This document shows positions 1-32,000 of a DNA stretch of 32,000 nucleotides, piece after piece. The DNA comes from Candidatus Methylomirabilis oxygeniifera (GTDB lineage: Bacteria; Methylomirabilota; Methylomirabilia; Methylomirabilales; Methylomirabilaceae): contig FP565575.1 in assembly GCA_000091165.1 (NCBI GenBank), forward strand, positions 1 to 32,000, given 5' to 3'. A model generated the notes under the pieces. It had not been told where the DNA came from, searched no databases, and saw only the letters and a list, made by a program, of their open reading frames with translations. The number at the start of each line of letters is the position of its first letter. Position 1 is the stretch's first letter. A program made the position numbers and the translations under genes.

Positions 1-10
1 CGGTGCGAAG

Positions 11-1369
11 GTGAATCTGACTAATTCACCCGTCAGGGCAGATGAGATATGGAAAGAAGCCCTCGCAACCATTCAGGGTAAGGTCGCACGCCAAAGTTTT
101 GACAATTGGTTTCGCCCCCTGGCCCTGGAGTCACTGGAAGGCTCATGCGTCACGGTCCGGCTTCCGAACCAATTCTTCAAGGAGTGGTTCGAAGACCATT
201 ATCTGGACGTTCTCAAATCGGTATTTACGGATCTGATGTTTACCAGCGTCAACGTGATTCTCCGTGTTGCGGAGCCGGTAGGGCAGGGCGAGCCCGATGT
301 GAGGCCGGAGCCTGCCGCCAGACGACCGGTCAAGCGATATCGGAACGAAGCGGCAATCCTCAATCCGAAGTATACCTTTGAGAATTTTGTTGTTGGTAGC
401 TCCAGTCAATTTGCCCACGCCGGCTGTCTGGCCGTGGCAGAGCAGCTTTCGAAAGCGTATAACCCGCTCTTTATCTATGGGGGTGTCGGCTTGGGGAAAA
501 CCCACCTGCTCCACGCCATCGGCCACCTGGTCCTCAAACGAAACGCCAGACTCAAGCTTTCCTATGTCTCATCTGAGAAGTTTACCAACGACCTAATTAA
601 TGCGATTCGGTTCGATTCCACTGGCGAGTTCCGTAATCGCTATCGCAGTCTGGACCTGCTGCTCATCGACGACATTCAGTTTATCGCGGGCAAAGAGCGG
701 ACCCAGGAGGAGTTCTTTCATACCTTCAATGAACTGTACGACTCCTCAAAACAGATTGTGATCTCCTCTGATAGCCTCCCACGCGAGATCCCCACGCTGG
801 AAGAGCGGTTACGCTCCAGGTTCGAGTGGGGCCTGATCGCCGACATTCAGCCGCCCGATCTCGAAACCAAGGCCGCCATCATTCGGAAGAAAGCGCAGGC
901 GGAGGGCGTGCGGCTTCCTGATGATGTCTCACTCTTTATCGCCAAGAACGTGCAGTCGAATATCCGGGAGTTGGAAGGCTCGCTGGTTCGCCTTGTTGCC
1001 TACGCCTCGATGACGGGGCGAGAGATTTCCTTGGAGCTCGCCCAGGAGACGCTGAAGGAGCTGAATGCCGAACGGGCCAAGGTCATCACGCTGACCGCCA
1101 TCCAGCAGACGGTCGCCGAGTTCTATCGCGTCAAGGTCGAGGACCTTAAATCCAAGGAGAGAAACTGGGGAGTGGTCCTGCCGCGCCAGGTAGCGATGTA
1201 CCTCAGTCGAACGCTGACCGCCTCGTCGCTGCCGGTGATCGGTGAGGCGTTCGGAGGCAAGGACCATACGACGGTGATCCACTCCTGCGACAAGATCAAG
1301 CGGAGACTCACCACTGATGAGGCCTTCCGGCGGCAAATCGAATCCCTCTCTCAAGCGATCACCTCATAA
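11..1369 (+). CDS. dnaA: Chromosomal replication initiator protein DnaA
   Basis: 452-aa ORF with GTG start. AAA+ Walker A GGVGLGKTHLLHAIG and Walker B LLLIDDIQF. C-terminal DnaA-box-binding signature KDHTTVIHSCDKI. Confidence 0.95.
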   Translation: MNLTNSPVRADEIWKEALATIQGKVARQSFDNWFRPLALESLEGSCVTVRLPNQFFKEWFEDHYLDVLKSVFTDLMFTSVNVILRVAEPVGQGEPDVRPEPAARRPVKRYRNEAAILNPKYTFENFVVGSSSQFAHAGCLAVAEQLSKAYNPLFIYGGVGLGKTHLLHAIGHLVLKRNARLKLSYVSSEKFTNDLINAIRFDSTGEFRNRYRSLDLLLIDDIQFIAGKERTQEEFFHTFNELYDSSKQIVISSDSLPREIPTLEERLRSRFEWGLIADIQPPDLETKAAIIRKKAQAEGVRLPDDVSLFIAKNVQSNIRELEGSLVRLVAYASMTGREISLELAQETLKELNAERAKVITLTAIQQTVAEFYRVKVEDLKSKERNWGVVLPRQVAMYLSRTLTASSLPVIGEAFGGKDHTTVIHSCDKIKRRLTTDEAFRRQIESLSQAITS

Positions 1370-1375
1370 AGGAAA

Positions 1376-1472
1376 GGGGATAGGGTTGAGGGTGTAGGGT
1401 GCAGGGTAGCGAAGACAATCGGATGTAAGTTTTAACCCTGAACCCCGACCCCCCAACCCTTAACCCATCCCT
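1376..1472. repeat. Two inversely oriented arrays of heptamer repeats (GGGTNNA x5, then CCCNNAA-type x5-6) forming a long imperfect hairpin just after the dnaA stop
   Basis: Left arm: GGGGATA GGGTTGA GGGTGTA GGGTGCA GGGTAGC. About 20 nt downstream: TTTTAAC CCTGAAC CCCGACC CCCCAAC CCTTAAC CCATCCC. The arms are approximate reverse complements. Confidence 0.7.
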
Positions 1473-1539
1473 CTCTCCCCTCCTACCCCGCCACTTCTCA
1501 ACTCTTGCCTGAAACGGACCGTTCACGTATGATTCGGCT

Positions 1540-2532
1540 ATGTTGACCCTTGTTACGGGTGGGACCGGCTTCGTCGGCGCCGCTGTTGTCCGACTGCTGC
1601 TCTCAGAGGGATATTCCGTCCGGGCGCTGGCCAGGCACGGGAGCGACCTTCGAAATCTTGATGGCCTTGATGTTGACCTGGCGTTTGGCGATCTCCTCGA
1701 TAAGGAATCGCTACGACAGGCCTGCAAGGGGTGTCGGCGACTCTATCACGTCGGGGCCCACTACTCGCTGTGGGAGCCCTCGCCGGAGGTCTTTTACCGA
1801 ATCAACGTAGACGGCACCAGAAACCTTTTGGAAGTCGCCATAGAGGAGGGGGTCGAGCGGGTTGTGTACACCAGCACCGTCGGCGCGCTGGGTTATCGGG
1901 AAGATGGCGGCCCCGCTAATGAGGAGACACCGGTCAGCCTTGATCAGATGATCGGCCACTACAAGCGGTCGAAGTTCCTGGCCGAAGAAGAGGCGCGAAA
2001 GGCTGCCCTCCGCGGGTTGCCGATCGTGATCGTCAACCCGAGCACGCCTGTCGGGCCACGCGACATCAAACCGACGCCGACGGGTCGGATTATCGTCGAT
2101 TTCCTGAACCGTCGAATGCCGGCCTATATCGACACCGGCCTCAATTTTATCGATGTGGATGATGTGGCCAAAGGTCACCTGCTTGCCGCCGAACGTGGCC
2201 GGGTTGGGGAGCGGTACATCCTTGGCCGGAGCAACTTGACACTGCAGAGACTCTTTGCGGTCCTGGGACAGATCGCAAAGCTCCCTCCACCAAGAGTCCG
2301 CCTGCCATACCGATTGATCGTGCCGCTGGCCTATGGGAACCACTGGCTGTCTAGTTTTACCAGGAAGCCGCCACGAATCCCATTGGAGGGGGTGAAGATG
2401 GCCAAGCGGCGGATGTTCTTCGACGCCTCAAAGGCCGTACGAGAACTGGGGCTGCCGCAGTCACCGATCGAGCGGGCGCTTGAGGAGGCGGTTCGCTGGT
2501 TCACCGATCATGGGTATGTGGCCAAACCCTAA
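1540..2532 (+). CDS. hpnA: NAD-dependent epimerase/dehydratase, hopanoid-associated sugar epimerase (HpnA)-like
   Basis: 330 aa. N-terminal Rossmann motif VTGGTGFVGAAVV and the YxxxK segment IGHYKRSKFLAEE. The block VIVNPSTPVGPRDIKPTPTGRIIVDFLNRRMPAY matches my recollection of the HpnA family. Confidence 0.75.
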   Translation: MLTLVTGGTGFVGAAVVRLLLSEGYSVRALARHGSDLRNLDGLDVDLAFGDLLDKESLRQACKGCRRLYHVGAHYSLWEPSPEVFYRINVDGTRNLLEVAIEEGVERVVYTSTVGALGYREDGGPANEETPVSLDQMIGHYKRSKFLAEEEARKAALRGLPIVIVNPSTPVGPRDIKPTPTGRIIVDFLNRRMPAYIDTGLNFIDVDDVAKGHLLAAERGRVGERYILGRSNLTLQRLFAVLGQIAKLPPPRVRLPYRLIVPLAYGNHWLSSFTRKPPRIPLEGVKMAKRRMFFDASKAVRELGLPQSPIERALEEAVRWFTDHGYVAKP

Positions 2533-2548
2533 CCCCTATACCCTGTTT

Positions 2549-3298
2549 TTAGAGCCTCTGCCACAGCCATTGCGGCGTGAGGCGAAGCGCGTAGGTCGAG
2601 AGGAGCGTAAAGTAGTTGGTGAGCAGGAGGCTACCGACAACGACCAGGAAGATCCCGCCGACGGCGCTGATAATCGGTACCAGATGTTTCAACTGGTCAA
2701 AATAGTTGAGAAAGCGATTGAGGGCGAGAGCGCTCAAGAAGAACGGGATGGCGAGGCCGAGCGAGTAGGCGCCAAGCATCAGGATCCCCATGTACGCAGT
2801 TTTAGCCGTACTCGCGTACAGCAGGATGGAACCCAGGATCGGGCCGACACAGGGGGTCCAGCCGGCGGCAAAGGTTACCCCCACGATAAATGCGCCCAGA
2901 TACCCGGCCGGCCGATCATGTAGCTCGACCCGGAAGGTTCGCGCAAGAAAGGGGAGCTTGAGGAAGCCGGCGATATAGAGGCCGAACAGAATCACCAGCA
3001 CACCCCCAACCTTCCTGAGAATCTGTTGATAGTCAAACAGGAGCCGGCCCAGCAGGCTGAAGGAGGCGCCCAACGACATGAAAACGACGGAAAAACCGAG
3101 GATGAAGCACAGGGCGTTCAGGATAATCGCCCGGCGTGTTTTGACATTGTCCACCGAGCCCGATAACTCGCCGAATGAGAGGCCGGTCACAAAGGAGAGG
3201 TAGGAAGGAAAGATCGGAAGCACGCACGGTGAAAGGAACGAGAAGATCCCCGCCCCCAGAGCCATCCAGATGGTCAATGCCTCGCCAGTTTCCAACAT
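2549..3298 (-). CDS. ccdA: Cytochrome c biogenesis protein CcdA (DsbD-type thiol-disulfide transporter)
   Basis: 249-aa polytopic membrane protein. N-terminal SPCVLP motif and a second conserved Cys in AGWTPCVGPILG. Confidence 0.85.
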   Translation of the reverse strand: MLETGEALTIWMALGAGIFSFLSPCVLPIFPSYLSFVTGLSFGELSGSVDNVKTRRAIILNALCFILGFSVVFMSLGASFSLLGRLLFDYQQILRKVGGVLVILFGLYIAGFLKLPFLARTFRVELHDRPAGYLGAFIVGVTFAAGWTPCVGPILGSILLYASTAKTAYMGILMLGAYSLGLAIPFFLSALALNRFLNYFDQLKHLVPIISAVGGIFLVVVGSLLLTNYFTLLSTYALRLTPQWLWQRL

Positions 3299-3324
3299 CA
3301 GCAGCCTCTCGTCTTAGCCCTCCA

Positions 3325-4671
3325 TTACTCGGAGATCGCTGCCTTCGCCTGGTCGGCTACGACAACCAGCACGTAACCCTCCGGCCTAAGATGGGCGCGC
3401 GCGACTCGCAGGATATCCTCTTTGCTGACGCCTTCGATCAGCATCCGGTAGCGGTCTGCATAATCCAACCCCAGTTTATAGTACTCTACCGCTGAAATCA
3501 ACCCGGCCAGCTTTGCGTTCGTATCAAGTCGAAGAGGAAAGCTTCCGGTGAGGTGGGCCTTTGCATCGGCCAGTTCCTGGTCGGTCACCCCTTGCTCCCG
3601 GATTCGTCGAAGCTCCCGCACGACCTCCTGTACTGCCTGACCGGCAGTCTCATTCTTCGTTTGCAGCACCACCTGAAACGATCCCGGCTCCAGACCTGGG
3701 GAAAATTGGGAGCTGACATCATAGGCCCAGCCGTTCCTCTCGCGTATTCGCTCCACCAGGCGAGACGAAAATCCGCCTCCGCCAAGGATATAATTCATCA
3801 CCGTCAAGGCATAGAAATCCGGGTGATCGCGCCGGATTCCCTGATGACCGAGGACGATATTCGCCTGCGTGACACCCCGATCCACCTTTTTGACAACAAT
3901 CTTCTCCTGAAGCGGTTTTGGCTCCGTCGCCCGCTTGAGTCCTCCCTTGCCTTTCGGCCATGAGCCAAGCAGCGCTCGGAACTGGCCTGTGATCTCGCCT
4001 CGATCAACATCGCCCACGACGGTGATGAAGGTTCGTTCCGGGGTGTAGTGTTCGCGATAGAACCCTACAATCTCATCCCTGGCGATCGCAGAGAGAGATG
4101 CGTCGTTTCCCTCCAGTGGGCGTCCATATGGATGATTTCCAAAGACCAGTTCGTCGAACAGTTCCTCCGCTACCTCACCCGGATCCTCCTGCCGCTTCCG
4201 TAACGCCGCCTTGAGCTCCTGTACCTTTCTGGCGATCTCCGCCTTCTCAAAGGCCGGCTGCAGCAGGACGTCCGCCAGTAACGCCAGTCCCTGCGGTAGA
4301 TCCTTCTTCAACAATGTCAGATTTACTTCGCTGAAATCCCGACCCGCGGATGATGAGAGGGAGGCGCCGATAAAGTCTGTCGACTCATCGATCTGGGCGG
4401 CTGTCCGGGTCGTCGTGCCCCTCGTCAGCAGGAGAGCGGTCAGATTAGCCAGCCCTGGGCGCATCTCCGGCTCCCAGAGGGAGCCTGCCTGCATCGTCAC
4501 TTTGATGGTTACAATCGGGAGCGCCCGACTGCTCCTGACCAGCAGCGTGAGCCCGTTCTCCAGTACCTGCCGTTCGGCCAGCGGGGCCGCAGCCACGACG
4601 ACCGGCAGCAACAGGAGCAGCAGGAGGCTGAACGACAAACCCCACCGGTATCCGCGTCTCGCGCTGGTCAT
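3325..4671 (-). CDS. M16-family peptidase, non-catalytic (beta-like) subunit, secreted
   Basis: Insulinase fold by similarity to the upstream paralog, but no HxxEH motif. I prefer the start at MTSARRGYRW... (ATG 4671, GAAGGA RBS, signal peptide LLLLLLLPVVVAAAP) over the tracked start at 4773, which would read through a heptamer repeat. Confidence 0.8.
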   Translation of the reverse strand: MTSARRGYRWGLSFSLLLLLLLPVVVAAAPLAERQVLENGLTLLVRSSRALPIVTIKVTMQAGSLWEPEMRPGLANLTALLLTRGTTTRTAAQIDESTDFIGASLSSSAGRDFSEVNLTLLKKDLPQGLALLADVLLQPAFEKAEIARKVQELKAALRKRQEDPGEVAEELFDELVFGNHPYGRPLEGNDASLSAIARDEIVGFYREHYTPERTFITVVGDVDRGEITGQFRALLGSWPKGKGGLKRATEPKPLQEKIVVKKVDRGVTQANIVLGHQGIRRDHPDFYALTVMNYILGGGGFSSRLVERIRERNGWAYDVSSQFSPGLEPGSFQVVLQTKNETAGQAVQEVVRELRRIREQGVTDQELADAKAHLTGSFPLRLDTNAKLAGLISAVEYYKLGLDYADRYRMLIEGVSKEDILRVARAHLRPEGYVLVVVADQAKAAISE

Positions 4672-4691
4672 GATCCTTCGCACCTCAAAAC

Positions 4692-4727
4692 AGGGTATAG
4701 GGTTTAGGGTATAGGGTTTAGGGTGAG
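4692..4727. repeat. Tandem heptamer repeat AGGGTAT AGGGTTT AGGGTAT AGGGTTT AGGGTGA in the spacer between the two M16 genes
   Basis: Direct reading shows a 7-nt period for 5 units. It contains TTTAGGG-like units. Related single or double units occur at 2533-2550 and 14161-14172. Confidence 0.85.
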
Positions 4728-4782
4728 GAATGGAACGAACCATATCCCTCGTGCCCCGCACCGGGCGCAGCAAGCAGCGCCC

Positions 4783-6147
4783 CTACTTCTTAATTTTTTC
4801 CGGAATCAGCACCGCAACGGTTCGGTTGTCCGGCGTCAGATAGGCTCTCGCAACCCGTTGCAGATCTGCTGCCGTCACGGCGCGGATGCCGGGGAGGTAC
4901 GCCTCCCACGTGCGCCAATTGGCTACGATCTCATACTCAGCCAGCACTCTAGCCAGATTGAATATCGAATCCTGCCCGAACAGGAAGTCGGCCTCAATCT
5001 GATTCTTCACTTTCTGCAACTCACGATCTGAGATCAGCTCGTTCTTTACCTGCTCGATCTCTGCCGTCAAAGCCCGTTCGATCTCTTCGGCCGTTTTGCC
5101 GGGCATCACGCTGGCGTACAGGGGGAAGAGGTTCGGGTCGACGCTCTCCCGGTCATACCCACCGCCGGCAAACAGCGCAAGCTGTTGCTCGTAGACCAGA
5201 CTCTTATAAATTCTGGCGCTTTTGCCGCCGGACAGGATATAGGCCAGCACCTCGAGCGCGAAGTTATCGGGATGTTTCAGATTCGGGACATGATACCCCA
5301 TAAATACAAACGGCAGTTCCGCTTCCTTTTTCAGGAGGACCCGTCGCTCGCCCCGCTGCTCCGGCTCGACGGAACGGACGGCCGGCGGGTCAGCAGCTCG
5401 CGGAATCGGGCCGAAGTACTGTCGGATCTTCGGAAGTAGGTCGCCGCTGTTGAAATCGCCGACCACGATCAGCACGGCATTATTCGGCACGTAATAGGTG
5501 TTGTAGTAGCGTACCAGATCCTCCCTAGTGATACGTTCGATGTCGGTCATCCAGCCGATGATAGGCTGTCGGTAGGGGTGCGCCTGAAACGCGGCAGCCC
5601 CCATAGCCTCCCTCAAGGCGGAAACGGGATCGTCTTCTGTTCTCAGACGGCGCTCTTCCATGACCACTTTCTTTTCTGCCTCTATCTCTTTCGAATCGAG
5701 CAGCAGACCTCGCATCCGATCGGCTTCGAGTTTCAGGGCCAGTTCGACCCGATCAGAGGCGAACGTCTCGAAGTACCCGGTGTAATCCTCGCTGGTGAAG
5801 GCGTTGTCGCGACCGCCGTTCTTTCTGATGATTCGCGAAAACTGCCCCGGCCCAACTTTCGAGGTTCCCTTGAACATCATGTGCTCCAACAGATGCGACA
5901 AGCCGGTCGTTCCCGGTTGCTCGTTGCGCCCACCAACCCTGTACCAGATGTGGACGGTGACGACAGGCGCCTTGTGCTCTTCGAGCAGGAGGATCTTCAG
6001 TCCGTTGTCGAGCGCCGACTCCGTCACTCTGGCCGTGACCTGCGCGTTCGCAACGCCTTGAGCCACGAGAACGCACAGAACTACCCAGGCTATCACCCAG
6101 CCCGGCCTTCGCAGACGCTGTATGTGCTGTCGTATCGCTGTTGTCAT
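4783..6147 (-). CDS. M16-family zinc metallopeptidase (insulinase/PqqL-like), catalytic subunit
   Basis: 454 aa with an N-terminal signal anchor. Inverted zinc motif HLLEH in GLSHLLEHMMFKGT, with the downstream Glu region NAFTSEDYTGY. Confidence 0.9.
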   Translation of the reverse strand: MTTAIRQHIQRLRRPGWVIAWVVLCVLVAQGVANAQVTARVTESALDNGLKILLLEEHKAPVVTVHIWYRVGGRNEQPGTTGLSHLLEHMMFKGTSKVGPGQFSRIIRKNGGRDNAFTSEDYTGYFETFASDRVELALKLEADRMRGLLLDSKEIEAEKKVVMEERRLRTEDDPVSALREAMGAAAFQAHPYRQPIIGWMTDIERITREDLVRYYNTYYVPNNAVLIVVGDFNSGDLLPKIRQYFGPIPRAADPPAVRSVEPEQRGERRVLLKKEAELPFVFMGYHVPNLKHPDNFALEVLAYILSGGKSARIYKSLVYEQQLALFAGGGYDRESVDPNLFPLYASVMPGKTAEEIERALTAEIEQVKNELISDRELQKVKNQIEADFLFGQDSIFNLARVLAEYEIVANWRTWEAYLPGIRAVTAADLQRVARAYLTPDNRTVAVLIPEKIKK

Positions 6148-6153
6148 GGCGTG

Positions 6154-6624
6154 CTAACGACTCACTCCTTCATATGTGACACGGACTGCCTGCCCCTCGC
6201 TGATGCCCATCTCCTGGGCATAGCCTGCCGGAACCTCCAACACAAGATCCGCGAGGTGACGGACAACAGCAGGCGTTTCGTGTGAGCGCGGCGGAGGAAT
6301 ATTCGCGTTAATGGTGGCGACTTTGCCCTCCCTGATCCACACAATGTCGATTGGAATCAACATCCCTTTCATCCAAAATGTCCGATGTTCCTCTGCATCA
6401 AAGGGAAAGAGCATTCCTTCACCTTTTGGCAGCGATGATCGGCCCGCGAGTCCTGTGGCCTGCTCGTGCCTGGTCCGTGCCACCTCAACAGTAATTTTTA
6501 TCCGGCCGTCGATGATCACTTCGCCTTTTTGCAGGGCGAAACCATCAGCGACCCAGAGCGTACATAACGCCAGCGGAAGCAGAAGATAGAATCCTAACAT
6601 CATCATAGCGCGAGCCATCATCAT
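6154..6624 (-). CDS. DUF192 domain protein (secreted)
   Basis: 156 aa with a signal peptide. Core GLAGRSSLPKGEGMLFPF...FWMKGMLIPIDIVWI is typical of DUF192/COG1430. The start overlaps the htrA stop (ATGA). Confidence 0.7.
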   Translation of the reverse strand: MMMARAMMMLGFYLLLPLALCTLWVADGFALQKGEVIIDGRIKITVEVARTRHEQATGLAGRSSLPKGEGMLFPFDAEEHRTFWMKGMLIPIDIVWIREGKVATINANIPPPRSHETPAVVRHLADLVLEVPAGYAQEMGISEGQAVRVTYEGVSR

Positions 6625-7739
6625 TCCTCCGGTAACTCTCCCAGTCGAACCGATACGGTACGCGGCCGGCCATCCCTGAGAAGTTCGATCTTCACCTGGT
6701 CTCCCACCTTCCGTTCCGCATCCAGAAAGGCCGTCAGGTCGTCTATCGATGTCACCTTTCGGCTATCAACCGCAACGATGATATCTCCTCCTACACCCAC
6801 CAACATATTGCCGACCCGCGCCTTTCTTGTGCTTCCCCTGATACCGGCGCGTTCCACCGGTCCTTTGGGAGCAACCTGCATCACGACGATCCCTTCGCGG
6901 ACCGGAAGCTTCAGGGCGCCGGCGACCTCCGACGTGATGTCCAAACCGGCTATGCCCAGCCAGGGATGACTGACTCGCCCTTTAGCAATCAATTGGGGGA
7001 GCAGCCGTTTCGCCGTATTCACCGGAACGGCAAAACCGATCCCGACCGACCCGCCGCTCGGTGTATAGATGGCGCTGTTGATTCCGATCACTTCGCCCCG
7101 GGAGTTCAGCAACGGGCCGCCCGAATTGCCGGGGTTGATCGGCGCGTCGGTCTGGATCACGCCTCGAATCTGGCGTCCGCTCTCTGAGCGCAACGTCCGA
7201 CCCGTCGAACTGACGACGCCGCGCGTGACCGTTCGATCCAGACCGAACGGATTGCCGATGGCAATGGCCATCTGTCCGACCTGCAGGGCGTCGCTGTTGC
7301 CCATCTTCAAAGGAAACAGTTTGTCCTTTGACACAGAGATCTTGACTACCGCCAGATCGTTACTGGGATCCCGGCCGATCAATTTTGCCGGAACCTTGCT
7401 TTTGTCGGGCAGCGTGACCTCCAGGCTGTCAGCCTCTTCCACCACATGATTATTGGTTAAGATATATCCTCGGTCATCCACCACGAAACCCGAGCCGGCC
7501 CCTTTCTGGGGTACCGGATTGAAGAATACATCGTAGGCCAGAGCGGTGCTGGTGATGTGCACGACGCCTGGGCCGGCATGTTTATAAACCGATATGACGA
7601 TCTGCTCCTCCGGGCTGAAGCCAGGACCGTCCGCCTGAGTTTTTTCCGCCCAGGCATCAGTTCGGACGGTGAGGCACCCGACAGCCACGAGCGCAGCCAA
7701 CACTGTGCGCCGGACTGGAATGTGCCAGTTCTTAGACAA
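6621..7739 (-). CDS. htrA: HtrA/DegP-family periplasmic serine endoprotease (S1C) with one PDZ domain
   Basis: Catalytic triad contexts TNNHVV, NDLAVVKI and GNSGGPLLN, plus a C-terminal PDZ. I prefer the TTG start at 7739, with AAAGGAG 8 nt upstream and a signal peptide RRTVLAALVAVGCL. The tracked ATG 7841 adds an unlikely 34-aa extension. Confidence 0.85.
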   Translation of the reverse strand: MSKNWHIPVRRTVLAALVAVGCLTVRTDAWAEKTQADGPGFSPEEQIVISVYKHAGPGVVHITSTALAYDVFFNPVPQKGAGSGFVVDDRGYILTNNHVVEEADSLEVTLPDKSKVPAKLIGRDPSNDLAVVKISVSKDKLFPLKMGNSDALQVGQMAIAIGNPFGLDRTVTRGVVSSTGRTLRSESGRQIRGVIQTDAPINPGNSGGPLLNSRGEVIGINSAIYTPSGGSVGIGFAVPVNTAKRLLPQLIAKGRVSHPWLGIAGLDITSEVAGALKLPVREGIVVMQVAPKGPVERAGIRGSTRKARVGNMLVGVGGDIIVAVDSRKVTSIDDLTAFLDAERKVGDQVKIELLRDGRPRTVSVRLGELPEE

Positions 7740-7823
7740 GCGTATCGCTCCTTTAGTTGTGCGGGCACACCAAAAAGAAAAGTGGACCTTCCGTCCACCT
7801 CGATCACTGTAGAACACCAGCAT

Positions 7824-8075
7824 AGGCTTGTCAACGTCCAAGGCTGGCGTGATGCCAGGAAGTTGGCGCGTTCCGGCCTCAAGCCGCAGGCGGAGCGCCT
7901 GCTCAACATCCTGGCGCGGAATCCCTATCAGAATCCCCCTCCGTTCGAGCGACTCGTTGGAGACCTTGCGGGCGCCCTATCTCGCAGGATCAGCATTCAA
8001 CACCGGCTCGTATACCAGGTGCTGGACAACATCAAGACTGTCAAGGTCATCCGTCTGTGGACTCGTTACGAATAA
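7824..8075 (+). pseudogene. yoeB: Txe/YoeB-family type II toxin, orphan copy lacking a recognisable start codon and an antitoxin gene
   Basis: The C-terminal 84 codons of tracked ORF 7557..8075 read RLVNVQGWRDARKLARSGLKPQAERLLNILARNPYQNPPPFERLVGDLAGALSRRISIQHRLVYQVLDNIKTVKVIRLWTRYE, a Txe/YoeB signature. No ATG, GTG or TTG sits where Met is expected; the first in-frame start is TTG 7863. The upstream sequence is antisense to the htrA 5' region, not a Phd/YefM gene. Confidence 0.6.
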
Positions 8076-8301
8076 CTCCTCGTCGTTTGTCGGCAACGGC
8101 GGTGCGTGAAAAACATTGACAAGCCCCTGGAACGGCAAGAGAATTACGGCGACCCTTGGAGTTCAAAGGACGTCATAGCCCGACCGGGCTCATCGATAGT
8201 TGGGCATTGCGGAAACGGTATGAGCCGAGTTGCAGGCTTCACCCCGCTTGGCAATGTTTTTGAACACATTCATTTATTCAACACACACAAGAGGTGATCG
8301 T

Positions 8302-9630
8302 ATGCTGAATAAACACCTAAGTGTATTTATATTCACGTTGTTGTCTGTGTTGGTGTTTTCCGGGTGCGCACAGAACGCCGCATACCGCACCGACTATCAA
8401 TCTTGTGTGTACACTCAATCCGGTGATTGTGCTGATCATGCCATACAGCACCATGCACCGGGTCAGTCAGATGAATATTATCTGTCTTTCGTCGAGTTTG
8501 ATGACCAGGGTCAATTATGGGATCGGACACAATTACGCAAAGTGTTGGAGACTTATCAACCCATAGCCGGCATCCACGATGTGTTGCTCGTCGCGTTCAT
8601 CCACGGTTGGCATCACAATGCTGATCCTGAAGACGGCAATGTCAAAGAATTTCGTCGGCTGCTCACTAAACTGTCGCATGTTGAATCCAACGGCGGCACA
8701 GGACGTAAAGTACTGGGGGTGTACATCGGCTGGCGCGGAGAATCTATTACCATCCCGGTGATTAACGCCACGACTTTCTGGGATCGAAAAAACACGGCTC
8801 ATAAGGTGGGGCAACAAGGCGTGACAGAGGTCTTGCTGAAACTGGAAGAGATAGTCAACGTCAAAGCCGGTATGGACGCAGCAACAGCTCAACCGCTTAA
8901 AAGCCGTCTAGTGACCATTGGACACAGCTTTGGCGGTGCCGTACTGTATACGGCCTTACAGCAAATCCTTGAAGATCGTTTTATAGACAGTCGTCAGTAT
9001 AAAACATCTACCGGCGACGCAAATGGTATGGGCGATCTGGTGGTATTAATGAACCCGGCATTTGAAGCGCTGCGTTATGCGACACTGTACGATATTTCGC
9101 AGGACTATTGCCGCAGCTATCGTCTCGGTCAATTCGTTCAATTACCAAAACTGGCAATTCTCACTTCAGAAACTGACCGGGCTACCGGCTGGGCTTTCCC
9201 TGTAGGACGTTTTTTTTCAACTTTTTTTGAAACGCATACAACCCTTAACCGACATCGTTGCACGGATATCGGTAAAATAGACCCGATGAAAATTGCAGAA
9301 GGCGAAGCAGATCGGCATGCCGTCGGCCACTTTAGACCTTATCTTACGCACCGCCTCATTCCCGTAACAACCTCTGCAAAACGCGGTACGAATTTTAATT
9401 ATCGCGCCTTACAAAATCTCTGGTCACGGCAGGAGATATCCGGTTCATTTACATTTGAAAATACAAAACTGATGCACCTGGGGAAGACCGTACCCAATAA
9501 CCCTTATCTCAATATTCAGGTAGATCGGCATTTGATTGAGGGCCACAACGATATTTGGCATGATGATATTGTGAATTTCCTGCGTGATTTGATTATGATT
9601 TCAACCACTCCAGGGCAATTAGCGCAATAG
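8302..9630 (+). CDS. Predicted lipoprotein, alpha/beta-hydrolase fold serine esterase/lipase (DUF900-like)
   Basis: ATG 8302 is preceded by AGAGGTG. Lipobox LVFSGC. Nucleophile elbow GHSFGG and a C-terminal His context EGHNDIW. The gene is clearly AT-richer than its flanks. Confidence 0.7.
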   Translation: MLNKHLSVFIFTLLSVLVFSGCAQNAAYRTDYQSCVYTQSGDCADHAIQHHAPGQSDEYYLSFVEFDDQGQLWDRTQLRKVLETYQPIAGIHDVLLVAFIHGWHHNADPEDGNVKEFRRLLTKLSHVESNGGTGRKVLGVYIGWRGESITIPVINATTFWDRKNTAHKVGQQGVTEVLLKLEEIVNVKAGMDAATAQPLKSRLVTIGHSFGGAVLYTALQQILEDRFIDSRQYKTSTGDANGMGDLVVLMNPAFEALRYATLYDISQDYCRSYRLGQFVQLPKLAILTSETDRATGWAFPVGRFFSTFFETHTTLNRHRCTDIGKIDPMKIAEGEADRHAVGHFRPYLTHRLIPVTTSAKRGTNFNYRALQNLWSRQEISGSFTFENTKLMHLGKTVPNNPYLNIQVDRHLIEGHNDIWHDDIVNFLRDLIMISTTPGQLAQ

Positions 9631-9706
9631 GTTGTGAGCCAGGAAATCAATAAGGGGCAGTACGGAGAGGGCAGATCAACGACCGGTACCCGGTGTAGCG
9701 GTGGGA

Positions 9707-10489
9707 TTAACCCTCCAGGGCCAGGATGCGGAGCATCTCCTCATGGAGCAGGCCGTTGCTGGCCACGATCTGGGGGTTCGAGAGGTGATGCGGCCCACCG
9801 CGAAGATCGGTTATACGGCCGCCCGCCTCTGTGACCATCAGCACGCCTGCCGCCATGTCCCACGGATACAGCTTCAGCTCCCAGAAGGCGTCGAATCGGC
9901 CGGCGGCCACATAACACAGGTCAAGGGCTGCGGAGCCTGGGCGACGGATACCCTGCGCGTGCTTCATGAACCTCACAAAATAATCGAGGTTATTATTCTT
10001 CGTGCCCGCGACGTCATTCGGAAATCCGGTGGCCAGCAGGGCGTCCGACAGTATGTGGATGGTCGAGACCTGTAATCGCTTGCCGTTCAAGAATGCTCCT
10101 GCGCCTCGCTCGGCCGTGAATAGCTCCTCCAGGTTCGGATCGTAGACTAACCCAAAGATCAGCTCGCCGTCCTTTTCCACACCGATCGATACCGAAAAAC
10201 AGGGATAGCCGTGGGCATAATTCGTGGTGCCGTCCAGCGGATCGATGAGCCAGCGGTATCCGGAGTCGCCGTCAAGTCTGGTCCCCTCCTCGCACACCAC
10301 GCTATGGTGGGGCAACTTGCGCCGAATCAGGTCGGCGATCGCTGCCTCCGAGCGGCGATCCACGGTGGTAACGAGGTTCTTCACGCCCTTGTATTCAATG
10401 GTTCGACTCTGCTCGAGTCCCTGACGAAGGATCGCGCCGGCCTCCTTTGCGGCCCGCAGCGCCACCATGCGTATCATGTCAATGTCCAT
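9707..10489 (-). CDS. suhB: Inositol monophosphatase family protein (SuhB-like)
   Basis: 260 aa with motifs EEG, WLIDPLDGTTNY and YPWDMAAG. Confidence 0.9.
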   Translation of the reverse strand: MDIDMIRMVALRAAKEAGAILRQGLEQSRTIEYKGVKNLVTTVDRRSEAAIADLIRRKLPHHSVVCEEGTRLDGDSGYRWLIDPLDGTTNYAHGYPCFSVSIGVEKDGELIFGLVYDPNLEELFTAERGAGAFLNGKRLQVSTIHILSDALLATGFPNDVAGTKNNNLDYFVRFMKHAQGIRRPGSAALDLCYVAAGRFDAFWELKLYPWDMAAGVLMVTEAGGRITDLRGGPHHLSNPQIVASNGLLHEEMLRILALEG

Positions 10490-10659
10490 CCAGCCTCCTT
10501 GTGAAAATTAGTGTTAGTGTATCACATTCGCCGACCGGTGTCGAAGGCTTCGCGCTCGTGCCGTCTCGCGTTGCTCCAGTCAAGGGGTGATGATAATATG
10601 TGTGCGGGCGTCGGCATTCGGCATCACACGCGGCAGACGCATTCGCGGAGACCACAAGC

Positions 10660-10779
10660 ATGGCTATTGTCTGGAAGTGCCTCATCTGCGGTTATTACCA
10701 TCAGGACGATCGACCGCCGGACCACTGTCCGAGCTGTGGCGCGCCCAGAGAAGAGTTCGTTCTTGTAGAGGAGGACTGA
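10660..10779 (+). CDS. Rubredoxin-like zinc-ribbon mini-protein (39 aa)
   Basis: Not in the ORF track because it is under 60 aa. Sequence: MAIVWKCLICGYYHQDDRPPDHCPSCGAPREEFVLVEED. It has two CxxC knuckles with rubredoxin spacing and a GGAG about 9 nt upstream. It ends 47 nt before cstA. Confidence 0.6.
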   Translation: MAIVWKCLICGYYHQDDRPPDHCPSCGAPREEFVLVEED

Positions 10780-10826
10780 TTGTCGTTGAAGCCCTTTGAG
10801 AATCTGGTGAGAAGGAACAGCGCCCC

Positions 10827-12521
10827 ATGAGTCTTCCGTCGCTGGCTGTCATCCTGCTGGTGGGGATCGCGGTCGGGTATCGGCTGTACAGTCGGTTTGT
10901 GGCCAGACAGTACGGCTTGGACGATACACACCTCACCCCGGCGTGCGAGATGAATGACGGGGTGGATTATGTGCCGACGAAGCCCTTCTACCTGCTGGGC
11001 CAGCACTTCAGCGCCATCGCTGCCGCAGGTCCTATTGCCGGCCCGATTATGGCCGCCCAGATATTCGGGTGGCTTCCCTGTCTGCTCTGGATCGGTCTGG
11101 GGACTATCTTCATCGGGGCGGTCCATGACTTCTCCAGCCTGGCGGCGTCGGTCAAGCACCGTGCCCGGTCGATCGCCGAGATCGTCCGTCTCTACCTGGG
11201 ACAGCGTGGCTGGCTCGCCATGATGCTCTTTATCTGGCTTGCCCTGATCTACGTGATCGTGGCCTTTACCGACATCACGGCGAGCACCTTCGTGGGCAAG
11301 ACGGAAGAGTTTGAGGGGGAGACCTTCGCATTCAACCCTGGTGGGGCCGTGGCCGCCGCCAGCACGATGTACCTGCTCCTGGCCGTCCTCATGGGATTGA
11401 TCCAGAGGCGGTTCGACCCGCCGCTCTGGCTCCAGACGATCATCTTCGTCCCGGCAACCTTAGGCGTCGTCTGGTTCGGCACAAAGATCTCGACGCTCCT
11501 CATCCTGGATGTAAAGATGTGGGGGGTCCTGATCCTGGCCTACTGCTTTGCGGCCTCTCTTTTGCCGATGTGGCTGCTCCTCCAGCCGAGGGGGTACCTC
11601 GGTGGATTTATCCTCTACCTGACCCTCTTTGTCGGCCTCATCGGAATCTTCTTCGGCGGGTTTCAAGTCGAGCAGGAGAGCTTCAAGACCTGGCGCGCGC
11701 CGGGAATGACCGGCGCGCTGTTCCCGTTTCTCTTTGTCACCATCGCCTGCGGGGCCTGTTCCGGATTCCATGGCCTGGTCTGTTCCGGAACGACGTCAAA
11801 ACAGATCGAGAAGGAGAGCCACTGCCGGCCAGTGGGGTACGGCGCCATGCTGCTGGAAGGGTTCGTAGCCTTTATCGCGCTGGCGACCGTCATGATCGTG
11901 GCCCAACCCCAGCTCCAGGGAATGGCGCCCGGTAAGATTTATGGGGACGGGATTGGCAGGTTTCTTGCGATCCTCATCGGGCCGGAACACCTTCGATTCG
12001 CAATGACCTTCGGGGCCATGGCCTTTTCCACCTTTGTCTTTGACACGCTGGATGTCAGCACCCGTCTGAGCCGCTACATCATTCAAGAGCTGTTCAACTG
12101 GTCGGGGAAGAAGGGGGCGATGCTGGCGACCGCACTCACGATAGCGCTTCCCCTCTTTCTCATCATGAGATCGGGCGAAGGCGCGTATCGACTCTTTTGG
12201 ACCCTCTTCGGGACCGGCAATCAACTCCTGGCGGCCCTGACCCTGTTGGGGATTACGGTCTGGCTCAAGAGGTCGGCTCGACCGACCTGGTTCGCCCTGT
12301 TCCCGATGCTCTTCGTTATGACCATGACGATCTGGTCCCTGGTCATCCAGGCGCGGGAGGCCTATGCAGTCATTCTGCAAGAGGGTATCGTCCTAAACAC
12401 GACGATCTTGAATGGGGTTGTCAGTGTGAGCCTGCTGTGTCTCGCGGCTATTCTGATCATTGAGGCGTTGCGAGCCCTCGCCCAACCGGTGATGTCTACC
12501 GTCAAGGCCCCCACTACCTGA
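10827..12521 (+). CDS. cstA: Carbon starvation protein CstA (peptide/pyruvate transporter family)
   Basis: 564-aa polytopic membrane protein. The N-terminal region ...PTKPFYLLGQHFSAIAAAGPIAGPI... is characteristic of CstA. GAAGGAA RBS. Confidence 0.9.
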   Translation: MSLPSLAVILLVGIAVGYRLYSRFVARQYGLDDTHLTPACEMNDGVDYVPTKPFYLLGQHFSAIAAAGPIAGPIMAAQIFGWLPCLLWIGLGTIFIGAVHDFSSLAASVKHRARSIAEIVRLYLGQRGWLAMMLFIWLALIYVIVAFTDITASTFVGKTEEFEGETFAFNPGGAVAAASTMYLLLAVLMGLIQRRFDPPLWLQTIIFVPATLGVVWFGTKISTLLILDVKMWGVLILAYCFAASLLPMWLLLQPRGYLGGFILYLTLFVGLIGIFFGGFQVEQESFKTWRAPGMTGALFPFLFVTIACGACSGFHGLVCSGTTSKQIEKESHCRPVGYGAMLLEGFVAFIALATVMIVAQPQLQGMAPGKIYGDGIGRFLAILIGPEHLRFAMTFGAMAFSTFVFDTLDVSTRLSRYIIQELFNWSGKKGAMLATALTIALPLFLIMRSGEGAYRLFWTLFGTGNQLLAALTLLGITVWLKRSARPTWFALFPMLFVMTMTIWSLVIQAREAYAVILQEGIVLNTTILNGVVSVSLLCLAAILIIEALRALAQPVMSTVKAPTT

Positions 12522-12534
12522 CATGAGGGAGCGA

Positions 12535-13317
12535 ATGCCGGAAAAGGAAGAGCTGCGGACACTTCTGGACTTTGCCGTCGATGCGGCCCGGCAGGCCGGC
12601 GAGATCACCATGGAATATTTCCAGACCGCTTTGTCGCCGGAGCGAAAACCGGACCGAACCTTTGTGACGGCGGCTGACCGTCAAGCTGAGGAGAGGCTCC
12701 GGGCGTTAATCCGACAGGCCTACCCGGACCACGGCATTCTTGGGGAAGAGTTCGGCGAGCAGCAGGGCAGCTCCGGCTGGACCTGGATCATCGACCCGCT
12801 CGACGGGACCGCCTCTTTCCTTCACGGTGTTCCGCTCTTCGGTGTCCTGCTTGGATTAGAGGTCGAGGGAGAGGTTGTTCTGGGGGTGGCGAACTTTCCC
12901 GCGCTGGGTGAGGTGGTCTATGCCGCCAGAGGGTTAGGCTGCTTCTGGAACGGGCGTCGCGCTGTCGTGTCAGGTGTAGACGATCTGAAGGAGGCGCTGC
13001 TCCTGTACACCGACGGCGCCGGCTTCGAGCCGTATGGACGGGAGGCGGCCTTCCGTCATCTGACCGCCGCCGCTCGGATGCACCGGAGCTGGGGCGATTG
13101 TTACGGTCACATTCTGGTTGCAACGGGACGGGCGGAGGTGATGCTCGATCCGGTGATGAACATCTGGGACTGTGCGGCACTGCTGCCGATCCTGCGGGAG
13201 GCGGGTGGAACCTTTACGGATTGGCAGGGGCGGCCGACTATCCGTGGCGGGGATGCCATCTCGACCAATAGGCGGTTACTTGATCAGGTGATGCACGTTG
13301 TCAAGAAGGGGAAGTAA
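12535..13317 (+). CDS. Inositol monophosphatase family protein (HisN/histidinol-phosphatase-like paralog)
   Basis: Motifs GEE, WIIDPLDGTASF and IWDCAAL. ATG 12535 has a GAGGGAG RBS. The tracked ATG 12523 sits 1 nt after the cstA stop. Confidence 0.8.
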   Translation: MPEKEELRTLLDFAVDAARQAGEITMEYFQTALSPERKPDRTFVTAADRQAEERLRALIRQAYPDHGILGEEFGEQQGSSGWTWIIDPLDGTASFLHGVPLFGVLLGLEVEGEVVLGVANFPALGEVVYAARGLGCFWNGRRAVVSGVDDLKEALLLYTDGAGFEPYGREAAFRHLTAAARMHRSWGDCYGHILVATGRAEVMLDPVMNIWDCAALLPILREAGGTFTDWQGRPTIRGGDAISTNRRLLDQVMHVVKKGK

Positions 13318-13350
13318 GGGCGCAGTTTTCTGGCCCCTGCCTCGACTCAT

Positions 13351-13391
13351 GAAAGCAAAACGGGCGCTCCCTTCCGATCCGGGAACGCCCG
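13351..13391 (-). terminator. Rho-independent terminator downstream of ytxH
   Basis: Minus-strand reading: CGGGCGTTCCC-GGATCGGAA-GGGAGCGCCCG (11-bp stem with 1 mismatch), followed by TTTTGCTTTC. Confidence 0.7.
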
Positions 13392-13416
13392 CAACCAACA
13401 AGACCGCAACAGACGA

Positions 13417-13737
13417 TTATCTCTCTTGCAGCTTGCCTCGCTCTCTGTCCATCGCCTCCTTACCGGCCTGATAGGCGGCGGTGAGGATCGCCTTTTTCTC
13501 TTCAAAGACCTCTTTGCCTACCCCGAACACATCCTCGACCCGATCCCTGACGTCATCCACGAGATCGGTGCTCCGATCCTTGACGTCTGTCGCGAGGTCT
13601 CTGAGGCGAGTGCGGGTCTGTCGGCCCCCCTCAGGAGCGAATAGGAGCGCCAGACTTGCCCCAAGCACACCGCCAACGATAAACGCGAGAGCAACAGATG
13701 CAGGAGCACATCCCCGTTCTTCACTCATGTCCGTCAC
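13417..13737 (-). CDS. YtxH-domain general stress protein
   Basis: 106 aa. N-terminal hydrophobic segment LAFIVGGVLGASLALLFAPEGGRQTR, followed by a charged helical region. Confidence 0.7.
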   Translation of the reverse strand: MTDMSEERGCAPASVALAFIVGGVLGASLALLFAPEGGRQTRTRLRDLATDVKDRSTDLVDDVRDRVEDVFGVGKEVFEEKKAILTAAYQAGKEAMDRERGKLQER

Positions 13738-14123
13738 CTCCTTCCTATGAGCCGTACGATAAGAGTTTTCAGGCCAACCCGAAGGCCGGTCGAAAAGGCA
13801 GCGCCGGTGATCAGCTTCGGAAAAACGAATTGCTGTACTAATTGATTCACATTCCGTACGGTTTGCCCCGCTTCGGCAATCGAGTCAAACGTCCCGCCCA
13901 TTTTCCCTAGCCCGCTGGTCACTTGGTCAGAGGCGCGATTAAGATTTCCGATGACGTCTTTCAGTTCGACCAGCATAGGTCGTAATTCACACTCGACCAC
14001 CCTGAGAAAATCCTCAGCCTGTCTGGCAGTCCTCCGAAGCTGCACAAGCATGGGGATCATGCTGCACACCAGGAGGAAGAATAGGGCCACAATCGCCCAT
14101 AACGCATACTCTACCGTGGACAT
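13734..14123 (-). CDS. DUF948-like membrane-anchored coiled protein
   Basis: 129 aa with a single N-terminal TM helix and then a helical domain. It overlaps ytxH by 4 nt. YtxH/DUF948 pairing is known from Firmicutes. Confidence 0.55.
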   Translation of the reverse strand: MSTVEYALWAIVALFFLLVCSMIPMLVQLRRTARQAEDFLRVVECELRPMLVELKDVIGNLNRASDQVTSGLGKMGGTFDSIAEAGQTVRNVNQLVQQFVFPKLITGAAFSTGLRVGLKTLIVRLIGRR

Positions 14124-14215
14124 CAGTCTCCTCAGCGAATATCTAAAGAACCGATAATCACTATACCCTAATCATCCGTTAAGGTCAAGGTGGAAGATGG
14201 TACTTCATTTTTAGC

Positions 14216-14265
14216 TTGACAATGGGGTCCTCCTTAGTTAAATTACCTTTCGAAGTTGTTCGAAG
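14216..14265 (+). promoter_or_regulatory. Sigma70-like promoter (TTGACA-17-TAAATT) followed by a tandem TTCGAAG repeat
   Basis: TTGACA at 14216-14221 and TAAATT at 14239-14244. TTCGAAG at 14249-14255 and 14259-14265 (10-nt period), each containing a palindromic TTCGAA. Confidence 0.45.
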
Positions 14266-14666
14266 TAAGGCCGCTGGCCCAAATCCTGCCGAATGAGATG
14301 CCGGCCCATGTACCGGAGTAATCGGCACCCGTACCGTTCACACAGGTGAAGATTAGCGTCAGCTCGATCTGAGTGAATCTGAAATGGTGGGCGGTAAGGC
14401 GGAAGGTTGCAAGGTGTGCTGGTTACCGGTTTCAGGAAGAATATCGTAGGCTGATGCGGCACAGCTTGTGCGTAGTATCTGAATTGTAGGATGTTGTAAC
14501 GCTCCGGTCGGATGACAATGTCGCTGCTGCGGTTGTTCCGAGATTGATTCTCCATAGGCGGTCGTGGGTGAGTCCCTATGAGATACAATCTGAGTTGCAT
14601 CGAGCAGTGGATATCGTCGGGTGGCCAGAGTTAACCGCTAACCAGTCAAACTAAGGGAGGATTTCA

Positions 14667-14759
14667 GTGGATCGCGGAGACACAATACTGTTGTGGCTTG
14701 CGGCTGGTGGCCTGTTGCTCTTCGTGACAATCGCTATGGTCATTTCGTTCATGAGTTAG
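14667..14759 (+). CDS. Hypothetical 30-aa single-TM peptide
   Basis: GTG start 6 nt after AAGGGAGG (14653-14660). Sequence: (M)DRGDTILLWLAAGGLLLFVTIAMVISFMS. Not in the ORF track. Confidence 0.45.
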   Translation: MDRGDTILLWLAAGGLLLFVTIAMVISFMS

Positions 14760-15087
14760 TGGCTCCGGTAGATGTAACTTCAGGATCGCACGAACTCATG
14801 ATATCAGAGCAAGAAGTTCCCAGTAGGCCGAAGGTTGGAATGCTCATTTCCGATATCGCGGCTGTACCGGTGAGACCTTTCGCCTAGGGTCCGCGGGTTC
14901 GGGCAATATCGGTATTTGGCGAGTGAGTTCGTAAGAACCTGTCGCCTTTGCTGAGCTTTCGAACCACGAGTAATCCGAGTTGTCCGCTGGTTGCCCGTTG
15001 ATGGGCTGTCGCAGTCGGGTAATCGGACAAGAAGCTGAGGTCGTCGCTTCTTTGATGACTCGGAATCGCGGTTAGGTCAATATGTGT

Positions 15088-15117
15088 AGCCGGGCGCGGT
15101 CTGCGCCCGGCTTTTTC
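15088..15117 (+). terminator. Rho-independent terminator (plus strand only)
   Basis: AGCCGGGCGC-GGTCT-GCGCCCGGCT (10-bp GC-rich stem) followed by TTTTT. The reverse-strand context is not T-rich. Confidence 0.8.
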
Positions 15118-15302
15118 CAGTTTGTGGTCAATTCTGATGACCAGCCGCTCGGCATACTTTTCTCAAAGCTCTGCCTCCATCGAGCAGCGCTACGGATTAA
15201 ATCCCAGGATCTTCTCCAGCGTAAGCATCCCGCTCACCACAACCATGGTCGGTATCTGGACCTTCTGACGTCAGGTGGTTGAGAAGTGAGCGATAAGAAG
15301 CC

Positions 15303-15773
15303 TCACTCCCGAGCACGGACAACGAGGACCGGTCGATCGGCCGACCGCAGCACATGCTCTACTACCGAGCCCAGGAGCAGGTGCTTCATCCCGGAATAGC
15401 CGTGGGATGCCATGACGATGAGATCCGCCCCCTTGGTCTCAGCTTCCTCGCAGATCGCATCATGGACCGATCCGGCGATCTCCACCACTCGCACCTCCGT
15501 TTTCACCTTTCCCTCTGCGCGAACTTCCTCAGGCACAAGCGCTTCCAGCGAAGAGAATAGATCTTCCCGTATCTCTGCCCGCTCCTCAGCAAGCGTCTCC
15601 CCAGGCGTAGGCTGGGAGTAGAGCGGGTCCGGCATCCCGGATACGTCAACCGCGCACAAAAGGATGACAGTGCCGCCCCGTCCTGCCAGGATGCCATAGG
15701 CATGAGGGACCGCGGTATTTCCAAGGGGCGAGAGATCTGTGGTCACCAGCACTTTCTGATATTGTGGCAACAT
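15303..15773 (-). CDS. Universal stress protein (UspA family)
   Basis: Start MLPQYQKVLVTTDLS with an AGGAGG RBS. C-terminal ATP-binding-type motif MASHGYSGMKHLLLGSVVEHVLRSADRPVLVV. The tracked start at 15869 is probably too long. Confidence 0.85.
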   Translation of the reverse strand: MLPQYQKVLVTTDLSPLGNTAVPHAYGILAGRGGTVILLCAVDVSGMPDPLYSQPTPGETLAEERAEIREDLFSSLEALVPEEVRAEGKVKTEVRVVEIAGSVHDAICEEAETKGADLIVMASHGYSGMKHLLLGSVVEHVLRSADRPVLVVRARE

Positions 15774-16033
15774 GGCGTGAAACCTCCTTGTCAAGCAGGT
15801 TATCGCTCTTCGCTCACCGAGATTGTGGCGATTACTCTCGCGACTCTCCAGTGCACCGGTACGCGTCACGTTCTTGAGAACATCTTCAATTTATCCCCCC
15901 GCGAGAATCTTGTCAATAAGTGAGCAAGCAAGCACCAAAAGTAATGTTATGATATTTATATATGACATATCGGTAAGCATCCGAGAGTAACGAGAGTCAT
16001 GGTGGAGAATTGGCGCCTTGGTCTTATCAAAAT

Positions 16034-16061
16034 GCAGCAATCAGTGCTCAGCGGTCAGCAG
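16034..16061. repeat. Heptamer tandem repeat (GCAGCAA TCAGTGC TCAGCGG TCAGCAG), GCTGA-core family
   Basis: 7-nt period for 4 units. It is the reverse orientation of the array at 25698-25718. Confidence 0.6.
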
Positions 16062-16168
16062 ATAAACCCTCCATGATCCCCCTTCGTAAAGGAGGATTGA
16101 GGAGATTTTAATCCGCCGCAGTGCGGTCGTGGTTGCATGGAGTGTTACTAAGCCATTGTAAGGGACAA

Positions 16169-17140
16169 TTGAAGCGAAGTTCAACATACCTGGCAGCGGT
16201 GGCCGGGACAGCTTTCCTCCTTGTCGCGCTTGGTGTCTGGGCTGTCGGCTTGGGGGGTTGGCGTACAGCCTCGCCCATGCCGCTCGAACGAACCGAGGTG
16301 GCGATGGCAGCTCTCGATGGAAAAATCTACGTGATCGGGGGTTTCAAGGCGTTCTTCATTGGCGGCGTCACCGATGCCGTTCAGAAGTACGACCCGGCTC
16401 TTGACCGGTGGGAGGACCGGGCACCGCTCCCCGAGGCACTGCATCACGTGGCAGCCGCCGGCATAGACGGTAAGCTGTACGTGGTCGGCGGGTATCGCCA
16501 AGTCTGGCCCTGGCAACCGGTAGCGAGCCTTTGGCGCTACGATCCGGCTATCAATCGCTGGGAGGCAAGACGGTCGATGCCGACGGCGAGGGGGGCGCCG
16601 GCTGTAGCCGTAATAAATGGAAAACTGTACGCAGTGGGGGGAATGACTAGCCAAGTACTCGACGTCCATGAGGAGTACGATCCGGTGACGGATACCTGGC
16701 GTAAGCGGGCACCCATGCCGACAGCTCGCGATCACCTTGCGGCCGCGGCCCTGGGTGGCAAACTATATGCGGTGGGTGGTCGCGTCGGAACGCGCGTTGG
16801 AACGCTGGGCGAGAATCTGGCTGCGACCGAGGTCTACGATCCGGTCGCTGACCGCTGGGAGACGAGGCAGCCGATGCCGACCGCCAGGGGTGGCATCGGC
16901 GCCGCGGCCTTGGGCGGCCGGCTGTTTGTCTTCGGCGGCGAGGAATCTGCCGGGACCTTCGCCCAGACGGAAGCCTACGATCCGGTCACTGACCGCTGGA
17001 CGGCTCTGGCGCCGATGCCGACGGCCCGACATGGCCTCGGTGCGGCAGCCGTCGGCGGCAAGATCTTTGTCATCGGGGGTGGCGTGAAGCCGGGTGCCTC
17101 AAAGAGTGGTCTCAACGAGGTCTTCGACCCCGGCCCATGA
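16169..17140 (+). CDS. Membrane-anchored Kelch-repeat beta-propeller protein
   Basis: Six repeats carry G(K/R)(I/L)(Y/F)(V/A)(I/V/F)GG followed by YDP...W. N-terminal anchor AAVAGTAFLLVALGVWAV. I prefer TTG 16169 (AAGGGA RBS) to the tracked GTG 16121. Confidence 0.8.
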   Translation: MKRSSTYLAAVAGTAFLLVALGVWAVGLGGWRTASPMPLERTEVAMAALDGKIYVIGGFKAFFIGGVTDAVQKYDPALDRWEDRAPLPEALHHVAAAGIDGKLYVVGGYRQVWPWQPVASLWRYDPAINRWEARRSMPTARGAPAVAVINGKLYAVGGMTSQVLDVHEEYDPVTDTWRKRAPMPTARDHLAAAALGGKLYAVGGRVGTRVGTLGENLAATEVYDPVADRWETRQPMPTARGGIGAAALGGRLFVFGGEESAGTFAQTEAYDPVTDRWTALAPMPTARHGLGAAAVGGKIFVIGGGVKPGASKSGLNEVFDPGP

Positions 17141-17307
17141 CGCAACGGTCTGGGCATGAGGCTGGTTGCTGGCTATCGTGCGCGTTCAGCCGCCGTGCGG
17201 GTCTGGCAAGACGCGCGTCAACCACAACCGGCTTCGCCGGCAAGTCGGCGTGCTTTGCCGCGTACGGTAGCACGGTCGGCTGCAAGCGCAGGTACCCTGC
17301 TCTATTG

Positions 17308-17607
17308 TTATAGCGAGTACACTGGTACGAGCACCTCGCGTTCCGCTGCTCGACGCCCGCGAACGCTTTCTTCTATCGTCTTCAGCACATTCGCGGCATA
17401 ATAACGTGTGCCGCATTGAGTACATACACCAGCGGGAACATTTTCAATCAGAACATATTGTCCACGCACCTGGCGATGCAACGTCACGTGCTTTTCGACG
17501 ATAGGCCCACCGCAATACTCGCAAGTCTCGCCTTTCCAGGCCTTCTGCCCGGGGCCATGACGCGGCTCGACCCACTCAGGGTGAACGCTATAGGGCGTGA
17601 AGAACAC
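17308..17607 (-). CDS. YgiT-type (MqsA-like) zinc-finger protein; start unresolved
   Basis: The C-terminal 76 aa read CEYCGG...VLIENVPAGVCTQCGTRYY..., a CxxC...CxxC arrangement with the NVPa.vC.qCG signature. The nearest in-frame start is GTG 17607. The ORF stays open upstream into the intron. Confidence 0.55.
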   Translation of the reverse strand: MFFTPYSVHPEWVEPRHGPGQKAWKGETCEYCGGPIVEKHVTLHRQVRGQYVLIENVPAGVCTQCGTRYYAANVLKTIEESVRGRRAAEREVLVPVYSL

Positions 17608-17700
17608 GGCTCGAAAGTTCCGAACGTCCAACGCTGGCGGTGAGCCGCCGCCGGAAGCGGAAGCGCAGCGGACGCTGTAGGCGGTCGGCTCCAATGCGAG

Positions 17701-19629
17701 GTGTACGCCCGTCATGGGCATGTGCTTATGGGGTGGAGGTCCCCTGTGGGAGAACCACCGTCAAGGTATGTGACGTCAACCACCAGCTTAAGGCAAGGGC
17801 AGTCCCGCGAGAGGCTGTCCGAAGGAAGCCGGCGGCAAAGCTGCGAGCCGAGGAACACGAACGCCATAGAAGGCCGACATCCCCGGGGCGAGTCAGCACA
17901 ACATGACAAAGCCCTGTGGTTCGGGGGACACGGTAAATGGCGCGGTTGTGCAGCCATAGTGCATGTCCTTATCCGGGGAGATCTGCTCGGCGTGCGGCCC
18001 GTGGTCGCCAGGGGAGCCGGACTGAGGCCCAGCCCGAAAGGGCTGGATACGCCACCGGACCCTACCGCGGCCCGGGCAGCGCGTACCGGAGTAATCCGGG
18101 ACGTAATCGGGCAGAAGTCAGCAGAGGCCATAGTAGGCGGGACGGCCGCAGCGGTCCGATCGCCCAAGGGCCGAACACGATGGCGCAAGGAGGAGCCGTG
18201 AGCCGCTCGGAGGAGACGTCGAACCCGTCCGGGGGAGTCTGCCACCGGCGCGGCCCCACGCAGCCAGCCTTGCACGACCACCTCATGGAGCGGGTGCTGG
18301 ACCGTGCGAACCTGCAACGGGCGTGGAAACAAGTCCAAGCCAACCGAGGTGCCCCGGGCATCGACGGCATGACGGTAGACGAGTTCCCCACCTTTGCCCG
18401 TGCGCACTGGGCCGATATCCGCCAAGCCCTGTTCGATGGCGTCTATCAGCCTTCTCCCGCACGGCGGGTGTTCATCCCTAAGCCCGGTGGTCGTGGTCAG
18501 CGTCCGCTGGGCATCCCCATCGTCCTGGATCGGCTGATCTGTCAAGCCATTCAGCAGGTCCTCACGCCGATCTTCGACCCGCACTTCTCGGAGTCGAGCT
18601 TCGGCTTCCGGCCTCGTCGCGCTGCCCACGGAGCCCTCAGGCAGGTAACGCGCGTCCTCCGGGAAGGCCGCCGCATGGCCGTGGATCTTGATCTGGCTCA
18701 GTTTTTCGACCAGGTCTCCCACGACGTGCTGATCGTCCGATTGAGCCGCAGGGTGTCCGATAGGCGCCTGCTGGCTTTGATCGGCCGCTACCTGCGGGCG
18801 GGCGTCCTGGCCGGGGAGGTCATTCAGGCAACCGAACTCGGGACCCCACAAGGGTCTCCGCTTTCGCCGTTGCTCGGCAACATCCTGTTGGACGACCTCG
18901 ACAAGGAACTGGAACGACGCCGGCTGCGTTTTGCCCGTTACGCTGATGATCTGCTCATCGTGGTCAACAGCGTGCGGGCCGGCCTGCGCGTCAAGGCCAG
19001 CCTCACCCGGTACCTGACCCGCCGGTTGAAACTGGTCGTCAATGAAGCCAAGAGCCGCGTGTGTCCCATCCGCGAGTGCACCTTCCTCGGGTTCACCTTT
19101 CGAGGGAGCAAACTCCGCTGGTCGGACGAGGCCTTCGCAGACTTCCAATACCGGGTCCGTCAACTGACCGGTCGCAGTTGGGGGGTCTCGATGTCCTACC
19201 GGCTCCGCCGACTTGCCCAGTACCTGAGAGGCTGGATGAACTACTTTGGCATCTCGGAGTATTACCGGCCCGTGCCGGAAATCGACCACTGGATTCGACG
19301 GCGTCTCCGTATGTGCTATTGGAAACAGTGGCGCTGGGCGCGAACCAAGGTGCGTCACCTTCTGGCCTTGGGGACCAGCCGGAGTCATGCGATCCTGACC
19401 GCCATTAGTCGGAAAAGCTACTGGCATCTGTCCAAGACCCTGGCAACCCAGACCGGCATGACCAATCAGTGGCTTGCCAGCCAGGGGCTTCTCTCGGTCC
19501 GTGCCCTGTGGATCAAGGCCCATGGCTACGCCTGAGGTTTCGTGTGCTCCACCGTCGTGAACCGCCCGGTGCGGACCCGCATGCCGGGTGGTGTGGGGGC
19601 TGGGGGTTAAAAACCCCCGGCTACCCGAT
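17701..19629 (+). mobile_element. Bacterial group II intron (about 1.93 kb) with an intron-encoded RT/maturase; the 5' boundary is tentative
   Basis: The 5' end GTGTACGCCCGTCATGGGC resembles GUGYG plus the first DI hairpin. Domain V is at 19561-19592, with a 2-nt bulge and a 4-nt loop. Domain VI is at 19596-19626 with bulged A 19623, 6 nt before the 3' end ...CUACCCGAU. The RT ORF sits in domain IV. Confidence 0.75.
18180..19535 (+). CDS. Group II intron reverse transcriptase/maturase (no En/HNH domain evident)
   Basis: RT blocks RRVFIPKPGGRGQRPLGIPIVLDRLICQA, DLDLAQFFDQVSHD, GTPQGSPLSPLLGNILLDDLD and RYADDLLIVV (YADD). C-terminal X/maturase region LRGWMNYFGISEYY. ATG 18180 is preferred over the tracked 17937. 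Confidence 0.9.
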   Translation: MAQGGAVSRSEETSNPSGGVCHRRGPTQPALHDHLMERVLDRANLQRAWKQVQANRGAPGIDGMTVDEFPTFARAHWADIRQALFDGVYQPSPARRVFIPKPGGRGQRPLGIPIVLDRLICQAIQQVLTPIFDPHFSESSFGFRPRRAAHGALRQVTRVLREGRRMAVDLDLAQFFDQVSHDVLIVRLSRRVSDRRLLALIGRYLRAGVLAGEVIQATELGTPQGSPLSPLLGNILLDDLDKELERRRLRFARYADDLLIVVNSVRAGLRVKASLTRYLTRRLKLVVNEAKSRVCPIRECTFLGFTFRGSKLRWSDEAFADFQYRVRQLTGRSWGVSMSYRLRRLAQYLRGWMNYFGISEYYRPVPEIDHWIRRRLRMCYWKQWRWARTKVRHLLALGTSRSHAILTAISRKSYWHLSKTLATQTGMTNQWLASQGLLSVRALWIKAHGYA

Positions 19630-20509
19630 TAGACGCCACCCGGTGCCGGGGGGTGCTCGCGGACGAAGACTTGAAACGAGATGTCCGAAGGGAGGAGTGT
19701 TTGCAGAGGACTGAGAAGGCCGAGTGCGAGCCACTGAACGGCCGAGACGAACAGCGAGGAACGGCGATCGTAGCGAAGGCGCTGCCACAGGCCTGTGCGG
19801 GTGAATGAGGGCAGTGTGCTGCGGTGGACCTCGCGAAAGCCATGAGACCGGAGCATGCCGGCGAGAGCGACGGGGTGGAAGTACGTCAGGTGAGGAGAAG
19901 GGAAGCCACGTTGCCACATGCGGTCAAGGGGTCCATGGAGACCGAGGCAGCTGAAGAGCCGCGCGAGCCGGAAAAGCACGCCCTTGCTGTTTGGAAGTAC
20001 CAGAGAACGAGGTGGCCTCCCGGCGATAGGCGCTGGAAGCACGCCGCGGCGGCGTCTCGGGGCGAAGGAAGATGCTCGAAGACGTCGTGAAAGCTGATGA
20101 CGTCGAAGACGGCGCGTTCAGGAAGGTCCTGAGGAAAGAACCCGGATATGACCGAGAGCCCGTCACGGCGCGCTTGAGCGGCGATAGCAGGATCCGGCTC
20201 CAGGCCGGTAGTGAGATAGCCACGCCGAGAGGCCTCTTGCAGGAACCACCCGTGCGCGCAGCCGACGTCGAGGAGCCGGGCCGGCTGAGGAATAGGAAGC
20301 TGCTGGAGGGTATCCAGCACGCGTTCGAAGCCGCGATGCCGAAGAGTGTCAAGGGCCTCTCGTCGTTCGGTCTCGTCGATAGTGCTGTGGGTCGCGTCGT
20401 CCCCGATGGCCGGCGTCAGAGTGGACGCGAGGAGGCCGCACCTCTGGCATTCGAACCAGTAGCCCCGGTGCGGACCGTTCATTTCGGACTGGCAGAGAAG
20501 GCAGTTCAT
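19629..20509 (-). pseudogene. Class I SAM-dependent methyltransferase with an N-terminal zinc ribbon, frameshifted
   Basis: The N-terminal part is ORF 19886..20509: MNCLLCQSEM...CQRCG, SAM motif LLDVGCAHGWF, then ...LSPGGHLVL. Homology then continues in another frame (ORF 19629..20042: ...VLPNSKGVLFRLARL...PHLTYF...). The shift is near 20005. The stop codon straddles the intron 3' junction. Confidence 0.65.
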
Positions 20510-20535
20510 CAGTGGTGTGGGCAGGCGTCTTCCAG

Positions 20536-21894
20536 CTAACTTGCCTCAGACGGCACGGGACAGGTAACTTGTAGGCCGAATGAGCGTGCGCGTGTGATGA
20601 GCGAGTGGATCTGCCGTTGGCGGTAGCGCTCCTCAGCGGACGCGGCCGAAGCGCGAATGTAGGCGGCACCCTTGGTGAGCATGGTCCAAACGATACGGGT
20701 GAGTTTATGGGCGGTGGTGGTGATCGCCACGGGTTTGCCAGCCCGGGCGGCGATCCGCCAACAGAACGCCCCCAACGCCGTCTCCGTGCGGCCCGCCGCC
20801 TGAGCGGCAAGCCTGAGGGCTTTCGACACCCGATTGGCACACGACCGCGTCCTGCGCCGGAGCACCTTCCCCCCCGAGATGTCGTGGGCGGGGCACAGGC
20901 CCAACCACGACGCGAACCGGCCCGGCGTTTCGAATCGGTCGATGTTCAATCCCACCTCCGCCATGATGATGCTCGCGGTGCTGTCGCTGATCCCATCGAT
21001 CTCCGTCAAATCCACCTCGCTCGTCTGTTTCCAGGACGCCACAATGTCGACCGTGTAGTCGGATTTGCTCTTCCGGCGGGGGGTCCGCTCCCCATCATCG
21101 GCATGTCCTGCCTGCGCCGAGCTCGGACGGGCGTCGACCGCACGTTTGATCGCCGCCTCAGTCTCGCCAATCAGACGCTGGTAGGTGTCCCAGAGTGTCA
21201 CCGCGTGGGAGAGGGCCAACAGATGCTCGGATCGCCACGTGCCCACCAGGGCCCGTCCGAAGGTGTCCGCATCGTATTTGCAGCGGCGATCTCGGAACTC
21301 GACCAGCGTCTGTGGACTCCGCTCTCCGGACAGGATCGCCCGGATGATCCCCATCCCGGTCTTGCCCGTGATGTCGGCCACTACCTCCGTCAGACGGACG
21401 TTCATCTGGATCATCGCCTTCTGCATCAACTGGACTTGGCGCGCCGCCGCATCGATCAGCTCCTGTCGTTGCCGGACCAGCGACCGCACCCGACATGCCT
21501 GGTCGTCCGGTCGGAAGGACGCCCGTAACAAGCCAAACGCATGCAGCTCCTGGAGCCACTGGCAATCCTTCAGGTCCGACTTGCGGCCCGGAACCGATTT
21601 CAACTCGCGCGGATTCACCAGACACACCTCGACCCCGGCCGACGCGAGCACATCGTACAGTGGAATCCAATAGACCCCCGTCGATTCCATTGCGACCGTC
21701 GTAATCCGCTCGGCACGGAGCCACTCCCGGATCGCCTCCAGATCGTCTGTAAACATCCCGAATCGACGGACCGTTTCGCCTTCACGGTCCGCCGGTATCG
21801 CCACCCACATCATCTCTCGTGACCCCACGTCGATGCCCGCGCTGTCGGGGTGGATGATTTCCCAGTGCCTACGCAAACGGTTCTTTCCGGCCAT
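20536..21894 (-). CDS. IS110-family transposase (DEDD RuvC-like plus Tnp domain recombinase)
   Basis: 452 aa. N-terminal AGIDVGS and VAMESTGVYWIPLYDVL. C-terminal IDGISDSTASIIMAEVG...FASWLGLCPAHDISGGK. Confidence 0.9.
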   Translation of the reverse strand: MAGKNRLRRHWEIIHPDSAGIDVGSREMMWVAIPADREGETVRRFGMFTDDLEAIREWLRAERITTVAMESTGVYWIPLYDVLASAGVEVCLVNPRELKSVPGRKSDLKDCQWLQELHAFGLLRASFRPDDQACRVRSLVRQRQELIDAAARQVQLMQKAMIQMNVRLTEVVADITGKTGMGIIRAILSGERSPQTLVEFRDRRCKYDADTFGRALVGTWRSEHLLALSHAVTLWDTYQRLIGETEAAIKRAVDARPSSAQAGHADDGERTPRRKSKSDYTVDIVASWKQTSEVDLTEIDGISDSTASIIMAEVGLNIDRFETPGRFASWLGLCPAHDISGGKVLRRRTRSCANRVSKALRLAAQAAGRTETALGAFCWRIAARAGKPVAITTTAHKLTRIVWTMLTKGAAYIRASAASAEERYRQRQIHSLITRARSFGLQVTCPVPSEAS

Positions 21895-22256
21895 ACATCC
21901 TCCTCGGCTTCTGTTTGATCAAAACGCCGTAGGCGATGCTCGATGCTAATTCTTCCAAGCGAGGTCGGCCACCCGGCCGCCATCAGTGATCCATCCTGCC
22001 ATCGCCCAGGTCATGCTAACGAACGGGCTCGAAGGCACCATTGCTGCTCCGACCTCTCCGGCGTCCATCACCCGCACCAGCATCATTGTGCCACAGTTAG
22101 TCGTTTTTCCATCGCGCGGCCCGCGGGTGGGGGCTAACTATTGAGTGAACCGCTCAGGCTCTGAGATAGACTGCGCAGTCTATTCAATCCCAGTTCGTAA
22201 GGCTTCCTGCGGAAAACACCTGCAATATACACTACTTGGGCTTGTGTTTGTCAACT
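21895..22256 (-). ncRNA. Candidate IS110 bridge/seek RNA region (non-coding left end)
   Basis: A 362-nt ORF-free stretch lies directly upstream of the IS110 recombinase. This is the arrangement of the IS110 subgroup, where the guide ncRNA is 5' of the ORF. It contains a perfect 18-nt palindrome ATAGACTGCGCAGTCTAT (22166-22183). The structure was not modelled. Confidence 0.3.
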
Positions 22257-22360
22257 TGATTTGGCCCACTTTGATCATCTGATTTGGCCCACCCTGTGAG
22301 ACAACACAGGGTGTTGTGCTCGCCGTGGTCGTCCCGCTCGTGTGTGTGTGGTGTCTGCGT

Positions 22361-23131
22361 CTACGCCCCTTTCGCTCGCCGCTGTCTGGCCAGCGTCCGT
22401 CGGAATCGATAGGATTCCGTTCCGGTCTCGATGATGTGCGCCTGGTCGGTGAGCCGATCGATCATGGCTTTGCATAACCGCGCATTGGGAAACATCGTCG
22501 TCCACTCGGAAAACGGCAGGTTCGTGGTGACAATGACCGCGGCCCGTTCCGCCCGCCCCGCGATCACCTGAAACAATACTTCCCCGGCGGTCTCCGGCAT
22601 CGTCACGTACGCCATTTCATCCACCACGAGCACCTCGTAGCGCATCCAGCGCGCCAACACCCGACTCAACTCGTTTTGGTGGCGCGCCTCCATCAACTCG
22701 TTCACCAACTCGGCCGCCGTCGTGAACCGTACGCGCTTCCGCTGCCGGCAGGCGACGACGGCCAGCGCGATCGCCAGGTGCGTCTTGCCGGTCCCGGCGT
22801 CGCCGAGGAAAAGCACGGGTTCCGCCCGCCCGATCCAGTCGCCGGTGCCGAGTGTGCGGACTACTGACGCCGAGACCTGCGGGGCCATCGTGAAGTCGAA
22901 GTCCTCGAGGGTCTTGACCTTGGGCAACCGCGCCTCCTTGATCCGGCGCGCCACGACGTTCCGCTCCCGTTCTTCGACCTCCGCCTCCAATAAGGCCTCC
23001 AAGTATGCCAGGTGGCTCTGGTGCGCCTTTGCCGCGTGTTCTGCCTGTCGCCCGCACTGACCCGCGACGGTCGGGAGATGTAACTGTCGACACCACTGGG
23101 TGATGGCCGCGACCTCAACAGGGGCGCTCAC
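22361..23131 (-). CDS. istB: IS21-family helper ATPase IstB
   Basis: Walker [15 protein letters not shown] and Walker [10 protein letters not shown]. The GTG start overlaps the istA stop (GTGA). The tracked 292-aa version starts too far upstream. Confidence 0.9.
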
Positions 23132-24699
23132 TGGAGCACCTCTGTCGTGAGCGAGCCCAGCAACCGATCGTACGCGGCCATGCTTGGCAGGGGCCGTTCG
23201 TAGCGCGCCAATCGCCCGATCTCGATCGCCTCCGGGCACGGCCTGACGGACTGGGGCGCCTGGTCCAGCAAGTAGCGGATGGCCGCCACATCGGAGACGC
23301 CGAGTTCGACGGCCTCGTGTACCACCGCCCGTAGCCGCTCATAGCTATGCTGCCGTCCTAGCAGTAAGACCTCGATCATCGCCCGCGTCCCTTGCTGCCG
23401 GCCGTGACGGTGCCGGAGCGTCTCCCAAAATCGATCGAAGCTCTCCGGCCATTTCCCCTGCGCCCGCCATTGGTGTAGGGGCGTCGATCCGGCGAAGGCG
23501 CCTGGCTTCTTCAGGAGGACGTCCAGGTAATGCTCCAGCTCCAGTACCGGCTGCTGTCGTCCAAAACACCGTTCGTGCTGCGCTACCCGTCGCCCGTCGT
23601 ACCAGACCTCCACATAGGCCGCCTGCACCTTGGCCTCCACCCGTGTCCCCACCGGGAGCGGGACCGAGTACCAGTTCGTCCGCACCTTGACACACCCGCT
23701 GCTGTTCACCATCGGAAACGACACCGCGGCTAGGTCGAACCCCTCGTGGGCGAGCGGCAACAGGTGCTCCCGTTCGAGGACCATCGCCGCCCCCACGGTG
23801 TGGGTCCGGCCGGCAATGACCCGCTGTGCGTCCTCCCGGCATCCGGCCACCAGCAGGGCGTTCAGCTGGGCGAGATCGGGGGCCACCGGGAGCGGCACCA
23901 AGTAGTTCCGCCGGAACTGTCCCCCTTCCCCTTCGACGCCGCCCTTCTCGTGGCCTCGTGCGGGATTGCAAAACTCGCTCTCGAACCCCCAATGCGATCG
24001 GAAGGCGACGAACCGCGCCGTCTCTTCCCGCTGACGGCCACGCAGGATCTTCTGCACCGCACTCTTCAGATTATCGTAGCGGAGCTGGTGGAAGACCCCA
24101 CCAAAGTAGGCGAAGGCCTCCTCGTGAGCCTCCAGAAAGGCCTGCTGTGTCGCATGCCGGTAGGCGCGGTGAAACGCCGCGCCGCTGGCCATGCTGCGCA
24201 TACAGAAGATGGCGACCTGTTCCCGTTCGCCCTCCACCTCTGCCCACGCCTCATACCAGTCCACTTGTGCCTCGACGCCCCACGTGTAGCTCTGCGGAAT
24301 GAAGGTATCGCGTGTCACGAGGCTCAGCGCTCCCTTGCGTTGCCGCACGTACCGACGAATGGTCGATTCTCCCACCGGCCACTCCGGCTTCTCCTGGCAC
24401 ACTCGCCGCCAGATCCGATGCGCCGTATGCCGTTGTTTCCGTGGGGCGTGCCGATCCGCTTCCAAGATCTCGTCGATGAAGGCCGCGATCGGTCCCAGCG
24501 TCGGCCGCTGCCGTGTCGCTCGCTTCCGCGCGGGTGGTACCGCGCCGGCTAAGGCCTGCCGTACCATCCGCCGGTGCACCCCGAACGTGCGCGCGACCCC
24601 AGTGATCGTACCCTCTCCATGCTCATATTCCCGTCTCATCTGCTCGAATAGCTCCACCGTTTTTCTCCTCGTGCTCACCCGGCCTCCCTTCCGGGCCAT
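23128..24699 (-). CDS. istA: IS21-family transposase IstA
   Basis: 523 aa. N-terminal [22 protein letters not shown], a DDE catalytic core region, and a typical IstA C-terminus. Confidence 0.9.
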
Positions 24700-24810
24700 T
24701 CGGCCCGGAATATGATACGCCGGCGTGGGGGTAGAGGGTGGGCCAAATCAGATGATCGAAGTGGGCCAATTTAGAGTAGCGAAATCAACTCTCTCTAGAC
24801 CATGATCGCC

Positions 24811-24842
24811 TCGATATACTGCCGGGCGTGGCAGTATATCGA
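24811..24842. repeat. Perfect 13-bp inverted repeat with a 6-nt spacer
   Basis: TCGATATACTGCC-gggcgt-GGCAGTATATCGA, about 24 nt outside the IS21 end. Confidence 0.8.
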
Positions 24843-25224
24843 GATATCGCCCGCGGGATACCCCGGAAGCTCCGGGCGGGTCTGCCGAAAACAGGACGGC
24901 CCTTTGGGGCTTACAATCTCCAAAGGGCCGTGATGAATTCCGTCAGTCGGACGCTGGTCCGGTTCGCGTGTAGGTTTCCACCGGCTGCCATAACCACTCT
25001 CCCTCGTCCCACGGAACAGGTGCCACTACTGACCGCTAGGCAGGGCTGTCGAAGTGGCCCGATGATAATGTCCGATTCAGACAGGGGTCAAGAGAAAAGT
25101 ATAGCGAGGAGAACAGATTGAGGCGACAAGCCGTGGACAGATAAGCAAGAAGCGCAGAGGACAAATCCTGGTAGCAGTTAGATGAACAAAAAAAGGGGAG
25201 CTGCAGGGTGGTATGACCTCGGTA

Positions 25225-25271
25225 TTGACGGTATCGTCTTGGGGGGGATATACTTTACCCAGGTAGGGTAT
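25225..25271 (+). promoter_or_regulatory. csoR promoter (TTGACG-18-TATACT) overlapping a 22-bp pseudo-palindrome (candidate CsoR operator)
   Basis: -35 at 25225-25230 and -10 at 25249-25254. ATACTTTACCCAGGTAGGGTAT at 25250-25271 has 8 of 11 symmetric pairs and is ATAC..GGGTAT-like, as in known CsoR operators. Confidence 0.5.
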
Positions 25272-25297
25272 AGTGCGATACACATTTGGAGGCTGGG

Positions 25298-25576
25298 ATG
25301 ATCGACGAGGAGGCGAAGCAAAAGGCGCTGGCCCGCTTGAGTCGGATCGAGGGCCAGGTGCAGGGCGTACAGCGGATGGTGGAGGAGGGGAAGTACTGCG
25401 TCGATATCCTGCTCCAACTCTCCGCCATCGAGGGCGCGTTGGAACAGGTTCGCAAGATCCTCCTCGGCCGTCATATCGAATCGTGTGTTGCGGAGGCGAT
25501 GGCCGCCGGGCGGGCGGAGGATCGTCAGAAGAAGATCGAAGAGCTTCTGGAGGTCTTCTCGCGTTACGGCCGGTAG
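25298..25576 (+). CDS. csoR: CsoR-family copper-sensing transcriptional repressor
   Basis: 92 aa. DUF156 core RLSRIEGQVQGVQRMVEEGKYCVDILLQLSAI...RHIESC carries the C-H-C Cu(I) ligand pattern. GGAGG sits 5 nt before ATG 25298. Confidence 0.9.
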   Translation: MIDEEAKQKALARLSRIEGQVQGVQRMVEEGKYCVDILLQLSAIEGALEQVRKILLGRHIESCVAEAMAAGRAEDRQKKIEELLEVFSRYGR

Positions 25577-25697
25577 GGCAATAGGAAGCGCTTGGCTGTC
25601 GGCTCTCAGCCTCCAGAAGACACAAACCAGAAACGAGCAATAGTGAGGATAATTCGGTGGATTCGGGGTTCCTGCGGCCATTAGTCTTGCATCAGAT

Positions 25698-25718
25698 GCT
25701 GATCGCTGATTGCTGACG
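25698..25718. repeat. Heptamer tandem repeat GCTGATC GCTGATT GCTGACG
   Basis: 7-nt period for 3 units in the csoR-to-flavoprotein spacer. Confidence 0.6.
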
Positions 25719-25749
25719 GCCGGCTGCTAACAAGTGACGGAGTGACTAG

Positions 25750-26943
25750 GTGCGATACGACACGATCGTAGTTGGCGGCGGCCCTGCCGGGGCAACGGCG
25801 GCGTTGACGCTGGCAACGGCGGGTGCCAGGGTGCTCCTGCTGGAGCGGCGAAGATTGCCTCGCTATAAGGCGTGCGGTGGCTGCCTATCGCAACGGGTGG
25901 AGCGGCTGCTCCCGTTCGACCATGGTAGGCTGATCGAGGAACGGATCACCGGCCTCACCTTTACGTGGCGCGGTCGTGATCCGATCGAGGCGACCTTCCC
26001 GGAGCCGGTGGCCTTTATGGTCTGGCGCAACACGTTTGATCAGGCCCTATGCAGCCGTGCGGTTGACGCCGGAGTTGAGCTGCAGGACGGACAGACAGTC
26101 CGGGCTGTCAAAGCATCAGCGAATTATATCGAGGTCGATCTTGAAGGCAGAACCGTGACCGCTGATTTCCTGGTTGGGGCTGATGGAGCCTGCGGCGTTG
26201 TTGCCAGGGATCTGTTTCCGGATCGCGCGCAGCCTGGTCTCGTGGCGCTGGATGCGGAGCTTCCCTTGACGAGTACGGGAGAGGCCAAACTGAAAGACCG
26301 GGTTATCCTCGATGTGGGTCAGGCGCCGGGAGGGTATGGCTGGGCTTTTCCGAAGGGCGGGGTAGCCTCTGTCGGCGTGGCGGTCGACCGCAGAGCGGCG
26401 AAGCGAGTCCAGTCGTGTCTGACGGCCTTCCTGAACTCGAGTGGGTTCGGTGACCGTAACGCGATGCGGACCACCGGTGCGCTGATTCCAATCCATTGCG
26501 GCGGGAACCGCTCGCTTCATCGCGGACGTGCGCTTCTTACAGGCGATGCGGCACGCCTGGTCGATCCCTTTCTGGGAGAAGGGATCTACTACGCCATCCA
26601 GAGCGGACAACACGCGGCGCAGACCATTCTGACAGACGGGAGCCGCAACGGTGATCTTTCGTCATATCAGGCGGCGGTGTCGAGGACGATCATCCCGGAG
26701 CTCGAGGCGGCCGGTCGGCTAAGCCGGGCGGCCCACCGGGCTCCGTGGCTGTGGTTTCAGGTGCTCAAGCGGCGTCGTGCGGTGATCGATCTGTACAGGA
26801 AGGTCTTGATGGGTGAAGCGAGTTACCGATGGTTCGAGGATCGGGTCTGGGCAGGGACGCCTCGTTCCATCGTCATGCTGTTTGGTCTCTGGGCTGGTCG
26901 AGGAGCGCTCAGCGACAGGCGCCAAAGTGCAGAAAGCTGGTAA
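25750..26943 (+). CDS. FAD-dependent oxidoreductase, geranylgeranyl reductase family
   Basis: 397 aa. N-terminal dinucleotide fold [31 protein letters not shown] followed by KACGG, and a later [18 protein letters not shown] motif. Confidence 0.8.
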
Positions 26944-29591
26944 TGGCCAGAGATCCGATCTGCGGCATGGATGTGCTCCCCGAGGAGGCCGCAGGTACGA
27001 GCCGCTACGAGGGGGTAGATTACTATTTCTGTGCGACGGCCTGTAAGGAGGCGTTCGACAAGTCGCCAGCGCAGTATGTGACTGGGCAGCCCGAGGTACA
27101 AAACAGGAAGTCCGAAATACCCTCCACCCTCCGCGTTACCGAGCTTCCGATCAGAGGAATGACCTGCGCGTCCTGTGTGGCTCGGATCGAGGACGGCCTG
27201 TCGAAGCTCAGTGGTGTCCAGACGGCCGGCGTCAACTTTGCGACGCAACAGGCGACGATCTCATATGATTCCCAACGGGTGACCATCCATCGAATCGTCC
27301 AGGAGGTTCGGGAGCTGGGGTATGAGGTCGCGACGGCAGAGGTCATCTTGCCGGTTAGCGGGATGTCCTGCGCCTCGTGCGTGCAGCATATCGAGCAGGC
27401 GTTGGCGGCGGTCCCGGGGGTGGTTGCCGCCTCTGTGAACTTTGCTACGGAGCGGGCGAGCGTGACTTTCCTTGCCTCAGTCGTTCAGCCGACGGATCTG
27501 CGTCAGGCGATCGAAGAGGCCGGGTACGGGGTTGCGGACGTGGCAGCCGGCGTCATGCCTGATCAAGAGCAGGCGACGGCCGATACGGAGATCCGCCTGC
27601 TTCGGACCAAGTTTCTGGTCGGAGCGGCCCTCAGCGTCCCCGTCCTGGTGGGGAGCTTTCCGGACTGGTTTCCCTGGGCCCCGGCGCTGCTCTCCGACCC
27701 CTACATGTTGTTGGTCCTCACCACGCCGGTACAGTTCTGGGTCGGCCGGCAGTTCCATCGGGGGTTCTGGGCGAGCCTGAAACACCGAACCGCCGACATG
27801 AATACCTTAGTCTCGATCGGGACGAATGCAGCCTACCTGTACAGTGCGGCGCTCACCCTCTTCCCGGCGTCCATCGCACCGTCAGGGATGGAGATGATGA
27901 CCTACTACGACACCGCCGCCATTTTGATGACTCTGATCGTGATGGGAAGGTGGCTCGAGGCTAAGGCGAAAGGTCGGACCTCGGAGGCCATCAGGAAGCT
28001 GATGGGACTTCGGGCCAAGACCGCCCGGGTGATCCGGGACGACTTAGTGCAAGATATCCCGGTGGAGGAGGTCAGGATCGGCGACCTGGTGCTCGTCAGG
28101 CCCGGGGAGAAGGTGCCGGTCGACGGAATCATCCGTGAGGGGCAGTCGGCGTTGGATGAGTCGATGCTGACCGGGGAGAGCCTGCCCGTCGAGAAGGGGC
28201 CGGGCGATCAGGTGATCGGCGCGACGGTCAATAAGATTGGCGGCTTCACGTTCGAGGCGACCCGGGTCGGGCGGGACACCGTCCTCGCCCAGATCGTCCG
28301 GCTGGTGGAGCAGGCCCAGGGATCGAAGGCGCCAATCCAGCGGCTGGTCGATCGGATTGCCGGAATCTTTGTCCCGATCGTTTTAGTGATTGCCGTCGTC
28401 ACGTTCGGGGTATGGTTACTGGTCGGAGGGGAACAGGCGTTTCTTGTTGCCCTCTCCAACTTCGTGGCCGTCCTGGTGATCGCCTGCCCCTGCGCGTTAG
28501 GTCTGGCGACGCCCACGTCGATCATGGTCGGCATCGGGAAGGGGGCGGAGTACGGCGTCCTGATCAAGAACGCCGAGAGTCTTGAACGGGCCTACCGGGT
28601 GAACGTCATTGTGTTCGACAAGACCGGTACGCTGACCGTCGGCCAACCATCCGTCACCGACATCATTCCGAGCTCAACACTCAACACTCAACACTCCACG
28701 CCTGACATTCTTCTTAGGCTGGCTGCCTCGGCGGAACAAGGCTCGGAGCACCCGCTTGGGCAGGCCATCATCGACTACGCCAAGGCGCAAGGGCTTGCGC
28801 TTGCCAGGCCGCAGGAGTTCAAAGCGGCCCCGGGACACGGGATCAGGGCCGTTGTAGAGGGACGGGAGGTCCTGCTTGGTAATGTTGTCCTGATGCGGCA
28901 GCACGGCATCGACCTTGCCGGAATGGACGCCCAGGCAGAGTCGTTATCGGGGGAGGGGAAGACGCCGATGTTTGTCGCTGCCGATGGGCGGCTGTTTGGG
29001 ATCATCGCCGTGGCCGACGTCGTCAAGCCGCATTCGAAGGCGGCCGTGACCGCCTTGCATGGCTTGGGCATCGAGGTGGCAATGATCACCGGTGATACCC
29101 GTCGGACGGCCGAGGCCATTGCCGGACAGGTCGGGATCGATCGAGTTCTGGCGGAGGTCCTGCCGGAGCATAAGGCCCTGGAGGTCCGACGACTTCAGGA
29201 GCAGGGGAGGTTGGTGGCGATGGTAGGCGACGGGATCAACGATGCCCCTGCCCTGGCCCAGGCCGATGTCGGGGTCGCCATCGGTACCGGGACCGATGTA
29301 GCGATGGAGGCGGCCGATATTACCCTGATCGGTGGCGATCTGCGAAGCGTCGTGACGGCCCTCCAGCTCAGCAGGTTGACGATGCGCAACATCAGACAGA
29401 ACCTGTTTTGGGCGTTTGCCTATAATACGGTCTTGATTCCGGTAGCCGCCGGGGTCCTCTACCCATTGTTTGGGGTCATGTTAAGTCCGGTCCTGGCCAG
29501 CGCAGCTATGGCGCTATCCTCGGTGACTGTCGTCAGCAATGCCCTCCGATTGCGGAGATTCCGACCGATGGGCGTCGCCGTATCGGCATAG
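26943..29591 (+). CDS. copA: Copper-translocating P1B-type ATPase with an N-terminal TRASH/YHS domain and two HMA domains
   Basis: The ATG overlaps the upstream stop (TAATG). TRASH domain DPICGMDV...[15 protein letters not shown] motifs GMTCASCV and GMSCASCV. Also CPC ([11 protein letters not shown]), DKTGTLT, SEHPL and GDGINDAP. The tracked 920-aa version starts inside the upstream gene. Confidence 0.93.
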
Positions 29592-29669
29592 GGCGTATCG
29601 ATGTGATAGAATCTCGAATAGTAAAATATAAAGCGGCGGTTCGTGTGACAAGAGAGGGGGTGAAAACGT

Positions 29670-30089
29670 ATGGAGCAAGATGCAGTAAAAAAGACTGATC
29701 GGCGACTGGTTCTCAGGGTTCTTGCTGGAGGCGCGTTAAGCCTTCTCGTTGCGCCTGTTGCCGGTTGGACAGCGGGAGGCGATAGTGCGGCTCAGGCGAT
29801 CCCGAGGCGGCCGCGCCCGGCGACGCCCTCTCCGGCACTGTTCCGTGGAAAGCTGGCTGAGACCTATCGGATCGCGAAGGAGGCGCCGGAACTGATCGAG
29901 CAGATGCCGTGTTATTGCGGGTGCGGGAGAATGGCCGGCCATCAGAACAACCTGGATTGCTATACGGATCGGCACGCGGACACGTGAGTGATGTGCCAAG
30001 ACATTACGCTGGATGCGTATGCCATGTACAAGCAAGGAAAGAAAATTCCGGAGATCAAGGCGGTAATTGACCGAAAATATGCGAGATGA
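29670..30089 (+). CDS. PCYCGC-motif protein with a Tat-like signal, interrupted by an in-frame TGA at 29985-29987 (candidate Sec codon, or a pseudogene)
   Basis: RRLVLRVLAGG signal and the MPCYCGCG motif. After TGA the same frame reads VMCQDITLDAYAMYKQGKKIPEIKAVIDRKYAR, then TGA at 30087-30089. This gives T-[TGA]-V-M-C. Confidence 0.55.
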
Positions 30090-30101
30090 GAGGGGAGAGC
30101 T

Positions 30102-30248
30102 ATGGCGATAGATCCCGTGTGCAAGATGACGGTAGACGAAAAACAGGCGGCGGCGACAGCCGTGCATCAGGGGGTGACCTACTATTTTTGCGCCGTAGGC
30201 TGCAAGCGCGCCTTCGAACAGTCGCCGGAGAAATACCTGTCGAAATAA
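30102..30248 (+). CDS. YHS/TRASH-domain metal-binding mini-protein (48 aa)
   Basis: Not in the ORF track. Sequence: MAIDPVCKMTVDEKQAAATAVHQGVTYYFCAVGCKRAFEQSPEKYLSK. GAGGGGAG RBS. It parallels the copA N-terminus. Confidence 0.75.
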   Translation: MAIDPVCKMTVDEKQAAATAVHQGVTYYFCAVGCKRAFEQSPEKYLSK

Positions 30249-30286
30249 GCGACAGGCCGGAAGTGCGGGAGCGGTAGTGTATTGCC

Positions 30287-31453
30287 CTACGCCGCCCGGA
30301 GGGCGTCGACGATCTTCATGCGCGCGGCGCGCACCGCGGGCAGGAACCCGCCGGCCAGCCCCATTGTGAGCGCGAAGACCAGCGACTTCCCGACGATCTC
30401 CGGCGTCAGCGTGAAGCGGAACGCCAGTTCCGAGAACGACTGCCAATTCATCGTCGAGATCTGGACAAGCTGCATCGCCGACGCGCACGCGAGCCCCACT
30501 ACCCAGCCGACCAGTCCGAGAAACAGTGCCTCGGCGAGGAACGCCACCAGGATCGAGCCGCGCCGGAACCCGAGGGCGCGCAGCGCGCCGATCTCCGAGG
30601 TGCGGGTTGCCACTGCGGCGTACATAGTGATCATCGCGCCGATCATTGCGCCGACCGAGAAGATGACCGAGAGGGTCAGCCCCAGGTAACTGATGAAGTT
30701 CGACATGACCTGCGACTGCTCTTCATAAAAGGTGCGCTCGCGCTTAACGTCGAGCGTCAGTCGCGGATCGGAATCGAGCCGCTGCTTCAGCGCGTCGAAC
30801 TGCGACGGATCGGCGAGACGCGCCGCGAGTGACGAGAATGCCGACCGTCGGAATGCCTGGATCATCTGTTCACCGTCGCCCCACACCTCCGAGTCGAACG
30901 CCGATCCGCCGGCGTCGAAGACGCCCACCACCGTCCACTCGCGGCTGCCGAAACGGAGTCGTTCGCCGATCCCCGTACCCTCGAAGCGCTCGGCGATGCT
31001 TCTGCCTACTGTGATCTCGGTGCTGTCGGGTCGAAACATCCGTCCGAAGACGACCCGGACCTGGGGACGCAGGGCGAGACCTTGCGCGCCGACCCCACGA
31101 ACAGTGACATTGGTCGGTACGCCGGTGCCGCGCTTGGGCTGCGTGATCAGGACGACCACCTCCTTCGACGCCATCCTCGCCCCGTCAGGGCCGATAGCAA
31201 TCTCCGGCTGGCTCTCGATGATCGCCGCTTGCGCGCGGGCGACAGAACTCTGGATTTCGGTGCCGGAAGAGCGGCGGGTCACCAGGATGTTGTTCGGCTG
31301 TCCGGTCGCGATGAGCGTCTGCTTGAGTCCGGCGTCGAGCATCATCACCACCGCGAACACAAAGACGACGAGCGCCATCCCGCCCGCCGTCAGCGCGGTG
31401 GTATACTTCCGAGCCCAGAGGTTGCGTACACTGTATGAGACGGGAATCGGCAT
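30287..31453 (-). CDS. ABC transporter permease, FtsX/MacB type
   Basis: 388 aa. N-terminal TM, a large periplasmic domain, and a C-terminal FtsX 3-TM bundle (...EIGALRALGFRRGSIL...). Confidence 0.85.
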   Translation of the reverse strand: MPIPVSYSVRNLWARKYTTALTAGGMALVVFVFAVVMMLDAGLKQTLIATGQPNNILVTRRSSGTEIQSSVARAQAAIIESQPEIAIGPDGARMASKEVVVLITQPKRGTGVPTNVTVRGVGAQGLALRPQVRVVFGRMFRPDSTEITVGRSIAERFEGTGIGERLRFGSREWTVVGVFDAGGSAFDSEVWGDGEQMIQAFRRSAFSSLAARLADPSQFDALKQRLDSDPRLTLDVKRERTFYEEQSQVMSNFISYLGLTLSVIFSVGAMIGAMITMYAAVATRTSEIGALRALGFRRGSILVAFLAEALFLGLVGWVVGLACASAMQLVQISTMNWQSFSELAFRFTLTPEIVGKSLVFALTMGLAGGFLPAVRAARMKIVDALRAA

Positions 31454-31469
31454 GGTTCTCGCTCCGCTG

Positions 31470-32000
31470 TCATCCGACGGCGCGCAGCCCCTCGACGATC
31501 TTGACTGTTGCAGCCCGCCGCCCGGGCACGGCCGCCGCGATCATCCCGACGCCGATCGCGCAGACGATCTGCAGGACAACCGTCTCGCCGCTGACTTTAA
31601 AGACCGGGAATATCGTCCCCACCTTCGCGGCGAACCAGTCGGCGACCGGGAACGTGAGCGCGATGCCGGCCGCCGCGCCGATCACGGCGATCGCCACCGA
31701 TTCGCCGACGATAAGCGCTGCGACGTAGCCGGGTGAGAAGCCGAGGACCTTGAGTGTCGCGTACTCGGAGAGCCGCTCGCGGGCGGTCATTGCCATCGTA
31801 TTGGCCATGACCGCCAGGATGATGACGATCACCACGTAGGAGACGATCCTGATGGCGATGACCAGTGCCTCCGTCTGCTTGACGAAGCCGATCTGAAAGG
31901 CGCGCTCGGTTTCGGTCAGCGTCTCGGCCAGTGAGTTCTTGAACAGGACGTCGATCGCGCGGCTCACCTCGGCGACGCGGTCGATGTCGATGACGTCGAC
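31470..32000 (-). CDS. ABC transporter permease, FtsX/MacB type (C-terminal part; continues beyond the window)
   Basis: FtsX-domain sequence RERLSEYATLKVLGFSPGYV... The frame stays open to the window edge, and the tracked Met is an internal GTG. Confidence 0.8.
   Translation of the reverse strand, partial: VDVIDIDRVAEVSRAIDVLFKNSLAETLTETERAFQIGFVKQTEALVIAIRIVSYVVIVIILAVMANTMAMTARERLSEYATLKVLGFSPGYVAALIVGESVAIAVIGAAAGIALTFPVADWFAAKVGTIFPVFKVSGETVVLQIVCAIGVGMIAAAVPGRRAATVKIVEGLRAVG

Follow-up and report, generated by a model that had tools for sequence, protein, structure and literature searches.

Type I toxin mRNAs of the hok and aapA1 kind are roughly 200–400 nt long, and in the tisB/istR-1, zorO/orzO and dinQ/agrB systems a divergent gene for the trans-antitoxin adjoins the toxin gene. 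A design principle of type I toxin mRNAs is a 5′ end complementary to the Shine-Dalgarno (SD) or ORF region (T1TAdb, PMC8594479), and the descriptors given for hok and aapA1 comprise a stable folded mRNA, a distant anti-SD that sequesters the SD, and long-range pairing of the 5′ end (PMC8594479). Small membrane peptides and RNA control elements are routinely overlooked in annotation, and the literature on small or intergenic RNAs of Methylomirabilis yielded nothing relevant.

Here we analysed 32,000 nucleotides of the Candidatus Methylomirabilis oxygeniifera genome (hereafter the window), which contain a seemingly "empty" gap of 1.1 kb. Comparison with related sequences indicates that this gap, in a Methylomirabilis (NC10) genome, holds a gene that is conserved and has escaped annotation. 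We read it, at somewhat better than an even chance, as a translationally gated, type I toxin-like mRNA for a small peptide, its toxin nature being suggested by analogy. For the annotation of Methylomirabilis, a genus of nitrite-dependent methane oxidisers, this means that a 1 kb blank is among the better-conserved features of its neighbourhood.

Transcription unit and gene neighbourhood

The unit occupies positions 14206–15116 of the plus strand and comprises a promoter, a leader of ~415 nt, an SD, a 30-codon ORF, a tail of ~330 nt and a terminator; all elements listed by an earlier model reading of the letters and their open reading frames (the sequence-only reading) lie where that reading placed them. 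The predicted transcript (~14252–15116, plus strand, ~865 nt) would run from a strong sigma-70-type promoter to an intrinsic terminator, with its start at ~14252 placed by the spacing from the −10 element, and we give this extent the same modest confidence that we attach to the gated-mRNA reading as a whole. Orthologous units come from Methylomirabilis-type genomes and metagenomes (11 distinct units); nine sequences entered the alignment and consensus fold and ten orthologues the codon analysis, and two units, L009 and L027, are divergent.

The promoter (14206–14244, plus strand) has a −35 TTGACA at 14216–14221 and, after a 17-nt spacer, a −10 TAAATT at 14239–14244, together matching the consensus at 10 of 12 positions. 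Its earlier description as sigma70-like gains weight from its presence at identical alignment columns in 9/9 aligned orthologues; it occurs too in L009 and L027, and a scan of both strands found no other conserved promoter-like site. Just 5′ of the −35, an A/T-rich CATTTTTA (14206–14213) is conserved even where the neighbouring gene differs. At the far end lies an intrinsic terminator (15088–15116, plus strand), a 10-bp G+C stem at 15088–15112 (AGCCGGGCGC / GCGCCCGGCU, 5-nt loop) with a U-run behind it (−22.8 kcal/mol, z = −4.3). It is kept in 9 of the 11 units, with an invariant stem and variable loops, and in most orthologues the minus strand lacks a U-run at this site, in agreement with the strong, strand-specific terminator proposed earlier. 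A simple terminator scan did not detect it.

The sequence immediately 5′ of the terminator (14968–15087, plus strand) is variable, with between-species identity of 0.28–0.58 and insertions in the window at 14985–14995 and 15021–15028, though its final ~40 nt are better conserved. A stem proposed earlier between TTGTCCG and CGGACAA (14980–15030) did not survive comparison, falling in insertions specific to the window's lineage, and the third GTAATCGG also falls in such an insertion. The recurrent GTAATCSG motif is indeed enriched in the window (6 copies vs 1.7 expected), but only its first copy is conserved. A complement between 14690–14703 and 15230–15243 was rejected, as it lies in spacer deleted in other species.

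The sequence-only reading had staked its proposal on conservation of the region. Compared with L001, the window has an identity of 0.90 across the RNA as a whole and 0.98 within the ORF, above the 0.65–0.84 of the flanking genes' third codon positions. Between species, the first ~40 nt (14252–14290) retain 0.79–0.97, the SD region 0.79–1.0 and the ORF 0.85–0.97, with third positions of the neighbouring universal stress protein (USP) gene (0.48–0.78) as reference for the neutral rate; the hairpin domains are near neutral in sequence. In the alignment, the constrained elements are the promoter, the ORF, the SD region, the terminator and the ~40 nt at the 5′ end; among the non-coding parts of the unit, this 5′ end and the SD region are under the strongest constraint.

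This conservation pattern, which exceeds that at the synonymous sites of neighbouring genes, refutes the idea that the region is random spacer between genes or the relic of a protein-coding gene; we give that idea a negligible probability, and the pseudogene reading was dropped on the same grounds. A 120-aa minus-strand ORF does exist in the window, but it is frameshifted or truncated in orthologues and has neither a protein homologue nor a Pfam domain, so that the earlier judgement of it as not credible stands, and the decayed gene that the same reading had considered did not materialise. The other frames of the unit contain no conserved ORF, and no codon periodicity was seen outside the micro-ORF. 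A chimera of 21 stop-free six-frame segments (at least 28 aa each) found no homologue among 5.8 billion proteins, a search that is weak evidence since its prefilter of 8000 candidates was possibly saturated.

An orthologue of the USP gene is the constant convergent neighbour, in 11/11 distinct units; in the window it lies at 15303–15773 on the minus strand (Pfam Usp, 156 aa from an internal ATG). The opposite flank differs, with DUF948, ABM or alpha/beta-hydrolase genes or, in L027, an uncharacterised 70-aa ORF. Beside USP genes of the L024–L026 type the unit is missing. Stress genes (USP, DUF948, YtxH, CstA) lie near the unit. Inheritance of the unit looks vertical and its copy number, as far as could be seen, single. 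An invariant 20-mer scanned against a metagenome collection gave two true loci and nine chance matches; it had no match in a viral collection, and thus there is no sign of phage origin. The constancy of the USP neighbour in a starvation/stress gene cluster suggests a link of the unit to stress or dormancy in the slow-growing, hard-to-culture Methylomirabilis.

The micro-ORF and its peptide

The peptide gene (14667–14759, plus strand) has a GTG start and a TAG stop and encodes the 30-aa MDRGDTILLWLAAGGLLLFVTIAMVISFMS, with one predicted transmembrane helix. The SD and its 3′ flank occupy 14653–14663 of the plus strand; the SD itself, AAGGGAGG (14653–14660), and the start codon are invariant, and the micro-ORF is present in all orthologues, confirming the pairing of SD and 30-aa ORF first noticed by eye. 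Among 10 orthologues, changes at codon positions 1/2/3 number 7/0/16, and 19 synonymous codon variants compare with four conservative replacements; the L027 peptide is an eleventh variant. Such a pattern of substitution indicates that the micro-ORF is a genuine coding gene under purifying selection, and removes the earlier worry that it might lack conservation.

Residues 6–29 are an unbroken hydrophobic stretch, and the peptide resembles type I toxins in being shorter than 60 aa, in having a predicted transmembrane helix and in being encoded by a stand-alone gene. Its orthologues are likewise hydrophobic and single-helix, with 29–30 residues, and gene calls on two metagenome contigs include a homologue of 29 aa. 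The only related 50%-identity cluster among 1.84 billion representatives is a 29-aa metagenomic 'hypothetical protein'. Searches of Pfam, NCBIfam and PDB chains gave no match to the peptide at E ≤ 10, and no record exactly matching either the peptide or the 188-aa USP ORF was found.

A common RNA fold

The plus strand folds with a z-score of −4.96. The consensus fold has 168 pairs, 92.9% of them paired across the nine sequences (33–42% in slid controls), and contains 32 doubly-changed pairs; shuffles gave 18.7 ± 3.0 (0/500 reached 32) and slid controls 7–15. The fold was scored on the same alignment from which it was derived. On this scoring, the RNA around the micro-ORF shows a common secondary structure with covariation, with long hairpins in leader and tail. 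The covariation analysis that had been proposed as a check thus came out positive, and the idea of a structured RNA of about 860 nt carrying a micro-ORF holds in both its parts, fold and coding ORF.

In leader hairpin domain 1 (14291–14432, plus strand; consensus helices 4–8), pairs are changed on both sides and L022 shows a clean loss of the apical part. Domain 2 (14501–14631, plus strand; consensus helices 13–16) has four doubly-changed pairs in helix 13 and has lost its tip in L022, L020, L023 and L005, with the basal helix retained; clean deletion of hairpin tips occurs in some lineages. L022 has shorter leader domains, and L009 and L027 lack most of them. Among the 3′-UTR hairpins (14834–14954, plus strand; consensus helices 21–25), six of the nine pairs of helix 22 are changed on both sides, and helix 21 is retained, with changed pairs, in the divergent L009.

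Rfam covariance models gave no match to the unit at gathering score, in line with the earlier failure to place it among common RNA classes: neither the type I families hok/sok, tisB-istR, ldr/rdl, sib, ohsC, ratA, SR4 and fst nor tmRNA, RNase P, 6S, SRP, riboswitches and OLE/GOLLD/ROOL/HEARO were found. At E ≤ 10, the only hit in 14050–15350 was a spurious 13-nt match to the S4 leader, and ARAGORN found no tmRNA or tRNA; with these scans blank, all known RNA classes were dropped. Identical Rfam scans do detect a bona fide group II intron at 17801–19629, and the group II Domain V/VI and D1–D4 models have no match in 14050–15350. Kinship with this intron (GTACCGGAGTAATC / GTAATCSG) was put down to chance, and a putative GUAA loop belonging to the same idea is not conserved.

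The strong fold z-scores, together with the GTAATCSG enrichment and a 14-nt identity with the intron in the window, are what a large non-coding structured RNA (OLE/GOLLD/ROOL-like, or a degenerate ORF-less group II intron) with a fortuitous micro-ORF would have in its favour. We regard it as very improbable: the coding signature (an unchanged codon position 2, the synonymous variants, an invariant SD and start) leaves it close to refuted, the 14-nt match has E about 0.1–0.25 and does not extend, the scan that detects the intron at 17.8–19.6 kb is blank here, and the hairpin cores are without sequence conservation.

A dual-function riboregulator of the RNAIII, SgrS or SR1 kind, whose structured domains would target other mRNAs or proteins with the peptide as a separate output, seems to us quite unlikely. 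Of the two properties that define a dual-function sRNA, the unit has the coding of a peptide, as its substitution pattern shows. RNAIII has a small ORF in mid-RNA, many hairpins and a strong terminator, and the unit recalls it in size and layout. Two-thirds of the RNA is non-coding with its fold nonetheless kept, but the near-neutral hairpin domains, shortened or lost in L022, L009 and L027, leave no conserved single-stranded seed evident. The window and L001 do not differ in the final ~70 nt 5′ of the terminator, as might be expected of 3′-derived sRNAs, while no target complementarity was found within the window and the strongest non-coding constraint sits where cis action on the peptide's ribosome-binding region is possible.

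Predicted pairing of the 5′ segment

RNAalifold pairs the 5′-terminal regulatory segment (14252–14290, plus strand), in which species with 56–78% identity at USP third positions agree at 85–95%, with distant parts of the transcript. Part A (GUUGUUCGAAG, 14255–14265) is paired with UUUCGAACCAC at 14957–14967, which includes the third TTCGAA (5′–3′ long-distance helix H1); part B (AGGCCGCUGGCC, 14268–14279) with the ORF-internal GGCUGGUGGCCU at 14702–14713, codons 12–16 (H2); and part C (AAUCCUGCC, 14282–14290), the anti-SD, with GGGAGGAUU at 14655–14663 (H3). H2 forms 12/12 pairs in 9/9 sequences, all four single changes giving G-U pairs. Its duplex energy is −23 to −17.6 kcal/mol, codons 12–16 are the best site for B in 9/9 orthologues, and 5/300 shuffled segments match that energy. 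Within 14702–14713, one of four fourfold-degenerate sites varies, compared with 9/11 elsewhere in the ORF. L009 and L027 have different leaders, in which early segments are again complementary to codons ~9–16.

H3 is 98.6% paired in the consensus fold, and H1 84% (by cells), with one covarying pair (U-A / C-G, three sequences each); the energies of both are no better than those of shuffled controls. H2 and H3 are almost invariant and so yield no true covariation. The anti-SD is the main predicted partner of the SD in 4/9 single-sequence ensembles and other partners take its place in 5/9, and these predictions, being inconsistent across orthologues, were left out as proof. The 5′ GGCCGCUGGCC can alternatively form a small local hairpin (−5.6 kcal/mol). 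Measured against the SD sequestration of type I toxins, H2 is significant, H3 and H1 are not by energy, and the ensembles disagree.

The tandem TTCGAAG (14249–14255 and 14259–14265, plus strand) spans the predicted start at ~14252, its second copy lying in the proposed H1. Earlier interest in this repeat was justified for the second copy, kept in 6/9 orthologues with GTCGAAG in two more, but not for the motif at large, which is not enriched window-wide (7 vs 4.4 expected). Pairing of the second copy with the third (14255–14265 / 14957–14967) may, tentatively, explain the tandem copies and the third TTCGAA at the level of RNA; alternatively, a DNA operator could account for the 5′ conservation. 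The operator belongs to a reading of the unit as an ordinary small membrane protein gene with long UTRs and incidental 5′ pairing, which we consider unlikely; such a protein might, for example, regulate a membrane complex or be one of its accessory subunits. The overlap of the 10-bp-spaced copies with the +1 region suits an operator, but the first copy is poorly conserved and L009 and L027 lack both; the energies of the anti-SD and 5′–3′ helices and stable vertical inheritance beside stress genes fit an ordinary gene as well, but a ~700 nt UTR with a common fold and compensatory changes is left unexplained, as is the freezing of synonymous sites in codons 12–15 precisely at their match to the 5′ segment.

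Under the gated-peptide reading that we prefer, the 5′-terminal segment of the full-length RNA would fold back across ~400 nt, AGGCCGCUGGCC pairing with codons 12–16 and AAUCCUGCC with the SD, and the start codon would sit in a small hairpin between both helices. Because the SD and codons 12–16 would both be paired, the primary transcript would be translationally closed, with peptide synthesis awaiting a trigger, for instance 5′ end processing, melting or a trans factor. The main role of the two leader hairpin domains would be that of structured spacers joining the two ends of the junction. Since this design is shared with type I toxin mRNAs, the peptide is most likely tightly gated, membrane-acting and possibly stress-linked.

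The earlier proposal of a type I toxin-like or regulatory small membrane peptide locus accordingly stands as regards the one-helix peptide, the folded RNA and the 5′ complementarity, but no antitoxin and no similarity to a known family were found. The unit has no conserved minus-strand promoter, there is no conserved divergent element upstream (the flank 5′ of the promoter differs between neighbourhoods), and the rest of the 32 kb window holds no complementary locus. USP read-through or a distant sRNA may serve as antisense partner.

Comparison with known systems

If the fold-back is true, the gated toxin-mRNA design reaches a deep-branching phylum in which we found none catalogued, and does so with an unusual geometry: the 5′ end pairs with the interior of the ORF, a structured spacer of ~400 nt lies between them, and an antisense partner is not obvious. 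Speculatively, the unit could be the founding member of an undescribed class, multi-domain RNAs of 0.65–0.9 kb restricted to Methylomirabilis-type NC10, in which the 5′ end locks the SD and ORF interior. Two roles would then be conceivable: a type I toxin-like module, the first reported from the phylum, that works with no classical antisense antitoxin next to it, or an RNA that senses a stress signal through its folded leader and tail domains and so releases the peptide.

OLE, GOLLD, ROOL, HEARO and raiA share with the unit the 0.6–0.9 kb size class, many conserved helices and a narrow phylogenetic range. The unit differs in matching no covariance model, in its clearly coding ORF, and in being conserved at the translation-initiation region and 5′ end, whereas those RNAs are conserved at junctions and loops. 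Staphylococcus aureus RNAIII (hld), SgrS/SgrT and SR1/SR1P are likewise multi-hairpin RNAs with a very short embedded ORF and a strong terminator; by comparison, the unit offers no evidence for trans targets and its non-coding hairpins are without sequence conservation. Its peptide is of transmembrane type, whereas theirs are amphipathic or soluble and unrelated in sequence.

By its architecture, we infer that the unit is built like the type I toxin mRNAs hok, aapA1, tisB, zorO and dinQ. With tisB/istR-1, zorO/orzO and dinQ/agrB, which are activated by 5′ processing, it shares a stress-gene neighbourhood, a very hydrophobic short peptide and, as predicted, a primary transcript kept inert by 5′-UTR structure. 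Its leader is 2–4 times longer than theirs, and loci that differ in their neighbours show no conservation 5′ of the promoter.

Closest in layout are hok/sok and aapA1/IsoA1 (Enterobacteria; Helicobacter pylori), which also have a small one-helix hydrophobic peptide (about 30–50 aa) and an extensively folded mRNA that has a promoter and an intrinsic terminator of its own. The predicted fold of the unit would add a distant anti-SD, 5′ pairing and a start region in local hairpins to this likeness. At about 865 nt, the unit is far longer than these and other known type I toxin mRNAs, which speaks against the type I reading; no antisense RNA gene and no sequence or Rfam similarity link it to them. 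It further differs in its chromosomal location, in its apparent single copy and vertical descent in NC10 bacteria, and in a putative anti-SD placed about 370 nt upstream, at the 5′ end, where it would be joined by a 12-bp pairing into codons 12–16.

Results

Our analysis firmly supports the presence of a gene missing from the annotation, whose long RNA has a conserved fold and encodes a 30-aa membrane peptide, in the gap between the DUF948/YtxH gene pair (13417-14123, minus strand) and the universal stress protein (USP) gene (15303-15773, minus strand; true product 156 aa). The sequence-only reading had proposed a plus-strand transcription unit here, which we place at 14206-15116, and every element it listed was found in the sequence: a promoter, TTGACA-17-TAAATT (14216-14244; match score 10/12), two TTCGAAG copies (14249-14255 and 14259-14265), an SD, AAGGGAGG (14653-14660), a GTG-start 30-codon micro-ORF (14667-14759), and a terminator with a stem (15088-15112) and U-run (-22.8 kcal/mol, z = -4.3) that a simple terminator scan overlooked. 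The plus strand of the unit folds at -339 kcal/mol (z = -4.96 versus shuffles), and the minus strand also folds better than shuffles (z = -3.55). An Rfam scan, proposed by that reading as a check, matched no known RNA family over the gap at gathering thresholds, nor with the cutoff relaxed to E<=10; it did detect the group II intron at 17.8-19.6 kb. ARAGORN detected no tmRNA in the gap.

The genes on either side of the gap assign the window to Candidatus Methylomirabilis (phylum NC10): the DUF948 protein (13734-14123, minus strand) shares 82% identity with its counterpart in an M. oxygeniifera MAG, and window 10.6-16.0 kb aligns throughout with the same MAG contig (L001) at 88%. Beyond DUF948/YtxH lies cstA (10827-12521), with inositol-monophosphatase-family genes on either side (9707-10489, minus strand; 12523-13317, plus strand); together with DUF948, YtxH and USP, this neighborhood looks like a starvation/stress gene cluster. 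A minus-strand promoter-like site, TTGACC-17-TATAGT (14160-14188), stands back-to-back with the unit promoter and is probably the DUF948-YtxH promoter; the block GAGGTCAAGGTGGAAGAT at this position (minus strand) is kept only in loci with DUF948 as neighbor. Farther left, ~1.8 kb (7845-9661) missing from the syntenic contig L001 has the look of a recently inserted segment, with G+C of 0.43-0.50, below its surroundings (about 0.59), and a 466-aa plus-strand ORF without a Pfam domain (8230-9630).

The group II intron is complete (17801-19629, plus strand; Rfam matches D1D4-3, D1D4-1 and domain V/VI) and contains a 532-aa reverse transcriptase/maturase ORF (17937-19535; RVT_1 and GIIM). It shares a 14-nt identity, GTACCGGAGTAATC, with the unit leader (14310-14323 in the leader; region 18083-18110 of the intron). 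The motif GTAATCSG occurs six times in the window (1.7 expected), three times in the unit and twice within 20 nt in the intron, where it folds into a CCGGA-GUAA-UCCGG hairpin. Orthologues of the unit do not conserve the GUAA, and we rejected kinship of leader and intron; the resemblance is probably due to chance.

Contigs with unit copies were fetched through USP orthologues, and metagenomes were scanned with the invariant 20-mer GTGGCTTGCGGCTGGTGGCC, which was not found in viral contigs. Combined, these searches gave eleven distinct copies, window included: L015 (95% identical to the window), L001 (88%), L003/L004 from M. lanthanidiphila (78%), L007/L008, L005/L006, L020, L023 and L022, and the more distant L009/L010 and L027. 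Gene callers left ~1 kb blank in nearly all eleven, the exceptions being over-extended neighbor calls (L005, L010) and a 70-aa minus-strand call (L027). Every copy of the unit converges on the USP gene, at a distance of 95-185 nt from the USP stop codon. The promoter-side neighbor differs: it is DUF948 in most copies, whereas L022 has an ABM-domain gene, L009 an alpha/beta-hydrolase gene, and L027 an uncharacterized 70-aa ORF with an acetyltransferase next to it. The MAG containing L022 has DUF948 at another place (L002), without the unit there, and the loci L024-L026, whose more distant USP homologues share 66-76% identity with that of the window, have no such gap beside USP.

Across ten orthologues the micro-ORF is conserved as a coding gene, with minimum changes of 7/0/16 at codon positions 1/2/3, 19 synonymous codon variants, and only four peptide replacements, all conservative (L/I, I/V, V/I and I/L); residues 1-17, MDRGDTILLWLAAGGLL, are invariant. 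The L027 micro-ORF has additional synonymous changes plus T21S and M24L. No other conserved frame was found on either strand of the unit, and no codon periodicity was seen outside the micro-ORF; the 120-aa minus-strand ORF carries a frameshift in L001 and is truncated in differing ways in other orthologues. A purely non-coding RNA is contradicted by the codon pattern of the micro-ORF, as is a decayed gene by the conservation pattern, and both are effectively excluded. The peptide had no match in Pfam, NCBIfam or PDB, and the database search suggested by the sequence-only reading covered 1.84 billion representative proteins and returned a sole relative, a "hypothetical protein" of 29 aa and metagenomic origin (MDRGDTILLWLAAGGLLTFVTVAMVISFI). 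Because only this one was found, the peptide family appears, from sequence searches, to be restricted to the Methylomirabilis-type lineage.

Covariation analysis of homologous regions, likewise suggested, used nine units aligned from the -35 hexamer through the terminator. RNAalifold predicted 175 pairs, and 168 were counted after excluding the untranscribed promoter. Standard pairs made up 92.9% of alignment cells (33-42% in slid controls) and doubly-changed pairs numbered 32 (7-15 in slid controls, 18.7 ± 3.0 in column shuffles, of which 0/500 reached >=32), counts biased in favor of the fold since it was scored on its own source alignment. Indels support the fold independently of pair counts: in L022, exactly the apical portion of each leader hairpin domain (14291-14432 and 14501-14631, plus strand) is missing (alignment columns 130-187 and 311-405) and the basal helices are retained, the domain 2 tip is absent in L020, L023 and L005, and the window lineage has paired insertions within a 3' hairpin.

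With USP third codon positions as the neutral yardstick (0.48-0.78 identity between species), between-species identity was 0.79-0.97 in the first ~40 transcribed nt, 0.79-1.0 in the 35 nt around the SD, 0.85-0.97 in the ORF, 0.69-0.86 in the promoter and 0.71-0.86 in the terminator. The hairpin domains are about neutral (0.50-0.78), so that their fold is kept, not their sequence, and the distal 3' region falls below neutral. By this comparison, sequence constraint is concentrated on the 5' end and the translation-initiation region. A dual-function regulator of RNAIII type is possible but disfavored, given hairpins that are sequence-free and, in some lineages, dispensable.

In the consensus fold, the 5' end pairs with three distant sites (H1, H2 and H3). 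H2 joins AGGCCGCUGGCC (14268-14279) to GGCUGGUGGCCU in the ORF interior (14702-14713, codons 12-16), with 12 pairs in 9/9 sequences and four single changes, each yielding G-U. It is the top duplex site for the 5' segment in every orthologue (-23.0 to -17.6 kcal/mol), always beating the runner-up, and only 5/300 shuffled segments had a site as good anywhere along the RNA. Its location coincides with the frozen synonymous sites of the ORF: 1/4 fourfold-degenerate sites vary within H2, with pairing preserved, versus 9/11 in the rest. H3 joins AAUCCUGCC (14282-14290) to GGGAGGAUU at the SD (14655-14663); it is 98.6% paired and the chief predicted SD partner in 4/9 single-sequence ensembles, and by energy alone is not better than shuffled segments. 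The start codon and codons 1-11 lie between H3 and H2 and fold into a small, invariant hairpin of their own (helices 17 and 18). H1 joins the second and third TTCGAA palindromes, GUUGUUCGAAG (14255-14265) with UUUCGAACCAC (14957-14967); the single-sequence minimum-energy fold contains it, and one of its pairs covaries (U-A or C-G, three sequences each). H1 is only 84% paired and is not significant by energy.

The L009 and L027 leaders are short (~90 nt), unlike those of other copies. Their early segments are complementary to codons ~9-16 (-16 to -22 kcal/mol, with rival sites of similar energy), which is only suggestive of a counterpart of H2. Both leaders also contain a sequence close to the ORF stretch GGCUGGUGGC (L009 RNA positions 35 and 148, counted from directly after the -10 hexamer; GCUGGAGGCC in L027), which could be a mimic or alternative-structure element competing for the same pairing partner.

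Discussion

From the modeled pairings we infer that the 5' end would fold back onto the SD and ORF interior, holding the primary transcript closed. A conventional small-protein gene whose DNA operator at +1 would be the tandem TTCGAAG is possible, but this reading explains neither the conservation of the UTR fold nor the frozen synonymous sites. On the modeled fold, the unit would belong with small hydrophobic-peptide mRNAs that occlude their own ribosome-binding site in cis, a design already known. Unusual features are its size (~865 nt), the predicted geometry, in which the 5' end pairs inside the ORF over a structured ~400-nt spacer, its phylum (NC10), and the lack of an evident antisense partner. 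We found no RNA or protein families covering the unit and no literature on Methylomirabilis small RNAs.

Besides the plus-strand promoter of the unit, no conserved promoter-like sites were found on either strand; sequence upstream of CATTTTTAnCTTGACA is unrelated between loci with different neighbors, and no complementary element occurs elsewhere in the 32-kb window. From the window USP stop codon to the unit terminator (15117-15302), no hairpin-plus-U-run terminator is evident by eye on the USP strand, and L005 alone has a U-rich stretch (UUUCUUU) after the unit terminator hairpin as read on the minus strand. Since no USP-strand terminator is apparent, USP transcripts may read antisense into the unit, which might explain its constant place beside USP.

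Type I toxin mRNAs are described in T1TAdb by SD/anti-SD pairing, 5' stem-loops, a terminator hairpin and 5'-3' long-distance interactions (PMC8594479), and the predicted mRNA features of the unit correspond to these structural descriptors. The likeness to type I toxin systems fails at the antitoxin, for which read-through from the convergent USP gene is, judging from the sequence, a possible substitute.

Follow-up and report, generated by a model that had tools for sequence, protein, structure and literature searches.

Nucleotides 29670-30089 of the window, by which we mean the whole 32,000-nt stretch of Candidatus Methylomirabilis oxygeniifera DNA that was analysed (assembly GCA_000091165.1, contig FP565575.1, positions 1 to 32,000 of the forward strand), very probably form a single gene whose product is a CYCXC/PCYCGC-family selenoprotein of 139 residues, with selenocysteine (Sec) inserted by read-through at the UGA of 29985-29987. 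By the established bacterial mechanism, SelB-GTP-Sec-tRNA(Sec) bound to an mRNA stem-loop at 30005-30019 would deliver Sec to this codon. Translation would then continue through 33 more codons to the stop at 30087-30089. If selenium or the insertion machinery were in short supply, a truncated product of 105 residues would be expected.

Gene model and homologs across the UGA codon

The open reading frame begins at an ATG at 29670, which is preceded by a ribosome-binding stretch (GAGAGGGGG), and reaches the TGA at 29985-29987 after 105 codons. Past this point the same frame stays open for 33 codons (VMCQDITLDAYAMYKQGKKIPEIKAVIDRKYAR) and ends with a second TGA at 30087-30089. This stop is followed by a Shine-Dalgarno-like run (GAGGGGAG, 30090-30097), and the next gene opens with an ATG at 30102. 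The residues around codon 106 read ...HADT-U-VMCQDITLDAYAMYK, and residues 105-109 (T-U-V-M-C) give a UxxC spacing between the candidate Sec codon and Cys109 (29994-29996). The preliminary description had laid out the start, both TGA codons, the ribosome-binding site of the next gene and the UxxC spacing in the same way, and this layout is retained. The features of the predicted gene are as follows.

29670..30089, + strand: predicted CYCXC/PCYCGC-family selenoprotein coding sequence, 139 codons plus stop, Sec at codon 106
29670..29780, + strand: putative N-terminal export or anchor region, a twin-arginine-like DRRLVLRVL followed by a hydrophobic stretch
29910..29924, + strand: C-Y-C-G-C family signature (Cys81/Cys83/Cys85), columns invariant in homologs
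29985..29987, + strand: predicted UGA Sec codon, residue 106, first position of UxxC; aligned codons are TGA, TGC or TGT
30087..30089, + strand: TGA predicted to be the true stop of the selenoprotein gene; orthologous genes terminate here or close by

The arginines R11 and R12 of the DRRLVLRVL motif are encoded at 29700-29705, and the PCYCGC motif comprises residues 80-85 (29907-29924). Orthologs end 33-44 codons after the Sec codon, and their true stops are TAA, TAG or TGA. Normal use of TGA as a stop codon had been pointed out for cstA, and this gene (10827-12521) does end in TGA, with the next gene beginning at 12523. A TGA stop with a gene start two bases on argues that the genome is without global recoding.

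Profile searches likewise favor the longer product. The PCYCGC family had been proposed to fit the 139-residue product better than the 105-residue one, and the PF13798 scores (gathering threshold 25 bits) agree: the read-through product matches profile positions 53-141 of 153 at 59.6 bits, and the 105-aa product matches positions 53-95 of 153 at 45.7 bits. Because the read-through match is both longer and higher scoring, the PF13798 domain appears to run on across the TGA. The NCBIfam model NF041379, an equivalog named "OS_HP4_CYCXC, CYCXC family (seleno)protein" with a curated cutoff of 90 bits, matches the read-through product (entered with C for U) at 119.6 bits (E = 4.5e-35), pairing residues 50-137 with model positions 2-89 of 90. 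On this profile match, the predicted window protein is a member of the already catalogued selenoprotein family NF041379.

With the read-through product as query, a collection of 5.8 billion proteins yielded more than 100 close relatives; they measure 105-116 aa and align to only ~76% of the query. All of these short relatives end in ...DRHADT, ...DRHAFG or ...DRHAVT, precisely at the site of the window TGA and one residue short of the Cys of full-length homologs. A Cys was suspected at the TGA position of homologs, and full-length homologs (P0040, P0041, P0053, P0060 and P0062) indeed have one aligned to it, in the context ...DRHGET-C-DMC...; the second Cys, the partner in UxxC, is invariant among them. 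Many independent gene calls therefore end at a column that is Cys elsewhere, the pattern by which Sec/Cys pairs are classically recognised. Essentially all of the >100 close-relative records in the collection are cut at the Sec codon in this way. An example is KAB2961499.1, a 105-aa hypothetical protein deposited in the Candidatus Methylomirabilis oxyfera MAG GCA_009026205.1 (contig WBTX01000001.1). Functional or structural inference from such truncated records would be wrong, since the UxxC site and two helices are missing from them.

Orthologs with a Cys codon at this position, another point raised from the window alone, are also present in the DNA. The set that we compared consists of 17 named-genome loci, 80 metagenome loci and four contigs with an identical protein, in addition to the window, and 103 gene copies were recognised in these 101 related loci and the window. 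The codon is TGC in 25 copies and TGT in three (28/103), and it is TGA in the remaining 75. It is never TAA or TAG, though the true stops of the same genes use all three stop codons, and the U/C-x-x-C motif is present in the 103 copies without exception. The TGA-bearing copies amount to 55 distinct sequences, and they come from Methylomirabilota, Tectomicrobia, Nitrospinaceae, Deltaproteobacteria-labelled and Anaerolineae MAGs.

Homologs show no natural termination at the TGA: the next 33-44 codons are conserved as protein and include the block xxCQDITL[DE]AYAMYKQGK, of which x-x-C-Q/x-D-I-T-L-[DE]-A-Y is retained in all Sec-form genes. Past the hairpin, in codons 15-32 after the TGA, the mean pairwise variation among 54 distinct Sec-form sequences is 0.32, 0.30 and 0.57 at codon positions 1, 2 and 3, a pattern similar to that of the upstream domain (0.19, 0.22 and 0.50). 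None of the 54 sequences has an in-frame stop downstream, and stops occur in 26/54 and 39/54 in the other two frames. The excess of position-3 variation and the open frame together argue that the downstream segment is translated in frame with the upstream part.

A conserved hairpin after the UGA codon

A hairpin at 30001-30027 had been proposed as a bacterial SECIS element. It is composed of ACAU (30001-04), UACGC (30005-09), the loop UGGAU (30010-14), GCGUA (30015-19) and AUGU (30024-27). All of these coordinates, the upper stem and the 22-nt distance from the UGA to the start of the loop are upheld by our analysis; the distance from the UGA to the start of the stem is 17 nt. The lower ACAU/AUGU stem is not adopted. 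It is 87.5% paired, shows no covariation or other compensatory change, and has an ensemble probability of 0.006. A bulged-U alternative that pairs 30002-04 with 30019-21 (92.2% paired) fits about equally well. We accordingly distinguish a core from a tentative extension.

30005..30019, + strand: candidate bacterial SECIS core, UACGC/GCGUA 5-bp stem with loop UGGAU at 30010-30014, from covariation and RNAalifold
30001..30027, + strand: tentative extended hairpin with lower ACAU/AUGU and a 4-nt bulge; lower stem unsupported

The core emerges from an alignment of 46 distinct 48-nt Sec-form segments. Unaided, RNAalifold folds this alignment into exactly a 5-bp stem with a 5-nt loop (columns 21-25/31-35, equivalent to 30005-09/30015-19). 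The upper stem is paired in 97% of cells across the 46 sequences. In these segments, pair 22-34 varies among A-U (36), G-C (4) and U-A (2), and pair 21-35 between U-A (40) and C-G (3); the covariation comes from these two pairs, with perhaps three events that are independent, and a shuffle control of it is inflated by relatedness. The nine-pair structure is 92.8% paired, and sliding the 3' partner by one column lowers this value to 5-11%. The three apparent breaks are Anaerolineae-type sequences with a 6-bp stem of their own in a register shifted by one. This hairpin (AUCACG-CGNGA-CGUGAU) is found only in the TGA-bearing members of the Anaerolineae-type subfamily, where it stands against AUCACCCAGGACGCGAUG in the others. 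As a negative control, the nine stem-pair columns are 44% paired in 25 Cys-form genes.

The hairpin overlaps coding sequence, and much of the nucleotide conservation in this region is explicable by amino-acid conservation alone. The compensatory stem changes come at the cost of coupled residue changes, from T...Y to S...R, A...H or A...R. Over the hairpin codons, variation at the third position is down to 0.24, which is the expectation if a constraint on the RNA overlies the coding constraint.

Folding of the window sequence by itself was dropped as a source of evidence for a SECIS element. The fold of 29985-30045 is not statistically notable (z = -1.3), and its minimum-energy structure is a competing, lineage-specific hairpin (GUGAUGU/ACAUUAC).

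The published bSECIS model (PMC13188914) asks, in its criteria i-iii, for an apical loop of 3-9 nt on an upper stem of 4-16 bp, a G in the first two loop positions, and a UGA-loop distance of 16-37 nt. The candidate core falls within these limits: its loop of 5 nt has G at positions 2-3 and lies 22 nt after the UGA, and its stem has 5 bp, in keeping with the earlier view that the loop lies at a SECIS-like distance from the UGA. As criterion iv the model sets a minimum free energy of -7.5 kcal/mol or lower (PMC13188914). The isolated segment 30001-30027 lies above this threshold at -6.0 to -6.2 kcal/mol; with the upper stem enforced within the 61 nt of 29985-30045 the value is -11.9 kcal/mol, so that the energy depends on the stretch that is folded. 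A scan of the window with Rfam at gathering thresholds matched no SECIS family, and its only match was a group II intron.

Other readings of the UGA codon

The reading that comes closest to Sec insertion is recoding of the same UGA, via SelB and the SECIS element, to Cys by a SelC*/tRNA-ReC, in which case the mature protein would have a CxxC site. Such a tRNA decodes UGA as Cys given a downstream SECIS element, and tRNAs of this kind occur in ~17% of Sec-type genomes, which places a general limit on bioinformatic Sec calls (PMC13582414). The sequence evidence presented above is alike for the insertion of either residue. However, tRNA-ReC is concentrated in UXXU-type genomes and occurs in ~2.3% of other Sec-type genomes, and Methylomirabilota is not among the phyla named as having it (PMC13582414). 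Keeping a costly UGA and SECIS element across several phyla only to encode Cys is also not parsimonious, as TGC would serve. Cys insertion is therefore quite unlikely for the window gene, and Sec remains the preferred residue at codon 106.

The genomic and literature context of Sec insertion is as follows. ARAGORN did not find a tRNA-Sec in the window or in 55 flanks of ~10 kb each, a result that is uninformative, and a scan for a second TGA-interrupted gene in the window gave nothing convincing. Our search of the literature on Methylomirabilis and selenocysteine found nothing specific on the sel genes of this genome. At the level of the phylum, Sec-type hydrogenases are reported in Methylomirabilota (PMC13582414), and PMC13188914 cites a MAG of this phylum in which 63 selenoprotein genes are predicted. 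The corrected gene model would thus add one more selenoprotein to a phylum lately reported to be unusually rich in them.

Still less probable is a genuine stop at the TGA, with a functional 105-residue protein upstream and the 33 codons beyond it either a separate peptide restarted at GTG or ATG or a decaying remnant. In the window a GTG and an ATG do lie directly after the TGA, some gene callers give a separate 32-aa ORF, and every public gene call for the Sec-form relatives ends at the TGA. These adjacent start codons are specific to the lineage of the window, though: a start codon is found at +1/+2 in only 17/55 distinct Sec-form genes, and in 31/55 the first in-frame start is at codon +13, past the conserved Cys and the CQDITLDAYA block. 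A Shine-Dalgarno-like core is present upstream of the restart in only 2/42. With no conserved start codon beyond the TGA, the gene is unlikely to be split. The extension also shows coding constraint and is free of stops, and Cys-form homologs carry both parts in one polypeptide. A decaying remnant, for its part, would not preserve TGA in particular, or a hairpin that covaries.

For a sequence of MAG origin, where errors are possible, the TGA might also be put down to faulty sequencing or assembly, or to a nonsense mutation of recent date. This reading is effectively refuted: TGA recurs at this codon in 55 distinct sequences that belong to several phyla, and the identical 105-aa product is encoded on 13 contigs of independent assemblies (NCBI, ENA and Logan).

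Protein location, copper neighborhood and relation to known systems

Homolog alignment identifies eight invariant potential metal ligands in the predicted selenoprotein: Cys81, Cys83, Cys85, His91, Cys97, His102, Sec/Cys106 and Cys109. The protein appears to be extracytoplasmic, either exported or tethered at the outer face of the cytoplasmic membrane. An RR motif followed by a hydrophobic stretch is conserved in 12 NC10-clade homologs, and in other clades positively charged residues precede an N-terminal membrane helix. Residues 1-58 had no NCBIfam match at E <= 1, the Tat model TIGR01409 included, and the Pfam TAT_signal family (PF10518) was not matched either. A confident AlphaFold (AF2) model of the Cys homolog P0041 (pLDDT 88.7) predicts an N-terminal membrane helix (residues 7-32) and a small all-helical domain. 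The PDB contained no relative detectable by sequence, and Foldseek found no significant neighbor for the P0041 model. Firmicute members of the family are lipoproteins, and one of them adjoins the gene for an Fe3+-binding protein, not copper genes (PMC13068155).

In the window, the predicted selenoprotein gene has a copper-related operon neighborhood.

25298..25576, + strand: CsoR/RicR-type metal-sensing repressor (PF02583); RicR model 77 bits, below its cutoff
25750..26943, + strand: FAD-dependent geranylgeranyl-reductase-family protein; TIGR02032 230.6 bits, cutoff 158.8
26943..29591, + strand: CopA, a copper-translocating P1B-type ATPase with an N-terminal YHS and two HMA domains; TIGR01511 632 bits, cutoff 397
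30102..30248, + strand: YHS-domain protein of 48 aa, all-Cys; PF04945 50.5 bits

The position of the CsoR-type gene was converted from a fetched locus (L018, 5629-5907) with an offset of 19669. The order CsoR, geranylgeranyl-reductase-like protein, CopA, CYCXC gene and YHS protein is syntenic in the NC10 clade. CsoR, CopA and PCYCGC genes also stand together in a Cys-form clade that is independent of this one. In a third clade, which is large and Sec-form, the neighbors are SCO1/SenC, Caa3_CtaG, CopD (a weak match) and cytochrome c, along with DsbA-like and TlpA/AhpC-like thioredoxins. The occurrence of copper genes in three independent gene arrangements suggests a copper role.

By this association, Sec106-x-x-Cys109 is most likely a Cu(I)-binding or selenol/thiol redox site that would act with CopA and cuproenzyme assembly. 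The protein would take copper delivered by the adjacent CopA, and its expression would be under the control of the CsoR-type repressor. A more specific proposal, which we advance tentatively and hold to be possible rather than probable, is that Sec binds Cu(I) or acts as a selenol/thiol redox switch in a protein that is exported and works with CopA and with cytochrome-oxidase copper insertion, which would make the CYCXC/PCYCGC protein an extracytoplasmic selenoprotein of copper handling. If this proposal is correct, it would provide a first function for the uncharacterised CYCXC/PCYCGC family, and the Cys-to-Sec switches that recur in several phyla would reflect selection for copper binding that is tighter or more resistant to oxidation. 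The setting of that selection would be nitrite- and oxygen-exposed methanotrophs such as Methylomirabilis. For a family without a known function, its repeated association with CsoR, CopA and YHS genes or with SCO1, CtaG and thioredoxin-like genes turns copper handling into a testable hypothesis.

The family itself has been recognized before. In their sections on prokaryotic selenoprotein families, PMC9312934 and PMC13188914 list CYCXC/OS_HP4 (PF13798, UxxC), credit OS_HP4 to the Olavius symbiont study and assign the CYCXC family no function. The name OS_HP4 was not found in the main text of the cited 2007 paper, whose table has only OS_HP1-3. The claim of a selenoprotein in the window is thus very probably right but is no discovery, because the family is already catalogued, and the result leaves knowledge of selenocysteine decoding unchanged. 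The additions made here are modest: a gene model corrected to 139 aa, the delimitation of a SECIS core (30005-30019) and the copper-handling hypothesis.

Compared with the NF041379 family, the predicted window protein has the CYCGC motif, the UxxC Sec motif and the domain length in common, and no defining feature differs; the window copy is deposited as a 105-aa hypothetical protein. The passages of the two reviews that deal with the family do not contain the copper and cuproenzyme-assembly context, the probable export signal or the SECIS covariation.

The candidate SECIS core may be set beside the elements of E. coli fdhF and fdnG and the bSECISearch consensus. They are alike in having a stem-loop inside the coding sequence just after the UGA and a small, GG-bearing apical loop, and the UGA-loop spacing here is within the 16-37 nt of the bSECISearch consensus model. 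In contrast to these elements, the conserved stem in the CYCXC genes is of lesser length (5 bp) and stability (about -6 kcal/mol), and no conserved lower stem was found. The loop differs from that of fdhF and the bSECISearch consensus in being UGGAN in 43/46 distinct sequences and CGUGA or CGGGA in the three register-shifted ones. Whereas fdhF has a bulged U, the bulged-U form is only one of two about equal fits below the 5-bp stem here.

Other selenoprotein families resemble the predicted protein in the use to which Sec would be put. The HMA-type UxxU proteins (NF041115), Sec-containing P-type ATPases and YHS proteins (NF041384), with their UxxC or UxxU motifs, also have Sec in place of a metal-ligand Cys in a CxxC-type site and are connected with heavy-metal traffic. 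Their folds and families are unrelated to the CYCXC protein. Cys-form members of all three are present in the window operon, where Sec is predicted only in the CYCXC protein; the YHS protein and both HMA domains of CopA have Cys throughout. The CYCXC protein also recalls SCO1/SenC, PCuAC, TlpA and CopZ/CusF, as a small Cys/His-rich protein, predicted here to be exported or tethered, that is encoded near copper-pump or oxidase-assembly genes. It is without sequence or fold similarity to these proteins, and the likeness is one of context only.

Recoding unit and its annotation

Two tandem Sec-form paralogs of the CYCXC family occur on a single contig in two of the fetched homologous loci, at positions 4193 and 4786 in L081 and at 754 and 1347 in L082. 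Both copies carry a TGA and a UGCGC/GCGCA hairpin of their own, and therefore the whole recoding unit has been preserved through duplication. In the public protein collection nearly every Sec-form relative ends at the UGA, and the 32-aa tail is called as a separate gene by some pipelines (Logan gene calls, contigs L019-L021). Truncation at the UGA is a systematic annotation error for this family.

In the window, the MFE fold of 29985-30045 is a lineage-specific hairpin directly 3' of the Sec codon.

29988-30007, + strand: 7-bp hairpin pairing GUGAUGU (29988-94) with ACAUUAC (30001-07)

Part of this hairpin coincides with the 5' arm of the SECIS stem. A ribosome occupying the UGA would melt the hairpin, which until then might modulate the availability of the SECIS.

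Mobile elements upstream of the copper operon

The following elements are located upstream of the operon, with the two insertion sequences lying between it and the group II intron.

17801-19629, + strand: group II intron (Rfam matches RF02001, 126 bits; RF01998, 59 bits; RF00029, 46 bits)
20536-24699, - strand: two insertion sequences, made up of the next two entries
20536-21894, - strand: IS110-type transposase
22361-24699, - strand: IS21-type IstA/IstB pair

A 532-aa ORF at 17937-19535 is flanked on both sides by the intron matches and is presumably the intron-encoded reverse transcriptase/maturase. Because the related contigs L019-L021 have the IS21 pair and lack the IS110 element, the insertion-sequence region differs among strains.

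Flavoprotein, CopA and YHS protein of the operon

The geranylgeranyl-reductase-family flavoprotein (25750-26943, + strand; TIGR02032, 230.6 bits) is an unusual copper-operon member, and throughout the NC10 clade it is encoded at a conserved position, flanked by copA and the gene of the CsoR-type repressor. The longest CopA ORF (26829-29591, + strand; 920 aa) begins at ATG 26829 and so overlaps this upstream flavoprotein gene. The public start at ATG 26943, which gives 882 aa and overlaps the stop codon of the upstream gene, is likely the true one.

CopA contains two HMA domains and an N-terminal YHS/TRASH-like domain. Its HMA domains (protein at 26943-29591) match NF041115, 'UxxU metal-binding (seleno)protein', with 101.6 bits. 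The small YHS protein (30102-30248) bears a weak likeness to NF041384, 'YHS domain (seleno)protein', with a score of 17 bits that is far under the cutoff of 70. Both are all-Cys in this operon, and these two further families of the copper operon occur elsewhere as selenoprotein forms.
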